A DNA stretch of 64,000 bases, taken from positions 32,001 through 96,000 of the forward strand of contig CAVSBO010000008.1 of assembly GCA_963726195.1 (NCBI GenBank), read 5' to 3'. A model generated the notes under the pieces. The model did not search any database and had not been told where the DNA came from. It saw only the letters and a list, made by a program, of their open reading frames with translations. Positions 1 to 64,000 of this stretch are shown here, in pieces. Every line of letters starts with the position of its first letter. Position 1 is the first letter of the stretch. The position numbers and the translations under genes are program-made. This stretch comes from Candidatus Thorarchaeota archaeon (GTDB lineage Archaea > Asgardarchaeota > Thorarchaeia > Thorarchaeales > Thorarchaeaceae).

Positions 1-292
1 GAAGTGGTCTGTGCCAATGCTTGAGGAGGGGCTGTTTGTTGCAGGTCCTTTGGCGCTTCTTCTTGCGGAGCTCGAGATGCACGACATACCTGCTATTGGT
101 CTTCTGACGTATGCCACGCGGGGTCGTCCCGATCCAAGGTCGGCAGCCGTAATGCTGGGGAAGATAAACCAAGTGTATGGTATCAAGGCAGACGTAGACC
201 AACTCCTTGAGGAAAGCAAGGAAATTGAACGACTTGAGAAGATGCGAAAGAGCATCGAGTCTGATGACAGGTCATCTGATATGTTCGTCTAG
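1..292 (+). CDS. PAC2-family proteasome assembly chaperone, 3' part (5' end outside window)
   Basis: GPLALLL...IPAIGLL...PDPRSAA...DVDQLLEE pattern typical of the PAC2 C-terminus. Confidence 0.75.
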   Translation, partial: KWSVPMLEEGLFVAGPLALLLAELEMHDIPAIGLLTYATRGRPDPRSAAVMLGKINQVYGIKADVDQLLEESKEIERLEKMRKSIESDDRSSDMFV

Positions 293-831
293 CCGAAGCG
301 CCTGAGGTACCAGCCGATATCCATCACATTCTTTGCAACGAGCTCGTGTGCCGATAGAGAGTGAAGTCTTGCAGCATCTACCGACAAGGCCGCTAGCCCC
401 ATACATTCATCATCAGTATTCAATACGAGGACCTGCTGTCCTCTCTGCAGGGTGGGCTCGAGCTTCAAGACCGATTCCTTGAGAATGCTGCGACCGTACG
501 TGAACGCCTCCGCCGCGTGTCTCGAGACAACAATCCTCTTGTCAGTCAGAGGTAAGATATGGTGCAAGATCGGAAGCGCCAGTTTGAATTCGCCTCGCTT
601 CCTGTCTCCAAGCCATAAGCCAATCATCTGCGGGTCGAAACTCTCAGACTCGACCATGATTCTGTTGAGCCACTCCCTTGGCACCAAGTAGAACGAAAGG
701 CCACCATCCATCCTGAGGATTACAGGAACACGGTCTGCCTGAAGCTTCTCTGCTACTCCTTGGCCGAAGTCAGCATCGATTTGGTGCACGACAGGATTCC
801 AGTCATCTGGCTCTGCTAGCGCTATTCTCAA
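289..831 (-). CDS. Nip7-like PUA-domain ribosome biogenesis protein
   Basis: GLWLG...F.L.L, AEAFTYGRSILKES, VLVLN..DECMGLA, NVMDIGWYLR; likely TTG start after GAGGAG; directly downstream of Nop2 homolog. Confidence 0.75.
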   Translation of the reverse strand: MRIALAEPDDWNPVVHQIDADFGQGVAEKLQADRVPVILRMDGGLSFYLVPREWLNRIMVESESFDPQMIGLWLGDRKRGEFKLALPILHHILPLTDKRIVVSRHAAEAFTYGRSILKESVLKLEPTLQRGQQVLVLNTDDECMGLAALSVDAARLHSLSAHELVAKNVMDIGWYLRRFG

Positions 832-838
832 TAAACAA

Positions 839-1804
839 TCAGCTCCTCTTAACCATCTTACAGATGAAGAACCCCTCTGTGCCATTCTTGTGAGGCAGAA
901 ATCTTCTTGCTAACTCCAGACTCGGGCTAAGCCGAACACCGAATGGCTCAGTGTAGGATGGGACTCCAAACTCTAACGGAATAGGTACAACCTTCATTTC
1001 CGCGTGCCTCTTTAGAAAGTCATCAATGACGTACTCGTTTTCCTCCGGCGCGATTGAACATGTGGAATAGACAAGAGTCCCTCCGTCTTCAAGCACGGAC
1101 GCGGCAGAGTCCAGCATTTCATCCTGCCTCCCCGCACAGTATCTGATGTCCGCCATGCTCTTGCTCGTCTTGCGCGAAGGATCCAGCGGTATCAGTCCCT
1201 CACCTGAGCAGGGAGCATCAAGCAGTACCCTATTCGCCTTGATTTGCAGTCGCGAAAGCTTCTTGGCATCGCCCCTCAGAACAAAGGCATTCTCTACCCC
1301 ACATCTTAGGATGTTTCCCTGTAGACTCTTGATACGCAGTCTATCCTGTTCAATAGAGACAATGAGTCCTGAGTTTTCCATCATCTGAGCAATATGTGTG
1401 GTTTTTCCTCCCGGTGCTGCTGCTATGTCAATTACAGTTTCGCTTGGGCGTGGATCAAGCACGCCAGTTACTGTCATTGACGGCACACCCTGCACATAGA
1501 ATAGACCAAGCATGTGCTCAAAGAGCGACCCCGGTGAATCCGTGCCAAAGTCGACATAGAACCCCTCCTTAATCCAAGGTACTGCCTCAAGCTTGAACCC
1601 TTTCTTTCGAAGACGCGGTTGTAGACTATCGATGGAGCTCTTCAGCGTGTTCACCCTGATCGAGGTTCTTATCGGCCGTTCGCATGCATTGAGGAACTGC
1701 AGCGTCTCTTCTTCTCCCCAGAGAGCTAAGTACCGCTCAATCATGTAATTCTGGTAACCGTACTTTTCGGCCAGTTCCTTGCTTCTTTGTCTCTGTTCTT
1801 TCAC
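839..1804 (-). CDS. NOL1/NOP2/Sun (RsmB/F) RNA m5C methyltransferase
   Basis: IRVNTLK, DIAAAPGGKT, LLDAPCSGEG, YSTCSIAPEENE motifs. Confidence 0.95.
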   Translation of the reverse strand: MKEQRQRSKELAEKYGYQNYMIERYLALWGEEETLQFLNACERPIRTSIRVNTLKSSIDSLQPRLRKKGFKLEAVPWIKEGFYVDFGTDSPGSLFEHMLGLFYVQGVPSMTVTGVLDPRPSETVIDIAAAPGGKTTHIAQMMENSGLIVSIEQDRLRIKSLQGNILRCGVENAFVLRGDAKKLSRLQIKANRVLLDAPCSGEGLIPLDPSRKTSKSMADIRYCAGRQDEMLDSAASVLEDGGTLVYSTCSIAPEENEYVIDDFLKRHAEMKVVPIPLEFGVPSYTEPFGVRLSPSLELARRFLPHKNGTEGFFICKMVKRS

Positions 1805-1819
1805 TGGAGGCTCCTCGGT

Positions 1820-3077
1820 TCATGCTTTCTTAAGATGTGTCTTCAGTTCTTGAATGTCCGGACCAATAACGGGTGGTTGTGACGTAAGTCGATCCGCTGT
1901 TGTGAGATCCTTGAAACCAGAACCAGTGATGGGGACCACGACCCTGTCGGAGGGATCAATTAAGCCGCCTTCTATGAGAGTCTTGGCACCGGCGAGTGCC
2001 GCCATACCACTAGGTTCAGCGAAGATTCCTTCGAGCTTCGCAAGCATCAGGAGGTATTGCTCTATGGCACCGTCAGATACCTGAACGGCGGTACCTTTCG
2101 CGAGTCTAAGGTACTTTAGGGCAGCATCTCCGTCCCAAGGGTACGGGTCTGCCAAACCTCCAGCAATGGTCTCGTTTGAACCCCAAGGTTCTATGTGAAG
2201 AGGATCGCTTTTCTGATGGAATGCCCTGACGATTGGCGCACAACCCTCTGGCTGGACCACGACGGGCCTCGGCAACCGATCAATTAACCCCATCTGCTGG
2301 AACTCCCAGAAACCCTTCATCGTACCCGCCATCAGGCCCCCGCTGCCTGTAGGGAACAATACCCAATCAGGCGGGTCCCATGCCATCTGCTCTGCAATTT
2401 CATACCCCAACGATTTGGTTCCTTCGAACTGGAAGCAATTGAATGGTCCGAACGAGGGAACGGGAGCCCAACCGAGCTGGTCGCACGCCATTCGAAGCAG
2501 CGTCGTCGTAGGATCAATGCCTTCCTCTGCCTTCCGGACTCTGAACACTCGGGCTCCGAGGGTTCTGAGATGAACAAGCTTAGCGGCGGGCGCAGCTTCG
2601 GGAACAAACACTACAGCTTCAAGTCCGCCCCTCAGCTGCATAGGTGGCCATTGATGCCGCTGCATTTCCCGAAGATGCCGCAGCAACCGTGTTGGCGCCG
2701 TCTTGTCTGGCACGACTGACCCCGACGCAGATGGGCCTATCCTTGAAGGAACCGGATGGATTTGTCGTTTCTAGCTTGAGGAACAGGTTTCTTAGCCCGA
2801 TGGCGGAAGCGAGTCTTTTGCTCTTCAACAGCGACGTATTTCCTTCGCCCAAGGTCACAATACTATGTCTATCTCTAATGGGCATGAGCTCGACATATTT
2901 CCACAGACCTCCACTGCGACGTTTCAGGCTGCTTCTCGTGATTTTGTTCTTTAGGCTTTCAAGGTCGAGCGTGATATCGATTCTACCGCCGCATCCATCA
3001 TTCGGAGGTACGTTCTCTTCTGAATATGACTTGCCACATCGTGCGCACTTGAACTGCGTTGTGCTTTTCAACGTCAT
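1820..3077 (-). CDS. thrC: Threonine synthase (PLP), one frameshift near 2630
   Basis: N-part (Zn ribbon, LGEGNT, NPSGSFKDR, ASSGNAA) in ORF 2619..3371; C-part (EGTKS, PTGSGG, EGIFAEP, ITGSGFK) in ORF 1820..2713. Confidence 0.85.
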
Positions 3078-3239
3078 CAGCCTCGAGGTCCTAGGAATGG
3101 TCAGGTTATCTGGGTTGCGGACAGTCACGTTGCGACTACATGTACTGCTGGCCCGCAAGGCTATCTTCATGAGGGAAACGCGTAACTCTCGTATCATCTT
3201 CGTCGTTTTGAAATCCCAATAAGAAGGAGCCTGTGCGGC

Positions 3240-3842
3240 ATGAAAGAACCAAACATTGAGGTGGAGGTGAAAGTTCCTCTGACGGATTTGCACGCTTTGG
3301 GAAAACTGCTCCAGTCGAGGGGCTCTCGCATACTCAGTAGCGAGACACAATATGACGAGTACTACGACCACCCATGCAAATCGTTCAAAGAAACCGATGA
3401 GGCTGTACGTCTAAGGCGCCGGGTTCCCTCTGGCACAAGGAGAAGTACGAAAGGCGAATCTGGCCAGATTCTCGAACTCACGTACAAAGGGCCAAGAGTG
3501 GACTCCAAGTCGAAGAGTCGGGTTGAGGTCTCCTTGGTGGTAGATGATTCTGAGTCGGCCAAGTTGTTCCTTGAGCGTCTGGGGTTCAAGTACGTAACAA
3601 CGATAATCAAGAGACGTGTGTTCTATAAGGTCGGCGATGCAATTGCGAGCCTAGACGATGTCGAGGGGGTGGGGCTCTTCTTAGAAATCGAAAGGATTGT
3701 CGCATCCGGAGGCGAAGTTGAGAAAACACGCGATGAATTGCTTCGTCTGATTAGTAGTCTGGGATTGGATCCGAGTGCGTCTATTCGCGACTCGTATCTA
3801 GAACTATACCAGCGAAAGGTAGGTCAAGGCTCTTCTGCGTAG
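3240..3842 (+). CDS. cyaB: CYTH-domain protein (class IV adenylate cyclase-like)
   Basis: EVEVK, DEYY..P, LRLR, LTYKGP, K.R, LDDVEGVGLFLEIE. Confidence 0.88.
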   Translation: MKEPNIEVEVKVPLTDLHALGKLLQSRGSRILSSETQYDEYYDHPCKSFKETDEAVRLRRRVPSGTRRSTKGESGQILELTYKGPRVDSKSKSRVEVSLVVDDSESAKLFLERLGFKYVTTIIKRRVFYKVGDAIASLDDVEGVGLFLEIERIVASGGEVEKTRDELLRLISSLGLDPSASIRDSYLELYQRKVGQGSSA

Positions 3843-4432
3843 TGGGATTCTTGTTGCAGACGTCGAACAAAGTCTGTAAGAAAAGCATGACGTTGTTCTG
3901 CCATAGCTCTGGCCTTGTCAGTATACATCATGGCATGCAGCTTGAGGAGTTTCTCTTCGGCATGCTTGAGAAAACCCTCCACGTCTCTGTTTTCAATCAC
4001 TGACTCGGCAATGCCTCTGAATATTCCAATGGCACCCATGGCGTCGAGCTTATCCGCATCGCTGAGTATCTTGCCTTCCAATGATGATGGTGTCAGGTTT
4101 TCACTGAAACGATGAGTCCTGATTGCGTCTACGATTTGCTCCACTTCTGTTTCGGTGTACCCCGTTTTCTGAAGAACCTCCCTGCTCATTTCGCCCGAAA
4201 GAATGGCATGCGACACGCCGGTCTCTTTCTCTTTGGCACGCCCGATATCATGGAGCAGGGCTGCTGCACTGACGATTCTTAGATTCGCCTCGCTACCGGA
4301 TGCTATGCGTCTAGCGAGTGCATAGACGCGCTTCGTGTGGTCATATGCATGGGCCCCCTGGGATGACCCCCCTGTCATTTGCTTGGCAAATGCATCAAGC
4401 TTCCTCTCAGGAGAGGTTTTCACACATGTCAC
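3824..4432 (-). CDS. HD-domain phosphohydrolase
   Basis: H..DH..RV, LLHDIGR, H.F, DADKLDAMGAIG. Confidence 0.9.
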   Translation of the reverse strand: MTCVKTSPERKLDAFAKQMTGGSSQGAHAYDHTKRVYALARRIASGSEANLRIVSAAALLHDIGRAKEKETGVSHAILSGEMSREVLQKTGYTETEVEQIVDAIRTHRFSENLTPSSLEGKILSDADKLDAMGAIGIFRGIAESVIENRDVEGFLKHAEEKLLKLHAMMYTDKARAMAEQRHAFLTDFVRRLQQESHYAEEP

Positions 4433-4574
4433 CGCCTGTCTTCTGATGGCAAGACAGCGGACGTATCCGAGAAATGCTTTAATGGTTTCCTCTGGAGAGC
4501 AAGTGCAAGTCCGGAATCAGCCCGCCCGTTTCAGTTCATGTCTAGCCGGCAAGTCATCAAGAGGTACTGCCTAA

Positions 4575-7500
4575 TTGAGTGCTCCTGCCACGACCGTCCG
4601 TCGCAAGATGAGTATCATGACAGTTATCAGTTCTTTTCTTCTTCTTGTAACCATCATATGGGCAGCGTGGTCTTTCTTTCTCATTCAAGGTGGAGCAGTG
4701 CGAACAGAAATCCCGCAAGAGCGATTTGATAATGTCAAGCCTTGGCCGTACAATATCAACTGGACAGGTGGGAGGAGTTCCTGGTTCGAGAATCTCAATT
4801 ACACGAATCTTCCATTGAACATGTCTCCTCCGGCCGATGTCCTGCAGCAGCTGGAGAATGTTGTCTTCCTCGTGTCCCCGCAGGATCCACCACAACTCTG
4901 GCGCAATACTGCGTATGATCACTACGATGGAAGCGGCTGGACTAAGACAACCAATAATCCAATTCCGGTCACATCCGAGGTAATCAGCAGGAGTCGAGCG
5001 CTGCTTCAAGGCAATCCAGTATACGACATTTATCTCAATCTGACAGCCGGACCGAACGTTGGTAATGTTGAGCTGCCGGCTCTGTTTCCAGGTATTCAAG
5101 TGATTGCCGGTTCATTTCGGACGGGAGGAATGGTCTCGGGGGTATTTCAGCCGGACAGTCCTTCAAGACTACTTGGCATGAACCTAGAGACGGATGACTA
5201 TGGCACCTTGCTTCTGAGTCCCCTCCTCCAAGGTGCCACGGGGACCAACATCCTGCTCAACTACGAAGTGACCTACAGAACCCAGGACTTGGTCAATGTT
5301 GCCAACAACGCCCTAGAGGGACAATATGCGCCTGCGGGTATCGCTACGACATATGGTTCTCTTGCTGGCGTAACCCTGACGCAGAGAGTGCTCGATGAAA
5401 TCGCGCCATTTGACATTCCGGGAGTGAACGCGTACGACATAGCTATAGCTGTCAGCCTCGACTTCCGCAGCAAGTACCAGCTGATGATCGCGCCTGGTCA
5501 GTTCACGCAGCGCCCAGCCCTGGGCCAAGAAGTCACAGACTGGTTCATTCAACGAGGCGGAGGCTTGCCAATGGACTTCGCTACAGCCTACTGCGTTTTC
5601 ATGCGCCATCTCGGTATCCCTGCTCGTATGGTAATCGGTTATGCTGTGGGCGACCCTACTGAAGCTTATCGCACAATAAGGGTCAGGCATATGATGTTCT
5701 GGGCGGAGGTCTTCATTCCAATGAATGGCTCTCCCACAGGGGGTGAGTGGATTCAGGTCGTTCCGATTCCTCTTCCTAGCAGTATGGGCGGTAACGAAAT
5801 ACCACAGAACACGAATCCGGGCAGCGTTCAGCTGTATGTCGGGCCGCCGCAGTGGGCCATGATTGGATCTAATTTCAACCTCAGTGCGCTTCTTGTGTTT
5901 CAAGGCATACCTGTCAGTACTCCTGAAACAATCCACTTCCGTGACGAAACGGATCAGATTTCCATGGGAACTGGCACAATTCAGATGGGCACCAGTCTAC
6001 CGTTGGCAAACATAACCTACGCATTTCCCGTGGGTTCGACACTCGGTTTCCACAGCATATCCGCGACATGGATCGGTACCAACATGTCTGTCACCAACTA
6101 TACGGCTGTATACGCTGTTGGGAATCCGAATCCGATGACACTTCCTCATCCAATCCCTGCGGGAGGTTTTGTTCCGAGTGAGGTCGTTGACCTTGACGTC
6201 AAGCTAGGATTGGATAACTACCTCGCACACTGGAAGGATGTTGTCCACGTGCACGGAGTCATGACCGTAAGTGGTCAGCCCGTGAATGGAACCAGGCTCA
6301 GGAACAATCAGATGCAAATCATGTGGGACGAGGGATGGATTGGAAATGCCACGATTAATGGCTCTGGTTACTACGAGCTCAGTATCTCAGTCAACCCAAA
6401 CGATCTGGTACGAATGAAAGTCGGAGTTCACAAGGTCTGGGCTCAATATGCTGGAGAATGGGATGGACTAAATCCAGTCTTACTGGCTGCACGCTCTGCC
6501 GACAACTCAACCGTTGCGGTCTGGGGCATAGTCGCTTTCAATCTGACTGTAAGGCCACAGAGCGCCTACAGAGGGGCAACGATTGTCTACGATGGCACAG
6601 CCCGACTGCTAAATGGCACAGTGTTAGTGGGTAAGACCATCGGTATCTTCCTCAATGGGACCTTGGTGAATACTGCAACTACGAACGCTTCGGGGGGTTT
6701 CCGAAGCACCTACATGATTCCTTTGAGCTATCCATTTGGTGTGGCATATGCTCGGGTCAACTGGACTTCGACCATGAACTTGGTTTCGGGAAACTGGAGC
6801 AATACCGTGGCCATCAATATTCTGGTTGGGGGAACGTTGCTAAGCATAGACTCCACACCGAGAGCTCCGCAGGTCGTGCACATCTCTCAGTCCATTCTGA
6901 TCTATGGCAATCTAACCCATGCCACAAATGGCTCAGGCATTACTGGGCAGACAATACGCGTTTGGTGGCAGAACGGCACCTCGGTACGGTTGATAGGCAG
7001 CAATACTACAGGTGTCGGGGGCTTCTATGAACTGAGATACACCGTGCCTGCTGGATACGAGGGCACTGTGACCTACTGGACTCAGTTCAATTCTCTTGGT
7101 CCTCCATTGATCAGTTCCCGCTCTGTCAACATGACGATTCGTGTTCAGAAATACAATACGACCCTCACCATCTTCTCGGACAAGGTGAGTTATCACCTAA
7201 ACGAGACGGCCCACATCTGGGGCCGACTACTGTTTGAAAATGGGACTCCGTGGCCCGGGAGAAATGTGAGCATCAATTGGGTCAACGGCAGTGTTCACAC
7301 CTTCTACGTAACAACGAACTCAACCGGGTGGTATAGCTTCTACTATGGCTGCTCAGTTCCCAAAGATATCGCAGGCACCGTGGTGGTTCAAGCTATCTTC
7401 ACCTCGCCCAACCCACTCTTCCGCAACTCAACAGCAGTGCTCTCACCGTCGCTGGTGCTACGGCTGTATCAGGTCGTGGCCTATGCCAGCCCTATCGCGG

Positions 7501-9818
7501 CACAATATCATCTTGATGAAGTCGTAGTGTTTTCCGGTAACCTCACATTTCAAGAGAATGGTGTTCCCCTTTGTGGTGCCATTGTCACCATTTGCTACAG
7601 GAATGGGACGAACACGTATTTCTTCAACAAGACCACTGACGGTGCTGGCAACTTTGCATTCCGCTACAATTGCTCGATTCGTGATGCGCTAGGCGCAGTC
7701 TACATCTGGGCAAGATATACCAGCTCGAATTCTCTTTGGAGCAGCGGATTGTCCGCGAATCGGACCACAACTCTGATCCTCTATCAGTTTCAGCTTATTG
7801 CCAATCCCAGTCCTACAACGTGTCATCTGGATGAGACCATACTGATAACGGGTCGTCTTACATATCTTCAGAATGGCACCCCCTTGGCCAATCGAAACAT
7901 AACGATTCACTGGGACTGGAATAACGGAACGGTGCTCGTTTTCGGACCCTACCGGACCAATGCAACGGGCTATTTCAGGTTCTACTACAACTGCTCTGTT
8001 CCCAAAGACAGGCCAGCCAACATCACCGTTTGGGCGCAGTTTAACAACAATGTGAAGCTCTGGAGCAACGCAAGTTCTCTGTCGAGCACAATCCGGCTCA
8101 TTCTGTATCAGATTGTTTTCACCGTGAACGCACCGTCTCCCGTCACATTGGACCGGGTTCTCCTTATTCAGGGTAATCTCACCTATCTAGGCGGAACGCC
8201 GGTTCTTGCAGGTGCTAATGTCACGATTTACCTTCGTGTTGGTGCCAGCTGGGTTCCGAAGAATTCCTCAGTCACCGACTCGTTCGGTAGATTCAGGTAT
8301 TTCCATCAATTCACTGTACCTCCGGACGTGCCCGGCATCTACGTGTTCAGGTGTGTGTACATCAGAACCAGTCTCTTGACAAGCAATGCAACCATCCAGA
8401 TTCAAATCACCGCACAAGCAATCAATGTCGTCATTGTTGCGAATGGCAGCACAGCAAAATCATACCTCGGTCAAGCTTTCACAGTATCCGGCACGTTGAG
8501 ATTCCAGAACGGAACTCCGATGGCCGGCTATGTCGTCGTGCTTGATTGGGATTCTGGCCGTCTCAATGTCAGTACCTTGACAGTCGCAGGCGGCACCTTT
8601 TCGTTCATCCTCGGCATAGCGTGGACTCAGCCTCTGGGACTGATTGGTTACTTTGTGGCATTCAATGCTCCTTCTGCAGCTTTTCAAACGGCCGCGTCAA
8701 GTACTTCCCAAGTGGATGTGTGGGACCGAGTTCAGCTTCACTTGGATACCCAGACGGTTCCCGTCGTGGTCAAATCGAAAACGTTCACCGTAAGCGGTTA
8801 CGTCACCGATGGTCGTGACCGCGTGACGGGAGTGCCCCTTGTGATAACAGTTGACTCGACCACTACATGGGGAACAGCATCCACCCGGAGCGATGGCGGA
8901 TTTCTGGTCAGCTTGACTGTTCCTATGAGCTGGTCTCTCGGTCCGCATGTTGTGAGCCTTTCCATTGAATATGGCAATTATGAAGTCCAAGGAACCGCAG
9001 ATTCTTGGTCGATTGAGGTGCGCTTGGGTTCAAGCATAACTGTTGCATTTGTCTCACCACGTGACACAATGCCGGGCGAGAGCTTCAGTTTCAGCATTGG
9101 GCTTGAGGATCTTTCGGGAAACCCACTAATCGGGTCTGTGAGTTTCTTGCTGAACGGAACGGTGATTGCCACACAGACGATTTCTGGCACGACAACACTA
9201 GTCCAATTCGTGCCGAGTGGGTGGGCCACTAGTGGCGCCTATGTTCTATCTGCGAATTACTCAGGCGCTGTCTATATCGATGGTTCCATAGGAAAGACAG
9301 CAGGCACAATCCACATCTTCACGAGTAACTTGTTCTTCAACCATGAAACTCCGTCGCGGATCAATCCGGGCTCGGCTCTGACGGTCAAATGCCTGCTGAC
9401 CGACGATTCGGCAGGACGTATTCCAATCGTCGGACGAACAGTTGTGCTGCATCACAACGGTACAAGCAATACTACGACGTTAACAACGGGACCCGACGGC
9501 CGCATTACGTACATTGTATTGCAGCGGGCTTCTCAAGGATACTATGAATACAGTGTTACACTGGTTTCTTCAGTTGCCAGCGTCAACTCAAGCGTGTACA
9601 GGGTTGAGATACAGCCGGTATCCGGGCTACCTTTGAGCGCAGCCTTGTTGATTTTCTGGACGGCGACGATCCTGACCGAAATCATCGCCGCTTACATTGT
9701 CATCCGACGGTCTGGGCCAAGCAATGCAGGCATGACCAAGCGATCTCGATTCAGATTGCATGTCGGGTTATCAAGAACTCGGTCAAAGCAGGTGATTACC
9801 AATGCAAGCACTAATTGA
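4575..9818 (+). CDS. Large membrane-anchored surface protein: transglutaminase-like (TgpA-type) domain plus about 11 Ig-like repeats
   Basis: N-terminal TM, LWR.TAYDHYDG.GW, MRHLGIPARMV.GY..G, WAEV; ~100-aa beta repeats (G.L...NGTP...TT...G.F); many N-x-S/T sequons; C-terminal TM. Confidence 0.8.
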   Translation: MSAPATTVRRKMSIMTVISSFLLLVTIIWAAWSFFLIQGGAVRTEIPQERFDNVKPWPYNINWTGGRSSWFENLNYTNLPLNMSPPADVLQQLENVVFLVSPQDPPQLWRNTAYDHYDGSGWTKTTNNPIPVTSEVISRSRALLQGNPVYDIYLNLTAGPNVGNVELPALFPGIQVIAGSFRTGGMVSGVFQPDSPSRLLGMNLETDDYGTLLLSPLLQGATGTNILLNYEVTYRTQDLVNVANNALEGQYAPAGIATTYGSLAGVTLTQRVLDEIAPFDIPGVNAYDIAIAVSLDFRSKYQLMIAPGQFTQRPALGQEVTDWFIQRGGGLPMDFATAYCVFMRHLGIPARMVIGYAVGDPTEAYRTIRVRHMMFWAEVFIPMNGSPTGGEWIQVVPIPLPSSMGGNEIPQNTNPGSVQLYVGPPQWAMIGSNFNLSALLVFQGIPVSTPETIHFRDETDQISMGTGTIQMGTSLPLANITYAFPVGSTLGFHSISATWIGTNMSVTNYTAVYAVGNPNPMTLPHPIPAGGFVPSEVVDLDVKLGLDNYLAHWKDVVHVHGVMTVSGQPVNGTRLRNNQMQIMWDEGWIGNATINGSGYYELSISVNPNDLVRMKVGVHKVWAQYAGEWDGLNPVLLAARSADNSTVAVWGIVAFNLTVRPQSAYRGATIVYDGTARLLNGTVLVGKTIGIFLNGTLVNTATTNASGGFRSTYMIPLSYPFGVAYARVNWTSTMNLVSGNWSNTVAINILVGGTLLSIDSTPRAPQVVHISQSILIYGNLTHATNGSGITGQTIRVWWQNGTSVRLIGSNTTGVGGFYELRYTVPAGYEGTVTYWTQFNSLGPPLISSRSVNMTIRVQKYNTTLTIFSDKVSYHLNETAHIWGRLLFENGTPWPGRNVSINWVNGSVHTFYVTTNSTGWYSFYYGCSVPKDIAGTVVVQAIFTSPNPLFRNSTAVLSPSLVLRLYQVVAYASPIAAQYHLDEVVVFSGNLTFQENGVPLCGAIVTICYRNGTNTYFFNKTTDGAGNFAFRYNCSIRDALGAVYIWARYTSSNSLWSSGLSANRTTTLILYQFQLIANPSPTTCHLDETILITGRLTYLQNGTPLANRNITIHWDWNNGTVLVFGPYRTNATGYFRFYYNCSVPKDRPANITVWAQFNNNVKLWSNASSLSSTIRLILYQIVFTVNAPSPVTLDRVLLIQGNLTYLGGTPVLAGANVTIYLRVGASWVPKNSSVTDSFGRFRYFHQFTVPPDVPGIYVFRCVYIRTSLLTSNATIQIQITAQAINVVIVANGSTAKSYLGQAFTVSGTLRFQNGTPMAGYVVVLDWDSGRLNVSTLTVAGGTFSFILGIAWTQPLGLIGYFVAFNAPSAAFQTAASSTSQVDVWDRVQLHLDTQTVPVVVKSKTFTVSGYVTDGRDRVTGVPLVITVDSTTTWGTASTRSDGGFLVSLTVPMSWSLGPHVVSLSIEYGNYEVQGTADSWSIEVRLGSSITVAFVSPRDTMPGESFSFSIGLEDLSGNPLIGSVSFLLNGTVIATQTISGTTTLVQFVPSGWATSGAYVLSANYSGAVYIDGSIGKTAGTIHIFTSNLFFNHETPSRINPGSALTVKCLLTDDSAGRIPIVGRTVVLHHNGTSNTTTLTTGPDGRITYIVLQRASQGYYEYSVTLVSSVASVNSSVYRVEIQPVSGLPLSAALLIFWTATILTEIIAAYIVIRRSGPSNAGMTKRSRFRLHVGLSRTRSKQVITNASTN

Positions 9819-10257
9819 CATACTTCTGCCAAGCGTGGCGTTAGCGGGCGCAATAGTAGTAGTCGTGCTCTATTTGTATCTCGTCAAAGGTTGGTTCCGG
9901 CGCCCAGTAACTCCAACATCGATTGACACTCCGAGCAAGCTTCGCAATATCAAGAAGCTTGCAGACTCGGGGAAGTACAGCGCCGCAATTGCCCTCGCCT
10001 ATCGGACATTCGAACAGATGTGCGGAGCAAAGATAGGTTCAGAACGATTGAACTCCGAGACCGCAAGAGAGTACATTGAGCGTGTGCTCAAGATGCTCCC
10101 TCTTGATAGTGGTGCAGTTGAGAACTTCGCGGTCTTCTATGAAGAGGCGCGATTCTCGAGACACGATATAGATCGCACAACATACGAAGCTGCAATCCGT
10201 ATATTCACAGACCTATACCCAAAGATCGAAGGTAGCCAGATTTCTACACCTGTATAG
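9802..10257 (+). CDS. DUF4129-like membrane-anchored protein
   Basis: N-terminal TM, SETAREY, FYEEARFSRH; MoxR operon context. Confidence 0.75.
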   Translation: MQALIDILLPSVALAGAIVVVVLYLYLVKGWFRRPVTPTSIDTPSKLRNIKKLADSGKYSAAIALAYRTFEQMCGAKIGSERLNSETAREYIERVLKMLPLDSGAVENFAVFYEEARFSRHDIDRTTYEAAIRIFTDLYPKIEGSQISTPV

Positions 10258-10279
10258 ACAGGAGCACGGTGGGACCGAG

Positions 10280-11683
10280 ATGGGCTGGAAAGAAACCCTG
10301 CAGATTGTTCTCTTCTTCTTGAGCTGGCTCCCTGTAGCACTGTTGGCAGGTACTACTATTTTCGGAGTGACTGAGAACTATCCGCAGGATTTCAGCATCT
10401 ACAATCAGCAGTATAACGGACTAAGCGACTTTCGTACGCAGATTGAAGGTGTCGGGTACACGACTGCGTCTATAGAGTCCACGATGAGCGTTATCTCAAG
10501 GTACAACGGCAGCGCGGTTCTTGTGATCATGGGGCCTGTGAGCTACTTTACGATAGATGCAGTGCTCACGCTGTTCCAGCATCTCACAGCAGGCGGAGGG
10601 GTCCTCATAGCAGATGACTTCGGCACGGCGAATAGCTCTTTCGAGTTGCTCAACACACTGATTGCCGGGACATATTCACAAGGTTCGGCACAAGCTCACG
10701 GTTTCCTGTCATACACTGGAGGAGTCTTGCTAGACCTAAACTCCTATGCGATGAGCCCGAAGTTACCGATAATCAGAAGATCAAATGGTGGTTTCAGACC
10801 TGGTCTTGACCTAGGTGCTCTGACTGCCGGCGTGAATGAACTGTACCTCAACTGGGCTACAGCAATCAACCCACTCTGTCTTGTCGGGCAATCCGGTGTA
10901 GCCTGGACCACGACTCGTTCTTGGTGTGAGACTAACATAACCAGTCTGAACCCGTATCCAAGCGACAGCGAGTGGAACGGATCTCTCCCTGTCGTAGGAG
11001 CACTCGATCTCGGTGTTCTCAGCTCCAATCTCCGAGGAAGACTTGTCGCGACAAGTGACCCTAGTATCTTCATTAATGATATGCTCTCACGAGGCGACAA
11101 CAGCCGCTTTGCGAGAAATGTGATTGACTGGTTGTCTTACGGCAACAAGAGCAGACCCATTGTCTTCTGTGAGAACCTGCTTGCGGTGCCTTGGGCTTCA
11201 GCCGAGTTCTTCTACGGATTCTTCTTGGGCAGAGCCCTATGGTTGAGCACTATGCCATACTTTGCGCCTCTATACCCAATTCTTACTGTCGTGGGAATCA
11301 AGAAGTATCTTCCCGACGTGAAGAAACCTGAGGTCAAGAGTGTTTCCGAGGTTTTCCTTCGGCGCGGCCAGACCTATTTCAGTGAGCGCATGACGTACTA
11401 CCGGAGCGAGGGCAACTATGCTCGTGTCGTGAAGATGCTCTATAGAAAACTCAAGCGAGACCTCGTAAAGAAGTTCTCTTGGTCCGAATATGACTCCAGA
11501 AAGCTCTGGGAGCTTATGCGCTACAAGGATTCAAGTCTAGATGAGGCAAGGTTCTACAAATCTATTGACAGAATTGAGGAAATCTCGTCAAAGCCCGGAA
11601 TGAAGATCAAGGAGAGTGAGCTGATGACGCTCTTCTTCTGGATGAAGAACATATCGTCAGTATTAGTTGAAACAAGAAGGTGA
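10280..11683 (+). CDS. DUF4350-like membrane protein
   Basis: FS.YN..YNG.S.F, GG..LIADDFG..N, SDPSIFINDML..DN..F. Confidence 0.75.
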   Translation: MGWKETLQIVLFFLSWLPVALLAGTTIFGVTENYPQDFSIYNQQYNGLSDFRTQIEGVGYTTASIESTMSVISRYNGSAVLVIMGPVSYFTIDAVLTLFQHLTAGGGVLIADDFGTANSSFELLNTLIAGTYSQGSAQAHGFLSYTGGVLLDLNSYAMSPKLPIIRRSNGGFRPGLDLGALTAGVNELYLNWATAINPLCLVGQSGVAWTTTRSWCETNITSLNPYPSDSEWNGSLPVVGALDLGVLSSNLRGRLVATSDPSIFINDMLSRGDNSRFARNVIDWLSYGNKSRPIVFCENLLAVPWASAEFFYGFFLGRALWLSTMPYFAPLYPILTVVGIKKYLPDVKKPEVKSVSEVFLRRGQTYFSERMTYYRSEGNYARVVKMLYRKLKRDLVKKFSWSEYDSRKLWELMRYKDSSLDEARFYKSIDRIEEISSKPGMKIKESELMTLFFWMKNISSVLVETRR

Positions 11684-11694
11684 GCTAGAAAGCA

Positions 11695-12684
11695 ATGACT
11701 GTAGAAGAAACAACAGAGCAAATGCAAGCCGCCATGGCTCAGCCAATGAGCATAGCGGAGGTTCATGACCTAGGCTCGGACATAATACGCGAATGCCAGA
11801 GAGTCATAGTTGGAAAAGTCGACATTCTCCGAGACACTATGATTGCCTTCCTCTCGAACGGACATGTCGTCTTGGAAGGTGTGCCAGGTCTCGCGAAGAC
11901 ATACATGGCACGTACGTTCGCATCGATACTGGGCTGTGCCTTCAAGCGAATCCAGCTGACAGTGGACACGCTACCCAGCGACGTTCTTGGAAGCAATGTA
12001 TTCAATCAGAAGAGCGGTGAGTTCTGGTTCCGCAAAGGTCCTGTTTTTGCGAATCTCGTATTGGCAGATGAGATTAACCGATGCCCCCCAAAATCGCAAA
12101 GCGCGCTTCTTGAGGTCATGGAGGAGCGGGAGGTCTCTACTGAGGGTGTAACAAGGAAGCTGCCACTGCCATTTCTGATGATTGCAACACAGAACCCGAT
12201 TGAGCAAGAGGGCACGTACCCTCTGCCAGAAGCGCAACTCGACCGATTCATGTTTCGTCTGATTCTCGACTACCCAACGCCCAGCGAAGAGGCTGAGGTC
12301 ATTCGTCGTAAGCATGTTGGTGAAGTGACTGACCTTAGGGTACTCGCCAGCCCAACCACGATTGTTCGGATGCAGAATGCCTGTAAGACTGTCTACATTG
12401 ACGAGGATCTGATGAACTACATACGTGACATAGTTGTACGAACTCGCAACGATCCTCAGATTCTTCTTGGAGGTTCCCCTCGTGCTTCTCTTGTGCTAAT
12501 GAGCGGTTCCAAAGCGAGGGCAGCCATGCACGGTCATGACTATGTCACTCCCGAGGATGTGAGAAAGCTTTGTGTTCAAACACTAAACCACCGGCTAATG
12601 CTCAAGCCGGAAGCCGAGTCTGAGGGGCTCACCATAGAGAAAGTGGTTTCCAAGATACTAGGAGAGGTTGACTGCCCGAAGTAA
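11695..12684 (+). CDS. moxR: MoxR-family AAA+ ATPase
   Basis: GHVVLEGVPGLAKT, LADEINR, ATQNPIEQEGTYPLPEAQLDRF, G.SPR. Confidence 0.95.
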   Translation: MTVEETTEQMQAAMAQPMSIAEVHDLGSDIIRECQRVIVGKVDILRDTMIAFLSNGHVVLEGVPGLAKTYMARTFASILGCAFKRIQLTVDTLPSDVLGSNVFNQKSGEFWFRKGPVFANLVLADEINRCPPKSQSALLEVMEEREVSTEGVTRKLPLPFLMIATQNPIEQEGTYPLPEAQLDRFMFRLILDYPTPSEEAEVIRRKHVGEVTDLRVLASPTTIVRMQNACKTVYIDEDLMNYIRDIVVRTRNDPQILLGGSPRASLVLMSGSKARAAMHGHDYVTPEDVRKLCVQTLNHRLMLKPEAESEGLTIEKVVSKILGEVDCPK

Positions 12685-12720
12685 TAGAGTCGGCACCCAA
12701 AAAGCTGGAGAAGATGAGCG

Positions 12721-14044
12721 GTGATTACCCAGAGAGGATTCACGGTCGTGTTTGCAGGGGCCTTGTTCCTAACCAGTGGTTTCTCTTTCATGAATTTCTA
12801 TCTCACTCTTCTTGGAGTATACCTGTTTGTCGGCCTAGTGGTCACATTGCCCCTGTTTGCGCTGACTGCAAACCTGTCTGGTATCGAAGTTGACCGCCAA
12901 ATTGACAAGACGAAGGTCTTCTCTGGAGACTTTCTGCGTGTCCGTGTAACTATTCGAAACGCATCTCGTCGCCATTTCGATTTCATTGAGGTCTGGGACC
13001 AGTACCCAGAGACATGGATACTGGCGATAGGAGAGAACTTCATGGCGTTCTCGCATAGAGCCCGGCAGCAGCATCACCTTTTCCTATATTCTCCAAGTCA
13101 GGATGCGGGGACGCTACTTCCTTGGCCCTACCGAGGTCGTAATGAGGGACAGACTGGGTCTTCACTATTACAAGCGCGTTGTCAAAGCGAAGACTGAGAT
13201 TCTCGTGTACCCAACTTGGAAGGACGTGCGACGCTTGGAGACGATTGGTAAGCAACGTCAGCTTGGGCTCATGTTTGGAGCTCACAGGACCAAGACTGTG
13301 GGAATGGGCACCGAGTTTAGCGGTTTCCGTGAGTACGTTCCCGGTGATTCTTTCAGACTCATCGACTGGGCGGCCACAGCGAAAAGGGGCGAGATGACGG
13401 TGAAGCAATACGAGGAAGAGAAGAACGTTCAAATCATCTGCATGGTCGATACATCTGGGAGTATGGGCAATGGGTACCCTGAGAACACCAAGCTGGAGTA
13501 TGGCATCCGAGCTGCAGTACTGCTCACATACATGGGAATAGAGAGAAAGGACTTCGTGGGCGTTTGTGTCTTTTCGGACGTTGTTCATGCCTATGTCCGT
13601 CCGAGTACACGTCAAGAACACATGTACCAAGTGCTTGACGCTTTGGCGATGGCCGAGCCGGGCGGCTGGAGCGACTACGAGAGTGCTGTCTCTCATGTAA
13701 CTAGTCAGACAAAGAAGCGTTCTCTGTTCTTCTTTCTGACCGACTTGGAAGAGTCCCCTGCCCCTCTCCTAAGCGCGATGAAGACTGTGGTGGCAAATGG
13801 TCACAGGGCAGTGGTGATAAGCCCGTTTGGTCCTTGGTTTGAAGTTCCTGTTGGTGAATTCGGACCCGTTGAGAAGGTTCTCTCTGAAGCAGTGTCCGAA
13901 GAGCTTTGGGTGAGACGCGGAAAGATATCACAGGCCCTGGCACGGTTCGGCATACCTGTTATCAATGTAGGTCCCGAGGATTTCTTGCCTACCATTATCC
14001 GACAGTACAATATAGCAAAGCAAAGGGGTGTCGCGCTGCATTGA
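12721..14044 (+). CDS. DUF58 (vWA-like) protein, frameshift near 13048
   Basis: EF.GFREYVPGD..R.IDWAATA, DTSGSM MIDAS-like motif; N-terminal TMs in ORF 12721..13197. Confidence 0.88.
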
Positions 14045-15408
14045 GAGTCGTCACCTGGATACTGCGCATTCTTTCAACGGCCACCTTCATCGCTATGGCT
14101 TACATTGTATATCGTATCATGTCCGGTCATTGGGATTGGAGCATACCTTATCTCTTCATTGTCACTGTGTTCCGTCTCTTGTCACTGCTCGTGTTTTTCT
14201 TGGCCGTAATGATGGTGAATGCTCTACTCGGTGGTCAAGGCACGAATGATTTGTTGGCGGGGCTGTATAACACCATCATTCTGCATTTGTGGGATATGCA
14301 ACCGTATGGAGTTACAGGACCTCTCGCTAACGCGGGACAGGTATTCACCACCTTCAGAGGTAGCCTTCTTACGATCCTCGGCACTCTTTGGCTGCAGACA
14401 TTCACCTTCCTGTATTTCCTCTTTGCTGCAATCGGTGTAGTGATGTTCCTGCAATCGCTGGTCAGGATGGATCACAAGTTCGTCGGTGCAGCCTTCATCT
14501 CAATCCAGCTGATTCTCGTGGTGGCTGCGTTCAGAGAGGTATCCGGTGTCCCCAATTATGCTCAGTTTCCAGCTGACTTCTTCTTGTTCTTGGGAAGTAA
14601 CGTGCAATTGCTAGCACTTGTCTCGTTCGCTTACCTTGAGATAAGCTACCAAATGATTTACAGCTACTCGGTGGGAAAGCCGGTTGAGGACCGAGAAGAG
14701 ACCCTGAAGAAGCAGCTCTTGCGCTCCGGATGGCGACAAGAAAGCAAGACGCAATCGAGCGAGGCGAGAAAGTCAGCAGCACAGCTATGAGCAGGTCTTC
14801 GGGTGCGACAGCCTTCTCGTTTCTGAGGGAAACAATCGAGAGAAAGGTAATTGGCACGAAAGATGCACTTGAGAATCTGGATGCTGTGGCTGACGTGCGG
14901 CGTCTTCAGAATTTCGTTGACGAGCTCCTGCGCAATGACCCCGCCGCAAAAAATGAGCTAACTGCGCGGGCCGCCGCTCCATCCCAGAACTATATCATAA
15001 GATCCACGATACTGGGCTCCCTCTTTCGGTTAGGTTGTGTAATCGCGATTTCCTTCTGCCTGATGAACCCGTCCTTATTCGTGGCGCTTCTTAGTCTTCC
15101 GCCGGGTATAGCGAACAGCGTAGAGCTACACCAGCCGGAGTTCATACTGCTCTTCCTTGTGCCAGTGGTCCTGCTGTTCCCGTTTGCTGCCATGTTGATT
15201 GGCAGTTTGGTGGTGCGCGAGGGCGAAGTCAAGCCGGACAAGGAAAGAGAAGGAGAAACTCAAGAAAGAGAAAAAGGAGCTTAAGGAAAAGAAGAGAGCT
15301 GCCGGGAAGGCAAGAACGGAACGTACGAGGGCCCGCAAGAGGATTCACGAAGAAGCTGAAGAAAAGGACGAGTGGGATCGAGTCATTGAACAAGTCAAAG
15401 GGCAATGA
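14041..15408 (+). CDS. Multi-pass membrane protein with charged C-terminal tail; frameshifts near 14721 and 15245
   Basis: Three consecutive ORF pieces join into one hydrophobic protein; TTG start overlaps DUF58 stop. Confidence 0.6.
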
Positions 15409-15429
15409 GCTTGTGCGAGGCGAATTCTC

Positions 15430-16393
15430 GTGACATCAATCACACTGACACATGGCGACATTGATGGAATAACCGCCGGGGCCGTAGATATGCTTGCATT
15501 TCCTGGCGCGGAGTTCTATTTCAGTCGGCCATCCCAGATTCACTTGGATCTCTCTAGGATAGCTAAGGATCAGCCCGAGAATGTTGTAGTCAGCGATATA
15601 GCTATGAATGCGACGCGCACTACGGAGATTCTCGACGCGCTTCGGCATCTTTCCCAGCACTATCCATTGGATCGACCATCATCCGATGGACGCTTCGGTC
15701 AAGAAGGAACTATCGAGATTGACAGATCTCTACCATGAAACAGAACCCTGTGCGGCTGAACTTGCCTATCGGAAGTTTGAGGAACGGCTTCCTGAGCATG
15801 CCCTGAACCTAGCCTTGTACGGAGCAATCGCTGATTATTGTGATACTACGCCTTTCGTAACCAAGCATCTTGAAGACTTTGATAAGCGAACACTATTCCT
15901 TGAAGCAGGGCTGCTGGTTGCGGCCCTACAGGAGATAGACTACCGAGGTCAGGCAAGAGATCTAGCACTGCAATTGACGCTTGGCATTGAACCGAGCTCG
16001 ATGAATGATGTTGTGGACCTCGCTATCAAAGCGACTCGGATAGAGCATGAGGTCTACAGATACGTTAGACAGAATGCGAAGAAGCTTGGCCAAGTCGGTT
16101 ATGTTCTTGACATGCCTGTCAGTGGTTTTCGTGGAAAGGCCGCCAAGTTCGCTGCTACTGCCACGGACACATGCGTGGGCATTAGTGGCAGGTCGTTCGG
16201 TGAAGAAGTGGATCTGTCGGTTAGATGACGTAATTGCGACATAGATCTCAACGTCACAATGAACAAGGTTCTCTCAGGAATCGACAAGGCCCAAGGTGGA
16301 GGCCATCCGAGTGCGGTCGGGGCCAGTATGAACAGGAATGATTTTCAGGTCTTCCTAGAACGGCTGGCTAATCAGGTCCAGAAATTCACCTAG
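15430..16393 (+). CDS. DHH/DHHA1 phosphoesterase; frameshift near 15650 and in-frame TGA at 16226
   Basis: THGDIDG, V.D, WIDHH, GAIADY and, past the TGA, GGGHPSA.GA. Confidence 0.85.
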
Positions 16394-18753
16394 AGGATGT
16401 GCAAGAGGCCACTGAAGAACACAAAGGCCACTGTGACAATCGCCTCACCAGCCACGATGCCGCTAAGGAAGCGGTTCGTTTTCTCATATCTAGGACTTGA
16501 GATTTCTTCTTGGACTATTGGTTCATCTGTTGCTGGTCGTGGCTCCTTTCTGACCCAATAGTCTATGAATCCACCGACTGCGATCGTGACCGCCGTTGCT
16601 GCAGGTACTAGTAGCCCTACTGCAAAGCTCATTCCACTCAGTTTTCTATTCTCAAGTTCCCTGCCAACAAAGAAGCCAATCACTGCATAGACCATCAGGT
16701 ATAGAAAAACCAGCACTGGGTGTACGCCAGGAAACAGATTCATCCCGGGAAGTTGGCCGCTCAAGCCCGTAATCAGGATGGCGAATAGCTGAGCTGTCGG
16801 ACTCGGAAAGTCGCTTCCTCCGAATCCACCCATGTCCTTGTAGATGAAGAATATGAAATAGGAGCCTACGATAGTCCCAAGCATCAAGCCAATGAACACA
16901 GCCTTTATGATATCCCTGCCTCTGACTCCAGTCAGTCTTCCCAGACTGAGATGCACAAGTCCGGCCATTGCCGCATCTTGGAATGATCCAATCATGCTTT
17001 CGAATCTAGTAATTGGAACGAAAGTAACCCTGAAGATAAGGACAGCAAGTGACGACACCACATCGGAGATGTATCCCGCTAACAAACCTGTCTCGCTAAT
17101 CGCCTTGGCGGTGAAGTATGCAGAGAGAAGAGCGATGGGCGGGCCAAAGAGAAAGAGCTCCCAAGGAACGTAGGTCAAACCAAGGGGGTCCAAGACACCA
17201 CCCGGGACCAGAATCGAGAAAATCACTATCTCGAATGCTATCAGCATGAGTGTAGAAACCACAGCTACCCAACTAGGTACGACACCGTTTCTCCTTCTGA
17301 GGTACCCGTCTGGGTCGTCAACCAACTCTTTGATTTCGTTTTTCACGTATGCAGTCCATGACCTCAATTGATTTGCTCTCATTCGCGCTTCATCCACGTT
17401 CATGTGAGCGACAAATTGGTCTGCTTTTTCTTGTGCTCCCTTCATAATGACTTCTCGTCGGAGTCCAGTCTTGGCCTCTTGGACGCCTTCTTCCGCGGTA
17501 CCGAGTTCTTGGGTCTTTGCCTTCTTTTTCCCTCCTCCCAGCATATCATGAGTTATGACCGCGGCAAAAGCCCCGATGACTAGATAGAGTAGCTCACCAC
17601 GTTGAAGATGGCCACCTATGTCCTCATTCGGCATGCCCTCCAAGAACACCCAGATGGCAATAGACACCAGAGTGCCAGAAACTAGCACGATTACTCTCTT
17701 CCATCCGACAAAGAACCCGATTGCAGCGATAAGAGGCGAAGTGCTCGCGCCTAACCAGTTCAATTTGTCGGTAATGCCTATGAACGGAACAGTAGATAGA
17801 CGTGCTCCCGTTGCCACTTCCGCCACCTTGGTCGGCACGACTATCGCCGTTGAGGCAGCAAGTCCCTCAATCACTGTGACTTTCGCTGCCCTGTCGGCGC
17901 CCATGGAGACTATCACCTGAGCCTGTGGTTTCAGCTGCGGCCAGGGCGCTTTTGCAAATTGGCCTCTAAATGGGATTAGGATAACCATTCCGAAAAGCAC
18001 GCTGATAAGCATCGTTAGGGCAATTCACTCGTAACTGTATACGTACGGCGCATATTGCGGAAGAGTTGGATTATGTGTGCTGTTATATATGTCGTAAATC
18101 TGAATCGCTGGGAGAGAAATCAGGACACCTACGGAAACCATCGAGGAGCTGTTCGCTATCGCAACGACGATCGTATTCTCCTCTTTCGTGTATCTCCCTC
18201 CCGCACTGAGAATCAATGCCCCGAGCATTTCTGATCCAACAAAGTACACGACTCCCAGTTTCAACATCAGATAGATGCCGAGGAAGGTCATGACAACTCC
18301 GACAGCGATTCCTGTCATTATGGCTCGTTTGGTCAGCGGGAATTTCAGATTGGCAGCTTGATAGACGTAGACTGTCACGCTTCCGGCTCCTATCAGCACT
18401 ATCTCAGAGAGTGCACGAAAAAGTAGGCCGCCAAAAAGGTAAGCAAATCCGACCAAGCCCAAGAGCCCGAGTTGGAGAAAAGTAGGTCGTTTTTTCAGCA
18501 GAGAGATAAGAATCAATAGTGGTTCCAAGACGAGAGTGGCGACTACTCCAACCTCGATACGACCATACCAAAGCACGACGACGCAGTAGATGAAGCCCAC
18601 ACAGTAGATTATCACTGGTATTGAGCTGATGAGAATCGCTAGTGCCCTGTTGAAAGTCGGCCTTAGTCGATTGGACACGGGCCGTAGTCTTGCAAGAATG
18701 CGATTCTCACTCAAGTATACTACCTCCGGGAATTGTCTTGCCAGTCTAGCCAT
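16390..18753 (-). CDS. OPT-family oligopeptide transporter; in-frame TGA at 18025-18027
   Basis: LTKRAI..G, YL.LKLG, EENTIV, PWPQ, GFG..DFPSP.A, SG.VAGEA. Confidence 0.8.
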
Positions 18754-18826
18754 ATCAGGGGCTTTGAACTACGCAAGTCAACGAGCCGAAGCTTTGGGTT
18801 GGGCTTGTTCTTTTATTGTTTGTGAA

Positions 18827-20101
18827 GTCAACTACCTACGACCAAAGTCGCAGGCTTGCCACTGCGATCAGCGGTAGAAACCCTACCTCATCATTTCGTG
18901 CGACGTTCGGGCGGTTGACTTTCGCCCTCCCGACCACAGCATTGCCACGGTCGGATATGTTTCTGGCGGCATTCAGGTCTGCATGGATTGAAAACTCGCA
19001 TTGCTTGCATACAAACTCGGAGCCGTGCCGATTGCTCTTGACAATGTGGCCGCATCGCGAACACCGCTGGCTCGTGTACTTTGGGCTCACGAAGAGCACC
19101 AACTTGCCCGCTTCGAGTGCCTTATTTTCAACAATCCGCTCGAGCTGGTAATATGCCCAGTTCGCGAACTTCTTGCGAGTCTGTTTACCAATGTGGCGTC
19201 CTTTCCTGCTATTGGTTTTAATCCCCTTCAAGTCTTCCAAGACGATGCAATCGAAGGGCTTGGATACAAGCCATGATGCGATTCTGTAGTTCTCTCCAAT
19301 CACAAACCGTCTTTCCCGCCCCGCGAGCACCTTCAGCTTTCGCTTGCAACGGCGGGTGCCTTTCGACTGGAGAGACTTTCGTAAGTACTGGTGCTTGTAT
19401 TTCACGTTCTTGATGTGCTTGGAATTGAAGAAGGTGTTGTCAGACGCGACTACTGCGTTATTGATGCCGCGGTCTGCGCCCAGGAACGTAACCGGGTGGT
19501 AATTCACGATGGGATCGGGTATCTCAATGTTCAAGAACGCGATGACCTTGTCCTTCTTTACCTTCAGCACGACCGAGTTCACGGCCGAGAACTGGTACTT
19601 TCTAAAATACTCCGGAATGACGAGCGGATAGGTTTTGCGTCCGTCAACGGTCGAAATGGAGATTTCTCCGCTCTTCAAGAACGGAGTAAACGTACGCTGA
19701 TTCAGTCGTATTGAAGACATCGGTTTCTTGACCGGCTTCTTGCATTGCCAGTTCTTCTTCTTGGCGAGTTTCAACGATGCTGATGCCATATCACGCGCAC
19801 ATTGTATGAGCGACGACTGTAGGCGCGGCAATCGTTTCCGAACGGACGCGTAGGTCGCCGCATGCAGCACAATCTTGTTGTACGTCCCGCGTTCGCATCC
19901 TGCGCCGATCACCTCGTTTGCCGCATCGTTGTACTGGCGGACAGTCTCGGCCAGCGATGGGTCGAGCGGGAGGGGGCATTGGATGGTGCGTATCATAACT
20001 CAACGATTGCCGTGTATTTCATTAGAGCTTAAATCCTTCTATTTCGCAGCGGCGATTCTTCCCCCACTGAAGTCGCGGGGGTCTCCTCGTCGCATTTCTT
20101 C
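18827..20101 (-). mobile_element. IS200/IS605-family element, tnpB only (IS1341-like)
   Basis: Left-end hairpin CCCCCGCGACTTCAGTGGGGG preceded by TTGAT (20102-20106, minus strand); right end CAAGCCTGCGACTTTGGTCGTAGGTAGTTGAC; no tnpA. Confidence 0.85.
18836..19996 (-). CDS. tnpB: RNA-guided endonuclease TnpB, apparently intact
   Basis: RuvC D (GADRG), E (VLEDL), D (HADLNAARNI); Zn finger CSRC/CKQC; ORF runs into right end. Confidence 0.93.
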   Translation of the reverse strand: MIRTIQCPLPLDPSLAETVRQYNDAANEVIGAGCERGTYNKIVLHAATYASVRKRLPRLQSSLIQCARDMASASLKLAKKKNWQCKKPVKKPMSSIRLNQRTFTPFLKSGEISISTVDGRKTYPLVIPEYFRKYQFSAVNSVVLKVKKDKVIAFLNIEIPDPIVNYHPVTFLGADRGINNAVVASDNTFFNSKHIKNVKYKHQYLRKSLQSKGTRRCKRKLKVLAGRERRFVIGENYRIASWLVSKPFDCIVLEDLKGIKTNSRKGRHIGKQTRKKFANWAYYQLERIVENKALEAGKLVLFVSPKYTSQRCSRCGHIVKSNRHGSEFVCKQCEFSIHADLNAARNISDRGNAVVGRAKVNRPNVARNDEVGFLPLIAVASLRLWS

Positions 20102-20217
20102 ATCAAGTGGAAGGTCCTTGTGTGTCTTTCTTCATGAGGACCTTCGAGATTATCTTAAATTGGTGAGCCTGCTAGTGCTCTCTACTGACCATGTGAGTTC
20201 AACGGGGTTAGTGCAAG

Positions 20218-20598
20218 ATGGCCGATCCGGTAATGGAAGTATATACGAAGGCATACAACGACTCCGGAAAGATGATTCAAGCATTCGGAGTGGTTAACGT
20301 AGCTGGGAGAGTCCTTTGGCAGAGCAGCAACTGGGATCTCACAGCCGATGCCAAGAACCTTGTGGCAGCAGTAGCTCAGAAAGCACCCAGCGTGATTCAG
20401 AACAAGGTGAAGTACAGCACAATAAGGTCTAGCCCAGATAGTCTTGTGGCGCGGAATGTGCAAGGGAGCGGCACACTGCTCCTTGCGAAAATTGATGCCG
20501 ACAAGTGGGTTGTTGCTTGGGCGAACCCTAGTGCTGCACCTGACGGAATCTATGTCGACGTAGACCGTGCGGCGAAGTCGCTGAAGGGCAAAGTCTAA
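20218..20598 (+). CDS. Asgard-type profilin
   Basis: 126 aa; WQSSNWD, VKYSTIR, LVARNVQG.G pattern of Loki/Thor profilins. Confidence 0.8.
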   Translation: MADPVMEVYTKAYNDSGKMIQAFGVVNVAGRVLWQSSNWDLTADAKNLVAAVAQKAPSVIQNKVKYSTIRSSPDSLVARNVQGSGTLLLAKIDADKWVVAWANPSAAPDGIYVDVDRAAKSLKGKV

Positions 20599-20696
20599 AC
20601 AAGAGCGGCTTGTTACCAGCGAACAATATATCCCTTCTATGTTCCTGAAGGAGGATTAGATTCCTGGGAAATGAACCGGTCTTCGGTGGTCCGGCC

Positions 20697-21071
20697 ATGT
20701 CAACAGTCATTGATAGTGAGTGGAAGAGCCTGTTTGAAAGCAATCCCGGGTTTCAGGCTTTCGCAGTCTGCAAGGACGGTGCTATAGTCTGGCAGACCAG
20801 CAATTGGAGTCTTGTTAGTGAGGCGCGGGAGTTGGCTCGAGCGCCAGATACTGCAGTCCCTTCTGTTCAGGCTAACAAGGTCAAATACTTGAGAGTCGCT
20901 TCAAGCCAAGAATCGTACATCGGAACTTCAGGGGGAAACAAAGGTCACTTTCTGATGGCACTGGTTCAAGGGAAGACATGGTTGATGGCACTCGTGGCTC
21001 CTGAATCTGTTCCTGAGCTTGCCATTGTCGATCTTTCAAGGTCTGCCGTTCGGCTCATTGATAAGGTATGA
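20697..21071 (+). CDS. Second, divergent profilin paralog
   Basis: Aligns to 20218 ORF: QAF.V, WQ.SNW.L...A..L, PSV..NKVKY, W..A...P...P....VD..R.A..L..KV. Confidence 0.72.
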   Translation: MSTVIDSEWKSLFESNPGFQAFAVCKDGAIVWQTSNWSLVSEARELARAPDTAVPSVQANKVKYLRVASSQESYIGTSGGNKGHFLMALVQGKTWLMALVAPESVPELAIVDLSRSAVRLIDKV

Positions 21072-21078
21072 ACGGGTG

Positions 21079-21814
21079 CTAGTCATTGGGAAAGAGTATC
21101 TTGCGAATCCTCTTTGCATAGTCCAAGTATTCAGGAGACCCTACCGCATAGAGTTCCGCGAGCCATCTGTACATGTCTAGGATTTCAGGGTCGGCAACGT
21201 CCTCGCTTATTTTCTCCCCTATCTTTGCCGTCCAGGAGTTGGACAGCGTCTCGGCTTTCATGCAGAGCTCGAATGAGCTCGTCTTTCCTTCCTTCAGGTA
21301 TGTCGAGATGGAAAACTTTCGCCATCCTCTCACATTTTTCCACGATTTCCTTTCGGGCTTCCTTCTCGTTCGCCCCGGTGGGCGCAGTTATCACAAAACC
21401 CTTGGCGGTTCTACGGTAGTAGTCCGTCGTACGTTTGCCTGTTGTTACCGTACCGTACTTGATAACAAGTCCAGCTTCAATAAGCGCAGGCAGGTGGTGG
21501 TAGACTTGGTTCTTGGTCAGACTCTCGTTCTTTTCGGGGTCTACTGAGGCCTTAACAATCTCAACGACTGACATGGCGTAGCGTTTTACGTTCTTCTTTC
21601 TGATGATTCTTTCGTTGGTCTCCTTGTTGAATTCCTCGGTAGTGACTTCGTCATCAATCCCATTTCTAAGAACGGCGATTATCTGGCGTCTTGCAGGCTC
21701 GGAGAACGCGGCAGCTCGTTTCTCATCTGTTATGAACTCAAGTTCCTTCTGTGGCTTCTTAGCTTCCGGCGTTAGTTCGATGCCAGTCAGTGCGTCTCCT
21801 TGTTCCTCTGGCAA
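21079..21814 (-). CDS. ArsR-like winged-helix transcription regulator, frameshift near 21275
   Basis: AFSEPARRQII, VYHHL..LIEAGLV, YYRRTAK. Confidence 0.8.
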
Positions 21815-22356
21815 CTTATCGTCACCTTAACCGTCCCTGTCGTTTGGCTTGTGGAATCATGTATATGGTTCATGTATTAAAGTTTTGTCGTGGACACTAT
21901 TTAACTAACACACGCTTTGTGTCAGAATGGTTTATGGAGCACACCTTTATATGCTTTTGAGCACACACCAAAGTCGTCGAATAGTTTGCGACACAAACCA
22001 AAAGGCGAAGAATCATGGCACACGAATCAAACTCTCAGAAACTGAGCGAAGTCACAAGCAAGAATGCTCGAAAGATGATGACGACCACTGCCCTGTACTA
22101 TGCCTACCTCTACAGGAGATAGGACCTACGAGTCTAGCAGGATTGGTGGACCAGACATGGCTCGAGTAAAGAAATCCCCTGAGCAGGAATCGGGAAGTCC
22201 CTGCAGGGAGAATCGGAAAAGAAACCGTCGTCCAACGACGCTAAAGCAAGTGCTCATGTGGGAACCCACCTGAGCACTCAACTCCTTTTTGATCACTCAG
22301 TGAAAGACGCAAACGTCACCACGTGAGTGCAGTGAATTGTCGTGTCTTGTGCCCGA

Positions 22357-23202
22357 TTACTTGCCAAACACCATCTGATAGAAAGTCCCACCCAACACGT
22401 AGGACACTTCAAGGTTACGTGCCATTGGCGGGACGTGCTCGAGCGGGGGTCTTGACCCGAACAACGAATTAGTCTTGAGAATCTCCTTACCCCTATCTGT
22501 TCTCCTTACGTCTGGGGAGAGCCCCTCATCGGTGACGATCACAATGCCCCATGGCTTCACGACTCGCCACATTTCCTCAAGTGCGCGACTCTTGTCGGAG
22601 AAGGTGTTGATCCCACCGCTATGGATTACCAAGTTGAAGTAGTCGTCCTGATAGGGCAAGTTGAGGACATTGCCTTGGATGAGCCCTACGGTGACACCAA
22701 GATCGTTGAGCTTTCTTCTTGCGGTTCTAAGCATTCCGCGTGACATGTCGAGACCGTGAAGGTCAAACCTGCCCATTTCGCTTCTGAATCTGTTGTATAG
22801 AGCGACCAGATTTGCGCCAGTTCCCACGCTTACGTCAGCTATCTTGGATGGGCCTTCGATAGTCACGTAGTTGCCCAATCTCTCCCTGTCCTTCATCATA
22901 TCGATGCCAAGCCATTCATCGTATGACTTCAGAAGCTGATCGTAATTCCCAGCCATTTCATCGTACTCCCTTATCCAAGCCTCATCTTTCACGTTGGCCT
23001 TCGGGTACACGAGTGCCGGGATGCCCTCATCCACGGTCCAGCTGTGTCCCTTTTCACATACGAGCTTTCCGTTCTCAATCTCATCTCCGTTCAAGTGCAC
23101 ATCTGAAAGGCGAAGAGACCTACGGCACGACGGGCATCTGAGTGCCTTCAAATGGAATTCCTTCAACTTCGCCCACGCCTCAGAGAGAGCTCGCGCCGAC
23201 AA
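22357..23202 (-). CDS. Trm112-like domain fused to class I SAM methyltransferase
   Basis: LRCPSC...G.LVC..H.W.V.EGIP; DVSVGTG, GLDMS..ML, LPY.D..F. Confidence 0.85.
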   Translation of the reverse strand: MSARALSEAWAKLKEFHLKALRCPSCRRSLRLSDVHLNGDEIENGKLVCEKGHSWTVDEGIPALVYPKANVKDEAWIREYDEMAGNYDQLLKSYDEWLGIDMMKDRERLGNYVTIEGPSKIADVSVGTGANLVALYNRFRSEMGRFDLHGLDMSRGMLRTARRKLNDLGVTVGLIQGNVLNLPYQDDYFNLVIHSGGINTFSDKSRALEEMWRVVKPWGIVIVTDEGLSPDVRRTDRGKEILKTNSLFGSRPPLEHVPPMARNLEVSYVLGGTFYQMVFGK

Positions 23203-23495
23203 GCGCTAACGCCGGGGTCCGAGCCACGATATCAAGTTGCGCCCATCGCTTGTGCTAGGATAAGTTGTCCGACGATGATGACGCTAGGCGCGCTTGTGCT
23301 TGTTGATAGGAACCTGTTAGGGGTAAGCAACGGCTGCGCAGCAGTTGCGCAATCTTAGATATGCAGGACACATCCAAGATAGGAGAGCTGCTGCAGGGTG
23401 TCGGAATATCGTCGCATAGGCTCGGCCGTTGTTCAGGGACCGCGGTTGTCTTTCCCATGCTCACGGTATCTGCATAGGCGACCGTTCTCTCTCAA

Positions 23496-23852
23496 CTAGC
23501 CCTCCGGGACTGGCAGGCCCGCCTTAGCAAGCAGGACCATGATGTTTCGGGTGGCTTCCCAGAGGCCGCCTTTAACCACGCACTGTTCCTTGACATTGGT
23601 ACTGATTTCTTCTGCCAAGCCATCATAGTTAGCTCCAGTGAGACCTTTCTCCCACCTCACTGTAATGAGTTCTTCCACCTCTACCCTTTTCCTATCATCG
23701 ACCGGAGCCAACGTCACATCTACGCGATATTCTATGATTGTCATTCGCCTAGCAACGATTAACTTAGCTGACACGTACGCCATTTGACTTTGTTCCGCTT
23801 CGGAACTCTTCTCTTGCTTTTCGTCTGAGTAAGAGCCTGATTCCTCATCCAA
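23496..23852 (-). CDS. Hypothetical protein
   Basis: 118-aa ORF with GGAGG upstream; no motif recognised. Confidence 0.4.
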   Translation of the reverse strand: MDEESGSYSDEKQEKSSEAEQSQMAYVSAKLIVARRMTIIEYRVDVTLAPVDDRKRVEVEELITVRWEKGLTGANYDGLAEEISTNVKEQCVVKGGLWEATRNIMVLLAKAGLPVPEG

Positions 23853-24199
23853 ATCCTAGCTTTCCTCCTCTAGCTCTGAGAGCAGCTCCACGAGTTGGCA
23901 GTCTGCTATGTCGTCTGGAACTCCAAGCCCAAGCACCTTCCTGACGTTGACTTGCACAAGATGCACCAGACCTGACATTGATGAGCTGCTCGCAGTCTGT
24001 CAGGAGAGCCAGATTTCGGACTATCATCATTCTCTCCTCTGTGCCCTTTGAGTCAGACCCCTCGTCGAGACCATGAATGGTAACCCTGAGCCCTCTGAAG
24101 TCTGCTTAAATGAGGCTAGACGACCCACTACCACTGCGTGTGCGTGCGGGGTGCATTTGTCATGGTGTATCCGCATGAAGCAACAGGAGGAAATCGTAA

Positions 24200-26029
24200 T
24201 TGATCCGTCGACGGTATTTAGTCGTTTTCATGATAACGGTGGTTTTGATCGTTCCAGTTCTGTGCACTGGCGTTCATGGTTCCACGCCCGGCTTCGTGGT
24301 CTGGATTCTGAACGCTGATGGTAACGATGTTGACTCTGGTGTGGCATTGCGGACTCCTCAACAAGAGATCCCTCAAGATGGAGTACAGAGTAGAGAAACC
24401 TCGCTGACCGGACTTGCATCAGTACCTCTCCATGCAGATGTGCTGGTGCTCATAGGTCACGGGCAGCCCGATGGGCTCGAGGTTTTAGGCGGGCTCAAAC
24501 CGTGGCCTGAGCTCCATAGAGCCATAGCGGAGCGACAGCCACAGAAGACCATTGTTCTTGCATGTTACTCCCCATCTGACCCGTCCTCAGGAGTGTTCGG
24601 CTTTGATGGTAGAGTCGATGCAGAGGCCGGCGCCTTGATAGTCGGTTGGTATCTCACACAGCTCACTGCATCGGGCAGGGAGGCTGTCTTTCCCTTCGAC
24701 AGAGTGGCACTGGCTCAAGAAAGCATGCTTCACCCCTTGGGACGATACCTGTACTTCATCCATGGATACTGGGGTTCCAATGGGCAGTTCGACCATATGC
24801 GTGATAGTATGATTCGTCAAGGCGTCTTTGATTACGAGTACGACATCCACAACGTGAGGTACTTCGACTACTTCAGCTCCTACGGGGCGACCACAGAGAC
24901 TACGATGAACGTGGTGCACTGGGCACGTTGCATCTCGGATTTTGCCAATAACCTCTTCACCGAGCTACTACGGCTTCCTGCAGGAAGTCAGGTGAATATC
25001 ATTGCACACAGTATGGGAGGGCTCATCGTTCGGGAAATGCTCAGGCTTCATCGAACACAACTTGACATTGCAGGGATCCACATTGGGAAGGTCATCACTC
25101 TTGGAACACCTAATGACGGAACATATCTCGCGAATCCCCTGAACAACTGGGCCTATATACTCACCTTCATCGCTGGACTGGTGTTCAGTGGAAATCTCTG
25201 GCCAAGTCCTGTCCTCTGGTCGATGACTCCGGGTTGGCCGCTCGTGTCTACTCTCAACAGCGACCCAATGAGCTATTCATCCGGGATACAATGGTGCACG
25301 GTGAGCGGTTGCGACACCTTTCTCAGTTATCCCCTCTGGTTCATCCACGGGGATTGGAGTGACCCGATAGTGACCGTAGGAAGAGCACATCTGGACTTTG
25401 CACAAAAGGCATACTTCAATGTAAATCACAACCTTCTGATCGACGACCCGAGTGGGACGACATACAACTACGTTGCCAACTGGATCACAGCCGGTCCCGA
25501 TTCTGACTCAGACAACCTAACCGATGATGCCGAGATATACTATTATCACACGAACCCACGAAACAATGACACAGACCAGGACGGCCTGAGTGACTTTGCC
25601 GAGATTGTGACCTACCATACAGACCCGCTAAACCCCAACACCGACGGAGATGGTCTCACTGATTGGTACGAGGTCCGACATGGGTATGACCCCTTGAACA
25701 TCAATAACCCAGTTCCAGCGACTCTGCTGATTTCATCAGTCACATTGGTCGGGTCCAAGGTCTCAGTGTGCGTGAACAACTACTCGCCAATGGGTCGTGT
25801 GGATTTCTACATGAGGTACAAGACGACATATGGCTCGTGGAGCACCTACAGCTACAAGGGAACGGACTACACACCTGACTCAGGTGGCAAGTACTCGGCA
25901 TTGTGGACATACCCATCAGGTTACAATCAGCTGGAGGTCGAGGTGATGGCCTACGACTCATCCGGTCAGTGGCTAGGAACAGACTATCAGCAGTGTGCGA
26001 TAGGAGGCGGTGGCCCTCCGCCAGAATGA
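24200..26029 (+). CDS. Secreted alpha/beta-hydrolase (PGAP1/lipase-like) with N-terminal CHAT-like domain and Ca-binding DxDxDG repeats
   Basis: Signal peptide; IHGY, AHSMGG, ITLGTP..G, SDPIV, NH; three D.D.DGL.D..E repeats. Confidence 0.8.
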   Translation: MIRRRYLVVFMITVVLIVPVLCTGVHGSTPGFVVWILNADGNDVDSGVALRTPQQEIPQDGVQSRETSLTGLASVPLHADVLVLIGHGQPDGLEVLGGLKPWPELHRAIAERQPQKTIVLACYSPSDPSSGVFGFDGRVDAEAGALIVGWYLTQLTASGREAVFPFDRVALAQESMLHPLGRYLYFIHGYWGSNGQFDHMRDSMIRQGVFDYEYDIHNVRYFDYFSSYGATTETTMNVVHWARCISDFANNLFTELLRLPAGSQVNIIAHSMGGLIVREMLRLHRTQLDIAGIHIGKVITLGTPNDGTYLANPLNNWAYILTFIAGLVFSGNLWPSPVLWSMTPGWPLVSTLNSDPMSYSSGIQWCTVSGCDTFLSYPLWFIHGDWSDPIVTVGRAHLDFAQKAYFNVNHNLLIDDPSGTTYNYVANWITAGPDSDSDNLTDDAEIYYYHTNPRNNDTDQDGLSDFAEIVTYHTDPLNPNTDGDGLTDWYEVRHGYDPLNINNPVPATLLISSVTLVGSKVSVCVNNYSPMGRVDFYMRYKTTYGSWSTYSYKGTDYTPDSGGKYSALWTYPSGYNQLEVEVMAYDSSGQWLGTDYQQCAIGGGGPPPE

Positions 26030-26093
26030 TTGATATCTGACGCGTGCTGAGACAAAGGGCGAACCAAGAGGATACCGAAAGGAGTCAATTGGA

Positions 26094-27314
26094 ATGAGTA
26101 TGAATTGCTTCAGGTCAAGGCCTGGAGTTCTCAGAGTGTACCCATTCCTAATATTGCTATGCGTTGGAATAACCGCGGCCCAACCAGAGTTGGTATCCGC
26201 GTTCACCCTTACGCCACTGCAGGCATCCGGGACCACCTGGGAGCTGCTCCATTCGGACTATCCTGAAGCCGTCTACACGGATGTCGTATTCCTCAACTCC
26301 ACCCACGGCTGGGTCTTGGGACAGGAGAATGAGAGTCCATCATCCAACCTTCTCATCCTGCATACCAGTGACGGCGGTGAGTCATGGCAGCTCCAGTTCT
26401 CTCATCCTCTAGGGTGGGCCAGTATCATGGACGTGGTCGATGAGCAGACGGTGTGGCTCAACGGGTTTGATCACCTATACTATACTGTCGACGGGGGTAA
26501 GAAATGGAACGAAATTGACGTAGTATCTGCGGGCAGAGCATTCTCCACCGTCAAGTTCATCAATCGCACTGATGGCTGGACTGCGAGCCACGGAGTCCTC
26601 TACAGGACTACTGACGGTGGACAGTCGTGGCATTCGGTTCCGGGGTGGACCTTCGACGACAGTCCTGGCATGATAATTGTCCTATCGCCCCTAAACATAT
26701 GGGCATGTAGCTTCGATGGTGTCTACCACAGCACTGATGGGGGTGAGACATGGGTGAAAACATCCAGTCCTGGTGGGTGGGCCATGTCGTTCGTGAGCGT
26801 GACGGAGGCTTGGCTCGTGGACGACGACTTGCTGGCCCACATGACCGACGGAGAGAACTGGACTGAGCTGGCAATACCCGGAGCCTTTCCGTGGCTGTCG
26901 CTCCGTCTGATGGCCCCCTACCTGTCCGATGTTCAGTTCATTGACAAGGACCACGGGTGGATCGTGGGTACTGAGATTCCGGTGATGTATACTCCTGACG
27001 GTGGGGCGAACTGGTACAGGCAGAGCGTGCCTTCCACAGTGACTGACACGATGTCGCGAATCAAGGCGATATGCTGCATCGACCAGACTCACGGCTGGGC
27101 GGTCGGATGGAACGGTGTCATAATGAGAACTACTAGTGCGAACAGCTTGGGAGCGCGACTCTGGGGCGGGTCTGCAGACCCGCTAATCTTTTCGGTCATG
27201 GGCACGGCCGTTGCGGTAGTCGTCGTGAGCGGAGTCTTCGTATTGTATCGCCGGAAGCACAAGGCGACTGTCTCAGGACCTGAGGCGAAGCCAATCTCAC
27301 CTGAACCGGTATAG
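26094..27314 (+). CDS. YCF48/BNR (Asp-box) beta-propeller, membrane anchored
   Basis: Six T.DGG..W Asp-boxes, F.....GW motifs, signal peptide, C-terminal TM plus RRK. Confidence 0.88.
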   Translation: MSMNCFRSRPGVLRVYPFLILLCVGITAAQPELVSAFTLTPLQASGTTWELLHSDYPEAVYTDVVFLNSTHGWVLGQENESPSSNLLILHTSDGGESWQLQFSHPLGWASIMDVVDEQTVWLNGFDHLYYTVDGGKKWNEIDVVSAGRAFSTVKFINRTDGWTASHGVLYRTTDGGQSWHSVPGWTFDDSPGMIIVLSPLNIWACSFDGVYHSTDGGETWVKTSSPGGWAMSFVSVTEAWLVDDDLLAHMTDGENWTELAIPGAFPWLSLRLMAPYLSDVQFIDKDHGWIVGTEIPVMYTPDGGANWYRQSVPSTVTDTMSRIKAICCIDQTHGWAVGWNGVIMRTTSANSLGARLWGGSADPLIFSVMGTAVAVVVVSGVFVLYRRKHKATVSGPEAKPISPEPV

Positions 27315-27565
27315 TCCCATTACCAACGAGGCAGAGCAGAAGGGTGGAGAGTACTTCTGCTGTCCAAACTGCGACTCACACATTCATGCGGACATCAATG
27401 CTGCACGGAACATAATCCATGTCCAGAGTCACAGTGCCGTTCAAGGGAGGGCAAAGGACATATGCCCAACTTTGTCCAACTTACAATGAACGATAACAGC
27501 ACTCTTTTATCAGTGCCATTCACAACGAGGCTTGGTCGAAGTCCAAGGATTTCTACGAGCAGACC

Positions 27566-28510
27566 ATGGCAAATTGCGCGGCGGTGAGAGCACTTTTGAT
27601 CAAGGCTGTCAATGTATCGAAACGCTTCGGCGAAGTCTTGGCAGTTGATAATGTGAGTCTTGAAATCCCGGACGGGACCATCTTAGGCATGATAGGACCC
27701 AATGGATCGGGCAAGACTACGCTCATTCGAATGATGGTAGGTATTCTCAAGCCAAATTCGGGTGCATGTTTCATAGGTGAAAAACGGGCTGACCTTCTGA
27801 CCCCGCAAGAGCGAGCCACAATTGGCTACATGACACAGCAGAAAGCGCTCTATCCTGACTTGACAGCTCGGGAGAATCTCCAGTTCTTTGCGGAGACCTA
27901 TGGTCTCCGTGACTCGAAGAAAAGAGCCGTTGCAATTGATGAAGCTGCGAAGCTGACCCACATCACCGAGTACCTAGATCGACCCGTCGAGGTCTTGAGC
28001 GGAGGAACTGTTCAGAGGCTAAGCCTTGCTTGCACGATTGTTCATGGACCTGATGTCATATTCCTTGATGAGCCAACTGTCGGCGTTAGCCCCGGCCTAA
28101 GAGCAGAGTTCTGGGAGTACTTCCAAAAGCTGGCCCGTCAAGGAAAGACCATTGTCATGACGACTCACTACCTTGAGGAGGCATCTCACTGTGATTCGGT
28201 GATGATGATATTCCAGGGCCGACTAATAGCCCATGCTACACCGAACGAGATAATCTCCTCACTCCCGCTTGAGCGTTCGGTTTCAGGTGAAGTCAGCACT
28301 GAGGATATCCCCCGCCTGAAACGTTCTATAGAGGGGATAGCAGGCAATGAGATAATTGGCAATCACTTCAAAGTTGTCGCGACTGGCGATGAGACATTGT
28401 TTCGAGCGATTCAGGCTCTATACGCTTCAGGCATACGTACTCATAACATGGTGGTGCGGCAGCCTGGCCTTGAAGAGGCATTTACGCACTTAGCTGGGAG
28501 GGAAGGGTGA
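27566..28510 (+). CDS. ABC-2 type exporter ATP-binding subunit
   Basis: GPNGSGKT, LSGG, FLDEPT, TTH. Confidence 0.95.
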   Translation: MANCAAVRALLIKAVNVSKRFGEVLAVDNVSLEIPDGTILGMIGPNGSGKTTLIRMMVGILKPNSGACFIGEKRADLLTPQERATIGYMTQQKALYPDLTARENLQFFAETYGLRDSKKRAVAIDEAAKLTHITEYLDRPVEVLSGGTVQRLSLACTIVHGPDVIFLDEPTVGVSPGLRAEFWEYFQKLARQGKTIVMTTHYLEEASHCDSVMMIFQGRLIAHATPNEIISSLPLERSVSGEVSTEDIPRLKRSIEGIAGNEIIGNHFKVVATGDETLFRAIQALYASGIRTHNMVVRQPGLEEAFTHLAGREG

Positions 28511-29994
28511 TGAGTCCGAACGTGAACACAGGCAGGATTTGGACGATTGTCCATAGGATTGGCCGCCAAATACGTAGGGACCGCCGGACTCTTGGACTCA
28601 TGCTGGTTGCTCCTCTCGTCGTCACTTTCATCTTCGGCATCATGTTCACTGGTACGGTTGCTAATGTTCCCACTGCAATATGCGTGAACGATCAAGCGTG
28701 GGGAACTGCATTAGGTGATGTAATTGCTGGCAATCTAGAGACTAACGCCAACGTGACGGTAGTTCAAAGGTCACTAGACAATGCTTTCGTCGGCTTCGGC
28801 ACTTCAATCCAGAGTGTTCTGATTCTTCCCACTGGTCTTACGGTGACATTACTGCGGGGCTTGAACACGAGCATTGGGTTGTACGTGAATGTGACCACAT
28901 GGCCACAGGCGAATTATATCCTTAGTACCATATCCAATGCTACTACCAATTCGCTCACGGAGTTCTCGGGAAGGAGCGGAATCTCATTCGACCGTAACGT
29001 GACTGTTCTCATGCCTGCCCCACCCGTCGGAAGCAGTCTATCTTTCAACCTCTCGTTAGTTAACCAAGATATCGGCTTCCCTGTGTCGATAGGTGAAGCC
29101 ATTGATGACGACCTGTCTGCAAACACCAACGTGTCACTGGTTTCCTGTGACAGTCGTGCTGCAGTCATTGAGTCCATTCGTTCGGAGTCAAGCATAGTCG
29201 GCCTCTATGTGCCTGAGAACTTCACAAATACTCTCCTCACAGGCGGGAAGCCAACGGTTGAAATCTTTGTCAACGGCATAGAGACCTCCCAAGCTAGCAC
29301 GGCAGTGGCTGCAATTCAGCAAGCCCTTGCAGACGCGGCCAAGTCCGTTCTCGGGAGAGGGACTGATGTCACCATCACGTATGTCTACGGTGCTGCAGGA
29401 ATGTCGATGATCCAACTTGCTGGTCCATCAGTGATAGGGTTCTTTGCTCTCTTCTTTGGTTTTATCATATCTGGAATCTTCTTCTTGCGTGAACGGCAGC
29501 AGGGCACTCTTGAGAGAATGCGAGCATCTCCTCTGAGCGAGTTAGACGTGGTCATCGGCTATGTCATCGCTTTCATTGGCGTATCTCTAGTCCAGACAAC
29601 GATCATCACTCTCGTTATTGTCTACTACTCGCCCAGCATTCTTTCAACCATAGGAATGCTGATTGTGCCAATCGTTCTACTAGCTGTGCAATCGGTCACA
29701 TTAGCAATAGCTGCAGCTTACAGGATGAAGACCGAGCTCCAAGTTATGCAGATGATACCCATCTACATCATTCCGCAGATATTCCTGTCCGGTATTTTCT
29801 TCTCAGCGTCTCTGTTGCCATCGTACCTGAGCTTCCTACCATACTTGTTTCCGCTGACCTATTACGTAATGGCAGTGAAGAGCGTAGTCTTCTACGGAGC
29901 GACGCTTATCGACATCGCTATTCCTATCCTCGCGCTGACTCTGTACGCTATTCTGGGCGTTGTTCTTGCAGTCGCACGCAGACCTGAGAGATAG
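28507..29994 (+). CDS. ABC-2 type permease
   Basis: RDRRTL, RERQQGTLER..SP, PQIFLSG.F, PLTY. Confidence 0.9.
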   Translation: MMSPNVNTGRIWTIVHRIGRQIRRDRRTLGLMLVAPLVVTFIFGIMFTGTVANVPTAICVNDQAWGTALGDVIAGNLETNANVTVVQRSLDNAFVGFGTSIQSVLILPTGLTVTLLRGLNTSIGLYVNVTTWPQANYILSTISNATTNSLTEFSGRSGISFDRNVTVLMPAPPVGSSLSFNLSLVNQDIGFPVSIGEAIDDDLSANTNVSLVSCDSRAAVIESIRSESSIVGLYVPENFTNTLLTGGKPTVEIFVNGIETSQASTAVAAIQQALADAAKSVLGRGTDVTITYVYGAAGMSMIQLAGPSVIGFFALFFGFIISGIFFLRERQQGTLERMRASPLSELDVVIGYVIAFIGVSLVQTTIITLVIVYYSPSILSTIGMLIVPIVLLAVQSVTLAIAAAYRMKTELQVMQMIPIYIIPQIFLSGIFFSASLLPSYLSFLPYLFPLTYYVMAVKSVVFYGATLIDIAIPILALTLYAILGVVLAVARRPER

Positions 29995-30147
29995 ATTGGA
30001 CGCAGTTTCCAATCGCGTTTCCATAAGCTTCGGGTCCTTTCTATGTTCACTTCAGGGCAAGCCAAACAGTCGCCAAGAGCGTGCAACAGTCTATTATACA
30101 GGTTCGCAATTACGTGACTGCTCAAACTTTCGTTGCTACTAGGAGTG

Positions 30148-31491
30148 ATGGTCCAATTGGATAACGACAGAACAGGGGTCACTGAGTCACAACAGCCGGC
30201 TCAGAAAATGCATTGGCTGTACGTTTTCATCATAGGTCTTGGGTTCTTCACGACTGGAGTCTCTTGGAGCGTTTACAACAGCTATTTGCCTGCTGATTTC
30301 CTACCGGCATTTATTACAGGAGGACTTCAAAACACCATAATCGGAGCCGTCATGGTTCTTGACAACGTTCTCGCACTTTTCATGCAGCCGTATATCGGTG
30401 CGAGATCCGACAGGGTGCGAACCCGGATTGGCCGCCGAATGCCCTTCATTATGATTGGTACCCCGATTGCGGCAGTCTTCTTCGTCCTGATAGCATACGG
30501 TTGGGCGGCGATGAACTTCTGGATGATGTTCGCTTTTCTTACAATCTTCAACGTGGCTATGGCATTTTATCGCGCACCCGTGGTTGCACTCATGCCAGAC
30601 CTTGTCCCTTCTCAGCACAGAACTCTGGCAAATGGTGTCATCAACTTCATGGGCGGTGTTGGAGCCATCTATGCATTTGCTATTGCATCACAGATATACA
30701 AGATTCAGGATCCTGGTCTCGCCTCCTTGTTTGGAGTTGGGGTCAATCAAATCGGACCTGTACTGACATTCCTCACGACAGCCGTGATAATGATTGTCGC
30801 TGTCTTAATCCTCTATGCGACTGTTAAGGAGCCCCCGATTCCTCCGTCAGACTCACAGGAACCGAAGGAAATTGGCATAATACAGGCCTTTAGACAAGTG
30901 TCAATCTCTAAAGACAGGTCGGCTCTTGGGATACTCGGGGCGATATTCTTCTGGTTCTTGGGCTATAACGCAATAGAAACATGGTTCACGAAATACGGCA
31001 AAGAGGTCTTGCTCTTCACGACCGCTAATTCGTCATTCCTTCTGAACGGAATCGCAGTGTCATTCATCATATTCGCAATCCCAGCAGGATTCTTGGGCAA
31101 GAAGGTCGGCCGTAGGAAGACAATCATGACGGGTCTCGTAATCATGATAGCATCAATGCTAGTTCTGTGGTTCATGAAGAGCTACTGGATCATTTTCGGC
31201 GTGCTCGCTGTTGCAGGACTTGGATGGGCTTTCGTGAACGTGAACAGCATAGTCATGGTTTGGGAACAGGTCGGCAAAGCAAGACTAGGTGCCGGAACCG
31301 GGTTGTACTATGCCTTCAGCACGAGTGCCGCGATTGCGGGTCCTCTCTTGGCGGGATATGTCTTCGACTTGACAACAATCGCTCTGCTCTTTCCGTTTTC
31401 CACCATCTTCATGGTAGTGGCACTTCTGCTCACAATGGCCGTCAGAACGGGCGAGATGGGCGACGAGGCAAAGTCCGAGTACGCTCAATAG
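30148..31491 (+). CDS. MFS transporter (maltose/SLC45-like)
   Basis: G..SDR.RTR.GRR.PF, P.VALMPD; about 12 TMs. Confidence 0.88.
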   Translation: MVQLDNDRTGVTESQQPAQKMHWLYVFIIGLGFFTTGVSWSVYNSYLPADFLPAFITGGLQNTIIGAVMVLDNVLALFMQPYIGARSDRVRTRIGRRMPFIMIGTPIAAVFFVLIAYGWAAMNFWMMFAFLTIFNVAMAFYRAPVVALMPDLVPSQHRTLANGVINFMGGVGAIYAFAIASQIYKIQDPGLASLFGVGVNQIGPVLTFLTTAVIMIVAVLILYATVKEPPIPPSDSQEPKEIGIIQAFRQVSISKDRSALGILGAIFFWFLGYNAIETWFTKYGKEVLLFTTANSSFLLNGIAVSFIIFAIPAGFLGKKVGRRKTIMTGLVIMIASMLVLWFMKSYWIIFGVLAVAGLGWAFVNVNSIVMVWEQVGKARLGAGTGLYYAFSTSAAIAGPLLAGYVFDLTTIALLFPFSTIFMVVALLLTMAVRTGEMGDEAKSEYAQ

Positions 31492-31602
31492 CAGAATGGG
31501 GAAGTTCTCTTCCCCTCCTTTTCTGTCCCATCGTAACTCAAGGAAACATGACAGACCATTTAGCAAAACGAGCGACGAGATTCGTGAAGAGGAATGATTG
31601 AT

Positions 31603-32775
31603 TCAGCTTGGCACAGAAGTATCTGTACTCAGCGCGGTAATGAGAGGTTGCACTGCTTGTCTGGGAGCCTTAGGACTGCTGGCCCAGAATATGAAGAAGC
31701 TGACAATCGCCATGACGAGGGCATTGAACAATATCGGGAAGTAGCTAGGCCAGATTGCATAGAGAATGGCCGTGATTACCGGTCCTACTATGCCTGATAT
31801 TGCAATGACAGACTGAAGCAGACCAGAGGCCGTCGACTTTTCTTCGTTCCTTTCTGTTACATACTTCAGAGATCCCACATAGAGGCATGCCCAGGCAAAG
31901 CCCAAGACAACCTGTGAAGGCAAGATATCGATGATATTCTTGGCTAGCATAATCATGCCAAATGTGACCGCAGAACCGAGAAGGCCCAATAAGACTAGAG
32001 GTCTGTAACCGAAACGATCAGTCAAGACAACCATGAAAACCACTTGGAACCCAGAGTTGAGGGCTTGAATAATTCCTATTGTGAAATCGTTTCCTCCAAG
32101 GTCTGCCAACAGAAGAGGCCATAGTGTCCAGACAGCTTGAGCACTGCAGTTCCTGATTAGCATCGCCACTAATATCGGAAGGTTTCGCCTAACGATTTCT
32201 GTTGGGAAGAAGGGCACGCTCATGTGCTGCGCAGGGATTGGGGGTAGCATCATCGCACTGGCAGTTCCTCCAGCCAAGAACAACGTCGACACAAGGAATG
32301 CGAGATAGATTCCCGTACCCGCCGCATAGCCCGCAAGCAATGTGCCCACAGCCCAACCCAGCGCTCCATAAGAGGAGTATCTTCCCATCGGTATCTTTGA
32401 CTCGTAAGCATATGCTGTCAGCGCACCCGGGTAGACGCCGATGCAGAGACCATTCACTATTCGGACAAACAAGAGAGTCTCGGCGTTGTCAGCTAACAGC
32501 AGGACAGAGAAGCTGAGGAATGACAAGAGCATGCTAGCCCGGAGTATCAATCTGCGCCCGTGGATATCTCCCGCCCTTCCAAAGACATAGCTTGTCAAGA
32601 ATGATGCGGCCGCATACGCACCAACTACCAATGAAATGTACAACTCATCAGCCCCCAAGTAGTCACGGGCGAGAATTGGTATGTAAGTGGTGGAGGACAG
32701 AATGGCGGCGCCAGCCATGAACTGCATCGTTTCTATCTTCAAGTGCGGGTCGGTCTTCGGCCCACCAAAGTGCAC
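31603..32775 (-). CDS. MFS transporter
   Basis: GR.GD..GRR and DRFG.R motifs; about 12 TMs. Confidence 0.88.
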   Translation of the reverse strand: MHFGGPKTDPHLKIETMQFMAGAAILSSTTYIPILARDYLGADELYISLVVGAYAAASFLTSYVFGRAGDIHGRRLILRASMLLSFLSFSVLLLADNAETLLFVRIVNGLCIGVYPGALTAYAYESKIPMGRYSSYGALGWAVGTLLAGYAAGTGIYLAFLVSTLFLAGGTASAMMLPPIPAQHMSVPFFPTEIVRRNLPILVAMLIRNCSAQAVWTLWPLLLADLGGNDFTIGIIQALNSGFQVVFMVVLTDRFGYRPLVLLGLLGSAVTFGMIMLAKNIIDILPSQVVLGFAWACLYVGSLKYVTERNEEKSTASGLLQSVIAISGIVGPVITAILYAIWPSYFPILFNALVMAIVSFFIFWASSPKAPRQAVQPLITALSTDTSVPS

Positions 32776-32848
32776 TTTTTAGTCGTTCTCTATGTCTCTG
32801 CAAAGCTATTTCTTGTTACAGGTCTAAGGAGACCTCGGAGAGAGGACA

Positions 32849-33244
32849 ATGACTGGATTCTTCACACCCAAGGTGAAGTTCATCGCGATTACTGCGAACG
32901 AGCTCTTCCTGGTTCCCTTGGCCATCATTGTTGTGTACTATTTCGCCCCGGAATATGTGTGGGATGTGGCCATTTTCTCGATTGCCTGTGCTGTGGTATT
33001 CGTGGTGGTGAAGTATTACTTGGTCTATCCTTCGTTACTGGATTCAGATTCATATGAGCTGTACGACTTGAAGGGAATGACTGTCGTCGTCACAGAGACC
33101 GTCACGCCCAATCGAGGCAAGATTAGAGTAGGCCAGGAAATCTGGGAAGCCCGGTGTGAGACAGGGGAGATTGCTCCGGGCACCAAGGTGCGTGTCTTGT
33201 CTAGGCAGAACCTGATGGTGATCGTCGCTGCAATCGATACCTGA
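32849..33244 (+). CDS. NfeD-like OB-fold membrane protein
   Basis: Two TMs, then G.IRVGQEIWEAR...I..GTKVRV. Confidence 0.85.
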   Translation: MTGFFTPKVKFIAITANELFLVPLAIIVVYYFAPEYVWDVAIFSIACAVVFVVVKYYLVYPSLLDSDSYELYDLKGMTVVVTETVTPNRGKIRVGQEIWEARCETGEIAPGTKVRVLSRQNLMVIVAAIDT

Positions 33245-33348
33245 CTCGTGTGAGTAAGCATGACGTTTTTTCTGGGAATTGCGGTTTTGCTATTATGTGC
33301 ATCCCTGCATTACTGAAGTATAAATCCACCCACGCAGAAATAGGCGGT

Positions 33349-33771
33349 ATGCCTTTGGAGGATATTCTCGTAGGACTTGCGATAGGACTCGTGTTCACAA
33401 TCCTTGTTTATGTCATCATGGTCATGAGAGGCAAGCGAATGTGGGCCGAACAAGAGGCTGGAATAAGAAAGGATGCGTCTGATCGAAGTCGATATGTTCT
33501 GAAAGGAAAGATAATGGAGCAATTTGTTCCCCTGCTACGTGACAAGTTCAAGCACGAGCCGGCAGATGCACGTTTCTTGGGGAGTCCGATCGACTACATT
33601 ATCTTCGACGGATACTCTGCAGTCAAAGATGACAACTCTGAAGATCCTATCAGTATAGTCATAGCCGACATTAAGACGGGGAACGCTCTGCTCAGCAGAA
33701 CCGAACGCAAGATAAAGGAAGCAGTCGAAGCCGGCAGGGTCCACTGGGAGACCATTCAGACAGATTTCTGA
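33349..33771 (+). CDS. Holliday-junction-resolvase-like endonuclease (Endonuc_Holl) with N-terminal TM
   Basis: SR.VL.GKI.EQ..P, RFLGSPIDYI.F.G, DIKTG..LS..E. Confidence 0.85.
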   Translation: MPLEDILVGLAIGLVFTILVYVIMVMRGKRMWAEQEAGIRKDASDRSRYVLKGKIMEQFVPLLRDKFKHEPADARFLGSPIDYIIFDGYSAVKDDNSEDPISIVIADIKTGNALLSRTERKIKEAVEAGRVHWETIQTDF

Positions 33772-34154
33772 ACTGCCTCCTCTGAGCAGTCTTGGTAGAC
33801 CTGCGCCGCTGGATGCTGAACGCAGTGCTCGGAGAAGCACTCTTTCATCAGTACTCGTATGACTGCATCATGTATGATGTCATCTTGGGGCAGGCCTGAA
33901 AGGACGATATCGCATATCCTGATTGTTGGGAGAGCGACTATCTGAATATCGCTCTCTAGCTCATCCTGTGAGTCAATATCAACCTCCCTCAGTACATCAG
34001 TCGATACTCCGTATTGAGAAATGGCATTTGTCAGCATCTCGCTCGCAATGTCACAGAAGTAGCAGTTCTCGCCCCTGTATAGAGCAATGCAGCTCTGCCT
34101 GCCGCACAATGGCAACGGCGAGTTGAATGCAGAGGATAGCGGTCCTGTGCTCAT
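33756..34154 (-). CDS. Thioredoxin-fold protein
   Basis: CYFC, EVDID, ALPTI, GLP. Confidence 0.75.
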   Translation of the reverse strand: MSTGPLSSAFNSPLPLCGRQSCIALYRGENCYFCDIASEMLTNAISQYGVSTDVLREVDIDSQDELESDIQIVALPTIRICDIVLSGLPQDDIIHDAVIRVLMKECFSEHCVQHPAAQVYQDCSEEAVQKSV

Positions 34155-34451
34155 TCTTGCGCCTCCCGGGTGACTATTATAGTATATTCAAACATATTTA
34201 ACGATAGAGTGTGCCTAATACCTACGGTCGGCAAGAGGACTATCCCAAGGTTAGGAACATGGAGGTCACACGACTGTCTTTGCAGACTAGTCTTCTACTG
34301 TTAGGAGGAAGATTCCTCACAGTAATCAGATTGCACCGTAGGGTGAAAGAGGGGAATAAGAAAATTGGCGTTGCGGCGGACCTAGTCGTCGAGCCCGCCG
34401 GCAACGTGCATTCAAGCGTGCTAGACTGAAACGAAGCTGCTTCTCGTACGA

Positions 34452-34871
34452 TTAGTCGTAACGAGGGCGGCTTTCGTAGTAACGGCGATGGCGAGTCCTG
34501 TGGTGTTCGTACTCGGTCGCGTATCTCTTCCTAGGATGTTCGTGTTCTTTCGTGGCCCGCTTCTTGATCGTGAGGAAGACTTCGTCTGCAGCGATGTCGG
34601 CATCGTCTTTGTCGGATTTTGGCTTCCCGACAGATAGCATCTGTTCGTCCGTAAAGCGGGCTTTCTTATCAAGCCGGACGACAATTACATCCGGTTTGTT
34701 GAATCCGCTTTCTGCCTCAATTACAATACCAGAAGCAGATACTTTCGAACCAGACTCTATGTGAGTTCCTTCGATAGTAGCAACGATATCCGAGGTCTTG
34801 AGGTACTGCTTGACCCAATCAACCGCTTTGTCCATATCTTCGCCTTTGAAATACTGCTTAGCTTGTGACAA
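34452..34871 (-). CDS. Hypothetical protein resembling the TrmB C-terminal beta-barrel, with His/Arg/Tyr-rich tail
   Basis: ATIEG....SG..V..SG.V and SVG......D..A..V.L; GGTG RBS. Confidence 0.5.
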   Translation of the reverse strand: MSQAKQYFKGEDMDKAVDWVKQYLKTSDIVATIEGTHIESGSKVSASGIVIEAESGFNKPDVIVVRLDKKARFTDEQMLSVGKPKSDKDDADIAADEVFLTIKKRATKEHEHPRKRYATEYEHHRTRHRRYYESRPRYD

Positions 34872-35181
34872 CTCGACACACCTTTGGTGGCTAGTATCCT
34901 AAAGGAGTAGCCCTAATAATCCTTTTACTGTCAGACTTTATTTCTTTTGCGGGGCAAGTCAATCGTTCTCCATGTACCGAGGATGTTCTGGCCTTGGAGA
35001 GCTCTTACGACGCATCTGGCCGAGCTTGTTCCTTCTGCTGTCCGTACAAGGGCGCCTTACGCCGATATCGTGAAAGAGCTCGTCTTTTCAGTTGAGCTTG
35101 CCCTATGATGCCCCCAATAGCAGACTCAAAGTCGTTCGTCATGTTTTTCATTCGGTACCGGCCTCAGATGCTTGAGACAAC

Positions 35182-36370
35182 TTGATGTCAGTCAAGGCGG
35201 ACGTGATTCCATCTTCGGAGGTTCTATCACGGGTGCAGAACCTACGTAAGAAGCTAAACGATGCCAACTTGGGCGGTGCATTGTTGCTGTCTTCCCAAGA
35301 GTGCTACTACTACTCCCGACTTGGCATCGAAGGGGCTGTCTTTGTGCCAGTGGAGGGGGAGCCTGTTCATCTCATCAAGCGCAACCTGGCATTTGGCTGC
35401 GCCCACTCGGCAATAGCGCGGGTTCAGGAGTTCGGAAGGCAATCAAAGCTGTTCGAGACTCTAGGAATCAAGTCGGGCACCAAGCTGGCAATTGAGGCTG
35501 ACTTGCTGCCCTTCTCGTTTGTGAAGTACTTACAGTCGAAAGCAGATGATATCGAGCTCGTTGATGGCAGTCAGCTGTTCAGGCAACTGCGTGCTGTCAA
35601 GTCTGATTTTGAAATCGGTCTCATCGAGCGAGCAGCGCGAACGGTTGACAAGATGCTCGGATTCTGTCAAGAGACTTCACGACCGGAGATGACCGAAATC
35701 GAACTGTCATCACGTCTGGATTCTTGGCTACTCCAAAACGGTCATGATGGTTTCATAACAACCCATGCTTTCAACTCATTGATGTTTCAGTATTCATACG
35801 TGGTCTCAAGCGCAGCCGCAGCCATGAACACGTACTTCACGCCGGTGTCGAGCACGGGGCTCTCGCTGAAGTATCCCTACGGTCCAAGCCGAACAAAGAT
35901 TGGCCGAGGGCGCCCCTTCTTGGTAGATGCCTGCGGTAATTGCCAGGGCTACATATCCGATACCACAAGGACGTTCGTATGCGGGCGTTTTGACAAATCA
36001 GATCGCGACCAATTGGACGCTCTGATTCAGGTGAGAACGTTCATCAGTCGTCAACTCAGACCTGGCTTGAATCTGGGAGAGCTGTATGGGCTTGTGCTTG
36101 AGCTGACACGTGAGCTCAAGATTGAAGAGCACTTCATGGGCGCTGGGCCCGATAAGGTTCCTTTCTTGGGTCACGGCGTGGGCTTGGAACTCGATGATTT
36201 GCCCGTGTTCCATGCTGGGGGACCGGAATTGCTGGCCGGCAACGTATTGGCGTGCGAACCAAAGCTGAATCATGCCGGGAAAGAGCGTGCTAGGCATTGA
36301 AGACACCTACGCGATCACACAGTCGGGTTGTAGGCGCTTGTCCAATGCCCGAGAGCGCTTTGAAGTATAG
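35182..36370 (+). CDS. M24 Xaa-Pro peptidase family, frameshift near 36270
   Basis: LRAVKS..EI, D..G...GY.SD.TRT, GHGVGLE, EPK; GIEDT in shifted frame. Confidence 0.88.
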
Positions 36371-36389
36371 GCACCTAACAAGACCGCAA

Positions 36390-36855
36390 TTACTGGCCAA
36401 GAATGGCATGACCGACATTGAGACCGAACTGCTGAGCCTTCGGAATCTCGCCATCAACCAGGGGCCCGGTCCTGCTTTTGACCTCTGCAGAAAAGCCTTC
36501 GCCAACAAGCTTCACCCCACGCAGCTTCTCTCGAATCTTTCTCTGCAGCTTGGCGACCGCAATACCCTTGTTTGCACCCATGTAGGTATCAAACGCTGCA
36601 GACAGACTTGCCTCTCAAGTCCACTGAGGAAGCCCGTTCAAGGAATCCCGTCACTCCACGTGATGGTTCCTGCATGTGATTTGGGCCGCCGAAAAGGATT
36701 GCATCGTAGCGTAGGAGTTCGTCTGGCTGCGCTTCAGCTGGGCTAACCAATTTGCATTCGATATCGCCAGCTTGTTTGATGCCTTCCACTATCGCTTCCG
36801 CAATCCGCTTCGTGTTTCCGTACTTGCTCTCATAGACTACCAGTGCGCGCTTCAT
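36390..36855 (-). CDS. Flavodoxin-like protein, frameshift near 36605
   Basis: YESKYGNTKRIAEAI, G.P; C-part GPL.DGE..KA..FG. Confidence 0.8.
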
Positions 36856-37097
36856 TTCTTGGTCTCGTCTAATACGACGTTCTCCCCCTTATGTCAATTT
36901 CCCGAAACGACACGGGAGTCTTCGACATGAATAGAACCGGGTCTTTGGCCTGAGACACATGCGGGCAAGGTATGGTGCTCAAGAGAACGAGTCATGCCTT
37001 GATTTCATCGACGGAGTCAGGGAAGACCATGACAGGAACGGTGATATTCGGAAGAAGATGAAGGCCGCAAGAGACCCACTCTAGGAGCGACGCTGCA

Positions 37098-37625
37098 ATG
37101 CGAGAGTTCAGCTTTGACTTCGTGGAAGGAAGAATCCGGAAAAAGACGTTTGGTGTGCTGACGACAATAGATCGCCAAGAGCGTCCTCACTCGACCGGGG
37201 TTCTCTACGGAATCTCCCCGCCGGAGTCCAAGTTTTCAATCTATGTGATGGCGGGTGCTGGTTACGCGAAAGTGCGGAATGTAAAGCGCAATCCAAACGT
37301 TTCCTTGGTGGTGACGTTTCCTCACTACTATGTGCGCTTTGTTCCCGCCAGCTATGTCATGTTCCGCGGAAAGGCAGAGGTCGTCCCGCCAGACGACACA
37401 GATGGTCGGTGGGCCTTCAATCAAAAGAGGATTCTGCGCATGAGCCAGTCTGTTGATGCAGCAAGCGAGCCGGTCTTCATTAGGCTTGACCCCGAACCGA
37501 CTGTCTTCTGTTTCGGAGTCGGAATCGGTACGATTCAGCTAAGGCGACACATTGAATCGGGCGCGTACAAAGTCATAATCCCGGAGGGACGCCTGGCCTC
37601 CAAGAAGAGCCATCAGAACCCCTGA
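37098..37625 (+). CDS. Pyridoxamine 5'-phosphate oxidase-like FMN-binding protein
   Basis: GVLTT....PH, KVRNV.RNP.VSL. Confidence 0.82.
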   Translation: MREFSFDFVEGRIRKKTFGVLTTIDRQERPHSTGVLYGISPPESKFSIYVMAGAGYAKVRNVKRNPNVSLVVTFPHYYVRFVPASYVMFRGKAEVVPPDDTDGRWAFNQKRILRMSQSVDAASEPVFIRLDPEPTVFCFGVGIGTIQLRRHIESGAYKVIIPEGRLASKKSHQNP

Positions 37626-37639
37626 GAGTCACTATGAGC

Positions 37640-38050
37640 CTACTTCAGGGGCACGTACGATGACGACTTGGTTGCACCAATGCCTGGGTTGCCATGACTG
37701 ACCTTTCTTGTTGACGGCGCGAATTCACCCAAGACGTGTCCAATCATCTGGGGAATAATCTTGACCTTGGCGAAATCCTTGCCGTTATGAACTGCGACCG
37801 TCAGGTCAATCATCTCAGGAAGGACGACCATATCTCGGCAATGAGTCTTGACAATCACGTCTTTGCCTTTCTTCTGTGACTTCCTGGCATTCCTGAGCTT
37901 AGTGAGCAGCTTCTTCTGTCTCGGGGGTAGACCTCGTTTCAGTGTTCTTCTTCTGCGGCTTGGAAGAATCTCCATGAGATCATCTATGTTCATCTTAGCG
38001 AGTTCTTCAATTTCGTGCCCGCGATAGGTTGGAACACCTTTCTGAGACAT
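37640..38050 (-). CDS. rps19p: 30S ribosomal protein uS19 (archaeal S19P)
   Basis: YRG, RR.L.RG, KTH.RDM..LPEM, VHNGK.F, MIGH.LGEF. Confidence 0.96.
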   Translation of the reverse strand: MSQKGVPTYRGHEIEELAKMNIDDLMEILPSRRRRTLKRGLPPRQKKLLTKLRNARKSQKKGKDVIVKTHCRDMVVLPEMIDLTVAVHNGKDFAKVKIIPQMIGHVLGEFAPSTRKVSHGNPGIGATKSSSYVPLK

Positions 38051-38168
38051 CTAATCACCAGGTTGGCATCAGAGATGGCTAATGCTACTCAAATCGAGTC
38101 GAGGCATCCAAGACGCAACTTAAACGTTTCGTCAGGGTCTTTCGCAGGACATGCGACTCGGTGCCACC

Positions 38169-38690
38169 TTATGAAGGCTCGCCCTTTTGATCAGCTGCCT
38201 TCTTGACTGCATCAGGAACCCAGTCCATGGAATTCCTCAGTCCTGGATCCCTAATGAGTGCCAGCCTCGCTAGTTCAAGTGCCTTGTCCCATCGTTCCAA
38301 TTCGTAATTGATCTCGGCCATATGGAGTATCGCGAGAGGCAGTTTCTTCTCTCGCTTCAACGCAGTTTCAAACGCTGTTAACGACTCTTCAAGCATCCCG
38401 AGGATGCGAAGGCATACACCTTTGTTGAAAAGGGGAACGGGGTCCTTAGGTGCGATTGTAGCCGCTTTGTCCAGCAGGTCTAACGCCTCTTTGGCAGAGG
38501 GGCTGTCCTTCTTCGCGGCGCCCTCAGTTTCCATAAGCGCCACTGCCAGTGAAACCATCGCATTGGTGTGAGCCGGATTCTTGGAAACAATATCCCTGAG
38601 AATCGCTATTGCCTCCTCGGTCTTTCCACTAGTAAGTAGCATCGCGGCCTGCTGATACTCCGAGTCCTTCTTCCGTCCAAGTGCTGGCAT
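38169..38690 (-). CDS. Tetratricopeptide-repeat protein
   Basis: About four helical TPR units (EA...L, P....A, NKG..L..LG..EE). Confidence 0.8.
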   Translation of the reverse strand: MPALGRKKDSEYQQAAMLLTSGKTEEAIAILRDIVSKNPAHTNAMVSLAVALMETEGAAKKDSPSAKEALDLLDKAATIAPKDPVPLFNKGVCLRILGMLEESLTAFETALKREKKLPLAILHMAEINYELERWDKALELARLALIRDPGLRNSMDWVPDAVKKAADQKGEPS

Positions 38691-38755
38691 GGTGGTGTCG
38701 GATTGGACTGGAACCGACGATACTCTTAAGTCATCGCCTAATAGAACCGCCGCAC

Positions 38756-40115
38756 GTGGGACGTATCTTCGGCACAAACGGTGTGCGTGGAATCATTAAC
38801 CAAAGCATTACCGTGGACATGGCTCTAGACATCAGTAGGGCTGCTGCTACTATCCTAGGTGTCGGTCATGTTGCAATTGCCCGAGATTCTCGCATGGGCG
38901 GGGAGATGTTTTCACGGGCCATAACGTCAGGTCTCCTGTCGACGGGTTGCTCGGTCGTAGATGTTGGGCTCGCTCCAACTCCAGCGCTCCAATTCATGGT
39001 GCCCAGACTCGGCTGTGTTGGGGGCATTATGGTCACTGCATCACACAATCCCGGGGAGTTCAATGGCATAAAGGTCGTGGGACTTGACGGCATTGAGGTC
39101 TCTCGGGACGTTGAAAGCCGCATCGAAGAGGTGTACTTTGACAGGAAATTCAGAGTTGCTTCGTGGGACAAGATTGGAACTGTAGGAAGCTCATGATTCC
39201 GCACTGAGACAGTTCATGGACGGCATAAAGAATCACATAGACATTCAAAGGACGCAGAAACGGAGGCTCACAGTCGTTGTCGATTGTGCAAACAGTGTTG
39301 GTTCGCTGGTGACACCACAGCTCATGAGAGAACTTGGATGCAAGGTGTTCTCAATCAATGCACAGCTAGATGGTACCTTTCCTGGCAGGAAGCCTGAACC
39401 ACTTCCGGAGAACCTCACAGAACTGAGTCGGGCCGTCGTATCCATCGGGGCAGACATGGGAATTGCACACGACGGCGATGCTGACCGTGCAACTTTCGTG
39501 GATGAAAAAGGCCAGGTCCTCTGGGGTGATCAGTCGTTTGCGCTGATAGCCTCGCGAGTACTGGCCCGTAGACCCGGTTCAACTCTCGTAACACCGGTAA
39601 GCAGCGGGAGGTTGATTGAAGACATAGCCAAACAGACTGGTGCCAAGATTGTTTGGACAGAAGTGGGTAGTGTCGTGGTTTCTCACAAGGTGAAGGAAAT
39701 CGGAGCTGAACTCGGTGGAGAAGAGAACGGGGGCGTCTTTTACCCGCCGCATCAGCCAGTTCGAGATGGCCCAATGACGGCCGCCCAGGTTGTGGACATA
39801 ATGGCTGCCGATGGAGAAAGCTTGTCGAAGCTAGTTGAAAAACTACCTAGGTATGCCAACGCCAAGGTCAAGGTCCCAGTACCTGCCGAGAAGAAAGATC
39901 GTATACTCGGCGCTTTGCTTCGAATGACCGAAGGCCAAAACAGGGTCACGCTCGATGGAGTCAAGCTGATTTACGACGAAGGCTGGATTCTGATGAGACC
40001 ATCAGGGACTGAGCCTCTGTGGCGATGCTTTGCTGAGGGAAGATCTCAGAAGACCGCTGACAAGCTGTCTCAGCAAGGAGTGGACCTGATTCAAAAGGCG
40101 ATAGCGCAATCTTAG
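38756..40115 (+). CDS. Phosphoglucosamine mutase / phosphomannomutase, frameshift near 39190
   Basis: FGTNGVRG, TASHNP, DGDADR, GGEENG, RPSGTEP. Confidence 0.9.
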
Positions 40116-40261
40116 GTTATGGAATACGCAGGTCACCAATATGGCACCTGCAGTCATGGCTAGAACTCTGTGAAGCCGGTCAAATCGGAAAGAAAACAAA
40201 ATGCAAAGAGAGGGATTTGCTCGGTCCCTCTCATGAGGTAGTGATCCTCGGGTCGCAGCGC

Positions 40262-40636
40262 CTACTTCTTGGCCTTCGGAGGAGCCTTGGTCTCAGGCTT
40301 CTTCTCTTCTGGTTTTGCTTCGGGCTTCTTCTCCTCTTCAAAGTCGAAGTCCTCAAGTGGCTCAGGAGCTGGAGTTGTCACCATTGTCCAACCAATCCAC
40401 ATTCCGATAACAGCGATCAAGACCACGGCAAGCCAGATTGGGAGCATGATTAGAAACATCGGATCTGGCATGAAAAGGTCGCGCCATATGCCGGGCGGAA
40501 ATATGCTGTTGCCCCAAGCTCGGGCACCGGGTCCGAACCACGGGTTGGCTAGAATCACAAGATTCCAGGTGTAGTAGATTAGCACAAGAAATGCGACGAC
40601 GAGTATGAGAGCACCAATTCCTTTCTCTTTGCCCAT
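40262..40636 (-). CDS. Conserved archaeal two-TM membrane protein
   Basis: Two TMs then WIGWTM.TTP.P.P and acidic/Lys tail. Confidence 0.65.
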   Translation of the reverse strand: MGKEKGIGALILVVAFLVLIYYTWNLVILANPWFGPGARAWGNSIFPPGIWRDLFMPDPMFLIMLPIWLAVVLIAVIGMWIGWTMVTTPAPEPLEDFDFEEEKKPEAKPEEKKPETKAPPKAKK

Positions 40637-41472
40637 TAGTGTTCACTACCTACTCCGGTTTGAAAGCACTAGGAGGTTATCCGTTTCAGCCATAATAAAA
40701 GGATTGTGCAAACTGACATACTCCCACGGCTAAAGATTGTGAGGTTCTAAGGTCTGCATCGTCCTTGCAGTTGCCTCTTGGGGCGTATCAGTGCTGCCCT
40801 CCGACATATCACTTTCTACGTCGGATTGAGAAACGCCCACAGGACGCAATGCTATGTTGAACGAAGCATTGACGTCGGCGTTCTCCACGTACCCGCATGT
40901 TAGGCACTTGAATCTCTTACCGTTCCGGTCTCCTAAATGGCCGCACCTCGAACAGCTCTTACTCGTCCATGCAGGCTCGATGTAGGCTACGACTATTCCT
41001 TGCAGCTTGGCCTTGTAATCGACAAACTTTCGTAGCTGGCAGAAGGACCAACTGTTCAAGGAGTAGTTGAACGACTTTACATGTTTCTTGTCCTTTCGGA
41101 TGCCGCTAAGGTCTTCGAGCTTGATACCAGATCCCGAAGCCTTTGCTGTCTCGACTATCTTACTGCTCATCCTGTGGTTAATGTCCCTGACAATGCGGCT
41201 CTCTCCGTTCCTAATCTTCTTGACCATGCTATACTTCCTGCGTTTCTGGAGCCTGCGCCGGATGTTCTTGTACTTCTTGTGGATATGCCGGCATTGCTTG
41301 CCGAGCTTCCATACCTTTCCGGTCCTCGGATTACACACGACGGCCGCATGTCCGGTAGCGTTGAGGTCTACGCCAATGTAGTATTCTGGTTCCAAAGCTT
41401 CCTTCTCGGGTACGCTCACGCTGACATAGGGATGTTTGCCATTCCATGCGTACGTTTCAGCACGTTAAGATA

Positions 41473-41893
41473 CTACTTTGCTGATTTGTTCTTCACAGTG
41501 CTTCGAGTCCCACGAGTGTTAATCGCGGTTTTCGCTTTGGAATGATTGTGGTTTACGGCCGATTGAACGAGAATTGCTAGCGATCTCCCATTGATTTTGT
41601 CGTCCTTGAAAAAGTCGATAGTTCTCCATTTCTTGCCCTCAAGCCCGTTGTTGAATAGTTTGTCCGGGTCAGGAAGACTTGCACCTTCATAAAAAGTCAG
41701 CTTAACCTTGTCTTTGAAGGCATTTGCGACACAGACTATCCCATCGTGAGACCAGACTGGGGTACCCATCCATTTCCATTCCTCGACAATCTCGGGATCA
41801 GCATCGCGGATAATCTTGCGGATGTTGGTAAAAGTCACTCCGCGCCAATCAGTAAGTTTTGCGATTAAATCATTAATTAGATCACTTGCGTTC
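41473..41893 (-). CDS. DUF1801 (YdhG-like) protein, cassette cargo
   Basis: DWRG, ADP.I.EEWKWMGTPVW, KVKLTF..GA.L.DP..LFN..L; GGAG RBS. Confidence 0.88.
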
Positions 41894-41965
41894 ATTTTGA
41901 CATCTCCCATTTGAAGAGTTAATGAATCTATCAGGCTGATATGGTAATCTCTGCCCGCCATGTAT

Positions 41966-42030
41966 ATTGTGTGCCTGACCGGACATTAGTGTCAAACTGA
42001 AACGATAACGCGTACTTGGCCGCGTGTCAA
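41966..42030 (-). promoter_or_regulatory. Two tandem bacterial sigma70-like promoters upstream of the DUF1801 gene
   Basis: TTGACA-N17-TATCGT (42030-42002) and TTGACA-N18-CACAAT (41995-41966). Confidence 0.55.
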
Positions 42031-42678
42031 CATCGGCATATTCCTCGTCGACTTCTATTTGGTTTACCTTCTCAAACTCGGGAAACTCATAGGCCAGAGT
42101 CAGGTTCAGGCAGGCCACCATGATGATTCGTTTCTCATGGTCGGCCTTGATTCCCTGTGATGGGACGATGAGGTTGACGTTCTTCGCCTTCTTGATTGTT
42201 TTATTCCGACCATATTTGCGAAGTATTTGGTTTGCGATCATGGATTTGAGACCAATGTGCTAGCTCTTCGAGGAAGTTCCGGTTGTGTCGGACCTTGTAC
42301 GTCAGTATCAATGATTGTTCTTCTCTTCGATGCACTTCTTAATGGTCTCTTCGGATATATGGCAACAAGACTGAGCGCTGGCCGTACAATACGTTGTACG
42401 GTTGGCAAGCATATAATCTTCTCTCTATCAACTGGATACTACTCCAAGGGGTGTATGGACTCATCCCACGACTGAAGTGGTGGGCTTTCTCGTACTCTTG
42501 TCATAAGTATGCATGCGGAACTGACGCCACATGGGAAGAGCGAGATTCACCCTGTTCTGCGGTCGTCAGACAAGGTGGCATTTTTCGGTTTCAGGACGTA
42601 TAGCAATTCCTCGTGCGCAGGACTTATAATCAAGCAGTTTTGCAGACCAATCAATCCTAGCCACCTTGGAGCGTACTG

Positions 42679-43470
42679 TTGATGAAGATAATAGTGCCCG
42701 TCAAGCAAGTACCTGAGGTCGCTGAGGTCCGCATCAATCCTCAGACTGGTACGCTCATAAGAGATGGAGTGCCGAGCATTCTAAATCCGTTCGACGAGTA
42801 TGCAGTTGAGGCCGCAATACAGCTGAAAGAGAAATTCGGCGGCGAAGTGACCGTAATTACGATGGGCCCTCCTCAGGCCAAAGATGCGCTTTACAAGGCT
42901 CTGGCAATGGGGGCAGACAAAGCTATCATTCTCACAGACGTAGCATTCGCTGGTGCAGACACTTGGGCCACTGCCCATACTCTTGCTGAAGAAATCAAGA
43001 AGTTGGAGTATGACTTGGTTATCTGCGGGAAGCAGGCCATAGACGGCGACACCGCACAGGTGGGTCCTGAGCTTGCGGAGCTTTTGGGCGTTCCTCAGGT
43101 CTGTTATGTGCGCCACCTTGAGGTAGACCCGGATGGCAAGCGTCTGACCTTGCACAAGAGCACTGATGACGGGTACGAGGTAGTCAGCGTCAAGATGCCG
43201 GCGCTACTCACAGCGACGAAAGGCCTGAACGAACCTAGGCTTCCTAACATCATGGGGATAATGAAAGCAAAGAAGAAACCACTGGAGGAAGTGAATGCTG
43301 CCACGTTGGGAGTGCCTCCTGACCAACTCGGATTGAAGGGGTCGCCCACCACTGTCAGGAGAGTGTTCGCACCTGAGAAAAAGAAGGGCGGCATCAAGAT
43401 TGATGGAACCGATCCAAAGGCAGCCGCGAAGAAGCTAGTGGAGTTCCTTGCTGAGAAGGGGGCGATCTAG
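42679..43470 (+). CDS. etfB: Electron transfer flavoprotein beta subunit
   Basis: VKQVP, NPFD.YA.E.A, GADT.AT, GKQAIDGDTAQVGP, NEPR. Confidence 0.95.
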   Translation: MMKIIVPVKQVPEVAEVRINPQTGTLIRDGVPSILNPFDEYAVEAAIQLKEKFGGEVTVITMGPPQAKDALYKALAMGADKAIILTDVAFAGADTWATAHTLAEEIKKLEYDLVICGKQAIDGDTAQVGPELAELLGVPQVCYVRHLEVDPDGKRLTLHKSTDDGYEVVSVKMPALLTATKGLNEPRLPNIMGIMKAKKKPLEEVNAATLGVPPDQLGLKGSPTTVRRVFAPEKKKGGIKIDGTDPKAAAKKLVEFLAEKGAI

Positions 43471-43472
43471 AG

Positions 43473-44672
43473 ATGGCACTAATCTATGACAAGGAGAAAT
43501 GCACGGGCTGCATGCTGTGTCCCAAGGTGTGCAACTTTGGAGCCATTGCCAAGGACGGTCAGAAGGTTAAGTTTGACTTCAACAAGTGTGTGCTCTGCGG
43601 GTCATGTGTTGACGTATGTCCGGTTGATGCCATAAGGATCGAAAGGAAAGCTGTAGACAAAGAGAAGATTGCTCAGTACAAGGATGTCTGGGTAGTCTGC
43701 GAAACTTCCGAAGGTCGATTGAAGAGCGTATCTTATGAGCTCGTGACCGAGGCTCGTGTTCTCGCAAAGAAGCTAGGCGAGAGGGTAGTGGCAGTGCTCA
43801 TCGGGTTCGAAGTGTCGGCGCTTGCTCCCTCGCTGATTCATCAGGGCGCTGACAAGGTCTTGGTCGCTGATGACAAAGCTTTCACAGACTTCACGACCGA
43901 TGCGTTTGCGATTGCAGTAACTTCCATGATAGCACCAAGAAAACCTGCTATCGTGCTGTTTGGAGCGACCACCAATGGAAGAGATCTGGCTCCTCGTGTG
44001 GCTGCGCGTCTTGGGCTAGGCCTTACCGCAGACTGCACTGGTCTCGACATCGATGACAAACGTCAGCTCGTTCAGACTCGTCCAGCATTCGGCGGTAACA
44101 TCATGGCTGAGATTGTGTGCCCCTATACACGGCCGCAAATGTCTACTGTCCGACCGAATGTCTTCAAGCCAAGCGAACGGGATACATCTCGCAAGGGCGA
44201 AATCGAGAAGGTTCCGATTCAGGTTAACCCTGTTCAAGTCCGTACGAAGGTCTTGAAGAAAGTGAAAGAGATTGCCGAAGGGATGAAACCCGTAGATACA
44301 GCGGACATTATTGTTTGCAGTGGTCGAGGGATCAAAGACCCGGAGAATCTTTCCCTTCCAACTGAGCTGGCGAAACTGCTGGATGCAGCGGTCGGCGGCT
44401 CAAGACCGGTTGTTGATGCGGGGTGGCTACCCCCAGCTCAGCAGGTGGGTCAGTCTGGACGCACCGTGTGTCCGAAGCTTTACTTCGCGCTAGGGATATC
44501 GGGGCAGATCCAACACCTCGTGGGGATGCAGACCAGTTCGATCATTGTTGCCATAAACAAAGACCCAGAAGCTCCAATCTTTGGAGTCGCAGACTTCGGC
44601 ATTGTCGGCGACCTATTCGAAATCGTGCCGGCAATCATAGAGGAACTCAAGAAGCTACAGGCAGAACGATGA
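43473..44672 (+). CDS. etfA: Electron transfer flavoprotein alpha subunit with N-terminal 2x[4Fe-4S] domain
   Basis: CTGCMLCPKVC and CVLCGSCVDVCP; GRDLAPR, TRPAFGG, QQVGQSG, GISG.IQH. Confidence 0.95.
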   Translation: MALIYDKEKCTGCMLCPKVCNFGAIAKDGQKVKFDFNKCVLCGSCVDVCPVDAIRIERKAVDKEKIAQYKDVWVVCETSEGRLKSVSYELVTEARVLAKKLGERVVAVLIGFEVSALAPSLIHQGADKVLVADDKAFTDFTTDAFAIAVTSMIAPRKPAIVLFGATTNGRDLAPRVAARLGLGLTADCTGLDIDDKRQLVQTRPAFGGNIMAEIVCPYTRPQMSTVRPNVFKPSERDTSRKGEIEKVPIQVNPVQVRTKVLKKVKEIAEGMKPVDTADIIVCSGRGIKDPENLSLPTELAKLLDAAVGGSRPVVDAGWLPPAQQVGQSGRTVCPKLYFALGISGQIQHLVGMQTSSIIVAINKDPEAPIFGVADFGIVGDLFEIVPAIIEELKKLQAER

Positions 44673-44694
44673 ATCGTCGAGCCGCTCTCTGACA

Positions 44695-45799
44695 CTAGAC
44701 AAGGCTGAGGGACAGTCTCTTGGCTAGGACTATTCCGTAGGCCGCAGATGCTATTCCCGAAACAATAGTCGCGGTAAGGGGCGGGAACAACAGGAAGCCC
44801 CAGTTGGGCCCGGTTGTATGAATCATTCCTCCCGACATCCAATACAGCCACAGGGTGATGTTGGAATCAACCTTTGTAAGCGTGAGAATCGCATCCTTCT
44901 GCAATTGGATATGCAGGAAAACACCCTCACCTGATGCGAACTTGGCAATGAACTCCTCGTTGCCCGATTCAGTTTGAAAACCCATGGCGACAGAGCCTCC
45001 GTCGGCCGTCATGGAAACAGAGATTTCGTTGTCGCCCCATGAGCGAAGACTGGTCTGGTATTGGGGCTGGGATGCGTTCAGTTCAACATTGATTAAGTCG
45101 AAATATCCATACCATTGGGCATCATAAACGATATGGCCTTCGTTAATCCCGTATAAGACTGTAACTGGGGTGAAACACAGAGATGAGAACAGCATCAAGA
45201 CCGCAATGAAGGCTGGGCGCGCGTGACTGGGCCACTTACTTTCTAGCTTCGTCTTGGCATTTCTCTCTATGGCGTAGAACCAGTAGAGGGAGGTTCCCAA
45301 AATCACAACACCCAACCCAAAAGGAATGACTTGTGACGCCAGTACATAGTACGGGCAGACACTGGCGCAGCAGAGTTGGGCTAACACAGTGGCACCTTCT
45401 TTGCAGTAGAGGAGGGCCAACACAGAAACAGTCGCATCTCTGCTTTCCCGAATGAAACCTATCTCTCCTGGAGCAAAATGATAGAGTTCGAGCGTGAGAT
45501 TCTGGATTTCGGTCACGTTGGCCAGCTCTAGGTAAATGCCCGAGGATCCATAAGCTACTATCCGAACCGGGGTCTCATTCGAGTCTACTCTGAGAATCTT
45601 CACGACATTAGTCGAGTCTGTCTAGGCTCATGTTGTACGTCGGGGCGCTTGAGGATAGCACGAAGGTCAGGCTAACAGTCCTACCAGTCGGGGCGGCCGA
45701 GAGAGGACGCACGAACGGCGAGGAGAAAATGAGCAGTCCTCCAATCAGCACAAGAATCGAGAAGACGTAGACCAGAAGCCGAGGATGTCGCCCAGTCAT
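44695..45799 (-). CDS. Hypothetical membrane protein, frameshift near 45610
   Basis: Two ORF pieces with TM - beta domain - TMs - beta domain - TM layout. Confidence 0.5.
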
Positions 45800-46130
45800 C
45801 TTCTCCAGTCTCCCATTTACCTGCCAATGTCTGTGTAAGCTAGTTATCATAGATAAGCATACGCTCATCTAGGACGGAATCTGGCAGACCCTAGACTACA
45901 TGAGTTGCTTAAGCCATCCACGCCTTTGTCCGAGCCCTCTTTGCCAAAGGTGCTCGATTCTCTAGCCCGATGAGCTTGGCAAATGCGGCATCTAGGCATG
46001 ACGCCAGAATGCCTGAGACAAATCAGAATGGTACGAACACGATTCAGACGATTCGGAGCAAGTGCCACTCGATTGACCGGAAGACAAATGAGTGATGAGG
46101 GCAATCCTATCCGACGAAGGTGCATGAATA

Positions 46131-47072
46131 GTGGTGGACGTAGAAATCCCGTTCACAGAACGCAACGGTAAGACAAGGGCTATTCGTGTCAACAACAACG
46201 CCCCCACAATTGACATGACGGGCAAAGGGCTTGCCGCAGTCAATCTTACATCCGTCAGAGCGTGTGGTCACCTGACACGTCTCCTGCTAAATGATAATGA
46301 GCTAACCGCTGTGGATCTCTCACCCCTGACTGCATGCCCCCAGCTGACAGTCCTTGCCCTGAAGAAGAACAGGCTCCAGAGCGTAGATCTCTCGCCATTA
46401 AAAGACTTGACACATCTTGAGGCAATCGACCTGAAAGAGAACATGCTCACAAGGCTAGACCTATCACCCATTAGGAATCACGCAGTTCTTCAGAAGATAT
46501 TCTTGGCCGGAAACCCGCTGACAGAGCTTGATGTTTCCGCTCTGTTGACCTGCAGGAGTCTAAAGGAAGTCGAGATAGGACGACACGTAAGACTCAAAGC
46601 GGACATGGCTCTAGCGGGCTCATCAGTGGCAGCCATGCAACAGTACAAGAAGCAGATAGTCTGGATTGACATACACACTCTGGAGACTCAGACCGCAACG
46701 GTTACAGCTGCACAGCAACACATCAAAGCATTATCTCAAGATACTCGAGACAGCACGAGGAAGAGAGTTCTGGGAGTACTGAAATCGCAAACTAGGATTA
46801 GTATGAACAAGCTCATGCCGTACTCGGGATTACCAATCGATGAAACCAGAGAGCTTGTCTTCGAGCTCGTAGGATCTGGCGCCGTGACAGGTAGGTTCGA
46901 CCCTGACACGGACGAATTCATATCTCTGGATGCAGTGCAGGCAGCCGCTTTGATGCGCTCTGAAGGCCCCACCATGCAACAGTGTCAACACTGTGGAAAG
47001 CCCTTCCCAAAGGCCCTGATGCCTGGTGAGTCTTGCACCTGCGAAAGCTGCGGTCAGGTCAATGAAGCCTAG
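46131..47072 (+). CDS. Leucine-rich-repeat protein with C-terminal winged helix (PCI-like) and Zn ribbon
   Basis: About five 22-aa L..L.L..N.L..VDLSPL repeats; G.V.GRFD; CQHC...CESC. Confidence 0.85.
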   Translation: MVDVEIPFTERNGKTRAIRVNNNAPTIDMTGKGLAAVNLTSVRACGHLTRLLLNDNELTAVDLSPLTACPQLTVLALKKNRLQSVDLSPLKDLTHLEAIDLKENMLTRLDLSPIRNHAVLQKIFLAGNPLTELDVSALLTCRSLKEVEIGRHVRLKADMALAGSSVAAMQQYKKQIVWIDIHTLETQTATVTAAQQHIKALSQDTRDSTRKRVLGVLKSQTRISMNKLMPYSGLPIDETRELVFELVGSGAVTGRFDPDTDEFISLDAVQAAALMRSEGPTMQQCQHCGKPFPKALMPGESCTCESCGQVNEA

Positions 47073-47184
47073 CACTGATTGACAAGTCCGGATTGGAGTT
47101 CGGTGGGGCGGAGTTGAATTCTTCCTTGCATAGTGCTGACCAAGATAATCTCAGAAGACGTTGACATACGATGGGTGCCGAATC

Positions 47185-47778
47185 TTGATTACGCTTCGTT
47201 TGTACCGCTTTGCCAATGCGCCGCAAACTATGCTAACCAGACTGCGCGAAGCAGTTCTCAGCAGACTGCCGAAAGATCTCGTCCGAATTCAGATTCAACC
47301 TACTGAACTGAGCGTACAGAGAGACGCATTCTTCCCAGTTCGCGGCCAGTACCTCGCCGATTCCTTTCTCAGTTTGTTGAATCAACATGTTCCTCGTGGT
47401 GAGCATGGTCTTGCTCTGGTTAATCTCGATTTGTTTGTTCCAGAGCTAGATTTCGTCTTCGGCGTTGCTCAGTATGGAGGAAGTGCTCTCGTTGCCCTCC
47501 CGCGGCTTAGTCCCATGTTCTATGGTTTACCTGAAGACTCTGAAATCTACTTTCAACGGGCCTTGAAGGAAACAGTGCACGAATTGGGTCATGTCTTTGG
47601 TCTAGAGCATTGCAGGGAGTTCTGCATCATGCGCTTTTCGAACTGCCTAGAGGACACAGACCGGAAACCGGACAGCTATTGTTCAGGTTGTTTCAAAGAG
47701 GCTGAGGAAGACCAATGCCTGCGTTGTGAGAATTCATCGGATATTTCGTCAATGACGACAGTCTTGCTACCATGGTAA
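47185..47778 (+). CDS. amzA: Archaemetzincin (M54 zinc protease)
   Basis: RGQY.A, DLF...L.FVFG.A, KE.VHELGHVFGL.HC, CIM.FSN, D.K...C..C. Confidence 0.92.
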   Translation: MITLRLYRFANAPQTMLTRLREAVLSRLPKDLVRIQIQPTELSVQRDAFFPVRGQYLADSFLSLLNQHVPRGEHGLALVNLDLFVPELDFVFGVAQYGGSALVALPRLSPMFYGLPEDSEIYFQRALKETVHELGHVFGLEHCREFCIMRFSNCLEDTDRKPDSYCSGCFKEAEEDQCLRCENSSDISSMTTVLLPW

Positions 47779-48365
47779 TGAAACGTGAACTGTGGTTTGT
47801 CTCGAGATTCGTGCCTACACAGAATCCCGGGGGCTGTCATCGTTGCAACGAAGATCAAGCATCGACCAGACTCCCATCGCTATGGGGCTGAGGATAGGTA
47901 TGAAAGCAACAACCAATAGGAGCAGCACTGGGCCAATGCAGGACCTGGACGAAGACGGTTCATTGGGTTCTGTTTGCTACTCGTTCAAATGGAGGCATCC
48001 AAATCTAGCAGAATAGATGTTGAAGTGATAAGACTCTCTCTTTGAGCAAGTCTCCACCGTTCATTGCAAGTTGGGCAAAGCCGGACACAACCGCCTTTGC
48101 TTTCTCAGAAACGGCAATAGGGTCGCACTCCTTGAGACTGCAATATGCCGAGTCAACCTCAAAGATATGTCTAGTTCCGGTCAATCAAGCTCTTATTCGA
48201 AGATTTCCAAGATTGTCCAACTTCCACAAAGCTGTTGCATACCCGTGCACTTGCATAACGTCTATATATCAAGAGATGTCACAAATGCGTTGCGAGAGAC
48301 AATCGGCATCTCCGCACTATGTGGATCATCAAACGAAGGGCCGCATCATCAAAGGAGGGCGAGTC

Positions 48366-48869
48366 GTGGAAGGCGACGAGGGAGTTGACAAGAAGAAGCG
48401 CATGCGCAGGGTATGCCTCTTGAACCTCTCTCGAGTTGCCATGTACTCCTCTGTGGTGGTAGTTCAGTGTCTGCATCTCGGATTCGTTTGGTTCTCTGCA
48501 TGGGCTTTTCTCGACTGGTTGTTTTACCTGTATTTCTCAGGCTCAGACTTGATGCTTGTCTTAACGCCGCTGCTTCTTGCGCTTCTTGATACCCTGTTGA
48601 TGGTGTGGAGTACAAGGCCGTCTCGCGGTTCCATGGTTGCCGCACAATTCGTTTCGCTAATAGCGATCCTCATTTCGCTGAATACCCTGATTCCGCTTGT
48701 GACTTCTTCAACCGCACTGTCCACCTACCAGATGACTATGCTTGTGCTTGGCATATCCGTGTTCTTGATTTCTGTCTTGGACATAATCCTTCAGCGAATT
48801 GGCTCTCTGCCGGACCAAGAGAGGGTGCAAACGATCTCGAGCGGTGACTTCAGGTCATACGAAGGCTGA
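48366..48869 (+). CDS. Hypothetical four-TM membrane protein
   Basis: Hydrophobic segments; GGAGG before GTG. Confidence 0.5.
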   Translation: MEGDEGVDKKKRMRRVCLLNLSRVAMYSSVVVVQCLHLGFVWFSAWAFLDWLFYLYFSGSDLMLVLTPLLLALLDTLLMVWSTRPSRGSMVAAQFVSLIAILISLNTLIPLVTSSTALSTYQMTMLVLGISVFLISVLDIILQRIGSLPDQERVQTISSGDFRSYEG

Positions 48870-48986
48870 GGGAAGTGGTCCCGATTCCGAGGCTACTAGA
48901 GAGGTCTTACAGACTTCGTGAGAGAATTCCACGGATAGCTGAAGCCGATACCAAGGTCTCCAGCAAGGTCGGAATGCGTGCTGTGT

Positions 48987-49035
48987 AACTGTACAAAAAC
49001 CGAAAAGTTATAAGGTAATGTATTAGTGTACAGTT
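48987..49035 (+). promoter_or_regulatory. Archaeal BRE/TATA promoter bracketed by a 9-bp inverted repeat
   Basis: AACTGTACA...CGAAAAG TTATAAG...TGTACAGTT upstream of wHTH gene. Confidence 0.55.
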
Positions 49036-49063
49036 CAAGTGTTGAGGCAACCTCTGTTGCGCA

Positions 49064-49781
49064 ATGTCTAACCAAGTGGTGATGAACACGAGTGACGATA
49101 TCGATGACATCAAGAAAGAGCTCGAAGAGGTGCGTAGGCTCAAGGAGAGTCTCAAAGAAGAACTCGAGGAGCTCCGCAAAGAGAACACGGACAAAGAAGG
49201 CAGACCCAGGTGCCGAGAGCACGCACATCCACGCGAGCCATACGTTGTGGATCTCCGTGGTGTGACTGAGGGTTCTCGATGATATGATGGAAGGACTCGG
49301 CGAACAAGTACGCGCCTCTTTGAAGAGTGTTGGAGGAATCGAGGGATGCATAAGGGCTCCCCAGTTTCGAATGGTGCGGATGGGGAGGGAAGCTCGTAGG
49401 CGCATTGAGACCATACCACCAGAGCGCGTTGCCAAGGCAGTTAGCCCCTTGGGCAGTGAGGAGCGTCTAAAGATACTAGACATCCTCAAAGAAGGCGGCA
49501 AATCCTTCAATGAGCTGGAAACACTGACCGGCAAGACAGGGAGCTCCCTGATGCACCACCTAGTGCCTCTGATGGAAGCCGGTTACATAATCAAGGGCGA
49601 GGTACGAGGCACATATTACGTGACAGTCGAAGGCCGACTCGCATACCGTCTCGCACAATGGCTGACAGGGAGGGTCGAAGCACAGCGGATTCGAACAGGC
49701 GAGAACGGAGAGGGCAAAATCAGTGTGTCCTTTGAAGATGAGAACAAGGATACCGAAACCGAGGGAGATGATCACGAGTGA
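49064..49781 (+). CDS. ArsR-like winged-helix regulator with N-terminal coiled coil, frameshift near 49275
   Basis: PLGSEERLKIL..L, KSF.EL, SSL.HHL..L...GYI, Y.VT..G. Confidence 0.8.
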
Positions 49782-50531
49782 CAGGTTTTGAGCATGACGA
49801 GAACGTGATGGCCACTTCAGCCGCGCTGAGATTTGGTTTCACACGAGAAGGCCAAGGTCCAAGTTGAGCCTGGCTGCACTTGGACGCACCTTCTACGCAA
49901 CGGGGAGCGAGTTGGTATCGCATACACGGGCCCCTCGAAATTCACAGTCGATGCCATCACTGAGACCGCTGGCGGCGCTGTCGGAAGCACTGCATCAGGG
50001 TCACTGAAAGGAATTCAAATCTACATCGGAAAAACCACGATTGAGGACGTTTCAGGACCTGTTACGGAGAACGTTCTCAATGATTGCGGCTATCCCAATG
50101 CTGCTGCATTCCTACGTGCAGTTGACGACAGCATTGAGCATCGTCTGGACGGCGGCCGCAAGGTGAGAATTGCCAAGCAAGACGACGCCATCCTTCTCGG
50201 CAATACTGAACAGGATAAGCCACTGACACTGTTGGTAAGACCTTCCGGCCTAGTGTTCATGAAAGGCAGCAATGTCTTCGTCGAGGAAGACGGTCGAACT
50301 GTATCAGTCGGCAAGAACGGTGTGGCTTTCAGAAACAGGGATGGAAAAAGCATCGTCTTGGCAGGTGATGGCATCACGGGTTTGAATGAGTTGGAGAGAA
50401 TCGGCCCCATGCTCGGCAGGGCCATGGGCATGATGTGCGGCCCGGGTTCTTTCAGATTCCCTAGAAGGCCGGACCACATGATGCACGGTTCACACTGCTG
50501 CAGTGATGACGACGAACCCGATGACACATAA
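49778..50531 (+). CDS. Hypothetical protein, 5' end uncertain (frameshift near 49835)
   Basis: 232-aa ORF coupled to regulator; His/Cys/Met/Asp-rich C-tail. Confidence 0.5.
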
Positions 50532-50580
50532 CAAGTCCATGCACAGGCACAAGGCAGCTCTAAATCCCTTGAACGTGGTA

Positions 50581-52393
50581 TCATGGCGCTAGGATGGGAG
50601 CTGCCTCTGGCCTGATTTGCAGTTCATAAAGAGAGTAGTATGTACCCTTCTTTTTCATCAGTTGGGCATGTGTTCCCGACTCCACTATTCTGCCATTGTC
50701 AACGACAAGGATTCTGTCTGCGTTCATTATCGTTGACAGCCGGTGTGCAATTACAATCGAGGTCCTGCCTTTCAGCAGTGCCTTCAAACCTTTCTGTATC
50801 ATGTGCTCTATGTAGATATCAACCGAACTGGTTGCTTCGTCAAGTATGAGTATCTTCGGGTCAGCAAGCAGTGCTCGAGCGAAGCTCACTCAGCTGTCGT
50901 TCCCCTTCAGAAAGTCGTGAGCCTCTCTCTCCAACTTGCGTCTCGAATCCGTTTTCTAGGCTCTCGAAGATGGATCTCGCACCGATGGCCTCGGTAGCCT
51001 TGGCGACCTGATCATCTGTCGCACTGGGCCGACCGTACCTTATGTTCTCCCTTATGGTTCCTTGAAACAGAAATGGTTCTTGGAGGACAAGGCCTATTCT
51101 TGACCTTAGGGAGTTCTGAGTCACGGAACGGATGTCAATTCCGTCGATTCTGATTGAACCAGAGCTGACATCGTAGAACCTATTCAGAAGATTGACGATT
51201 GTTGTCTTTCCCGCGCCTGTGTTCCCCACGATTGCGACTGCTTCACCTGGCATTATCTCTAGGTTGAAGTTCGCCAAGACCGGTCTGCCTTCAATGTAGC
51301 TAAACGTGACGTCAGAGAAGGTAACTTGCCCACTGATTTCAGGCATCTCTTTCGCGTCAGGTGCATCAAGAACTGTTGCCTTGGTGTCCAAGATGCTGAA
51401 GATGCGCTCCGATCCCGCAAACGCGCTCTGCACCGTATTGTAGAAGTTAGTGATTGTGAGCATAGGCTGAAAGAATCGGTCGTTGAACTGAATGAAGAGC
51501 ACAAGTGTCCCCAGTGTCAGAGTGCCCTGAAGGAGCCGCGTTCCGCCAAAGCACAACATGAGAACCACACCGATACCTCCAATGAATCTCACGACCGGAA
51601 AGAAAGTGGATGTTGCCTTCGAAGCTTCAACATTCGATTGATAGTCCGCCCGATTGACTTCCGCAAAACGAGCGCTGCTGGTACGTTCCCTTGCGAAGCT
51701 TTTCGTCACCTTTGCACCCGAGATGCTCTCCGCAAGGTTCGAGGTCACACTCGAGATAGTCTTTCTTGTGCTTCTGTATGCCTTTCTCATCTTTACTCTG
51801 AAATACATCATGGAGACGGCGAGCAACGGCACGACTGTAAGTGAAATGAGGGCGAGCTGCACATCTACTGTGAAAATCACAAAGCCAATTGCGAAAACAA
51901 CGAAGAACTGAGCAAACGTATCGATGAGTTCGCCTGCAAGGAATTCGCTCACCTTGTCGATATCATTGGTCAATCTAGAGAGGATTCTTCCACTGGATGT
52001 ATGGTCGTAGAAATCTTGAGACATCGTTTGCAGGTACTCGTAAAGCTCCTGCCTCATCCGGTAGACTGCCATTTGCCCCATGACCGCCATCAGATAGCCT
52101 GAGCCGTAGCTTGACAACCAACCTAGGGCCTGCAGTATGGTGTATAGAAGTGCTGTGAGGAACAGCGGATAGAGATTGCCAGACGAGTACGCATTTGGGA
52201 AATCAACATCTATCGCTTGTCTGAGCACGAAGGGTGACCAAATGGTGAGAATAATGCCCAATGCGACAATCACCACATCGGCGGCGAAGAGTCTTCTGTA
52301 CGCAAGCAGATACCGGACCATGCGCCTCAAGAGGGTCCCATCCGGATACTCGTGGGTCCTCTCGTCCTCATCCTCAATAATGGAGCCACTCAT
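50581..52393 (-). CDS. Heterodimeric ABC exporter subunit (TMD-NBD, canonical Walker B), frameshift near 50885
   Basis: GNTGAGKT, LSEGERQ, ILDEATS, IAHRLST. Confidence 0.9.
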
Positions 52394-54312
52394 GTTGCCT
52401 GTCCTCCGACAGCTGCCATAGTTGGTCTTCGTTGTGAACGTCCAGTCCGAGTATCCATCCCTGCTAGCGTGGTCAGGATGTCTGCATACAAACCCCCTTT
52501 CGCGAGCAGTTCTTCATGAGTCCCAGATTCCACGATGTGGCCGCGGTCCATCATTACTATCAGGTCGGCATTTCGAATGGTCGAGATGCGATGCGTAATC
52601 ACGAAGGTCGTACGACCGGCCATCACGTTTTCCAGCGCTTTGCGAATCAGGTTCTCTGTCTTTGCATCAACTGAGCTAGTAGAGTCATCAAGGATGAGTA
52701 TGCGAGGGTCGGCCAACAATGCTCTTGCTATGGCAATCCTCTGCTTCTGGCCGCCGCTAAGTGTTACTCCTCGTTCCCCGATAACGGTGTCATATCCCAT
52801 CTCAAGAGACAACACAAAGTCATGTATCATCGCCGCTTTTGCAGCTTCTTCAATCTCCTCCAGTGCAGCATCGGGCCGGGCAAAGGCGATATTCTCACGT
52901 ATCGATGCCGAAAACAGAAATGGGTCTTGGTGGACCATCCCGATTTGTTTCCTCAAGTCCTGAAGGCTGTACTGACGGACATCGACACCATCGATAAGTA
53001 GCGCCCCGGGCTGTTTTACAGGGTACATCCCACCTTGAATCGATATGATGCCATCCCGCATGGCGTATTCTTTTCCGTCTATCTTTGTCTTGCCCTTCTC
53101 GTCTATCCTGTAGGTCTTGCCTCGGTACGTCACATTCGGTTGCGACTCCACGTCGTAGAATCTGGGAATCAAGTTGATCAAGCTGGTCTTCCCTGAGCCG
53201 GTCCCCCCCAGCAAAGCCACGACTTGGCCGGGCTTGACTTTCAAATTGACGTCTCTCAGTATCCATTTCTCACCACGATAGACTGAAGTCCACTCTATCG
53301 AACTCAACCTCCCCTCGGAGTCGTTCAACATGCACAGGATTCTCTGGTTCCATCATTCTGTCAGAATGATCTAGGATGTAGAAGGTCCGCTCGGCGGCCG
53401 CAGACGCTCTTTGGTACATGCCGACTCCCCAGCTGAAGAACCGTGCCGGAAGACCTAGCATTGTAACTAGGCTGACAAACGCCACAAACTCGCCATACGA
53501 CATTATGTCGACGACATAGAGGAGACCACCATAGTAGATTACGAAGCCGGTAGCAATACCTAGCACAGTGATCAAGAATGGTGAGTAGAGTGCGTTCAGC
53601 TTGAATGCTCGGATTACTATGTCCATGAAGCCTCTGTTTTCGCGCTCGACCCGCATTGATTCCCTTTCTACAGTTGCGTATGATCTGATGACCTTCATTC
53701 CAACTATGTTCTCTTGCATGACGCTGCTCAGCACACCAAACTGGTTTCGGGACGACATGAAAATCGGGCGCACTCGCTTTGCAAACACGTAAACGAACAG
53801 TATCATCGACGGGACAATCAGAAGCATGTAGATGGTCAGCTGGTGGTTTCAGCTGCCACATGACATAGTAGGTACCCAGCAACGAGAACCACCCCGATGA
53901 ATATCACACGATAACCCCAGACCAAGAACTCCCGCATCGTGGTGACATCGGTTGTGACTCTAGCTAAGAGCTGGCCGGTCTCATTCTCGTCATAGAATGC
54001 TAGGTCCTTTTCCATCAGACTATCGTAGAGCTCAGAACGGAGGTCGTAAATCACATGCTGTGCCATGAGCGAAGACAGATAGCGGCCAACCATGTCTAAG
54101 GCCGCGTAGAGACCAATCAGCAACAGATACAGAAGGGCGTAAGAAAGAAGCAGGCCATACTGCAAGTTTGGTATGACCGAGTCTACGATGATGGCAAGCA
54201 CGAGCGGCGTGATTGTATTGAACATGACACCTAGACCTGCAGCAAGCATAGCACCGATGAAGAGACCACGCTGCTTGATGGCATAGCCCGTGAGTCTTCT
54301 CATGTACCCCAT
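52390..54312 (-). CDS. Heterodimeric ABC exporter subunit (TMD-NBD, degenerate Walker B), several frameshifts
   Basis: GGTGSGKT, LSGGQKQR, ILDDSTS; TMD spread over ORFs 53836, 53361 and 53270. Confidence 0.88.
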
Positions 54313-54333
54313 AGCTTCTGTCGTCCTTTGTTG

Positions 54334-54753
54334 CTAATGCCCGCATTCTTTCGCTAGCTTCGAACCCAAGGCCTTGCATTCATCAAGCTTTTCCTCGCTG
54401 GGGAAGTCCTTCGCTTTCAGTGGCTGTTCCTGAATGAGGCGTGCACCTTTGCTCCTAAGAAGGTCCGCTATCGCATCAGGTGCCTCTCCACTCCACCCAT
54501 ACGAACCAAAGCTCGCTGCAGCCAAACCTGATAGACCTGCCAATGCAGACAAGACTTCACGAATAGCCGGCAACGGTTTCTTGATGCGAGTCGAACTGCC
54601 GACAGCAAGGGCGCAGACGTCCTCAAGGTTCTGGAATGATGACGCATCGATCAGTTCGCATGTGACCCCTTCGGACCGGACCCCTTCACATATTGCTTGG
54701 GCCATCGCGCGTGTTCGACCCATTGTGCTCTCATATATCACAGCTACGTGCAT
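54334..54753 (-). CDS. Flavodoxin-domain protein (FprA-like)
   Basis: YESTMGRTRAMA, VGSST, FGSYGWSGEA. Confidence 0.88.
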   Translation of the reverse strand: MHVAVIYESTMGRTRAMAQAICEGVRSEGVTCELIDASSFQNLEDVCALAVGSSTRIKKPLPAIREVLSALAGLSGLAAASFGSYGWSGEAPDAIADLLRSKGARLIQEQPLKAKDFPSEEKLDECKALGSKLAKECGH

Positions 54754-54892
54754 GTCTGTCGAGCCGGAAGTCGCGGCAGCCAAGACAAAAGCGTTCTGCA
54801 ATGTCCACGAAAACGAAGACTCCCAATACTCGATTGCCCCTTTGTCGTATTCAAATGCATATATCTGGCCTCATAAGTGAATTGTATCAACA

Positions 54893-55570
54893 TTGACGGA
54901 CACTAAGATGCTAGCCAAAGTCGCAAGGATTTGCGATCTTTTGGCGGCTAACTATGGCACCGCAATATCGGACCGAGCTACGCCTCCTGTCGATGAACTA
55001 ATCCTGACGATCCTGAGCCAGAATACAAACGATACAAACAGCCAACGAGCATATGACAAGCTGAGAGCCACGTACCGCAGTTGGGATGATGTGCTTTCCG
55101 CACGCGAGGAGGAATTGGCCAATGTCATTAGGTCCTCAGGCTCCTACAGGCTAAAGGCGAAGAGAATCAAAGCGGCCTTGGCTGAAGTCATGGAAAGAGT
55201 TGGTCGGCTTGACCTCTCTTTGCTCAAAGACATGGGCACTGAGGAAGCAACGCAATGGCTAACTTCACTCTATGGAGTCGGCCCAAAGACAGCTGCGATC
55301 GTTCTTTTGTTCTGTTTTGGCAAGCCCACATTGCCTGTTGATACGCATGTATGGAGAGTATCGAAGCGTCTTGGTCTTGTACCTGACAGCACATCGCGCG
55401 TCAAAGCGCAAGAGAAGCTCCAGGCCATTGTGCCCATAGACTGCGTGTACTCTCTGAACCACAACCTCGTGACGCACGGCAGACGAGTCTGCCGGAAGCA
55501 ACGACCACTGTGCGAAGAATGCTTCCTCACTAAAGTCTGTGACTGGTATTCTGGACAGAGGCCTCACTAG
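54893..55570 (+). CDS. nth: Endonuclease III-like HhH-GPD DNA glycosylase
   Basis: ILSQNT.D, L.GVGPKTA, PVDTHV.R, C-x6-C-x2-C-x5-C. Confidence 0.92.
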   Translation: MTDTKMLAKVARICDLLAANYGTAISDRATPPVDELILTILSQNTNDTNSQRAYDKLRATYRSWDDVLSAREEELANVIRSSGSYRLKAKRIKAALAEVMERVGRLDLSLLKDMGTEEATQWLTSLYGVGPKTAAIVLLFCFGKPTLPVDTHVWRVSKRLGLVPDSTSRVKAQEKLQAIVPIDCVYSLNHNLVTHGRRVCRKQRPLCEECFLTKVCDWYSGQRPH

Positions 55571-55600
55571 CATGCCGACAAGCACAGGCCAGTGCTAGTT

Positions 55601-55915
55601 TCAGGGCTCCTCTTCTTCACTTTCATGGCGGGCTTCTTGGGTCTCATCCAAGAGTTCAGCAAAGTTCGCTCTGAGGTCCTCTAATACTGCATCATCTTCT
55701 GGCCGATTTGTCATGATAGTGAGAGTTCGACCCCACCAGCCACAGTCGAGGCAGTAGTAAGCCGGCTGAAAGGCACCGAGAAACCCTAGGTCTAGGTACG
55801 ATGTTATTTGAACTACCCGAGGGCTTTTGCACACGGGACAAATAGCGACGTCGGCCGAGATACCTCGTCGCCTGTACTCTTCAAGAGCGTCCTTCACGAT
55901 TTTCAGTCTTTTCAA
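55601..55915 (-). CDS. Small zinc-ribbon protein
   Basis: CPVC...YYC.DCGW.G. Confidence 0.7.
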   Translation of the reverse strand: MKRLKIVKDALEEYRRRGISADVAICPVCKSPRVVQITSYLDLGFLGAFQPAYYCLDCGWWGRTLTIMTNRPEDDAVLEDLRANFAELLDETQEARHESEEEEP

Positions 55916-56165
55916 ATCCCGGAGCTCCCTGCTCGTTCAGCTGCCCGCTCTGTTGTTCAGCCGACGTGTCTATCCTCGCCTATTACGACTAACGAGCTCA
56001 GAATGATATACCTCTTTCGAAGGTGCTCCTTATTCGTAAAGAAATAGGAGGTTCATGGTCGCTCGGAGACCTAAGCTCGCTCTCTGGACACAGCCAGAAG
56101 TACGAGTTTAGGGCCCAAGACCATGAACCGGACTGGCATTCAACTTCGAACCGTCTAGTGATCGA

Positions 56166-56600
56166 TTACAAGATGTAGAACATGACGAAGTTGATAATGC
56201 CGAGTACGAAAGATACTATCCACAGAAGCAACACGATTTGCATCCATAGCTTGAGTTTCTTTGTCAGCTCTGGCTTCTGGCCCTTGAGCAAGTATAACGT
56301 AGGAATGAAGAAGGCCATGAAGATTGTGATGCTACCGATGATAACCATCAGGGTTAGGTACCAGTATACGCCCAAGTCGATACCCGTGTCGAATATTCTG
56401 ATTGCTTGGGGAATCATCCAAATGAAGGTAGCAACGCCTCCGAGAATTAGGGTCATGGCAAGAGCATCGTGATGCATCGTGACGTTCTGCTTGCCGGTTC
56501 TCTTGAAGAAGCTGTAAATCAAGAACAACAGAGCTAGAATTCCAACTACCAGCGAAATGCCGGCCATGTCAATTGTAGGAACCTGCATCATTATCACCAT
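56166..56600 (-). CDS. Four-TM membrane protein
   Basis: Four hydrophobic helices, HH after TM1. Confidence 0.6.
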   Translation of the reverse strand: MVIMMQVPTIDMAGISLVVGILALLFLIYSFFKRTGKQNVTMHHDALAMTLILGGVATFIWMIPQAIRIFDTGIDLGVYWYLTLMVIIGSITIFMAFFIPTLYLLKGQKPELTKKLKLWMQIVLLLWIVSFVLGIINFVMFYIL

Positions 56601-56777
56601 TTATGACGTGATTTAACTGAATCTCCGTGTTCTTCTTCTTAAAGTTACTGGCCATGTGTATACTCAATGGCTTTCATGAGCGCCTATTGGCGCCGCGTTC
56701 ATCAATAGGGCGCCAGAAGTGATGCATCTTGTCTACTCGGAAAAGTGAAATGCAGGTCGGTGATTCCCGTACCTCAG

Positions 56778-57272
56778 ATGAACGCACAGAAGGCACGCAG
56801 TTCCTACGTTGATATCATCCTCGTCGTGGCTTCAGTCCTGATACTTTCGTTTTCCGTTTGGACATGGATTACGGCGCTTCCTATTCCCAAGGAAACAGTC
56901 TACCTTGCAACTACAATCGGTCTCGTCATTTCACTAGTCTTGATCATCAACGTCGCCATACTAGTTGTACTGCGGCTTCAGAGACGGGTTACGCGTCTTG
57001 AGGACATGCTTTCTACAAGTGCCGCAAGCCCCAATGAGTCCGAGAAAGAAAGAGTCGTAGTCGTGACATTAAGCAACGTAGAGCGTCGCATCATCAATAG
57101 GCTCGAAGAGGGTGGTGGTCAGATGACCCAAGATGAACTTAGGAAGGACGTAAACCTTAGCAAGTCTACGCTCAGCGTTGCCCTATCGTCTCTCGAAAGG
57201 AAGTCGCTCGTGAGTCGGAAAGTCAGTGGAAGGACGAAGATAGTCGTGCTGGAGAGAAAACTCCCCCAGTGA
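56778..57272 (+). CDS. Membrane-anchored MarR-like HTH regulator
   Basis: Two TMs then L...ER.II..L...GG..TQ.EL....LSKS..S..L..LE.K.LV.R...GR.K. Confidence 0.82.
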   Translation: MNAQKARSSYVDIILVVASVLILSFSVWTWITALPIPKETVYLATTIGLVISLVLIINVAILVVLRLQRRVTRLEDMLSTSAASPNESEKERVVVVTLSNVERRIINRLEEGGGQMTQDELRKDVNLSKSTLSVALSSLERKSLVSRKVSGRTKIVVLERKLPQ

Positions 57273-57458
57273 AGCCTCTCTGGTCCCAAATAAGGCCCAT
57301 AACTCTATTGGAACAGTCATCACGATTATGAATGCCCAAAGTGCAACGGCGGAACCTATTCCCGGCTTTATTCCTGTGTTCATGAATGGTTCACGGCGAA
57401 CCTCTAAGTCATTTCCTGATATCGTGTCTGACAGAAATCTAAGATTCGAGGTCTCATC

Positions 57459-59171
57459 ATGAGAAGTATGAATGATCGGCGGGTTGCTACGGTCTTACTC
57501 GTAACGACCCTGATGATGATCAGTATTGGACCCGTGGCGGCAATGCAGGTCGGCCAGAGCCCGAAGCCTGCTCAATCTGCGCCTCCTTTCCAGGAGATGC
57601 TTCCCGGAGTCTATGTGTATTGGCGATGGTGGAACGAATCGAGCCGGACTGTTGGGCCGGTTCCTATGGACGCTCGGAATCAATACAGCTACCGGTACAT
57701 CTACTATGTCGAGGATACCTTTGGACACGGTTACTGGATTCGCGAGGACAGCGAGTACAACTCGACCGACGTGTGGTCCTTCTCGAATTTGCTGGTGACC
57801 ATAATCCTCGACCCTGATGGCACATTCATCAGCTGGCTCTCGACTCAGCCGAGGCAAGAGAACCCATGGACAATATTCTGGGCTCCGAATATCAAGGCGC
57901 TGTCTGGGGACGAGGTTTTCATCTATTCATCCTTCTACTATAGCAAGTACAACTACAGCTATTCGTACAAGTCCGACTACACATGGACCGACAAAATGGG
58001 AAATACAGTCAATCCGAACTCCATTATCCCGAATCTGAAGGAAGAATACCAGTGGGCATCCGTCATGAACGCGTCACAAAGCCATTCCTCCAATCGGCAC
58101 TACTGTGGGTTCGGCTATGATATCAGCGAGATGACCACCAAGGACAACCAGACACAGTGGATGCAACACTACTTCAATGGTCTGTCCGTCTTCAATGACA
58201 CAAACCACAACGGGATCATAGATGTCACATACGAGACGAATATGCCGGGCGTGTCTGGACCTAGTACCAATATCATGCCAAACGAGTCGTACCCGGTGCT
58301 GAACGAAAAGAAATCCGAGCTGGAGTATATCTTCATAGCACAGAATGCCACCATCGGGCAGGTACAAACTCCGTTTGTCAACACCAATGGGGAGATTCAA
58401 TGGAGCGCTGAGGTCACAAGCATAGAGGGAGACTTGGTCTCGCCATTTGTCGAAGCTATAGGACTGCCAAGCCGTCCAGCGAACACCGCAGCAATGACAC
58501 CAAAGAGCATTGCGACCAAGGTTGATAGTCTGAAGATGATCTATCATTTTCAAGTGACTAGCGAAGCTGCAGTACTCAAGATAGATCAGCACATAGGAAG
58601 ATTCACAAACCCTGTGGACGGGAAGGTGCTGCCACAGGTTCAGGGGCTGAGTCTGGCACTGAACTACTGGAGTTCCTTCTCCAGTTCTAGCTTGGTTCCA
58701 TTGGCTGGTACCAGCACGACTGCAACTCCCTTGACTTCGAGTCCGAATGCTGAACCCATCTCGAGTGGCGGTCTCCTTTTCACTGATGAAGGCAAGCCTC
58801 TTGTGATGATCAAGTTCGGTGGTACGTATGTCTGGGGCTGGGACAACTCAACGCACAACGTGGGGACGGCAGTGATGCCAATGTACCTCTTTGCCTACCC
58901 GCTGACTGCTAACGCTCCGCTAACCAACACTGTTTCCGGAGTAGTCCCAATGCGTGCTGGTTCGTACTACTACAGCACTTGCTATGGTAACTGGAGCGGA
59001 TACTCGATTACTCACGATCCAGTCTTTGTCGCATATCCCGGAGTAAGTCCTGCGGATGTCAGCGGGAGAATCTCAGGCATATTCATCTTCACTCTGCTTT
59101 TGGGCGGCATAGGAGTGGTCGTTCTTTCAGCAGTAATCATGAGAATCGTTAGAGTTCGTAGGTCCTCGTGA
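57459..59171 (+). CDS. Secreted, C-terminally anchored surface glycoprotein of unknown function
   Basis: Signal peptide, FNDTN.NG.ID Ca-like motif, I.HDP.F, C-terminal TM plus RR. Confidence 0.7.
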   Translation: MRSMNDRRVATVLLVTTLMMISIGPVAAMQVGQSPKPAQSAPPFQEMLPGVYVYWRWWNESSRTVGPVPMDARNQYSYRYIYYVEDTFGHGYWIREDSEYNSTDVWSFSNLLVTIILDPDGTFISWLSTQPRQENPWTIFWAPNIKALSGDEVFIYSSFYYSKYNYSYSYKSDYTWTDKMGNTVNPNSIIPNLKEEYQWASVMNASQSHSSNRHYCGFGYDISEMTTKDNQTQWMQHYFNGLSVFNDTNHNGIIDVTYETNMPGVSGPSTNIMPNESYPVLNEKKSELEYIFIAQNATIGQVQTPFVNTNGEIQWSAEVTSIEGDLVSPFVEAIGLPSRPANTAAMTPKSIATKVDSLKMIYHFQVTSEAAVLKIDQHIGRFTNPVDGKVLPQVQGLSLALNYWSSFSSSSLVPLAGTSTTATPLTSSPNAEPISSGGLLFTDEGKPLVMIKFGGTYVWGWDNSTHNVGTAVMPMYLFAYPLTANAPLTNTVSGVVPMRAGSYYYSTCYGNWSGYSITHDPVFVAYPGVSPADVSGRISGIFIFTLLLGGIGVVVLSAVIMRIVRVRRSS

Positions 59172-59201
59172 AGGGGGCAGCAGCCCCCTCCTCTTTTTTT
59201 T
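59172..59201 (+). terminator. Hairpin plus T8 intrinsic terminator
   Basis: AGGGGGC-AGCA-GCCCCCT followed by CCTC and T8 right after the stop codon. Confidence 0.75.
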
Positions 59202-59251
59202 GGAATCACACGCGTTCCTGCTACTGGCACTGTCAAAGGAACACAATCCCC

Positions 59252-60055
59252 TTAGGTTTGGATTTGTAGCGTTCTGAGACAATCATCGAGGAACGATTTG
59301 GCTTTGACTATGTTATCTTTCTGCCTGTGAGACACTTCGACAGTGATTGCCTTCTCATAGCCGGCTCGATGGAGGGCGCTCAAGGTCTCAAGCAGATTGA
59401 TATCACCGGTCCCCGGCAGAAGGTACCGCCTATGTCCATCCGCATCTAGGAGCCTTCCATCGCCGTCCCTGAAATGCACATTCAGCAACCTGTTGCCAAA
59501 TAACTCTATGATATCACTCATCTGTGAGCCATGGTACCGCACGTATTCCAAATCAATAGTCACGCCAAGTGATGTCTGTTCGTGCGCTTTGATAATGTCC
59601 GACAGGAACTGCTCCACATTGGGAACATAGGGCATATTCTCTAGGGTAAGGCTGCAATTCGCCTCTTCCGACATTTGCAGAATCCTATCCAGTCTGGTCA
59701 GCCACTGAGTCCCCGATAGCTCAGTTGGCTCAGGCGGATGAAGCACAGCGACCTGAATTCCCAGCTTGGCAACGAAGTCAAATACGGCACGCGTGACTTC
59801 ATAGAATTCCTCCTCTCTTTGAGATAGTACAAGTTTGGGCAGGTGAATTGAATACGGCTGAAGCGCAAGGTCATGCAGGGCGGCCTCGATTGTTCTTCCG
59901 ACCCACTGCGGCTGGTTGTTATAGATGAGCTCGACATGGTCAAAGCCACAATCGCGGACACGGACTAGAGTACGAATCTGGTCCATGAGAAATAGCTCCG
60001 GCTGGGTTCCTGATCTTATTCCGCCGATTGTTGAACACGATACGATCATGTCCAT
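59252..60055 (-). CDS. Sugar-phosphate isomerase/epimerase (AP endonuclease 2 TIM barrel)
   Basis: GFD.VEL, SIHLP, VLHP, LENMP, NVHFRD, PG.G.I, I.VE. Confidence 0.85.
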   Translation of the reverse strand: MDMIVSCSTIGGIRSGTQPELFLMDQIRTLVRVRDCGFDHVELIYNNQPQWVGRTIEAALHDLALQPYSIHLPKLVLSQREEEFYEVTRAVFDFVAKLGIQVAVLHPPEPTELSGTQWLTRLDRILQMSEEANCSLTLENMPYVPNVEQFLSDIIKAHEQTSLGVTIDLEYVRYHGSQMSDIIELFGNRLLNVHFRDGDGRLLDADGHRRYLLPGTGDINLLETLSALHRAGYEKAITVEVSHRQKDNIVKAKSFLDDCLRTLQIQT

Positions 60056-60229
60056 TGCCAGCTGTCGTGTTGGAGTCGGTCTCAAGCTGGCATCTTCGCG
60101 TTATATTGGTGCGTGTTAGTGACAGATTCACTGAATCAGCGGACCACGCTTGACCCAATTGCTCCGTTCGCAGGGACCCCCCCAATGAACCAGAAATGCT
60201 TTTACTTAACAGTTGACAGCCACTGATTC

Positions 60230-61250
60230 TTGATGAGTGAATCTATGCCGCGCCATGTTATTGCAGCGATATTGCTCTGCACAGCCTTCGTGCTCTTTCA
60301 GACGCCTCCATGCTTGGCAGGCCGCACTACCTACTCACAGAATGGGATTAGAGCTGAATTGGCCCGGTGGGCTCATAATCGACCACAACTGCATCGATCT
60401 GGGTGCCATCCCAGCTGAGTGGATTGATTCCGCAAAGAACGACGTCAAGATTCACTACGCACACACCAGCCATGGAGAGCAGATAACAACCGGTCTCGAC
60501 CTAATTGAGGCCGAGAACTCGACCTTCAGTCAAGTTCAGGGAGATTGTTACTTACCCACGGAGTCGGGTGCACTATGCATACTCGATGGGAACCCTCCCA
60601 ATTCCTATGTAACACCTGATCTCTACTGGCAGACCACCGAGGGCATAGCGACAACGGAAGCTACACTCCACGACAACCCCAGTCTTACGGTATCTATGTG
60701 GATGTGGTGCACACAACTGGATTCCTATAGTCAGGAAGAGACACAGGCCTACTTGGACGCAATGTCCTCTCTTGAATTGGCTCATCCAGGGGTTACCTTC
60801 GTGTACATGACAGGCAACGCACAAGCGACCGGTTCAGACGGATACAATCGCTGGCTGCGGAACGATCAGATACGTCAGTTCTGTCGCGACGGCGGCAAGA
60901 TTCTATTTGACTTCGAGAATCTTGACTGTTGGAGTAACGGCGATCACAGCACTTACGACTACACTACTGACGGGCACACATACACGATACCTTGCGAGCA
61001 TGCAAACTTCCACGGAGATGAAGCTGGGCACACAACCTACACGAGCTGTGAACAGAAGGGTCAGGCCTTTTGGTGGCTTGCAGCATGCATAGCAGGCTGG
61101 AATGCACCCCAACAGCACGATACCACAACGAGTGGAACAACGACTGGAGGAACAAACACTTTCAGTTTCATCGATGGAATGCTTCTAGGGGGCGGCTTGC
61201 TTGCGGCACTCGCACTAATCACTGTCATAGTGTACCGAAGGAAGCCATAG
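60230..61250 (+). CDS. Secreted membrane-anchored hypothetical (possible SGNH-like hydrolase), frameshift near 60380
   Basis: Signal peptide in ORF 60230; HTSHG.QI, WMWC, YMTG, RN..IR, LFDF; Thr linker and C-terminal TM. Confidence 0.6.
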
Positions 61251-61255
61251 AAGGA

Positions 61256-62046
61256 CTACACAATCTGGAACTTAGCGACTTGTGGCTTCTCTAGAATCGT
61301 CCACTCACCTCGAGTACCGGCTGCTAGCGCGCCCAGCTCAAGATGCAGCATAGCAATACCGCAATCTAGACGATAGGATATACGACCGAACATGTTTCTG
61401 GAACTAGTTTCGCTGACAGTTATCGAATCTTCATCAATAAGGAACCTCCACGGCTGCCTATTGATAGCCGATGGCGCAAGCCTTGCCGCTTCGAGAGATT
61501 TCGTCATCCACTGCTTCGGAGGATGACTGTGAGGCAAAATGAGATTGCGCAGTTGCTGCCGCTGGTGCAGTTTGACATGACCGTTTCTCAGGCCGTCGAT
61601 ACGCACGTCTGGATCTTCGGCATAGCCTATGGGCGTCACTCCAGCCACGTACTCAGAATCAGCAACATCGATGTCTTTTCTTACGACCTCCGGACGGAAG
61701 AAACCGGCCACCCAGCAGGTGTTCAGACCGAGAGCTGTCGCTTCCAGAATTATGCCCTCGCCCATGTAGCCCAGAGCTATATCCACTGTTGGCGTGTTAT
61801 TGTCACCGACAAAGGCAACATAATGCGGTGCGCCTTTCACCTTGCCATAAGAGCCGACTGCTCCCCTGAATACATCGTCCGGTGGGCTTCGGACGAGTTC
61901 GGCGCGTGCTCCTTCATAGGGACGGAATTCGCGGCACGTCTTTTCGAGCTTCGAAGATCCTTCTCTAAAACGGGCTCGTCGGAATAGCTGCGTTCAGAGT
62001 GGCGCAAGAAGATTGACTGGTACCATGATTCCACAGGCAATGCCAT
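61256..62046 (-). CDS. Two-domain nitroreductase-family protein, frameshifted
   Basis: I..RHS.RSY, GY.GE..IL.AT.LGL.TCW, ARLAPSAINRQPW, D.GIAMLH. Confidence 0.88.
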
Positions 62047-62239
62047 AGCCGTTCCCTGCAGGCAGTTTCCCTGTTCGTAGATAAGACCTGTTCTTGGTGC
62101 ATGTTCGGTTGACAGCCTGATTCATATGAAGCGGAAGCTGGCAATCCGTTCTCTCCTTTGTCTCTGGCCCTCAATCATCGTCCGCTGGAAGAGCTGAGAG
62201 TCTCGAAGAGCAGAGCCTCAACGGTACTCCCTTCTTCAT

Positions 62240-62731
62240 CTAAACCGGTATGACGGCCTTTTCTGCTTTCTTTCCGCTCATGCAGTCGATATCGATTCGA
62301 CCGATGTTGACATCCGCGATTGACTTTGCCGAGATTTGTTTCTGGATCACTTGAGCTGGATTGTTGTCCAGGGCGCGTATCATAATCGTAAGAGCGTGTT
62401 CCTTCTCCTTTGGATCTTTCACGAAGGTTACCTTGCCCTTGAAATGTACGCTGGCATAGAGATAGCTGCACTCACCTTGAACATAGCCACCGTCAATCAG
62501 AGCTTGGCCCCAGACGACGTTGTTAGCAGAGAGGATGTCAATCTTCTTGCCCTCTTTCGCACAGTGAAAGTAGATGCAGTTCCTCTCTTTCTCGTAAGCA
62601 TGGGTCAAGCTCACAAGATAGGGCTCGTTGTTAGCGCACATTGCAACCGTAACATACTGTGCATGCTGGAGAATACTCACCATCTCTTCTCGGCTCTTGA
62701 TGGCTTTCTCCTTTCGACGGAGTTCTCTCAT
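62240..62731 (-). CDS. NimA/pyridoxamine 5'-phosphate oxidase-like flavin-binding protein
   Basis: RRKEK, EPY.V, IYFHCA.EG.K, Y.SV...G, SGK. Confidence 0.88.
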   Translation of the reverse strand: MRELRRKEKAIKSREEMVSILQHAQYVTVAMCANNEPYLVSLTHAYEKERNCIYFHCAKEGKKIDILSANNVVWGQALIDGGYVQGECSYLYASVHFKGKVTFVKDPKEKEHALTIMIRALDNNPAQVIQKQISAKSIADVNIGRIDIDCMSGKKAEKAVIPV

Positions 62732-62804
62732 TTAGATACCGTGCGTCTTGCAGCATATGACTAGCATTTGTCGATTGCGATGATGTCTGGCTGCCAATGG
62801 TAGT

Positions 62805-63611
62805 TTAAGCCTTGCCGTAGCTTCTGAGGGCTCGCAATGCGTCGACAGTTGCATTCACAGCAAACTTCTCGCCATCCTCTGAGCTCCAACTGCCTTCTGC
62901 TCTTTGATGCGCTGCTAAATCCTGAATGACTCTCCCAACAAGCGGGTGACTACTGGGCAGGTCTGAATGCTTGAGACAAGTTAGAAGCCATGCAAGATTG
63001 GACCCCTCACACTCTGAAGGTGTGTATGCACTCTCAATCGCCTCGAGGGTCTCTTTGAATTCGGTAGAATCCGGACCGGGGTTATAGCTGAACAAGACGA
63101 GAGCATCCCAAGTGGCTCTCAGATAGCCTTTCAGTAAACCAGACCGTTCTCTCTGTTTGAGTAGAAAGCTGGCTGGGCATCCTTTGGAACCAGGCGGTTC
63201 CACACACCCAAAGCGCGTGAGCCAGTGGGCACAGCATGCGGTGAGCCACGTTCGGGTTCGATTTTCTCCGGGTGTCATGAAAGGCGGAGGATTGGTCGTC
63301 TTCACCGCTTCCACCTCGTCCCAGCCGCTGTCACTCTTCTGATGCATCTTGAGGAAGCGGACTGCGCCATCTACTAGTGTTCCTTCTTTAATCCGGAGGT
63401 CATCAAGCCAAGACATGACATTGAGGGTGGAACAAACCGTGCTGATTCCGCCCTTCTCTATTGAGTATCCTCCATCCTCGTTCTGCATTTCGTATAGTCT
63501 CTTGATTGCGGTGCTACTCTGTTTCTGCCCCCACAGAATCGATGACATCCGGCCAATCTGGATGGGGTCGCCACGAGCGGTTACAAAGGCAACAGCCTTC
63601 TCAATATTCAC
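62805..63611 (-). CDS. Prenyltransferase/squalene oxidase repeat protein
   Basis: QNEDGGY, QKSDSGW, QRAEGSW (QW-type) repeats. Confidence 0.8.
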   Translation of the reverse strand: MNIEKAVAFVTARGDPIQIGRMSSILWGQKQSSTAIKRLYEMQNEDGGYSIEKGGISTVCSTLNVMSWLDDLRIKEGTLVDGAVRFLKMHQKSDSGWDEVEAVKTTNPPPFMTPGENRTRTWLTACCAHWLTRFGCVEPPGSKGCPASFLLKQRERSGLLKGYLRATWDALVLFSYNPGPDSTEFKETLEAIESAYTPSECEGSNLAWLLTCLKHSDLPSSHPLVGRVIQDLAAHQRAEGSWSSEDGEKFAVNATVDALRALRSYGKA

Positions 63612-64000
63612 ACCACAGCCACCTATGTACGCAGATATTGCCACGGCCTGAAGAACATATGGAAATTGGGACAGATATTTCCAGCGGTATCTCGTCTTTC
63701 AGGTTCAATGACTGCTCGATCAGCATCGAATCGGAAGGCTGACCCACACGAGAAGCAATTGATATAGCATCGGCAGTTCACGCTGTTTCCCCTGAAAACA
63801 GAGCATATCTCTGAGGAGTTGACAGTCTGATGTCTCGAAACCGCGGCGTGAGGTATACAGCGGCATTTCTCCTGTTAATCTCGTTCTCTTACATAGGACT
63901 GCTTGTGTCAGGCTTCAGTACTTACACATCGTTCACTAACCCATACAGCTACATTCCAATAGGCCCCGTCTCATCCATCGAAGGGATGGGTGCTGTTCCA

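Follow-up and report, generated by a model that had tools for sequence, protein, structure and literature searches.

Interruption of a Thorarchaeota tnpB gene by a recombinase-less cassette, probably inserted off target from a dnaN-docking serine recombinase family of Dehalococcoidia

Introduction

Among the described systems closest to the locus reported here, the ssrA-specific genomic islands of Dehalococcoides use the serine integrase DsiB (McMurdie et al., 2011; PMC3146451), and SCC and SCCmec, together with tandem SCC-like cassettes, are moved by CcrAB or CcrC (PMC11470126). In the attP/attB model for phage serine integrases, proximal half-sites in inverted orientation flank a 2-bp core, and a distal motif lies nearer to that core in attB (Rutherford et al., 2013; PMC3783163). 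Relaxed pairing of sites has a precedent in the Ccr system (PMC3783163).

We analysed a stretch of 64,000 nucleotides (referred to here as the window) from a Candidatus Thorarchaeota archaeon, the assembly of which comprises 2.9 Mb and is 88.9% complete. Many genes in Asgard genomes are of bacterial origin, yet how they arrived can rarely be seen. In the present case the sequence reveals the donor group, the boundaries of the cassette, the likely enzyme and the rule for the target, which makes the transfer route testable. Our best explanation, which we consider probable, is that a large serine recombinase (LSR) cassette of the Dehalococcoidia was inserted off target in an archaeal tnpB. What the window adds is an off-target, cross-domain insertion with base-exact boundaries.

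Results and discussion

The interrupted tnpB gene and its host element

The insert occupies window positions 41431–42034 (604 bp) and is flanked on both sides by GG (41429–41430 and 42035–42036), which reads CC on the minus strand, the strand that gives the dnaN sense of the cassette. When the insert and one GG are removed the local tnpB frame is restored (...EEYAYVSV...), and the rebuilt junction aligns without gaps to five tnpB paralogues from the host genome, as well as to homologues from two further Asgard genomes. Contigs of strain X2, which comes from another study and is about 96–98% identical, bridge the left junction (41360–41502) and the right junction (41974–42261), with one base altered in the gene-upstream dinucleotide (42035–42036), and in run X1 the right junction is spanned with zero differences. 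This support consists of contigs of the runs, each of which covers one junction, and the entire insert is found in no single contig. The bridging of the junctions by contigs of X2 and X1 shows that the insert did not arise during assembly, and the bridging of both junctions in X2 indicates that it predates the divergence of those strains. The insert, the flanking GG and the frame repair had been proposed in an earlier reading of the sequence alone, and the in-frame rebuild, the paralogue alignment and the strain contigs all confirm them. Neither an empty allele nor a circle junction was present among the run contigs; contigs lose rare forms, and this result is hence uninformative in both directions.

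The interrupted gene belongs to an IS200/IS605-type element on the minus strand, the approximate extent of which (40713–42490) was taken from the alignment with the five paralogues. Its terminal hairpins are present and its tnpA is reduced to the final codons. Domain searches place the RuvC and zinc-finger regions in the 3' part of tnpB (40730–41428, minus strand). The 5' part (42037–42311, minus strand) carries a further lesion: near 42262 a net loss of 65 bp throws the reading frame out of phase. Strain X2 lacks this deletion, which points to decay of tnpB after the arrival of the cassette. The closest named relatives of the interrupted tnpB are archaeal, and no match to this tnpB clade was found in 251 Dehalococcoidia at E ≤ 1e-40, although an empty search is weak evidence. 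The clade is resident in Asgard genomes. The contig itself is archaeal as judged by rps19, which lies within 4 kb of the insert, passes archaeal models and has mostly Thorarchaeota as its nearest named relatives.

We also note several features outside the element. Positions 40262–40636 of the window encode a small membrane protein with a weak match to DPM2 (E = 6e-5, under the Pfam cut-off), adjoining a phosphomannomutase-like gene, and at 38681–40115 a phosphoglucosamine-mutase-like gene is apparently split into two ORFs (38681–39196 and 39216–40115). A solo IS607-type TnpA without tnpB (L002:1306–1932; G000:C3, about 855 kb) directly follows a DNA methylase-like gene, which it apparently truncates.

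The cargo gene and its origin

The cassette carries a DUF1801 gene on the minus strand (41473–41895; PF08818, E = 5.5e-17) and no recombinase, as the sequence-only reading had stated. The YdhG-like product is probably 140 amino acids long, with an ATG start after a GGAG motif. Its closest relatives are 87–90% identical and come mostly from Chloroflexota bins, among which the window protein nests in a quick-version tree (support of 94 for its group). The whole cassette with both ends is also present in another context in a Chloroflexota locus, L005 (84% identity over 621 bp), and the sequence corresponding to 41425–42039 recurs with other flanks in the 5.3 kb contig X7-23 from run X7. In both, the DNA similarity ends at the cassette boundaries. 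A Chloroflexota origin of the cassette, which forms part of our best explanation, is therefore probable on the strength of these affinities. Upstream of the gene there is a sigma70-type promoter-like site (41966–41995, minus strand; TTGACA, 18 nt, CACAAT), the −35 hexamer of which is kept in L005; the scan returned two such sites against a chance expectation of 1.4 and is thus weak, at chance level.

DUF1801 genes were also encountered in other settings. In two bacterial bins (L004, at 2868–2985 and around 3667, and L006, downstream of the gene) the DUF1801 gene with its P-type arm (described below) adjoins GCGTGAACATCG repeats, and in L004 it comes after an attC-like palindrome. A second cassette system may have taken the gene up again. 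A related DUF1801 cassette with different flanking sites is found in Cryosericum-type genomes (L011–L015 and L019), and no close LSR was found in the two Cryosericum-type genomes searched; this cassette is a second spill-over outside the Chloroflexota.

A family of cassettes in the Dehalococcoidia

The end of the cassette downstream of the gene is formed by a conserved arm, referred to here as P-type (41431–41456, minus strand), with the family consensus CGTACGCATGGAANGGCAAACATC before the CC core. The window arm is an exact match to this pattern, followed by CC, and is the sole strong match in the host genome (score 56.5, with the next best at 18.7). The pattern matches in at least 120 metagenome stretches and in 17 of 301 Dehalococcoidia genomes, with up to 12 copies per genome, while control matches numbered zero. 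It is absent from 300 other genomes of the host's phylum; likewise, the cassette was not found in 60 relatives of the host, and neither BLASTN nor a position matrix revealed further copies in the host genome. A refined position-matrix scan gave 288 sites, compared with none in 756 kb of shuffled DNA. Of 122 cores flanked by both half-site motifs, 115 are CC/GG, as are those at the two junctions in the window.

The sites delimit arrays. At metagenome loci with at least two sites, all are in one orientation (61/61). The median unit between them is 1,095 bp long, and most units contain one ORF (81/121), which runs in the opposite direction in 21 of the 81 single-ORF units. Their cargo includes surface proteins, methyltransferases, regulators, acetyltransferases (GNAT), SnoaL and a few defence genes. 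Four matching pairs of units have different neighbours, three of them clearly so on both sides, and the units in bacterial arrays thus appear to be reshuffled. The fetched loci are partly non-independent (L116/L194 and L139/L140 are near duplicates), so that the counts describe the sample rather than independent events. No circular contigs with terminal repeats were found among the 120 metagenome loci. Not all arrays and single units are located at dnaN, and some are found in other phyla (Cryosericum) and in the archaeal window; in one genome (G062) dnaN and the LSR are on one contig and DUF1801 cassettes on another. The proposal that the insert is one member of a family with interchangeable cargo is borne out by the recurrence of the arm and by the arrays, the cassette recurs with other flanks in L005 and X7-23, and the gene-downstream arm recurs in metagenome stretches and Dehalococcoidia genomes.

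At seven loci (L007, L109, L123, L198, L200, L212 and L219) at least two further left-arm types are combined with an unchanged core and with arrays, a pattern suggestive of sister recombinases that share one target. At L005:3478 the arm type that normally precedes the core is inverted and follows it, a hint that recombination now and then takes place in the reverse orientation.

The dnaN target and the large serine recombinase

The consensus right arm of the family is the end of dnaN, with the CC core within the proline codon of the C-terminal ...MPMFVQW. The dnaN end is present in 15 of 120 loci picked by the P-type arm alone, and in each of the 15 the sites follow it in the same orientation; arrays often begin at this 3' end. 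The LSR genes of L112, L114, L155, L169 and L224 terminate within a dnaN-like arm, and the C-terminal motif encoded by the arm is present in 97 of 120 LSR homologues, followed by variable tails. In each of six look-ups, D. mccartyi included, the dnaN end is overlapped by a gene of this LSR family, and D. mccartyi strains have the LSR at dnaN. These LSRs were found by ORF clustering; phmmer with an IS607 catalytic-domain query nearly missed them. The anchoring at dnaN makes it likely that the dnaN 3' end is the primary target (attB) of the family, again as a part of the best explanation, and the association of sites and genes points to the dnaN-linked LSR as the likely enzyme that recombines them.

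The two arms differ in the position of the distal motif. In the left (P-type) arm GTA lies at offset 19 in 142 of 151 cases, whereas in the right arm it lies at offset 15 in 53 of 180 and at offset 19 in only six. The 4-bp shift that had been noticed in the archaeal target, one arm of which does have GTAC 4 bp nearer to the core, is thus a feature of the family.

The symmetry that had been seen in the cassette itself fared less well. Both ends do read inward as GATGTT-N13-GTACG, a pattern that occurs three times in the 2.9-Mb genome, two of these being the cassette ends, and CGTTTCAG is common to both, but not in the same register, the two positions being 8 bp apart. The upstream arm (42010–42034, minus strand) has only the proximal GATGTT in common with the family; it is a poor mimic of the dnaN 3' end and is not a conserved P-type arm either, and degenerate upstream arms of this sort are common in family units too. 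Its GTACG is not conserved: strain X2, contig X7 and Chloroflexota L005 all have GTCCG, which in L005 is in addition displaced by one base, so that the perfect symmetry of the ends is at least partly a matter of chance. The symmetric attP-like geometry predicted for the circle junction was therefore rejected: only the gene-downstream end is conserved and the opposite arm usually mimics the dnaN end. A circle junction would be non-symmetric, and family junctions appear to combine a P-type arm with a dnaN-like or degenerate one.

Two observations concern the elements at and near the LSR. In two D. mccartyi genomes (L248, CP006730; L249, CP006949) two LSR islands stand in tandem at the dnaN end, the first being 11.3 kb long and encoding a ParE toxin as well as a DNA methylase/ResIII pair. 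A recurring small module, consisting of a conserved 390-residue protein without an NCBIfam match, a 300-residue protein and variable cargo, is present in L105, L112, L114, L121, L181 and L208 and adjoins the LSR in L112 and L114. This module may be an autonomous helper element.

Insertion in the archaeon and alternative explanations

The empty target, AATATG-CC-TATGTC, is among the best 24 of the 339,786 CC positions in the genome under a 6+6 symmetric half-site model with the window's own locus excluded, and it matches the cassette half-sites at 4/6 on each side, as had been claimed. Against models of the true dnaN left arm it performs less well (the top 0.05–1.6%). The two rankings together identify the window site as a secondary target. 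The host assembly, at 88.9% completeness, contains no PF07508 protein, and the host has no IS110 transposase; the only serine recombinase of the assembly is one IS607 TnpA. Among 251 genomes of the host's phylum there is no close LSR, the single match being distant (29% identity). Viral contigs yielded neither the arm or site nor the LSR, and hence no vehicle for it. These absences weigh against the explanation favoured below, as do the poorer rank of the target against the dnaN arm, the degenerate upstream arm and a distal offset of 4 rather than 5 bp. The lack of a recombinase of this type in the host assembly, the dnaN target and the bacterial origin of the cassette had not been anticipated by the sequence-only reading.

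In our view, the data described above are most consistent with the cassette being a recombinase-less member of a Dehalococcoidia family moved by an LSR with its attB at the dnaN end. In each unit the first arm would usually restore the dnaN end, and the last would be the conserved P-type arm. A unit would be excised as a circle at CC and would re-insert at the dnaN end, at a junction within an array or at a site resembling the target, with repeated insertion giving rise to arrays; units that lack a recombinase would be mobilized in trans. The Chloroflexota cassette would thus have been inserted at a look-alike target in an Asgard-type tnpB, most simply in an archaeal cell in which the LSR was only temporarily present. 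The notion of a non-autonomous cassette that shares a 2-bp core and is moved in trans is supported, with an LSR as the most likely enzyme and the action in trans deduced from the structure of the units. We lean somewhat towards the further view that the Dehalococcoidia possess a serine-recombinase counterpart of the integron, with a pool of one-gene cassettes docking at the dnaN end and at similar sites, and that its loose and far-travelling LSR inserted the cassette directly into the Asgard chromosome.

A different cell of insertion would be implied if the IS200/IS605 element had acquired the cassette while it was in a Chloroflexota cell and had then moved to the archaeon, with no LSR acting there. 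Such a history would fit the absence of an LSR of this kind from the host and from the 251 genomes of its phylum, and IS elements are known to move between prokaryote groups. However, it accords poorly with the five tnpB paralogues in the host and the archaeal relatives of the interrupted gene, with an element that lacks its own tnpA and, less tellingly since the search was an empty one, with the failure to find this tnpB in the Dehalococcoidia; we regard it as improbable. The host's own IS607-type serine transposase is a candidate of another kind, as it could have inserted the cassette in trans. The genome has one such TnpA, the IS607 family crosses over at GG, and the core here is GG. The sequence-only reading had suggested a list of host recombinases with ends like those of the cassette. 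However, the IS607 locus contains no family site even at a low threshold, similarity of the target to the half-site of the family extends well past the GG, and family sites follow the LSR and dnaN rather than IS607. This candidate was rejected as very unlikely.

The remaining two explanations deserve still less credence, and both were rejected. The inward GATGTT at both ends and the dinucleotide repeated on each side would suit a MITE-like cargo element related to a DDE insertion sequence, in which short inverted repeats form the termini and 2 bp of the target are duplicated. The dinucleotide is, however, fixed, being CC/GG in 115 of 122 family cores, head-to-tail units in tandem arrays share one core, and the ends are unlike each other, one of them being the terminus of dnaN or of an LSR gene; these features contradict the duplication that had been named as an alternative. 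An assembly chimera or misbinned bacterial DNA might be suspected because the cargo shares about 90% identity with bacterial DNA of comparable sediments and because no single contig of the runs covers the entire insert. Against this, a divergent strain from another study bridges both junctions, which answers the concern about their coverage raised on first reading, the junctions fall exactly at the family core with the reading frame restored, and the archaeal rps19 lies on the same contig.

We therefore return to the off-target insertion of a Dehalococcoidia cassette. If an LSR did act in the archaeon, the locus would be a base-exact record of gene delivery from a bacterium to an Asgard archaeon by site-specific recombination, and it suggests that genes can be passed from one domain of life to another by a bacterial cassette system. 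Only one such event is represented by the archaeal locus, and the logic of the system is known from the ssrA islands and SCC. The dechlorinating D. mccartyi is a member of the class that harbours the family. The system also supplies a new integrase, the site pair of which is defined and the natural target of which lies in an essential gene, and this enzyme may serve as a genetic tool for these organisms, which are hard to engineer.

Comparison with known systems

The literature, consulted mostly as open full text, yielded no description of a dnaN cassette system in Dehalococcoides, in the Dehalococcoidia or among serine integrases, and none of a serine recombinase in connection with Asgard archaea or of integron-like serine cassette arrays. 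The main text of the Durrant LSR survey does not mention dnaN. The dnaN-docking LSR cassette system is thus apparently unpublished.

Integrons (IntI, attI and attC) resemble the family in having arrays of mostly one-gene units in the same direction, which are reshuffled between hosts and carry similar cargo. They differ in that the dnaN family is linked to a serine recombinase and has a 2-bp core with inverted half-sites in place of the attC hairpin; judged from their ends, the units terminate in a P-type arm and CC and not in attC. About a quarter of the single ORFs in the family are reversed, and the window cassette may carry its own promoter. A single Xer query, which is a weak test, found no IntI-type recombinase among 4,429 ORFs, and no integrase family is present in the recurring ORF clusters. 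Compared with the phage integrase model, the offset of the distal motif is 4 bp rather than the 5 bp of the LI integrase (PMC3783163), and the right arm of the family mimics attB, with junctions and predicted circles that are P/B'-like hybrids.

The likeness to the ssrA islands is closer. They belong to the same bacterial class, have a CcrB-like LSR with a variable C-terminus and a 3' end that overlaps the att site, are inserted at the end of a single-copy essential gene, grow by tandem accretion and include islands without an integration module (PMC3146451). The overlap of the recombinase 3' end with the att site and the tandem accretion are both found in the dnaN family, of which the window unit is a module-less member. 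However, the target and the repeated sequence are here dnaN and its 3' end, as opposed to ssrA with a 20-bp direct repeat, and the six-gene module of the islands (dsiB, dsiA, recF-like, parB, mom and a large protein) is not seen beside the LSR as judged by Pfam labels. The family units are mostly single genes of about 1 kb and also occur away from dnaN, in Cryosericum and in the archaeon. SCC likewise shares insertion by an LSR at the end of a housekeeping gene, the movement in trans, as circles, of tandem cassettes that lack a recombinase, and the use of distal sites (PMC11470126), but its target is rlmH and its cassettes are 17–26 kb long and confined to staphylococci (PMC11470126). The dnaN-family LSR falls far short of the NCBIfam cut-offs for CcrA, CcrB and CcrC; on the CcrB model it scores 126 bits, against a cut-off of 900. 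The family would appear to work like the ssrA islands and SCC, but on the grounds of target and recombinase it belongs to neither.
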